From the NCBI GenBank assembly GCA_044358425.1, contig CP054849.1:1-16372 (forward strand): a stretch of 16,372 nucleotides of DNA. The letters run 5' to 3'. Positions 1 to 16,372 of the stretch are shown in pieces. Position numbers and translations under genes: made by a program. Below the pieces are notes generated by a model. It did not search any database. It worked only from the letters and a program-made list of their open reading frames with translations, and was not told where the DNA came from. Source of the stretch: Marine Group I thaumarchaeote (GTDB lineage: Archaea > Thermoproteota > Nitrososphaeria > Nitrososphaerales > Nitrosopumilaceae). Numbering within the stretch: the first letter of the stretch is position 1; each line of letters begins with the position of its first letter.

Positions 1-165
1 GTCTTTGAGCAAACAAAAAATGAATTAGAAATTAATCGACTTAGGGACAAAGTAGATGAGATTGATTCTCTGCGAGACGAGGTCAGAAAGTTACGTGAAT
101 TTCAGGCAAAGTCTGACAAAAAACTCATAGAAACCATGAAAATAAATGGAATTATCAAGTCTTGA
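1..165 (+). CDS. 3' end of a CDS running in from the left edge; charged coiled-coil-like C-terminal tail, product unknown
   Basis: Frame 1 is open from base 1 to TGA at 163-165: VFEQTKNELEINRLRDKVDEIDSLRDEVRKLREFQAKSDKKLIETMKINGIIKS*. Confidence 0.7.
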   Translation, partial: VFEQTKNELEINRLRDKVDEIDSLRDEVRKLREFQAKSDKKLIETMKINGIIKS

Positions 166-225
166 TTGATTTCACAAACAAAAATCAGATGATCTACTAA
201 ATACCAGGTATTCTTTAACCTGATA

Positions 226-1326
226 TTGAAATCTGTATTCATTATTGCAATAGTGGCAGTTGCCATGATTGGAGTTATGGTTCCAAGTGGATTTGCTCAA
301 TATGATGATAATGTAAAAATCAGTAAAAGCGGAATTGCAAAATATGGAATATTTTCAGTTGAGAACATAGCGATTACAGATAGAGAATATTACAAACTAG
401 CAAAAATTTTTGTGAATGTAAAAGTTCAAAATTTGGAATTAGAAGATAGATACATTTTGGTTTCACCCACTTCATTTACATTACAAAACGAAAATGGAAA
501 ATCTTATTTTAATCAAGAAAGGGATTGTAAATCTCCTGCAAGATTATTTTATGAAATTACTGGAAAAACAGGCAGTCAAGTTACAATACCATTATGTTTT
601 CATGTAGAAAATCACTATGAATTTTTTGAGGTTTATTACAGAAGTGATAAAAATTACCATATAGATTCAATCCAGTTAATTGAATCTTCAAAATCAACAA
701 CAGATACTTTATCAAATTTATCTGAAAAATTAATTGATGAGTCCACTAAATTAATTTCTGAATCTTCTAAAGTTTCTGAAATGTTAATAGAACAAGAACA
801 AAAAATATTTGAAGATAATTCTGATAAAAAATTAGTTTGTCCTTCAAATTCGTATTTTGGAATGGACGATAATGAAAAAGTGGTATGCAGAGATTTGAAA
901 ACAAATGAAATAGTTCCAAGTGTTTCTACTAACAGTTTAACTGATAATTCATCTGAAGAAGGTGGAGGTTGTCTAATTGCAACAGCAACATACGGCTCAG
1001 AACTAGCCCCACAAGTACAACAACTCAGAGAGTTACGTGACAATCAATTAATGAACACAGAATCTGGAGCTGCATTCATGGGCACATTCAACGATGTTTA
1101 TTACTCATTTAGTCCAATTATAGCTGATTATGAGCGTGAAAACCCATACTTCAAAGAGGCAGTAAAGCTTGCAATTACTCCAATGATCAGTTCATTGTCT
1201 CTAATGGAAAATGCAGAAACTGAGTCAGAAGTTTTAGGATTAGGATTGTCAGTGATTACATTGAATATTGGTATGTATCTGGGAATTCCAACAATTATTA
1301 TTTTTGGAATTAAGAAAAGAAATTAA
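226..1326 (+). CDS. Secreted/surface protein with C-terminal CFI-box-CTERM domain and a possible DUF4352-like beta-sandwich N-terminal domain
   Basis: TTG start; signal peptide MKSVFIIAIVAVAMIGVMVPSGFA; C-terminal GGGCLIATATYGSELAPQVQQLRELRDN...YYSFSP motif followed by a TM helix and basic tail (KKRN), typical of thaumarchaeal CFI-box-CTERM proteins. Confidence 0.9.
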   Translation: MKSVFIIAIVAVAMIGVMVPSGFAQYDDNVKISKSGIAKYGIFSVENIAITDREYYKLAKIFVNVKVQNLELEDRYILVSPTSFTLQNENGKSYFNQERDCKSPARLFYEITGKTGSQVTIPLCFHVENHYEFFEVYYRSDKNYHIDSIQLIESSKSTTDTLSNLSEKLIDESTKLISESSKVSEMLIEQEQKIFEDNSDKKLVCPSNSYFGMDDNEKVVCRDLKTNEIVPSVSTNSLTDNSSEEGGGCLIATATYGSELAPQVQQLRELRDNQLMNTESGAAFMGTFNDVYYSFSPIIADYERENPYFKEAVKLAITPMISSLSLMENAETESEVLGLGLSVITLNIGMYLGIPTIIIFGIKKRN

Positions 1327-1329
1327 TTC

Positions 1330-2688
1330 TTACCAAACATCGTCTACTTCATCAAGTTCTTTGTATTCTTTTTCAGTTTCACGTTTGATGTAATTCAGTC
1401 TTGAAACATCTCTATCAAAAAACAAATCTATTATCCAATCTAAAAATACGCGTGTTTTTTTGTCAAATGTTGGTACCTTTGACAAATACACATTTCTCCA
1501 AATTAGCCAAGCCAAAAATCCTGATATATTCATCCCAAGAATTGTTGCAATACCAGTTCTTTTACCAATTATTGCTAATTGACCTTTAGATTCATAAACA
1601 AATTTTTCTTTTTCAGAATTTTTAACTATGGCAATTAAATTTTTAGCAGCTAATTTTGCTTGGGCTTCTGCAATTTGTGCAGTTGGTGGTAATGGTCTGT
1701 TAGTAGTTGGGTCCACAAATAATGCACAATCCCCAATTGCAAAAACTCCTGGAAATTCTTTAAGCTCCAAAAATTTGTTGACTACAATTTTTCCTTTATC
1801 TGTTTTAAACATTGATCTTTTAATTGTACTAACTGAAGTAATTCCTGCAGTCCAAATTAGTGTTTTTGTAATTATAGAACTAACTTCAGATTGGTCTATG
1901 GAGTCTTTTGGTGTTTCATCTAACGATTTTATCATTACTTCATTTCCATCAAAACTAGTCACTGCTTTTTTTAATTGAATATCCATTCCTCTTTTTGTTA
2001 ATTGTTCTTTTGCAAAATTTGCTAATTTTTTATTTGCACCACCTAAAATTTCTCCCATTGCTTCTAATACAATCACTTTAACATCATCTTTCTTTATTGT
2101 CGGATAATGTTTTGTTGCATCAAAAAGTAAATCTAATAATTCTCCAGCAGTTTCAATTCCTGCATAACCTCCACCAACTACTACAAAATTTAACATACCT
2201 TTTCTTAAGATTGGATCAGTCTCATTTTCTGCTTGCTCAAGCATATCGATAACTCTATTTCGTAACATCACAGCATCGTTTAGTGTTTTCATTGTGTATG
2301 CATTTTTTTCAACATCAGCCATGCCAAAAAAATTAGTTTCACTACCAAGTGCTACCACTAAAAAATCATAATGAATTGAAATACTTCTTTTATCCCTAGT
2401 TCCCCATAATGTCACTAATTTTCCATGTGGATCAATATTCTTTATTCGTCCTTCATAGAATTTTGTTTTTTTACATATTGTTCGAATTGGAAAAACTATA
2501 TGCCTAGTTTCAATCATTCCTGAGGCTACTTGAGGTAACATTGGAGTGAATAATAGAAAATTATCTTCTCCTATCATTACTAACTCCATTTCAGGATCAT
2601 TACCAAATTCTTTTTCTAATTTTTTTGCACATTCTACTGCTGCAAATCCACTTCCTAAAATAACAATTTTCTTCTTATTTTTTACCAA
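1330..2688 (-). CDS. ndh: Type II NADH:quinone oxidoreductase (NDH-2) / FAD-dependent pyridine nucleotide-disulfide oxidoreductase
   Basis: Two Rossmann motifs (IVILGSGFAA; VVVGGGYAGIETAGE), FTPMLPQVASG, YDFLVVALGS, VFAIGD, PPTAQIAEAQ, and C-terminal amphipathic GFLAWLIWRNVYL. Confidence 0.88.
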   Translation of the reverse strand: MVKNKKKIVILGSGFAAVECAKKLEKEFGNDPEMELVMIGEDNFLLFTPMLPQVASGMIETRHIVFPIRTICKKTKFYEGRIKNIDPHGKLVTLWGTRDKRSISIHYDFLVVALGSETNFFGMADVEKNAYTMKTLNDAVMLRNRVIDMLEQAENETDPILRKGMLNFVVVGGGYAGIETAGELLDLLFDATKHYPTIKKDDVKVIVLEAMGEILGGANKKLANFAKEQLTKRGMDIQLKKAVTSFDGNEVMIKSLDETPKDSIDQSEVSSIITKTLIWTAGITSVSTIKRSMFKTDKGKIVVNKFLELKEFPGVFAIGDCALFVDPTTNRPLPPTAQIAEAQAKLAAKNLIAIVKNSEKEKFVYESKGQLAIIGKRTGIATILGMNISGFLAWLIWRNVYLSKVPTFDKKTRVFLDWIIDLFFDRDVSRLNYIKRETEKEYKELDEVDDVW

Positions 2689-2755
2689 TTACTGACTTTT
2701 GTATGCTGAATAATTAAAGGATGTTAATTGAAATTAAAGTAATGGCACTAGTATG

Positions 2756-3418
2756 TTATTTTCTCATAATATCTGAATGTAAAATATCATATGCTCTTGA
2801 TGAATCTCTTTCATTTAGAATTATTGTAATGTTATCTTGACTGAAAAATGCATTAACTAATTCTACACCATTTGCATGTAATACCTCTGCAACATAAGAT
2901 ACTACATCAGACTGATTCTGGGAACTTGGTATTGAAATTCTTATTTTTGCCAATCCAGTGCTAAACATATCTTCTCTTTCTGAAACACTATTGAAAATTT
3001 CTCTAATATCATCCATATCTTCAGTAAGGAATCTAAATGAATCAGATAATCTAAAAAATTCATAATCATTTGTTACTTTAGAGAATTTATCTAAAATTGA
3101 CATAGGATCCATTTCATTTGAATCCTTTACAGAAAATCTGACATCCATAATTCCATCAGTTAAAGCTAATCTTGCATTTTTCAAAACTGATTCTTCTTTC
3201 ATTTCTTCTTTAGTTTCAAATGAATCTGCATATCTTTTGATTGCAACAACAACTGTGTTCAGATTAACAGAATTTCCTAAAATTTTTTCTATTTCTGGTT
3301 GAATCTTAACTGCTAATGCAGTATAATTTATCAAATCCATTTTCATACAATCATAAATTGATCTATTTCTGGTAATGACTTCTCTAACAACTTCTGGAAC
3401 AGACATCACTGATCTCAT
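2756..3418 (-). CDS. ACT-domain protein with N-terminal helical/HTH-like domain; putative ligand-responsive regulator
   Basis: N-terminal LINYTALAVKI...VVVAIKRY helical segment; C-terminal ACT-like VVSYVAEVLHANGVELVNAFFSQDNITIILNE. Confidence 0.7.
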   Translation of the reverse strand: MRSVMSVPEVVREVITRNRSIYDCMKMDLINYTALAVKIQPEIEKILGNSVNLNTVVVAIKRYADSFETKEEMKEESVLKNARLALTDGIMDVRFSVKDSNEMDPMSILDKFSKVTNDYEFFRLSDSFRFLTEDMDDIREIFNSVSEREDMFSTGLAKIRISIPSSQNQSDVVSYVAEVLHANGVELVNAFFSQDNITIILNERDSSRAYDILHSDIMRK

Positions 3419-3483
3419 AAAATTTATTATATTATGTCAGATATAATAGGATTATGTAATAATATCAATATTAATTCGATATA

Positions 3484-3512
3484 TTTATATAATGTAATAC
3501 ATATTACATTAT
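3484..3512 (+). promoter_or_regulatory. TATA box (TTTATATA, 3484-3491) of hsp20-cdc48, overlapped by the perfect inverted repeat ATAATGTAATA-ca-TATTACATTAT (3489-3512); putative operator
   Basis: 11-bp arms are exact reverse complements with a 2-nt spacer; lies between the TATA box and the ATG at 3523. Confidence 0.6.
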
Positions 3513-3522
3513 GTAGATAAAT

Positions 3523-4017
3523 ATGACAAGTTTCTTTGATACCGAAATTGATAGAATCTTCAAAAAAATGTCTGAATCATTTTTTGATGCAAATGGCATG
3601 ATTGAAGAATTCAACGGTAATTCCAATTCTGGCCCGATTTTTTATGGTTATACAATGACCATTGGTCCAGATGGAAAACCTTCTGTGCAAGAATTTGGAA
3701 ACGCAAAACCAGATCGTCTCCCTGTTTCTAATGCCAGAGAAGCAATTGTTGATACAATTGTAGATGAAAAAGAGAAAGTAGTAAAACTCATAGCTGAAAT
3801 GCCAGGAGTTGAAAAAACTGATGTCAAAATTTTAGTTGACAAAAATGTTGTAAATATAACTGCAGAACGTGGTGATAAAAAATATCACTGTAAAGTTCCA
3901 CTTCAACATAAAGTTGATGAAAATTCTGCAAAAGCTACTTACAAAAATGGAATCTTGCAATTGGTTTTCAAACTAGTTGTAGAAAAACAAACTGGTAAAA
4001 AAGTGGAGGTTGAATAA
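3523..4017 (+). CDS. hsp20: Archaeal small heat shock protein Hsp20 (alpha-crystallin domain)
   Basis: GPIFYGYTMTIGPDGKPSVQEFGN (archaeal Hsp20 N-terminal motif), AEMPGVEKTDV, AKATYKNGIL, C-terminal VEVE (IxI-like). Confidence 0.93.
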   Translation: MTSFFDTEIDRIFKKMSESFFDANGMIEEFNGNSNSGPIFYGYTMTIGPDGKPSVQEFGNAKPDRLPVSNAREAIVDTIVDEKEKVVKLIAEMPGVEKTDVKILVDKNVVNITAERGDKKYHCKVPLQHKVDENSAKATYKNGILQLVFKLVVEKQTGKKVEVE

Positions 4018-4043
4018 CCCCCCTTCCTATTTTTTGAGGCTTT

Positions 4044-6161
4044 ATGATGAATAAAATAATTTTAAAAATAAATGAAATTCCACAACAACATGTTGGTAAA
4101 GGTCGAGCAATTATTGATCCAAAAATAATTGAAGAACAAAATTGGAATGTTGGTCAAATATTGGAATTAACTTACAATAAAAAAACATATGTTAAACTTT
4201 GGCCAGCATCACCAGAAGAATATGGTGCAAGTTTAATCAAAATTGATGGTATTACTAGACAAAATATTGGTGCAGGATTAGATGACAAAATATCTATTAA
4301 ATCTGTTGAAGCTGCAAATGCAGAACAAATTACCTTATCTCCAACAGAAAAAATTGCAATAGATGGATTACAAGAATATATGATATACAATTATCTTAAT
4401 CACGTATTTTCTAATGGGGATACAATATCTCTTAATACACAAATGGGAAGTAAAATTCAATTTGTTATAACAAATACAAAACCATCAAAACCTGTAATTG
4501 TTACTGAAAGTACTTTATTCAAACTTGGTTCATTAACTAAAGCTGTTGATTCTTCTGTACCAAGAATCACATATGATGAATTGGGAGGTCTAAAAAATGA
4601 AGTTCAAAAAATTCGTGAAATTGTAGAATTACCAATGCGTCATCCTGAATTATTTGATAAAATAGGCCTAGAAGCTCCAAAGGGTGTTTTACTTTATGGT
4701 CCACCAGGAACTGGTAAAACTTTGATTGCAAAAGCAGTGGCTGGAGAAACAAATGCTCATTTTATTTCTCTAAGTGGACCTGAAATTATGGGCAAACATT
4801 ATGGAGAAAGTGAAGAAAAAATTAGAGAAATCTTTACGCAAGCCGAAGAAAATTCTCCTAGTATCATTTTCATTGATGAAATAGACTCAATTGCTCCAAA
4901 AAGAGATGAAGTTTCAGGAGAATTAGAGAAAAGAATAGTATCTCAATTACTGACGTTAATGGATGGTATGAAATCTAGGGGTAAAGTTGTAGTGATAGCA
5001 GCTACTAACAGACCTGATTCTATTGATCCAGCATTAAGACGACCAGGAAGATTTGATAGAGAAATTGAAATTGGAATTCCTGATAATGATGGTAGACTGG
5101 ATATTCTTTCAATTCATACACGTGGAATGCCAATTAATGAAAAAGTCAATTTGAAACAAATCGCAAAAACCACTCATGGATTTGTTGGGGCTGATTTAGA
5201 AACTTTGTCAAAGGAAGCAGCAATGAGATCATTACGCAGGATTCTTCCTGAGATTGATCTTGAAGAAGAGAAAATTTCTTCAGAAATTCTTCAAAAAATT
5301 GAAATTAGTAATGATGATTTTCGAGAAGCACTAAAGGAAGTTAGACCTAGTGCACTAAGAGAAGTTCAGGTTCAAATTCCTGATGTAAATTGGGATGATG
5401 TTGGAGGTCTTGATGAGTTAAAGGATGAATTGCGTGAAGCTGTTGAATGGCCTATTAAACATAAGGAAGCATATGACTATGTTGATGTAGAAGCACCAAA
5501 AGGTATTTTATTACATGGTCCACCAGGAACTGGTAAAACTTTGATTGCAAAAGCACTTGCAAAAATGACCGAATCTAATTTCATTAGTATCAAAGGACCC
5601 GAATTATTATCAAAATGGGTAGGTGAGTCTGAGAAAGGAGTTAGAGAAATTTTTAGAAAAGCAAGACAAGCAGCACCATGTATAATATTTTTAGATGAAG
5701 TTGATGCACTTGTACCAAGAAGAGGTAGTGGAAGTTCTGATTCACATGTAACAGAAAATATTGTTTCACAAATTCTTACTGAAATAGATGGATTAGAAGA
5801 ATTACATAATGTGTTAATTATTGGAGCAACAAATCGATTGGATATTGTTGATGAAGCACTTTTACGACCTGGAAGATTTGACAGAATTATTGAAGTAGGA
5901 AATCCTGACTCTAAAGGAAGAACGCATATTTTTGAAATTCATACTAAAAAGAAACCACTTGAAAATAATGTGAATATTAAAAAATTAGTAGAAATGACGG
6001 ATGGATTTAGTGGTGCAGAAATAGCTGCAATTACCAATAGAGCGGCTTTAGTTGCATTGAAAAGATATGTTGCTGGTAAATCTCAAAATATTAAGGAAAT
6101 TAAAATTACACAACAAGATTTGATTGATGCTGTTGATAAGATAAGACCTCAAAAAAAGTAA
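4044..6161 (+). CDS. cdc48: CDC48/VCP-family AAA+ ATPase (N domain + D1 + D2)
   Basis: Two AAA modules: GPPGTGKT x2, Walker B IFIDEID / [17 protein letters not shown] / [22 protein letters not shown]; N-terminal double-psi-barrel-type domain. Confidence 0.96.
4696..5555 (+). repeat. 41-bp exact direct repeat inside cdc48 (4696-4736 and 5515-5555) encoding the D1 and D2 Walker A motifs
   Basis: ATGGTCCACCAGGAACTGGTAAAACTTTGATTGCAAAAGCA is identical in both copies. Confidence 0.95.
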
Positions 6162-6217
6162 GCACCTATACCTCAAGCGATAAAATAGTCTAAATACTGA
6201 GGATAATGTGTTAAAAT

Positions 6218-6436
6218 ATGAAACTTTTACTAGATTTTGAACCTTGTAAAGAATGCAAAGAAATGATGACTGAATTAAGCAGTCCTGAAATGATTTTTGC
6301 TGACGAAAAAATAAGAATAGATCAATCTGCTAAATTTCTTCGACATTTGACGTATAATCATAATGAGGTTTTGCAAGCTGTAATGGAAGATCTTCCAAAA
6401 CAGAAAAAGGATCAAGAACCTGATTTTTATCAATAA
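6218..6436 (+). CDS. Small hypothetical protein with CxxC...HxxxxH putative Zn ligands and C-terminal FYQ
   Basis: 72-aa ORF with ATG start; CKEC and HLTYNH motifs; fills the gap after cdc48. Confidence 0.7.
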   Translation: MKLLLDFEPCKECKEMMTELSSPEMIFADEKIRIDQSAKFLRHLTYNHNEVLQAVMEDLPKQKKDQEPDFYQ

Positions 6437-6501
6437 TTAATTTTTCCTTATTTTAGTAAAATCTACACCAAGAATTTCTTTCCTAATAATTTTTAAAATT
6501 T

Positions 6502-6693
6502 TTATTTTTTAATAGATTCTAAAGAATGTCCACGATTTGTAATCATTTGTGTAACTGCTTCTATAGTATAATCAAGCCCATGTTCTTCTTCAAAATGATC
6601 TCTTAATTTTTCAATCAAGCCCATAGTTAATTCTTCATCTAAAGCTAGATCACATTCATAACCATAATCACTACATCTTATTTTAATTGACAT
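6502..6693 (-). CDS. DUF1059-like small metal-binding protein
   Basis: CSDYGYEC...LRDHFEEEHG pattern (CxDxGxxC...HxxxxHG). Confidence 0.8.
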   Translation of the reverse strand: MSIKIRCSDYGYECDLALDEELTMGLIEKLRDHFEEEHGLDYTIEAVTQMITNRGHSLESIKK

Positions 6694-6780
6694 TACGTTT
6701 TTGAATTCTCAAAGCTATAAAAATGTCAGCATATTTTTTTGATAATACCACTAATAACCCCTAAAACTAATTTTAAATCA

Positions 6781-7161
6781 ATGAAAGGTTTGGAATTTAT
6801 TTTTCTTGGAATGGGTTCTGTTCTAGGTGCATTTCTAAGATACAAACTTACTGAATCACCATTAATTTTCAATACATTACCTGTTAACGTTTTGATAGTC
6901 AATATTGCTGGAGCATTTATTCTTGGAATATTTGTAGTAGTTTCACAACAATGGCATCTTGATTCAAAATATTCGTTATTTGCTGCTGTTGGTTTTTGTG
7001 GTTCATTGACTACAATGTCTGCATTTGCACTTGATTCTAGTAATCTACTTGAAAGTAACCAATACATTTCATTTATTGTTAATATTTTTACAAATGTTGG
7101 ATTATCTATTGCAGCCTTAATTGGAGGAAAATCCTTAATGAGTGCAATAATTAATAATTAA
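6781..7161 (+). CDS. crcB: Fluoride efflux channel Fluc/CrcB (start more likely ATG 6781 than 6739)
   Basis: GSVLGAFLRY, LIVNIAGAFILG, GFCGSLTTMSAF motifs; four TM segments; 126 aa. Confidence 0.92.
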   Translation: MKGLEFIFLGMGSVLGAFLRYKLTESPLIFNTLPVNVLIVNIAGAFILGIFVVVSQQWHLDSKYSLFAAVGFCGSLTTMSAFALDSSNLLESNQYISFIVNIFTNVGLSIAALIGGKSLMSAIINN

Positions 7162-7167
7162 TTGAAG

Positions 7168-7398
7168 ATGGTTTACTCATATCAGGTAGTTAAATTCCAA
7201 ACAATTTCATTTGTAAATGGAGTTCATTGGTCTCAATCTGTTAGTGATAAAGGGATTTTGTACAAATCTCTAAAAGATCCATTTTCAAAACTAATTGTAC
7301 AATCTCAAAATGGCTCAAAAAAATTATACCATATTCCAAAAGATCGAACAGTTGTTGTAAATAATGATACTGTACATTTTCTAGGTGAACCAGCTTAA
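7168..7398 (+). CDS. Small hypothetical beta-rich protein, likely co-transcribed with crcB (alternative TTG start at 7162)
   Basis: ORF abuts the crcB stop; protein-like composition. Confidence 0.7.
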   Translation: MVYSYQVVKFQTISFVNGVHWSQSVSDKGILYKSLKDPFSKLIVQSQNGSKKLYHIPKDRTVVVNNDTVHFLGEPA

Positions 7399-7461
7399 CC
7401 GGTAATGGTAATATTGATAAATATCAAATTGAATTTATATCACTAATTTTGTATTAGTATA

Positions 7462-7761
7462 TTGTTAGAATTAACCAAAAAAGTATTTGGAAATATCATG
7501 ACTCAAGAAATTATTGGTTCAGAACCATCTATTTCTGAAATAAAGATTAGATTTGAAAATGAATTTCAAATATTAATTAAAAATTTAGAATCAATTTCTA
7601 AACAAAATTTGGAAAATATATTGCAAAAGCAAAAAATTTCACAAAAACATGTGAATACTAGACCTGGAGCTATGGCTTTGAATCAAAGTAAAATTGAAAT
7701 GTTTAACGATTACAATAACAAATATCTTAACAAAATTAATGAAAAATTTACTACTTTTTAG
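7462..7761 (+). CDS. Hypothetical protein
   Basis: 99-aa ORF with TTG start; TTTATA at about 7434-7439 upstream; 3' end overlaps the convergent antiporter gene. Confidence 0.65.
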   Translation: MLELTKKVFGNIMTQEIIGSEPSISEIKIRFENEFQILIKNLESISKQNLENILQKQKISQKHVNTRPGAMALNQSKIEMFNDYNNKYLNKINEKFTTF

Positions 7762-9211
7762 AATCATCTGATGGTTTTATAAATCCGCCATCAAATTTTT
7801 CATGATACTCATCTACTTCTTCAGTAACAATTTCATTATCTGATGAATCATCTGATGGTTTTACAAATCCTCCTCGAATTGAATCTGGTGGTGGAATTTT
7901 TTTTGATTTTCCTAACCCTATTGTTGTAATTATTACAGAGGATAAAATTATGAAAAATATCATTTGTGGATATGCTTCTGCATTTGGTAATCCCATAGTT
8001 ATTGGATAAGTTGCAAGTACTGCAGCAGCTAACCCCCTTGGAATCATTGAATTTGTTACTGATTTATCTAATCTAGAAAATCTTTTTGTTAAAACAGCTT
8101 TTACAACACCTGCTCTGCCAACAAATACTGCAATTGTTATCACAATTCCAAATATCATGTATTCAATTTGTCCAAATGTTGCCATCAACCCAACAAATAC
8201 AAAGAAAAATGATCTTACCAAAAATGTCAGTTGATTATGGGTTGGATCATCCATCTCGATTCTAGGAACCTTGAATCTAAGAATTCTGGAAAGATGTCTT
8301 TTGTTACCAATCATTAAACCAAATACTAAGGCTGTTAGTGCTCCTGATTCTCCAAATGAATTTGCTAAGAAAAATAGTACAAATAATATTGATAATGTCA
8401 ACATATACGCGTGTTGTGCATTTCCAAATTTTGTTGAAATATACATCCAAGGTATTCCTACACCAAATCCTAAAACTAAACCAACAACAACTGCTCTGCC
8501 AATTGTTTCTTGTAATGTTTGTAAATCAAAATGACCAGCAAGAACAGCTTCAAATAAAATGAATGCAATAATTGTGGCAAGAATATCTGTCACTGCTGAC
8601 TCAAAGCTCAGAATTGATTTTGTTTCTTCTGATATTCTGATATTTCTAACTAAACCAAAAACGATTGCTGAACTACTACCTCCAACAATTGAAGCTAGCA
8701 AAATACTTTCTAGCCAAGTCCATTCTAGAACGTAATGTGTTGCAACTGAAATTATTATTACAGATAGGATAAAACCCACAATAGCTAAAGTAACTGAATA
8801 ATGCGCAGTTTTTATTACATGTTTGATATCTAAATTTAATCCACCATCAAACATGATAATTATCAATGCAAGTGCTGCAAAATATGGGACGACTTGAATA
8901 ACAGCTTCAGCTTGAATAATTCCAAATACTGGTCCTATAATTACACCTAGAATCATTAAAAATGCTACATCTGGAATACCTGTTTTTTTAAAAAATGCTT
9001 CTCCTGCAACTCCAAGAAATATTACAACACCTGCTGCAAGTAATATTATTGGTGCAGTAGCAATTGGCTCATCCTGTATTGATAATGAAGAAATTGATGT
9101 TTGTATTTCTGTTAGTTTATTCAAAATAACTGATGAATTAATTTCTGAAAATGAAAAACCTTCAATTTGTGATGTTATCAAATTTAATATTGTTAAAGTA
9201 ATTGTATCCAT
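7751..9211 (-). CDS. Cation:proton antiporter (CPA1/NhaP-like Na+ or K+/H+ exchanger); start probably ATG 9211, ORF extends to 9262
   Basis: About 12-13 TM segments; KKTGIPDV, IIMFDGGL, SFESAVTD, ESGALTALVFGL, FFFVFVGL, IPRGLAAAVLA motifs of NhaP-type antiporters. Confidence 0.9.
   Translation of the reverse strand: MDTITLTILNLITSQIEGFSFSEINSSVILNKLTEIQTSISSLSIQDEPIATAPIILLAAGVVIFLGVAGEAFFKKTGIPDVAFLMILGVIIGPVFGIIQAEAVIQVVPYFAALALIIIMFDGGLNLDIKHVIKTAHYSVTLAIVGFILSVIIISVATHYVLEWTWLESILLASIVGGSSSAIVFGLVRNIRISEETKSILSFESAVTDILATIIAFILFEAVLAGHFDLQTLQETIGRAVVVGLVLGFGVGIPWMYISTKFGNAQHAYMLTLSILFVLFFLANSFGESGALTALVFGLMIGNKRHLSRILRFKVPRIEMDDPTHNQLTFLVRSFFFVFVGLMATFGQIEYMIFGIVITIAVFVGRAGVVKAVLTKRFSRLDKSVTNSMIPRGLAAAVLATYPITMGLPNAEAYPQMIFFIILSSVIITTIGLGKSKKIPPPDSIRGGFVKPSDDSSDNEIVTEEVDEYHEKFDGGFIKPSDDSKK
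7761..7873 (-). repeat. Imperfect 29-bp direct repeat (7761-7789, 7845-7873) encoding a duplicated GGF[VI]KPSDDS motif in the antiporter C-terminal tail
   Basis: gaatcatctgatggtttta(t/c)aaatcc(g/t)cc, 27/29 identical, 84-bp period. Confidence 0.85.
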
Positions 9212-9317
9212 TACTAATTGATTGAAATTATATATGGTTAAAAAGTAAACTGAATTTTTCATGAGTGTTTTGATAGTTTGTAAAACATTAAATCCAATAC
9301 AAGAATAATTTTTGTTA

Positions 9318-9860
9318 TTGAGTGCAACTAATTCATTACGTGAAGATCATAAACAAATTAGGCGTTTAGATAAAATAATCATAAAATGTTATACAGAACT
9401 TTATGCAGGTAAAAATATTCCAATTTCAGATTTAGAAAAAATTACAATTATTATTGAGGAATTCTTTGATTCAATTCATTATTCTCGAGAAGAGGACTCA
9501 TATTTTCCATGCGTTGCAAGTTATGATCATTTAAAACAAGAAATTCGAGCATTGTTAATTGAACATGAGTTTTCAAGAAGAATTGCAATTCAAATAAAAA
9601 AGCATGTAAAACGATGGAAAAATGGTGAAGATGCACGGGAACCTGTTGCAAGATTTTTGAAAACATACTCTACTTATCTAATGGATCACATGAAAAAGGA
9701 AGAAAATTTCTTTGATAAAGCCGAAGCTGAAATAATATCTAAAGAGGAGGAGTTTGAAATGTATGAACAATTCAAATCTGTAATGACAGTTTCAAAAAAA
9801 ATGGAAGATATGATCAAAGAGATTGATTATTTAGAAAAACAAAATTGGGTTCAAAATTAA
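9318..9860 (+). CDS. Hemerythrin/HHE cation-binding domain protein (TTG start at 9318 or 9312)
   Basis: LREDHKQI, HYSREEDSYFP, LLIEH, DHMKKEENFF metal-ligand motifs. Confidence 0.88.
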   Translation: MSATNSLREDHKQIRRLDKIIIKCYTELYAGKNIPISDLEKITIIIEEFFDSIHYSREEDSYFPCVASYDHLKQEIRALLIEHEFSRRIAIQIKKHVKRWKNGEDAREPVARFLKTYSTYLMDHMKKEENFFDKAEAEIISKEEEFEMYEQFKSVMTVSKKMEDMIKEIDYLEKQNWVQN

Positions 9861-9897
9861 CGTAAGCTCTTTATTAGTAATTTCAACATTTTTGAAT

Positions 9898-10413
9898 ATG
9901 AAACCTTTCATTCTTTGGATGACTGGTCTTCCTTGTTCAGGCAAGACCACAATTGTAAAAGATTTGCAGAAAGATATTCCAAATTTGGCAATGCTTGATG
10001 GTGATGAACTAAGAGAATGGTTCTCGCCAAAAGATTTCTCAAAAGCAGGACGTGATGAACATAACAAAAAAGTTGCTCATTTAGCTAAGCTTTTGCTAAA
10101 TCATGGTGTTCCAAGTGTAGTATCTCTAGTTTCACCATATGTTGAAAATAGAGAAAATGCTAGAGAAATTATTTCTGCAGGTGATCAATTTGCAGAAGTG
10201 TATGTAAAGTGTTCATTAGCAAAATGTGAAGAAAGAGATGTCAAAGGCATGTATGCCAAGGCTCGAAAAGGAGAGATTAAAGGATTTACAGGAATAGATG
10301 ATCCTTATGAGGCTCCAGAAAAAGCAGATTTAGTTATTGATACCGAACATGAACCTCTTGCAGATAGTGCAAATAAAGTAAAGGACTTTCTTAATGAAAG
10401 AAACCTACTCTAA
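9898..10413 (+). CDS. cysC: Adenylyl-sulfate (APS) kinase
   Basis: WMTGLPCSGKTT P-loop, LDGDELR, SLVSPY, RDVKGMYAKARKGEIKGFTGIDDPYEAP. Confidence 0.96.
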   Translation: MKPFILWMTGLPCSGKTTIVKDLQKDIPNLAMLDGDELREWFSPKDFSKAGRDEHNKKVAHLAKLLLNHGVPSVVSLVSPYVENRENAREIISAGDQFAEVYVKCSLAKCEERDVKGMYAKARKGEIKGFTGIDDPYEAPEKADLVIDTEHEPLADSANKVKDFLNERNLL

Positions 10414-11220
10414 TTTTTTAAATTCTGTTAAAATTTTTTCATGAATTAATCCATTGGTTACTAAGATGCCATTTTGATGATACACATTTTTGTTATTATA
10501 TGTTAATTCGTTTCCTAACATATCTGTCATTTTTCCACCAGCTTCTGAAATAATACAATGAGATGCAGCTGTATCCCATTCTTTCATTTTATTTGTTGTA
10601 GTAATGTATATTTCGGCTTGACCTGAACTAATTTTACCAACTTTTAATGAACTTCCTATACTTGTGAAATCTTTAATTCCTATTTTTTCAATGAAATCTT
10701 TTTCTTTATCTGATAAATGATGTCTAGAACCTATTGTTCTACATTTAGGAAGTTCAGAAATTTTAGTAACTGATATTTTCTCCCACTTATTATCTGAATA
10801 TCTAAAAGCACCAGCATTTTTTTGTGCAACGAATAAGGTTTTTTCAGTTGGCCATGCAATTACACCTAAAATTGGTTTTTGATTTTGTACTAATGCAATC
10901 ATTACTGTAAATTCTCCAGTTTTATCAATAAAATCAGAAGTTCCATCAAGCGGATCAATTATCCAAATTATATCATTTGACAATCTAGTTTTATCATCAA
11001 CATCTTCTTCAGAAAGAATTGAATGTTTTGTGACTGAGAGAATTTCTTTAATTATTTTATTACTTTGTAAATCTGCATCTGTTACTGGGGAATTGTCAGT
11101 TTTAGTGAACGTTTTGAAACCTTTTTCGTAAATTTTTAAAATTTTATTTCCTGCTTCTTGTGCAGCCTTAATTGCAAGATCTAACTCTGGAATTTTATTT
11201 GAAATTGGAATATTGTTCAA
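10405..11220 (-). CDS. cysQ: 3'(2'),5'-bisphosphate nucleotidase (PAP phosphatase), inositol monophosphatase family
   Basis: KTDNSPVTDAD, ILSEE, WIIDPLDGT, GEFTVMIAL, GSSLK, EWDTAASH, EAGG. Confidence 0.93.
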   Translation of the reverse strand: MNNIPISNKIPELDLAIKAAQEAGNKILKIYEKGFKTFTKTDNSPVTDADLQSNKIIKEILSVTKHSILSEEDVDDKTRLSNDIIWIIDPLDGTSDFIDKTGEFTVMIALVQNQKPILGVIAWPTEKTLFVAQKNAGAFRYSDNKWEKISVTKISELPKCRTIGSRHHLSDKEKDFIEKIGIKDFTSIGSSLKVGKISSGQAEIYITTTNKMKEWDTAASHCIISEAGGKMTDMLGNELTYNNKNVYHQNGILVTNGLIHEKILTEFKKLE

Positions 11221-11233
11221 TTATGGTTTTTCC

Positions 11234-11443
11234 TTATGTTGTTAATTCTGGTTTCAAAGACCATGCAATTCCTAGCATGATAAATGGAATTGACATGACC
11301 CCAATTATTCCTAAAACTGTATTAAATTGAGCGTCAGAAACTGCAGGATTGTTAATTATCCATGGTAGTGGTAATGTAATTACTATCCAAATTGCTCCTA
11401 AGAGAATTATTAGTTTAGCTCTAAATTTTTTCTTACTTTCCAT
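11234..11443 (-). CDS. Small membrane protein with two TM helices
   Basis: 69 aa; basic N-terminus; two hydrophobic stretches. Confidence 0.75.
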   Translation of the reverse strand: MESKKKFRAKLIILLGAIWIVITLPLPWIINNPAVSDAQFNTVLGIIGVMSIPFIMLGIAWSLKPELTT

Positions 11444-11483
11444 ATCATTTCGTAATTTTGGGTTGTATTAAATTCATGTGAAT

Positions 11484-12227
11484 TTATTTAATTGATTCTC
11501 CTCCATCAACTGTTAGTATTGCTCCAGTAACCCATGATGCATCATCTGATGTAAAATACAATGCAGCTTTTCCAATTTCTTCAGGTTGACCAATTCTTCC
11601 TAATGGATGTTCATTATTCATAAATTCTATATCCTTTTGATTTTTTAAAAATGGTTTTGTCATATCTGTGTCAACTACTCCTGGACAAATACAATTAACT
11701 CTAATTTTGTCTTTAGCATATTCTAATGCCCAACATTTTGTGAGTACAATTAAAGCAGCTTTTGAAGCTGAATATGCATCTGCATTAAACCCTTGATATG
11801 CTTTTAATCCTGCATCAGATGAGATGTTAATGATACAACCAGATGTTTTTTGTAAATATGGTATTGCCTCTTTAGTAAATCTAAACTGTCCAGTTAAATT
11901 AACGTCTAATACTTCATTCCATTCTTCCTCATCAATTTCATGTAATTGTTTTATTTTTGGAAATATACCTGCGTTATTTACTAAAATATCCAGCTTACCA
12001 AATTTTTCAATTGTTTTATTTAATACATTTTGAACTTCACTCTTTTTTTTAATATCACATGTTATTCCAAATGAATTTGTAATTTGTGCTTCAGCTTTTC
12101 TTATTTTTTCAGAGTCTTTTGATGTAATTACTACTAATGCCCCATTTTCTGATAGAATTTTTGCAATGGCAAATCCAATTCCTCTACTTCCACCAGTGAC
12201 TAAAGCAATTTTACCTGTTAATTTCAT
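11484..12227 (-). CDS. Short-chain dehydrogenase/reductase (classical SDR, FabG-like)
   Basis: TGGSRGIG, LDILVNNAG, catalytic YSASK, IRVNCICPG, VDGG. Confidence 0.95.
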   Translation of the reverse strand: MKLTGKIALVTGGSRGIGFAIAKILSENGALVVITSKDSEKIRKAEAQITNSFGITCDIKKKSEVQNVLNKTIEKFGKLDILVNNAGIFPKIKQLHEIDEEEWNEVLDVNLTGQFRFTKEAIPYLQKTSGCIINISSDAGLKAYQGFNADAYSASKAALIVLTKCWALEYAKDKIRVNCICPGVVDTDMTKPFLKNQKDIEFMNNEHPLGRIGQPEEIGKAALYFTSDDASWVTGAILTVDGGESIK

Positions 12228-12392
12228 CAGTTTTAAAATTCAATTTCGTAATTTATAGATCAATTTAATGAAAAATCATTAAAATAATTTAATAATATTC
12301 ACTATTTTCAGTAATTATTATTAAAAAATCTTAAATATTGATTTTTTCTATAATACTTAATGTCGAAAGTTGTTATTTCTATCGACTAATTT

Positions 12393-12485
12393 GCGTAGCC
12401 CCGCAGAACGAAAAAGGCACTCAGGCGTTTGACGCTTGACCACAAGAGGAAATCTCTTATTGTTCTGCAGTTATGGGGTTTACGC
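12393..12485 (+). ncRNA. Putative structured non-coding RNA (three-way junction), family not recognised
   Basis: GC-rich island in an AT-rich intergenic region. Nested pairings: GCGTA/TACGC, GCCCC/GGGGT, GCAGAAC/GTTCTGC, hairpin TCAGGCGT/ACGCTTGA, hairpin AAGAG/CTCTT. G-U wobbles favour the + strand; a T-rich tract follows. Confidence 0.65.
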
Positions 12486-12488
12486 CTT

Positions 12489-12926
12489 TTACTTTATCAA
12501 ATCCACTGATACTGAACCCTTCACGTTCCCATTTGGATTAATAGTAATTGAAATTTCTTGTGATGAATCAATTATAATTTTTTCATTTCCATTATATTCC
12601 CATGTGAAATATTTTGCAGTTTCAGATTCATGTGGAATGCCTACTAGTTCAAAATTTTCTTCAAATGTATAATTTTGACCATTTAATTTTATTGATAAAA
12701 TTTCAGGACTGCTACCATTTGGAACAAATCTAAAAAAATATGTTCCTGGATCAATCAAAAATTCATCAGTATAAACTCCATTAGTATAAAGTTCAGGGTC
12801 TGCTAAAGTTATGTGAAATATATCGTCATTGATTTTCTCATTCTCATCTGATAATCCTGTAATCCAATCAAATACAACAAATCCCAGTATAGGAATAATT
12901 ACCAGAATCACTATTTTTTTATTCAT
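12489..12926 (-). CDS. Hypothetical membrane-anchored/secreted beta-rich protein (ATG 12926; ORF extends to 12938)
   Basis: MNKK followed by a hydrophobic N-terminal anchor; acidic extracellular domain. Confidence 0.8.
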   Translation of the reverse strand: MNKKIVILVIIPILGFVVFDWITGLSDENEKINDDIFHITLADPELYTNGVYTDEFLIDPGTYFFRFVPNGSSPEILSIKLNGQNYTFEENFELVGIPHESETAKYFTWEYNGNEKIIIDSSQEISITINPNGNVKGSVSVDLIK

Positions 12927-13041
12927 AACACAAATCACAAATTCTATTATAAAAAATATTTTTTATTCAGCTCACTAAATTTCACGTCCTGTTAAGCTAA
13001 TTTTACACTTGAAATTAAGTAATAACTCCAGAATCTAATTT

Positions 13042-13683
13042 ATGACTGGTCTTAATGATAAGTGGTCCAAACAACCAAAAACAGGCATAGCTGATAAAAT
13101 CAATGATACAATCAAGCCTAAAGGTCCATTAAAACCACGAGTTCAAGATGGTATTAAAAAATTACAATCACAAATCAAAAAATTAGATTCTATGTTATCC
13201 AGTCTAAAAGAACGTGATGCTAAATTATTTCAAAGAATCGTTACTGCAACACAAAATCATGATGTACAAACTAGTAAAGTTTTAGGAAATGAATTAGCTG
13301 AGGTTCGTAAAGTTACAAAAATTTTAAGCAGTGCTAGAATTGCTTTAGAGCAAATTGAATTAAGATTATCTACATGTAATGATCTTGGTGATACAGTAGT
13401 TGCTATGATACCTACAATGGGATTAATGAAGAATCTAAAATCATCACTTGGAAAAGTAATGCCTGGTGCAGAACAAGAAATTGGTCAAATGGCAGAAATG
13501 CTTGGAGGATTTATGACTGAAAGTTTCGCAGGTGATGCAGCATTTGGTATCGATGAAACAACTAATGCAGAATCTGAGAAAATTTTACAAGAGGCTTCTG
13601 CTGTTGCTGAAAGTTCAACTGGTGAAATGTTCCCATCTGTTCCATCTGCTAGTAAAGAACAAACAAGCTCTAAATTTTTCTAA
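13042..13683 (+). CDS. cdvB: ESCRT-III / CdvB-family (Snf7 domain) protein, stand-alone paralog
   Basis: Snf7 core (PLKPRV...LKERDAKLFQRIV...NELAEVRKV...ALEQIELRLST..DLGD), ESEKILQEASAVAE helix, C-terminal FPSVP (MIM2-like) motif. Confidence 0.88.
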   Translation: MTGLNDKWSKQPKTGIADKINDTIKPKGPLKPRVQDGIKKLQSQIKKLDSMLSSLKERDAKLFQRIVTATQNHDVQTSKVLGNELAEVRKVTKILSSARIALEQIELRLSTCNDLGDTVVAMIPTMGLMKNLKSSLGKVMPGAEQEIGQMAEMLGGFMTESFAGDAAFGIDETTNAESEKILQEASAVAESSTGEMFPSVPSASKEQTSSKFF

Positions 13684-14153
13684 TTTTCTACAGAATCTCT
13701 GCTTTCTTTAATTTGTTTAACTCTATTTCCTTCATCTCCTACTATAGTGTCAATACCTGAAAGCTTATCTCTCAAATTATTGATTATTGTAGCTACTTCA
13801 TCTGCTTCATTTTCTACCTTCATTCTTTTATCTGCTAGTTGCTGAATTCCTCTATTTTCTTCATCAATGTATTCACTAACTTTTTGTAATTTTTCTTTAA
13901 GATTTTTGATATCTACTGATTCTTCTTCTATATCTTTTTCAAGCATTGTTCTTTTATCTTTAAGATTTTTTATCATTAAACCCACATAATCAATTGCTTC
14001 TTCTAATTTTGCGCGTTTTCCCATTAATTCTCCAATACCTATAGTTGATTCGCTATTTACTGATGATTCTACTGATTCTTCTACGTTAGTATTCTCTTCA
14101 ATCCTTTCTTCCATCATTTCTCCTCCTTTCTCTTCTTTGAACTTATCAAACAT
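13680..14153 (-). CDS. Acidic coiled-coil protein of unknown function
   Basis: Long heptad-patterned stretch (RAKLEEAIDYVGLMIKNLKDKRTMLEKDIEE...); stop overlaps the convergent cdvB stop. Confidence 0.8.
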   Translation of the reverse strand: MFDKFKEEKGGEMMEERIEENTNVEESVESSVNSESTIGIGELMGKRAKLEEAIDYVGLMIKNLKDKRTMLEKDIEEESVDIKNLKEKLQKVSEYIDEENRGIQQLADKRMKVENEADEVATIINNLRDKLSGIDTIVGDEGNRVKQIKESRDSVEN

Positions 14154-14313
14154 TTTATGATTTTCTATTGAAATTGGGAATAAAAAGTTATTATGAATCT
14201 CAAAGCTGACCTTGTGAATGAATTTTGATCCAATTTTTTAGCCTCATTTTGATACAAATTTTGAGAAAATTCTCATTTTTAGCAAAATTAGGGGATTTTT
14301 TTCAGTGAAACGG

Positions 14314-14340
14314 GCGTTCCGCTTTGCGTTCCGCTATAAA
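14314..14340 (+). promoter_or_regulatory. Tandem direct repeat GCGTTCCGCT x2 (14314-14323, 14326-14335) fused to the TATA box TATAAA (14335-14340)
   Basis: Exact 10-bp GC-rich repeats with 12-bp period in AT-rich intergenic DNA; 44 nt upstream of the wHTH ATG. Confidence 0.65.
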
Positions 14341-14384
14341 GTTTCAAAATGTTCCTCATTAACAACACCATTCTATACTAATGC

Positions 14385-14672
14385 ATGTCAAAACAACAGT
14401 ATAGGTCCGAAATGGGCATAATGGGTGATATCTTAGACGTTACTGCTAATGGCGGTCGCGATGGAATCATTGTATCTGCAATCTCTCGAAAAGCCAACCT
14501 ATCTCACTATGCAGTATTAGACAAATGTGAGAAATTGGTAGAAGCTGGCTTAGTAGAATCAGTCAAAAATGATAGAAATAGAGTCTTTCAAATAACTGAA
14601 AAAGGTCTAGGCTTTTTCCAGGAATTCAAAAGATTCCAAAATCTAGTAGAAAGCATGAATCTAAGGTATTGA
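14385..14672 (+). CDS. Winged helix-turn-helix transcriptional regulator (archaeal HTH_45/COG3432-like)
   Basis: YRSEMGIMGDIL...AISRKANLSH...LVEAGLV...FQITEKG pattern. Confidence 0.88.
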   Translation: MSKQQYRSEMGIMGDILDVTANGGRDGIIVSAISRKANLSHYAVLDKCEKLVEAGLVESVKNDRNRVFQITEKGLGFFQEFKRFQNLVESMNLRY

Positions 14673-14768
14673 TCTCCATTGAGCCTATTAATCGAACCAA
14701 TTCAATCGAAAAAATCTCTAGGAGACGAGGGAATACTTTTTGTAAGGAATGACAGTATCTTTGATACA

Positions 14769-15701
14769 ATGGTCAAAGTACCCCTTTTGGTAGCTAGTAT
14801 GATAATTGTAGCTGCTTTATTGCCAATCCAATCTTCCTTTAGTTCTCCTAGAGATCTTGATCTAATTATTTATCCAGATGGCTCTACTCATGTTTCAACA
14901 GAAATTGACGTTGATCCATTTCTAACTGATTATGAAGTAAATCTTTTTGGAAATACCATTGATAATTTAGTTGTAATAGGAGATAGTGGATTTCTCTTAG
15001 ACGTTGATGTTATAGGTGATACAGCTTTAATCCAAACTTTTGGTTCATCTGTAATAACTATTGAATATGATATTCATGATTTAGTTTCTAAACAAGGTAG
15101 ATTATGGACATTCTCTTTAGATTCTCCTTCTGACTTTACATTATTACTACCAAAAAATTCTGCTATAGTTGGTATGACAAATTTACCATTGAATATGGAA
15201 ATAATAAATGAACAAAATCAATTAACATTATCTTCAGGTTCAACTGAAATAGATTATTTTTTTAGCACAAGTACAATTTCAAACACTACTGAAGAAATAG
15301 TAAATGAAGAAGATACTTCATCAAACATAATTATTGTTGGAATAATTAGTGGAATTATTGTAATTGTATTAGTTTCTGTTATTATAGTTGCTAAAAATAA
15401 ACAAAAAAATGTTAAAACAATTGATGAAGTTGTAACCATTCAAAAAAATAATATTTTAGATCTTGAAAAAATTTTTAAATTAAAACCTGATTTAAGAGAG
15501 GATGACAAAGAATTAGTGAAATTTATTTTCGATAATAATGGTGAAGCACTTGAAAGTGAATTACGAAAAAAATTCTTACAGCCTAGAACCACAATGTGGC
15601 GTGCAGTTAAGCGATTAGAACGTGAGGGTGTAATTGAAATAGAAAAGAAAGATTTACAAAATTTGGTAAAATTACGCAAGAATATGGAGGAAGATAATTG
15701 A
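14769..15701 (+). CDS. Membrane-anchored protein: signal peptide, extracellular beta domain, TM helix, cytoplasmic winged-HTH (COG2512-like); start probably ATG 14769
   Basis: MVKVPLLVASMIIVAALL signal; TM IIIVGIISGIIVIVLVSVIIVA; C-terminal LREDDKELV...ESELRKKFLQPRTTMWRAVKRLEREGVIEIEK wHTH. Confidence 0.85.
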   Translation: MVKVPLLVASMIIVAALLPIQSSFSSPRDLDLIIYPDGSTHVSTEIDVDPFLTDYEVNLFGNTIDNLVVIGDSGFLLDVDVIGDTALIQTFGSSVITIEYDIHDLVSKQGRLWTFSLDSPSDFTLLLPKNSAIVGMTNLPLNMEIINEQNQLTLSSGSTEIDYFFSTSTISNTTEEIVNEEDTSSNIIIVGIISGIIVIVLVSVIIVAKNKQKNVKTIDEVVTIQKNNILDLEKIFKLKPDLREDDKELVKFIFDNNGEALESELRKKFLQPRTTMWRAVKRLEREGVIEIEKKDLQNLVKLRKNMEEDN

Positions 15702-16372
15702 AAAAATTAGCATTATTTGCAATAATTGTTTTGATTTTTGGTACAATGTCTCCATCATTAGTTAATCATGCATATGGACAAAATGATCCAAGTATTCTTT
15801 TACGTATTGCTGTACAAGCAGAAAAACAAATTATAAATCAATTAGATAAAAAATATGAAAATCAAATACCAAATAATATCAATATTTTATATGATAAAGG
15901 ACATAGAGCAGTTAAATCATTAGATCAATCATTGTCAAATAATGATATTGAAAAAGCTAAACAAGACTTTCTTTTAGCAATGAATTCATTTATGCAAATT
16001 TCTAGAATTATGTCACAATCCTCAGAAAAAGTTGTAGTAACGATTTCAGAAAATTCTAATCAAAATTTACAATCTAAAATAGATAGAATAGAAAAATATG
16101 TAAAAACTTTAGAATCAATTTCTCAAAAAAATAATAAAATTGATCAAAAAAAAGACCAATTTAATAAAGATTATTCATTAATTAAAGAAATACGTTACCA
16201 AATCAATTCTAATGAAAATCCGTATGACAATATCAATGAATTAAATAATTTGATGAATTCTATTAAAAAGGAAATACGTAATTCTATAGCTGAAAAGCAA
16301 TCTAATTCTATCAAAAACTTTTTTGAGAAATTCCTTGCTCAAATTGATCAAAAATTAATGGAAGCAAAGGAT
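15698..16372 (+). CDS. Secreted alpha-helical hypothetical protein, truncated at the right edge (absent from the ORF track)
   Basis: TTG start overlaps the upstream TGA (TTGA); GGAGG at 15686-15690; MKKLALFAIIVLIFGTMSPSLVNHAYGQ signal peptide; frame open for 225 codons to the window end. Confidence 0.85.
   Translation, partial: MKKLALFAIIVLIFGTMSPSLVNHAYGQNDPSILLRIAVQAEKQIINQLDKKYENQIPNNINILYDKGHRAVKSLDQSLSNNDIEKAKQDFLLAMNSFMQISRIMSQSSEKVVVTISENSNQNLQSKIDRIEKYVKTLESISQKNNKIDQKKDQFNKDYSLIKEIRYQINSNENPYDNINELNNLMNSIKKEIRNSIAEKQSNSIKNFFEKFLAQIDQKLMEAKD

Follow-up and report, generated by a model that had tools for sequence, protein, structure and literature searches.

Within a 16,372-nt stretch of Marine Group I thaumarchaeote DNA (hereafter the window), positions 12360 to ~12490 of the plus strand almost certainly constitute a small structured RNA gene of ~130 nt, predicted to be an independent transcription unit. 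By the searches described below, this RNA is a representative of a new, uncatalogued family that is limited to the Nitrosopumilaceae within the scope searched. The initial annotation, made from the letters of the window, had proposed a free-standing plus-strand RNA in an island of about 50% GC, lying in an AT-rich region between a short-chain dehydrogenase/reductase (SDR) gene and a convergent membrane-protein gene. The G+C content was found to be 50.5% over 12393-12485, compared with 12.8% in the intergenic region 12228-12360 and 29.9% in the whole window. The membrane-protein gene is indeed convergent with the RNA; both flanking genes are on the minus strand, and the SDR gene is therefore divergent.

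Architecture, strand and promoter of the RNA

The minimum-free-energy (MFE) fold of 12355-12495 on the plus strand has a free energy of -44.4 kcal/mol (z = -4.1), and none of 200 shuffled sequences was as stable. It reproduces the complete architecture proposed in the initial annotation, namely a 5' hairpin (P0) followed by two helices (P1 and P2) that are split by a bulge and close a three-way junction with two further hairpins (P3 and P4) (Table 1). The helices, hairpins, bulge, junction strand, TATAAT and TTTT (12487-12490) were all found where they had been placed, as were three G-U pairs (G12398-U12479, G12410-U12461, and G12424-U12436), and the extra hairpin at the 5' end was present both in the sequence and in the fold. 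The minus strand folds slightly less well (-40.1 kcal/mol, z = -3.9). In the alignment, G-U or U-G occupies 137 cells and A-C or C-A occupies 27, and this excess assigns the RNA to the plus strand, the strand originally proposed. Consistent with this, the covariance-model match scores 105 bits in the forward direction and 27 bits on the reverse strand.

Table 1 Features of the RNA gene and its flanks, in positions of the window.
Feature	Position	Strand	Details
SDR gene	11484-12227	-	Divergent, upstream of the RNA; adh_short_C2, E = 2.1e-71
BRE-like AAAT	12326-12329	+	Conserved by position in the alignment anchored on the ATG
TATA box TTAAATA	12331-12337	+	29 to 23 nt 5' of the A of the ATG
Proximal TATA	12349-12352	+	Inside TATAAT (12349-12354); conserved columns
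9-codon frame, MSKVVISID	12360-12389	+	ATG 12360-12362 to stop TAA 12387-12389
P0, 5' hairpin GUCGAAAG / CUAUCGAC	12362-12386	+	MFE fold, covariation
P1, 5' strand GCGUAGCCCC	12393-12402	+	Pairs with 12475-12485; fold, covariation
P2, 5' strand GCAGAACG	12403-12410	+	Pairs with 12461-12468
J2/3, A-rich junction strand AAAAAGGCAC	12411-12420	+	
P3, variable hairpin	12421-12439	+	Pairs 12421-12428/12432-12439
P4, 5-bp hairpin, pentaloop GAAAU	12444-12458	+	Pairs 12444-12448/12454-12458
P2, 3' strand UGUUCUGC	12461-12468	+	Fold, covariation
Asymmetric bulge AGUUAU	12469-12474	+	Between P2 and P1; length and sequence variable
P1, 3' strand GGGGUUUACGC	12475-12485	+	Fold, covariation
3' tail C + UUUU(AC...), U-tract	12486-12495	+	Overlaps stop codon of the convergent gene
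Convergent membrane-protein gene, 149-aa ORF	12489-12938	-	Probable start ATG 12926, ~145 aa

The structure is conserved across the family and is supported by compensatory changes. Among 99 sequences and 28 pairs, 96.4% of the cells were paired and 22 of the 28 pairs showed changes on both sides, as counted on an alignment that was fitted to the structure of the covariance model. A MAFFT alignment not fitted to the model, within one genus, contained compensatory changes in 5 of the 28 pairs. None of 500 shuffles attained any of five covariation measures, and the covariation score was 0.266, compared with 0.034-0.067 when the partners were slid. The top mutual-information column pairs of Watson-Crick type were the predicted helices, and an extra covarying pair was found at P1 (columns 56-188). 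Both-side changes were found in all five pairs of P0 (helix 1; 90% of cells paired), in six of the seven pairs of P2 (helix 4; 97.6% paired), and in four of four pairs of P3 (helix 5). In genus g29, P2 was entirely substituted by different base pairs. Mutual information over all columns, searched for pseudoknots or tertiary pairs, gave the known helices only and nothing convincing with the P4 loop.

We then compared the conservation of the individual parts, bearing in mind that the sequence sample is skewed to few genera and the bit values per position overstate family-wide conservation. The helices ranked highest, with 1.62-1.70 bits for P4, 1.45-1.49 for P2, and 1.34-1.46 for P1, followed by J2/3 (0.98), P3 (0.81), J4/2 (0.77), the bulge (0.76), J3/4 (0.70), and the linker (0.44). 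P4 is near-invariant, with the consensus GAGAG-GNARU-CUCUC and the loop pattern G-N-A-R-U. The loop was GAAAU in 54 sequences, GGAAU in 19, GUAAU in 11, GUAGU in 2, and another sequence in 6, while 12 of 104 sequences were unmatched. Within the genome, the P4 motif was confined to the two copies of the RNA. P3 differs in length and loop between genera, and J2/3 is kept within a genus. Helices that are more conserved than junctions are the opposite of what ligand pockets and catalytic cores display. Together with the lack of a sense gene downstream, this pattern speaks for an RNA that acts in trans and is probably bound by protein, rather than for a riboswitch or ribozyme. Since the unpaired parts are the least conserved, there is no family-wide single-stranded seed.

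A promoter was found at a fixed distance upstream of the RNA. In 91 sequences anchored on the ATG, columns -34 to -31 read A82 A78 A80 T81 and columns -29 to -23 read T81 T89 A86 A89 A90 T84 A84, with adjacent columns far less conserved. This BRE/TATA motif was found in every paralogue type and, with its TATA columns kept in 81-90 of the 91 sequences, it bears out the proposal that the RNA is free-standing. The TATAAT that had been pointed out upstream is present, and the TATA within it is conserved (columns -11 to -8, T81 A85 T72 A77); however, the archaeal TATA box is TTAAATA, and TATAAT lies too near the RNA start for a TATA box and is possibly a promoter-proximal element. T occurs at -2 and a purine at -1, each in 81 of 91 sequences. 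These two columns suggest 12359-12360 as the likely start of the RNA; its exact ends and high expression are predictions.

At the 3' end, a run of at least four T begins within 15 nt past the end of P1 in 73 of 92 sequences and is missing within 40 nt of P1 in 14; these 92 were scored after 13 of 105 sequences, in which the P1-end pattern was unmatched, had been dropped. The 12 nt downstream of P1 are 59% T. This U-tract is of the kind that ends archaeal transcription and is a putative terminator.

Weak evidence of a transcript comes from contigs of four RNA-library runs of four studies, which cover the body of the RNA, although these contigs lack strand and ends, and carry-over of DNA is possible. 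Cover was absent in parts, such as upstream of 12367 in X1, X5, and X6, and the summed contig depth in X1 was 35-98 over 12387-12471 compared with 6-24 over the adjoining gene. We did not take gaps in cover or depth as evidence of the ends or level of the RNA because depths sum contigs of related organisms, and a conserved RNA recruits more of these.

Comparison with known RNA families

The RNA was compared with the 4227 covariance models of Rfam 15, using the gathering threshold of each family, and there were no matches in the whole window. When the search was relaxed to E values up to 10, region 12200-12600 gave only three rows, all with E of at least 1.2 and 10-17 bits against thresholds of 50-77. 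One of these, TtnuCD11 (12.8 bits, an unstructured model), was rejected as chance. At the same E limit, no family matched the element in 20 diverse members (63 kb). Literature searches, with term searches in PMC5069720, PMC3840354, PMC13475601, PMC12379486, PMC2864571, and bioRxiv 10.64898/2026.10.21.760802, yielded no description of the RNA. ARAGORN identified no tRNA or tmRNA gene in the window. The 5S rRNA (RF00001; C1:1108270-1108389, 78 bits), SRP RNA (RF01857; 80429-80740), and RNase P RNA (RF00373; 871863-872142) were each found once in the genome (G000), above their cut-offs and elsewhere, and none of these models matched at the RNA locus. These results agree with the view of the initial annotation that the element fits no known consensus pattern; of the outcomes that it had named as refuting, neither a lack of conservation or covariation nor a confident Rfam hit was seen.

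Motif searches gave a similar picture. The box C/D motif RUGAUGA was found anywhere in none of 104 sequences and CUGA in the last 20 nt in none. For H/ACA, an ACA within the last 12 nt occurred in 2 of 104, and the fold is a three-way junction rather than a pocket hairpin. The hammerhead core CUGANGA was found in 3 of 104, and no Rfam ribozyme model matched. Two readings made by eye were also discarded. In one, UGAUG...UGA at the 5' end was taken as a K-turn or box C/D, but the needed G-A pairs occurred in few sequences only and the box counts were 0 of 104. The other was a closing helix of 5' AAUG with 3' CAUU, which was not conserved in the genus of the window.

Several known RNAs resemble the element in part. 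The Hgc RNAs are orphan GC-rich small RNAs of AT-rich archaea that came from base-composition screens, the logic of which is also that of the initial annotation; HgcC, HgcE, HgcF, and HgcG are held in Rfam, and HgcE, HgcF, and HgcG are H/ACA guides. Like the present RNA, the Hgc RNAs of Methanocaldococcus and Pyrococcus are GC-rich islands in AT-rich genomes and independent small RNAs with their own TATA promoter, in some cases with several paralogues. However, they have no sequence or structure relation to it: the HgcG row at 12544-12600 lies outside the element and scores 10 bits against a gathering threshold of 77, no Hgc model matched in the 20 diverse members, and the ACA box of the guides is missing here. 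The 5S rRNA is alike in its ~120 nt, its end-to-end terminal helix, and its three-way junction with two arms; it differs in having internal loops in the arms, whereas the present RNA has short arms and, in addition, a hairpin at the 5' end. Y RNAs share a stem of paired ends followed by a U-tract, and their paralogues diverge inside while the stem is kept, as in types A/B versus C here, but they belong to a different domain of life and show neither sequence similarity nor an Rfam match.

Bacterial sibling regulatory sRNAs are multi-copy families that act via conserved single-stranded seeds. They resemble the present RNA in having one to four near-identical, unlinked copies, each with its own promoter and terminator and homogenised within a genome; they differ in their seeds, the unpaired parts of the present RNA being its least conserved. 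Leader-peptide attenuators and dual-function sRNAs also have a very short ORF before a strong helix and U-tract, with the frame kept and the peptide not. Here, however, the ORF would be leaderless at the 5' end and lacks a sense gene downstream to regulate, and archaeal terminators are not known to need attenuator-type hairpins.

Distribution and copies in the Nitrosopumilaceae

Full-length matches to covariance model R1 were found in 133 of 151 Nitrosopumilaceae genomes, spanning 25 of 27 genera, with one to four per genome; this tally counts three unpublished genomes (G117, G132, and G133), without which it is 130 of 148. Model R2 matched all 23 family genomes and none of 127 genomes from 19 other families of the order. 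In a second search, R2 matched 19 of 19 family genomes and none of 131 from the rest of the phylum. The names at 80 listed loci were Nitrosopumilus, Nitrosarchaeum, Nitrosopumilaceae, and Marine Group I. In genus g21, with genomes of 0.8-0.9 Mb that are 79-95% complete, the RNA was not found (R1 0/4, R2 0/3), which is to be read as not found and not as absent. BLASTN alone gave no match outside the genus (0/16 other-family genomes), and covariance models were therefore needed. An exact search for the P4-P2 pattern in viral contigs gave no match.

The genome G000 contains two copies of the RNA, as does G010, and in each pair the 75-nt body is 100% identical; between orthologues the difference is 7-25%. 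Such identical, homogenised copies within a genome fit dosage copies of one putative function. Neither the second genomic copy nor the conserved frame that runs from ATG to stop across the 5' hairpin had been mentioned in the initial annotation. Extra copies adjoin unrelated genes, including purP-like, TFB, CorA, SOD, and PAPS reductase genes and others. Divergent paralogues, denoted type C, have lost the P2 and P4 sequences but retained P1, the promoter, and the 9-codon frame. Hence P4 cannot be the sole functional surface.

Candidate functions and alternative explanations

We tentatively favor a trans-acting RNA with a structure- or protein-mediated mechanism. Transcription would start ~25 nt past the consensus BRE/TATA, either with the ATG at 12360 or 1 nt earlier, and would end in the U-tract that follows P1. 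The RNA would fold into P0 and a long terminal helix, formed by P1 and P2 with a flexible bulge between them, which closes the three-way junction; P3 would be a spacer hairpin free to vary and P4 a near-invariant one. One or more proteins could recognise the P1, P2, and P4 helices and the P4 loop, or these parts could make a tertiary or kissing contact, with P0, P3, the bulge, and the junction strands as scaffolding. The folded particle would act in trans, like other abundant small RNAs with a terminal stem and U-tail. No gene of an RNA-binding protein was found to co-vary or co-localise with the RNA; its sole conserved neighbour encodes a membrane-anchored protein of extracellular type.

The 5' end carries a feature that a protein-bound RNA leaves unexplained, unless an initiator element combined with chance produced it. 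Of 96 unique sequences, 92 have the ATG and three more (L006, L008, and L085) have GTG in frame instead, and after the ATG an in-frame stop follows 8-10 codons later in 92 of 92. Among the frames of nine codons (n=87), all three stop codons are in use (TAA 61, TAG 18, TGA 8). Few positions are as conserved as those of the ATG (1.82 bits) and the stop (1.58 bits), and the adjoining linker is the least conserved part. The frame may be a translated leaderless mini-ORF, or a coincidence of an initiator with hairpin P0.

If translated, the transcript would be a mini-mRNA without a leader, in which the 9-codon frame begins with the AUG at the very 5' end and the peptide itself is unimportant. By terminating 3-6 nt ahead of P1, a ribosome would unwind the 5' strand of this helix and toggle the fold, stability, or termination of the RNA; alternatively, the RNA would titrate leaderless-initiating ribosomes. 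We consider this possible but rather doubtful. The TATA box is centred 26 nt upstream of the first base of the ATG; with the T and the purine at -2 and -1, this follows the promoter-to-start geometry rule for leaderless transcripts. Three length variants (L083, L086, and L100) are each off by exactly 3 nt, and five of six type C paralogues examined lack the P0 hairpin and still have a 9-codon frame, ending in TAA or TGA. However, there is neither a three-base periodicity (entropy by codon position 0.83/1.00/0.88) nor a conserved peptide (MSKVVISID, MSLVIKSGD, MPKDIIPID, MQKRANSNT, and others), and substitutions track the pairing of P0. The length of the hairpin fixes the length of the frame, so that in-frame conservation is partly inherited. 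Genus g29 (L099 and L128) has neither ATG nor stop, and a +2 insertion in L135 leaves a frame of 5 codons. By chance, AT-rich sequence should offer an in-frame stop within 10 codons about half of the time, and UGG is missing from the stop position, but not significantly so (~1 expected). Initiation should also be hindered because the ATG contributes its G to the first P0 pair. Finally, stable-RNA genes of archaea have been described to begin with ATG as an initiator motif, which may account for the one here; in this genome, one of three other stable-RNA genes, that of RNase P, starts with ATG.

An elaboration that we regard as unlikely is a dual-nature RNA, in which a leaderless 9-codon mini-message would be fused to a protein-free or protein-bound three-way-junction domain and the terminating ribosome would act as the fold switch. 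If this is true, the leaderless translation capacity of the cell would be read out by an abundant small RNA, with feedback possible on termination, on antisense read-through into the neighbour, or on ribosome availability. It would be a device peculiar to the marine and terrestrial Nitrosopumilaceae.

The RNA could instead regulate mRNAs in trans by base pairing, through J2/3 in types A and B or through the single strand of type C. It is free-standing and multi-copy and has a U-rich 3' tail, as many regulatory sRNAs do; J2/3 (GAAAAAGGCA) is kept within the genus, and in the type C paralogues ~19 consecutive unpaired nt are conserved. Against this, it is the helices that are conserved family-wide, and the unpaired segments offer no common seed. 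A base-pairing sRNA is thus not a likely explanation.

The convergent gene raises the question of a cis-antisense role, in which convergent transcription or an RNA-mRNA duplex would tune the gene and extra RNA copies would act in trans on its 3' UTR. The U-tract is made from the last codons of the gene and its stop codon (12489-12491), which falls inside it. The main RNA copy lies tail to tail with the gene at a spacing of at most 10 nt in 19 of 23 family genomes holding both and within 140 nt in two more. The minus strand lacks a T-run right after the stop codon, so that the mRNA must enter the RNA gene. The two also share a distribution (in the family, RNA 23/23 and protein 22/23; in other families of the order, 0/127), but any two family-specific genes would do so at this level. 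The protein has an N-terminal membrane helix and a beta-sandwich domain and is family-specific; its predicted fold (pLDDT 84.5) had no PDB match at E <= 0.001 and gave no clue to the RNA. Several observations make a cis-antisense role quite improbable. G050, a 99% complete genome, has three RNA copies, and the protein gene was not detected in it. RNA and gene are 96 kb apart in G041 and 11 kb apart in G046, and extra copies are next to unrelated genes. Gene order is kept on both sides anyway, the upstream SDR gene also being syntenic in several genera. Moreover, simple antisense action needs neither selection on G-U pairs nor a defined plus-strand fold.

It is very improbable that the three-way junction forms the core of a self-cleaving ribozyme or a riboswitch-like sensor. 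The compact junction, A-rich strand, and GNRA-like loop are common in aptamers and ribozymes, but the nearest downstream ORF is antisense to the RNA in 34 of 41 matches, leaving no sense gene to control, and the neighbours are functionally unrelated. The junction strands (0.70-0.98 bits) are poorly conserved across genera, P2 is wholly replaced by other pairs in g29, the hammerhead core is rare, and no Rfam riboswitch or ribozyme model appeared at E up to 10 in the 20 members. Least credible of all is that the element is something other than a plus-strand RNA gene, either conserved at the level of DNA or, on the minus strand, serving the 145-aa gene as a terminator or structured 3' UTR. Its position immediately past the stop of that gene and the good folding of its minus strand would fit this, but the G-U excess, the much weaker reverse-strand match, the plus-strand BRE/TATA at a fixed distance, and the copies away from the gene, and in one genome without it, all argue otherwise.

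For annotators, the analysis provides a family model of 138 positions, at least 28 base pairs, and ~100 aligned members. For experimentalists, it provides a defined target in cultured Nitrosopumilus and Nitrosarchaeum and, if ribosomes read the 5' ATG...stop frame, a natural test case of leaderless initiation versus RNA structure in archaea. Few archaea on Earth are as abundant as the Nitrosopumilaceae, which perform a large part of the ammonia oxidation in the sea; to our knowledge, almost nothing is known about their non-coding RNAs. The near-universal presence of this RNA in the family, in several homogenised copies in genomes of ~1.2-2 Mb, its near-consensus promoter, and the clear selection on its structure make an important and lineage-specific role very likely.

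A structured RNA gene in the SDR spacer

The spacer between the short-chain dehydrogenase/reductase (SDR) gene and a convergent 149-aa ORF was initially annotated as holding a GC-rich island that folds into a three-way junction. The minimum-free-energy fold of positions 12355-12495 on the plus strand reproduced this structure (-44.4 kcal/mol, z = -4.1) and was equalled by none of 200 shuffles; the minus strand of the element folded slightly more weakly. G+C content was 50.5% at 12393-12485, against 12.8% in the remaining spacer and 29.9% in the window. The P4 stem is GAGAG/CUCUC with a G-N-A-R-U pentaloop (GAAAU in 54 sequences, GGAAU in 19, GUAAU in 11, and GUAGU in 2).

Features of the RNA locus and of selected copies in relatives' genomes (G numbers, with contig numbers C). 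Bits were computed per element over 96 unique sequences; J, junction strand.
Feature	Position	Strand	Bits	Remark
SDR gene	11484-12227	minus		one border of the spacer
AAAT	12326-12329	plus		-34 to -31 from ATG
TTAAATA	12331-12337	plus		-29 to -23 from ATG
TATA	12349-12352	plus		-11 to -8 from ATG
ATG	12360	plus	1.82	predicted RNA 5' end
P0	12362-12386	plus		5' hairpin
Stop codon	12387-12389	plus	1.58	TAA
Linker	between P0 and P1	plus	0.44	3-6 nt
P1	12393-12402 with 12475-12485	plus	1.34-1.46	helix
P2	12403-12410 with 12461-12468	plus	1.45-1.49	helix
J2/3			0.98
P3	12421-12439	plus	0.81	three-way-junction arm; length and sequence free to vary
J3/4			0.70
P4	12444-12458	plus	1.62-1.70	three-way-junction arm; nearly invariant
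J4/2			0.77
3' bulge	12469-12474	plus	0.76	variable
149-aa ORF	12489-12938	minus		other border of the spacer; gene for the protein of about 145 aa
Tandem copies (locus L083)	G174:C1:1604374-1604498 and 1604675-1604801	same strand
Tandem copies	G152:C184:10091-10215 and 10397-10523	same strand		same arrangement as L083
Type C paralogue	G043:C1:933614-933742
Type C paralogue	G078:C1:1529101-1529229

The structure was also borne out by covariation. In an alignment of 99 matches, fitted to the covariance model's structure, 96.4% of cells were paired and two-sided changes occurred in 22 of the 28 model pairs. The observed values were reached by none of 500 shuffles, and the covariation score dropped from 0.266 to 0.034-0.067 when partners were slid. 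Within the window's genus alone, a plain MAFFT alignment showed compensatory changes in P0, P1, P3, and P4. The top mutual-information pairs were the predicted helices plus additional pairs in P1 and P3. Helix sequences were kept beyond the needs of pairing, while junction sequences were not. Genus g29 kept P4 and had P2 wholly exchanged for other base pairs.

The proposal of a free-standing RNA on the plus strand agreed with an excess of G-U/U-G over A-C/C-A cells (137 versus 27), a conserved upstream promoter, and a T run after P1. Of 91 sequences lined up by their ATG, 78-90 had AAAT and TTAAATA; TATA, a T at -2, and a purine at -1 were also conserved. Archaeal promoters usually lie at a fixed spacing from the transcription start, which should accordingly fall at about 12359-12360. 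Four or more consecutive Ts, starting no more than 15 nt past P1, occurred in 73 of 92 scored sequences. Promoter position and T run together point to a free-standing RNA of about 130 nt. The direct evidence for its expression is slender: contigs from four RNA-library runs of four studies cover the RNA body, giving neither strand nor ends. We are highly confident that the element is a genuine plus-strand RNA gene; that there is no plus-strand RNA at all is hardly credible.

A new RNA family of the Nitrosopumilaceae

By BLASTN, the element was found in all 24 genomes of the window's genus, often in two copies, and in no genome among 16 from other families. A covariance model built on 27 sequences of this genus (R1) gave full-length matches, between one and four to a genome, in 133 of 151 family genomes and 25 of 27 genera; the tally includes the unpublished G117, G132, and G133 and is 130 of 148 without them. 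A second model, built on 41 diverse members (R2), matched 23 of 23 family genomes, genus g29 included, and none of 127 genomes from 19 other families in an order-level search. At the phylum level it matched 19 of 19 family genomes and none of 131 elsewhere. Genus g21, with very small genomes, had no model match.

Public records with the P4-P2 motif were titled Nitrosopumilus, Nitrosarchaeum, Nitrosopumilaceae, or Marine Group I, which identifies the RNA-bearing family as Nitrosopumilaceae. The motif was in no viral contig. Its exact form was also seen in two records titled 'Nitrososphaeraceae archaeon' and in one short scaffold titled 'Candidatus Bathyarchaeota archaeon' (together L149, L193, and L152). 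Since neither R2 search gave a match outside the family, these titles are probably submitter-label or binning errors.

The RNA is a new family, absent from Rfam 15 and with no description found in the literature searched. The earlier view that it fits no known RNA pattern held: Rfam 15 (4227 models) gave no match in the whole window at gathering thresholds, chance-level rows only around the element, and, with E allowed to reach 10, no match to the element in any of 20 diverse relatives. ARAGORN found no tRNA. We also rejected 5S, SRP, and RNase P RNA, as the genome's own genes for all three sit elsewhere, together with box C/D RNA (motifs in 0 of 104 sequences), box H/ACA RNA (2 of 104 with an ACA box), and the hammerhead ribozyme (core in 3 of 104).

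The window's genome (G000) has another copy on the minus strand, at C1:740616-740755. This locus (L002) is masked (reads N) upstream of 740727, and for the promoter and 5' hairpin L027 of the near-identical genome G010 was used in its place. The 75-nt body (window 12393-12467) was 100% identical between both G000 copies and likewise between the G010 copies (L003 and L027); orthologues diverge by 7-25% over the same stretch. The P0 hairpins and P1 3' strands differ between same-genome copies. The identical within-genome bodies point to gene conversion between unlinked paralogues and to a common function. One genus carries a tandem pair, its two copies separated by about 180 nt.

Gene neighbourhood

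In 34 of 41 matches the closest downstream ORF lay on the other strand. The main copy adjoins, tail to tail, a conserved gene for a protein of about 145 aa, and extra copies have unrelated neighbours (purP-like, TFB, CorA, SOD, PAPS reductase, and tRNA-binding protein). The RNA-to-protein gap was at most 10 nt in 19 of 23 family genomes holding both, G000 included, and the U-tract of the RNA overlaps the gene's stop codon (12489-12491). The protein had no Pfam match. Its AlphaFold model (pLDDT 84.5) predicts a membrane helix at the N-terminus and a domain with a beta-sandwich or jelly-roll-like fold, with no PDB match at E <= 0.001. Y, G, W, and P are among the invariant residues, which lie in the motifs FHVTLADP, FRFVPNGDSP, YYTW, and INPNGN; relatives occur at L014, L044, L064, L067-L069, L073, L074, L083, L085, L087, and L088. 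The protein profile was distributed like the RNA, with matches in 22 of 23 family genomes and in none of the 127 from the order's other families.

The A-run of J2/3 (12411-12417) reads on the minus strand as a T5 run about 75 nt past the convergent gene's stop and could be that gene's terminator in the window's genus; it is not conserved in other genera. The block GTAATTTATAGATC (plus-strand reading, ~12250-12270), which syntenic loci keep upstream of the SDR gene, is probably this gene's own minus-strand TATA box, which would leave a very short SDR 5' leader. A 213-aa ORF on the plus strand (13042-13683) weakly matched Snf7 (ESCRT-III/CdvB-like); at 23.5 bits (E = 4.9e-5), the score fell short of Pfam's cut-off, 27.3.

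Possible modes of action

The best mechanistic reading, which we put forward tentatively, is a trans-acting small RNA whose action is mediated by structure or protein. Its main rival, a translation-coupled RNA with a leaderless mini-ORF, is unlikely. The ATG opens a 9-codon frame that crosses P0. ATG was found in 92 of 96 unique sequences, with an in-frame GTG instead in three more. In each of the 92, an in-frame stop closed the frame after 8-10 codons; TAA, TAG, and TGA were all used. Three frame-length variants differ by exactly 3 nt. The frame also outlasts P0 in 5 of 6 examined paralogues of a third, divergent type (type C; L131-L135 and L137). These share the promoter, ATG frame, and P1 of other copies but not their P0 hairpin or their P2 and P4 sequences, which have been lost; about 19 nt are unpaired and conserved, and a different 10-bp hairpin stands at P4's place. 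Type C may be a functionally distinct sibling. However, the frame showed neither codon periodicity nor a conserved peptide, and its substitutions track P0 pairing. ATG and stop are both missing in genus g29, and one type C copy is shifted by +2. ATG is moreover a described initiator motif of archaeal stable-RNA genes, here opening 1 of 3 others in the same genome.

A base-pairing sRNA is less likely again, as conserved helices and variable junctions leave no family-wide single-stranded seed. That the RNA acts as antisense partner to the 145-aa gene is improbable, despite their adjacency: three RNA copies but no 145-aa gene were found in G050, and the two lie far apart in G041 and G046, so the RNA does not depend on the gene. 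A riboswitch or ribozyme is very improbable, aptamers and ribozyme cores having the opposite conservation pattern. For the trans-acting reading, the conserved helices with variable junctions would fit a folded particle recognised by one or more proteins or by tertiary contact.
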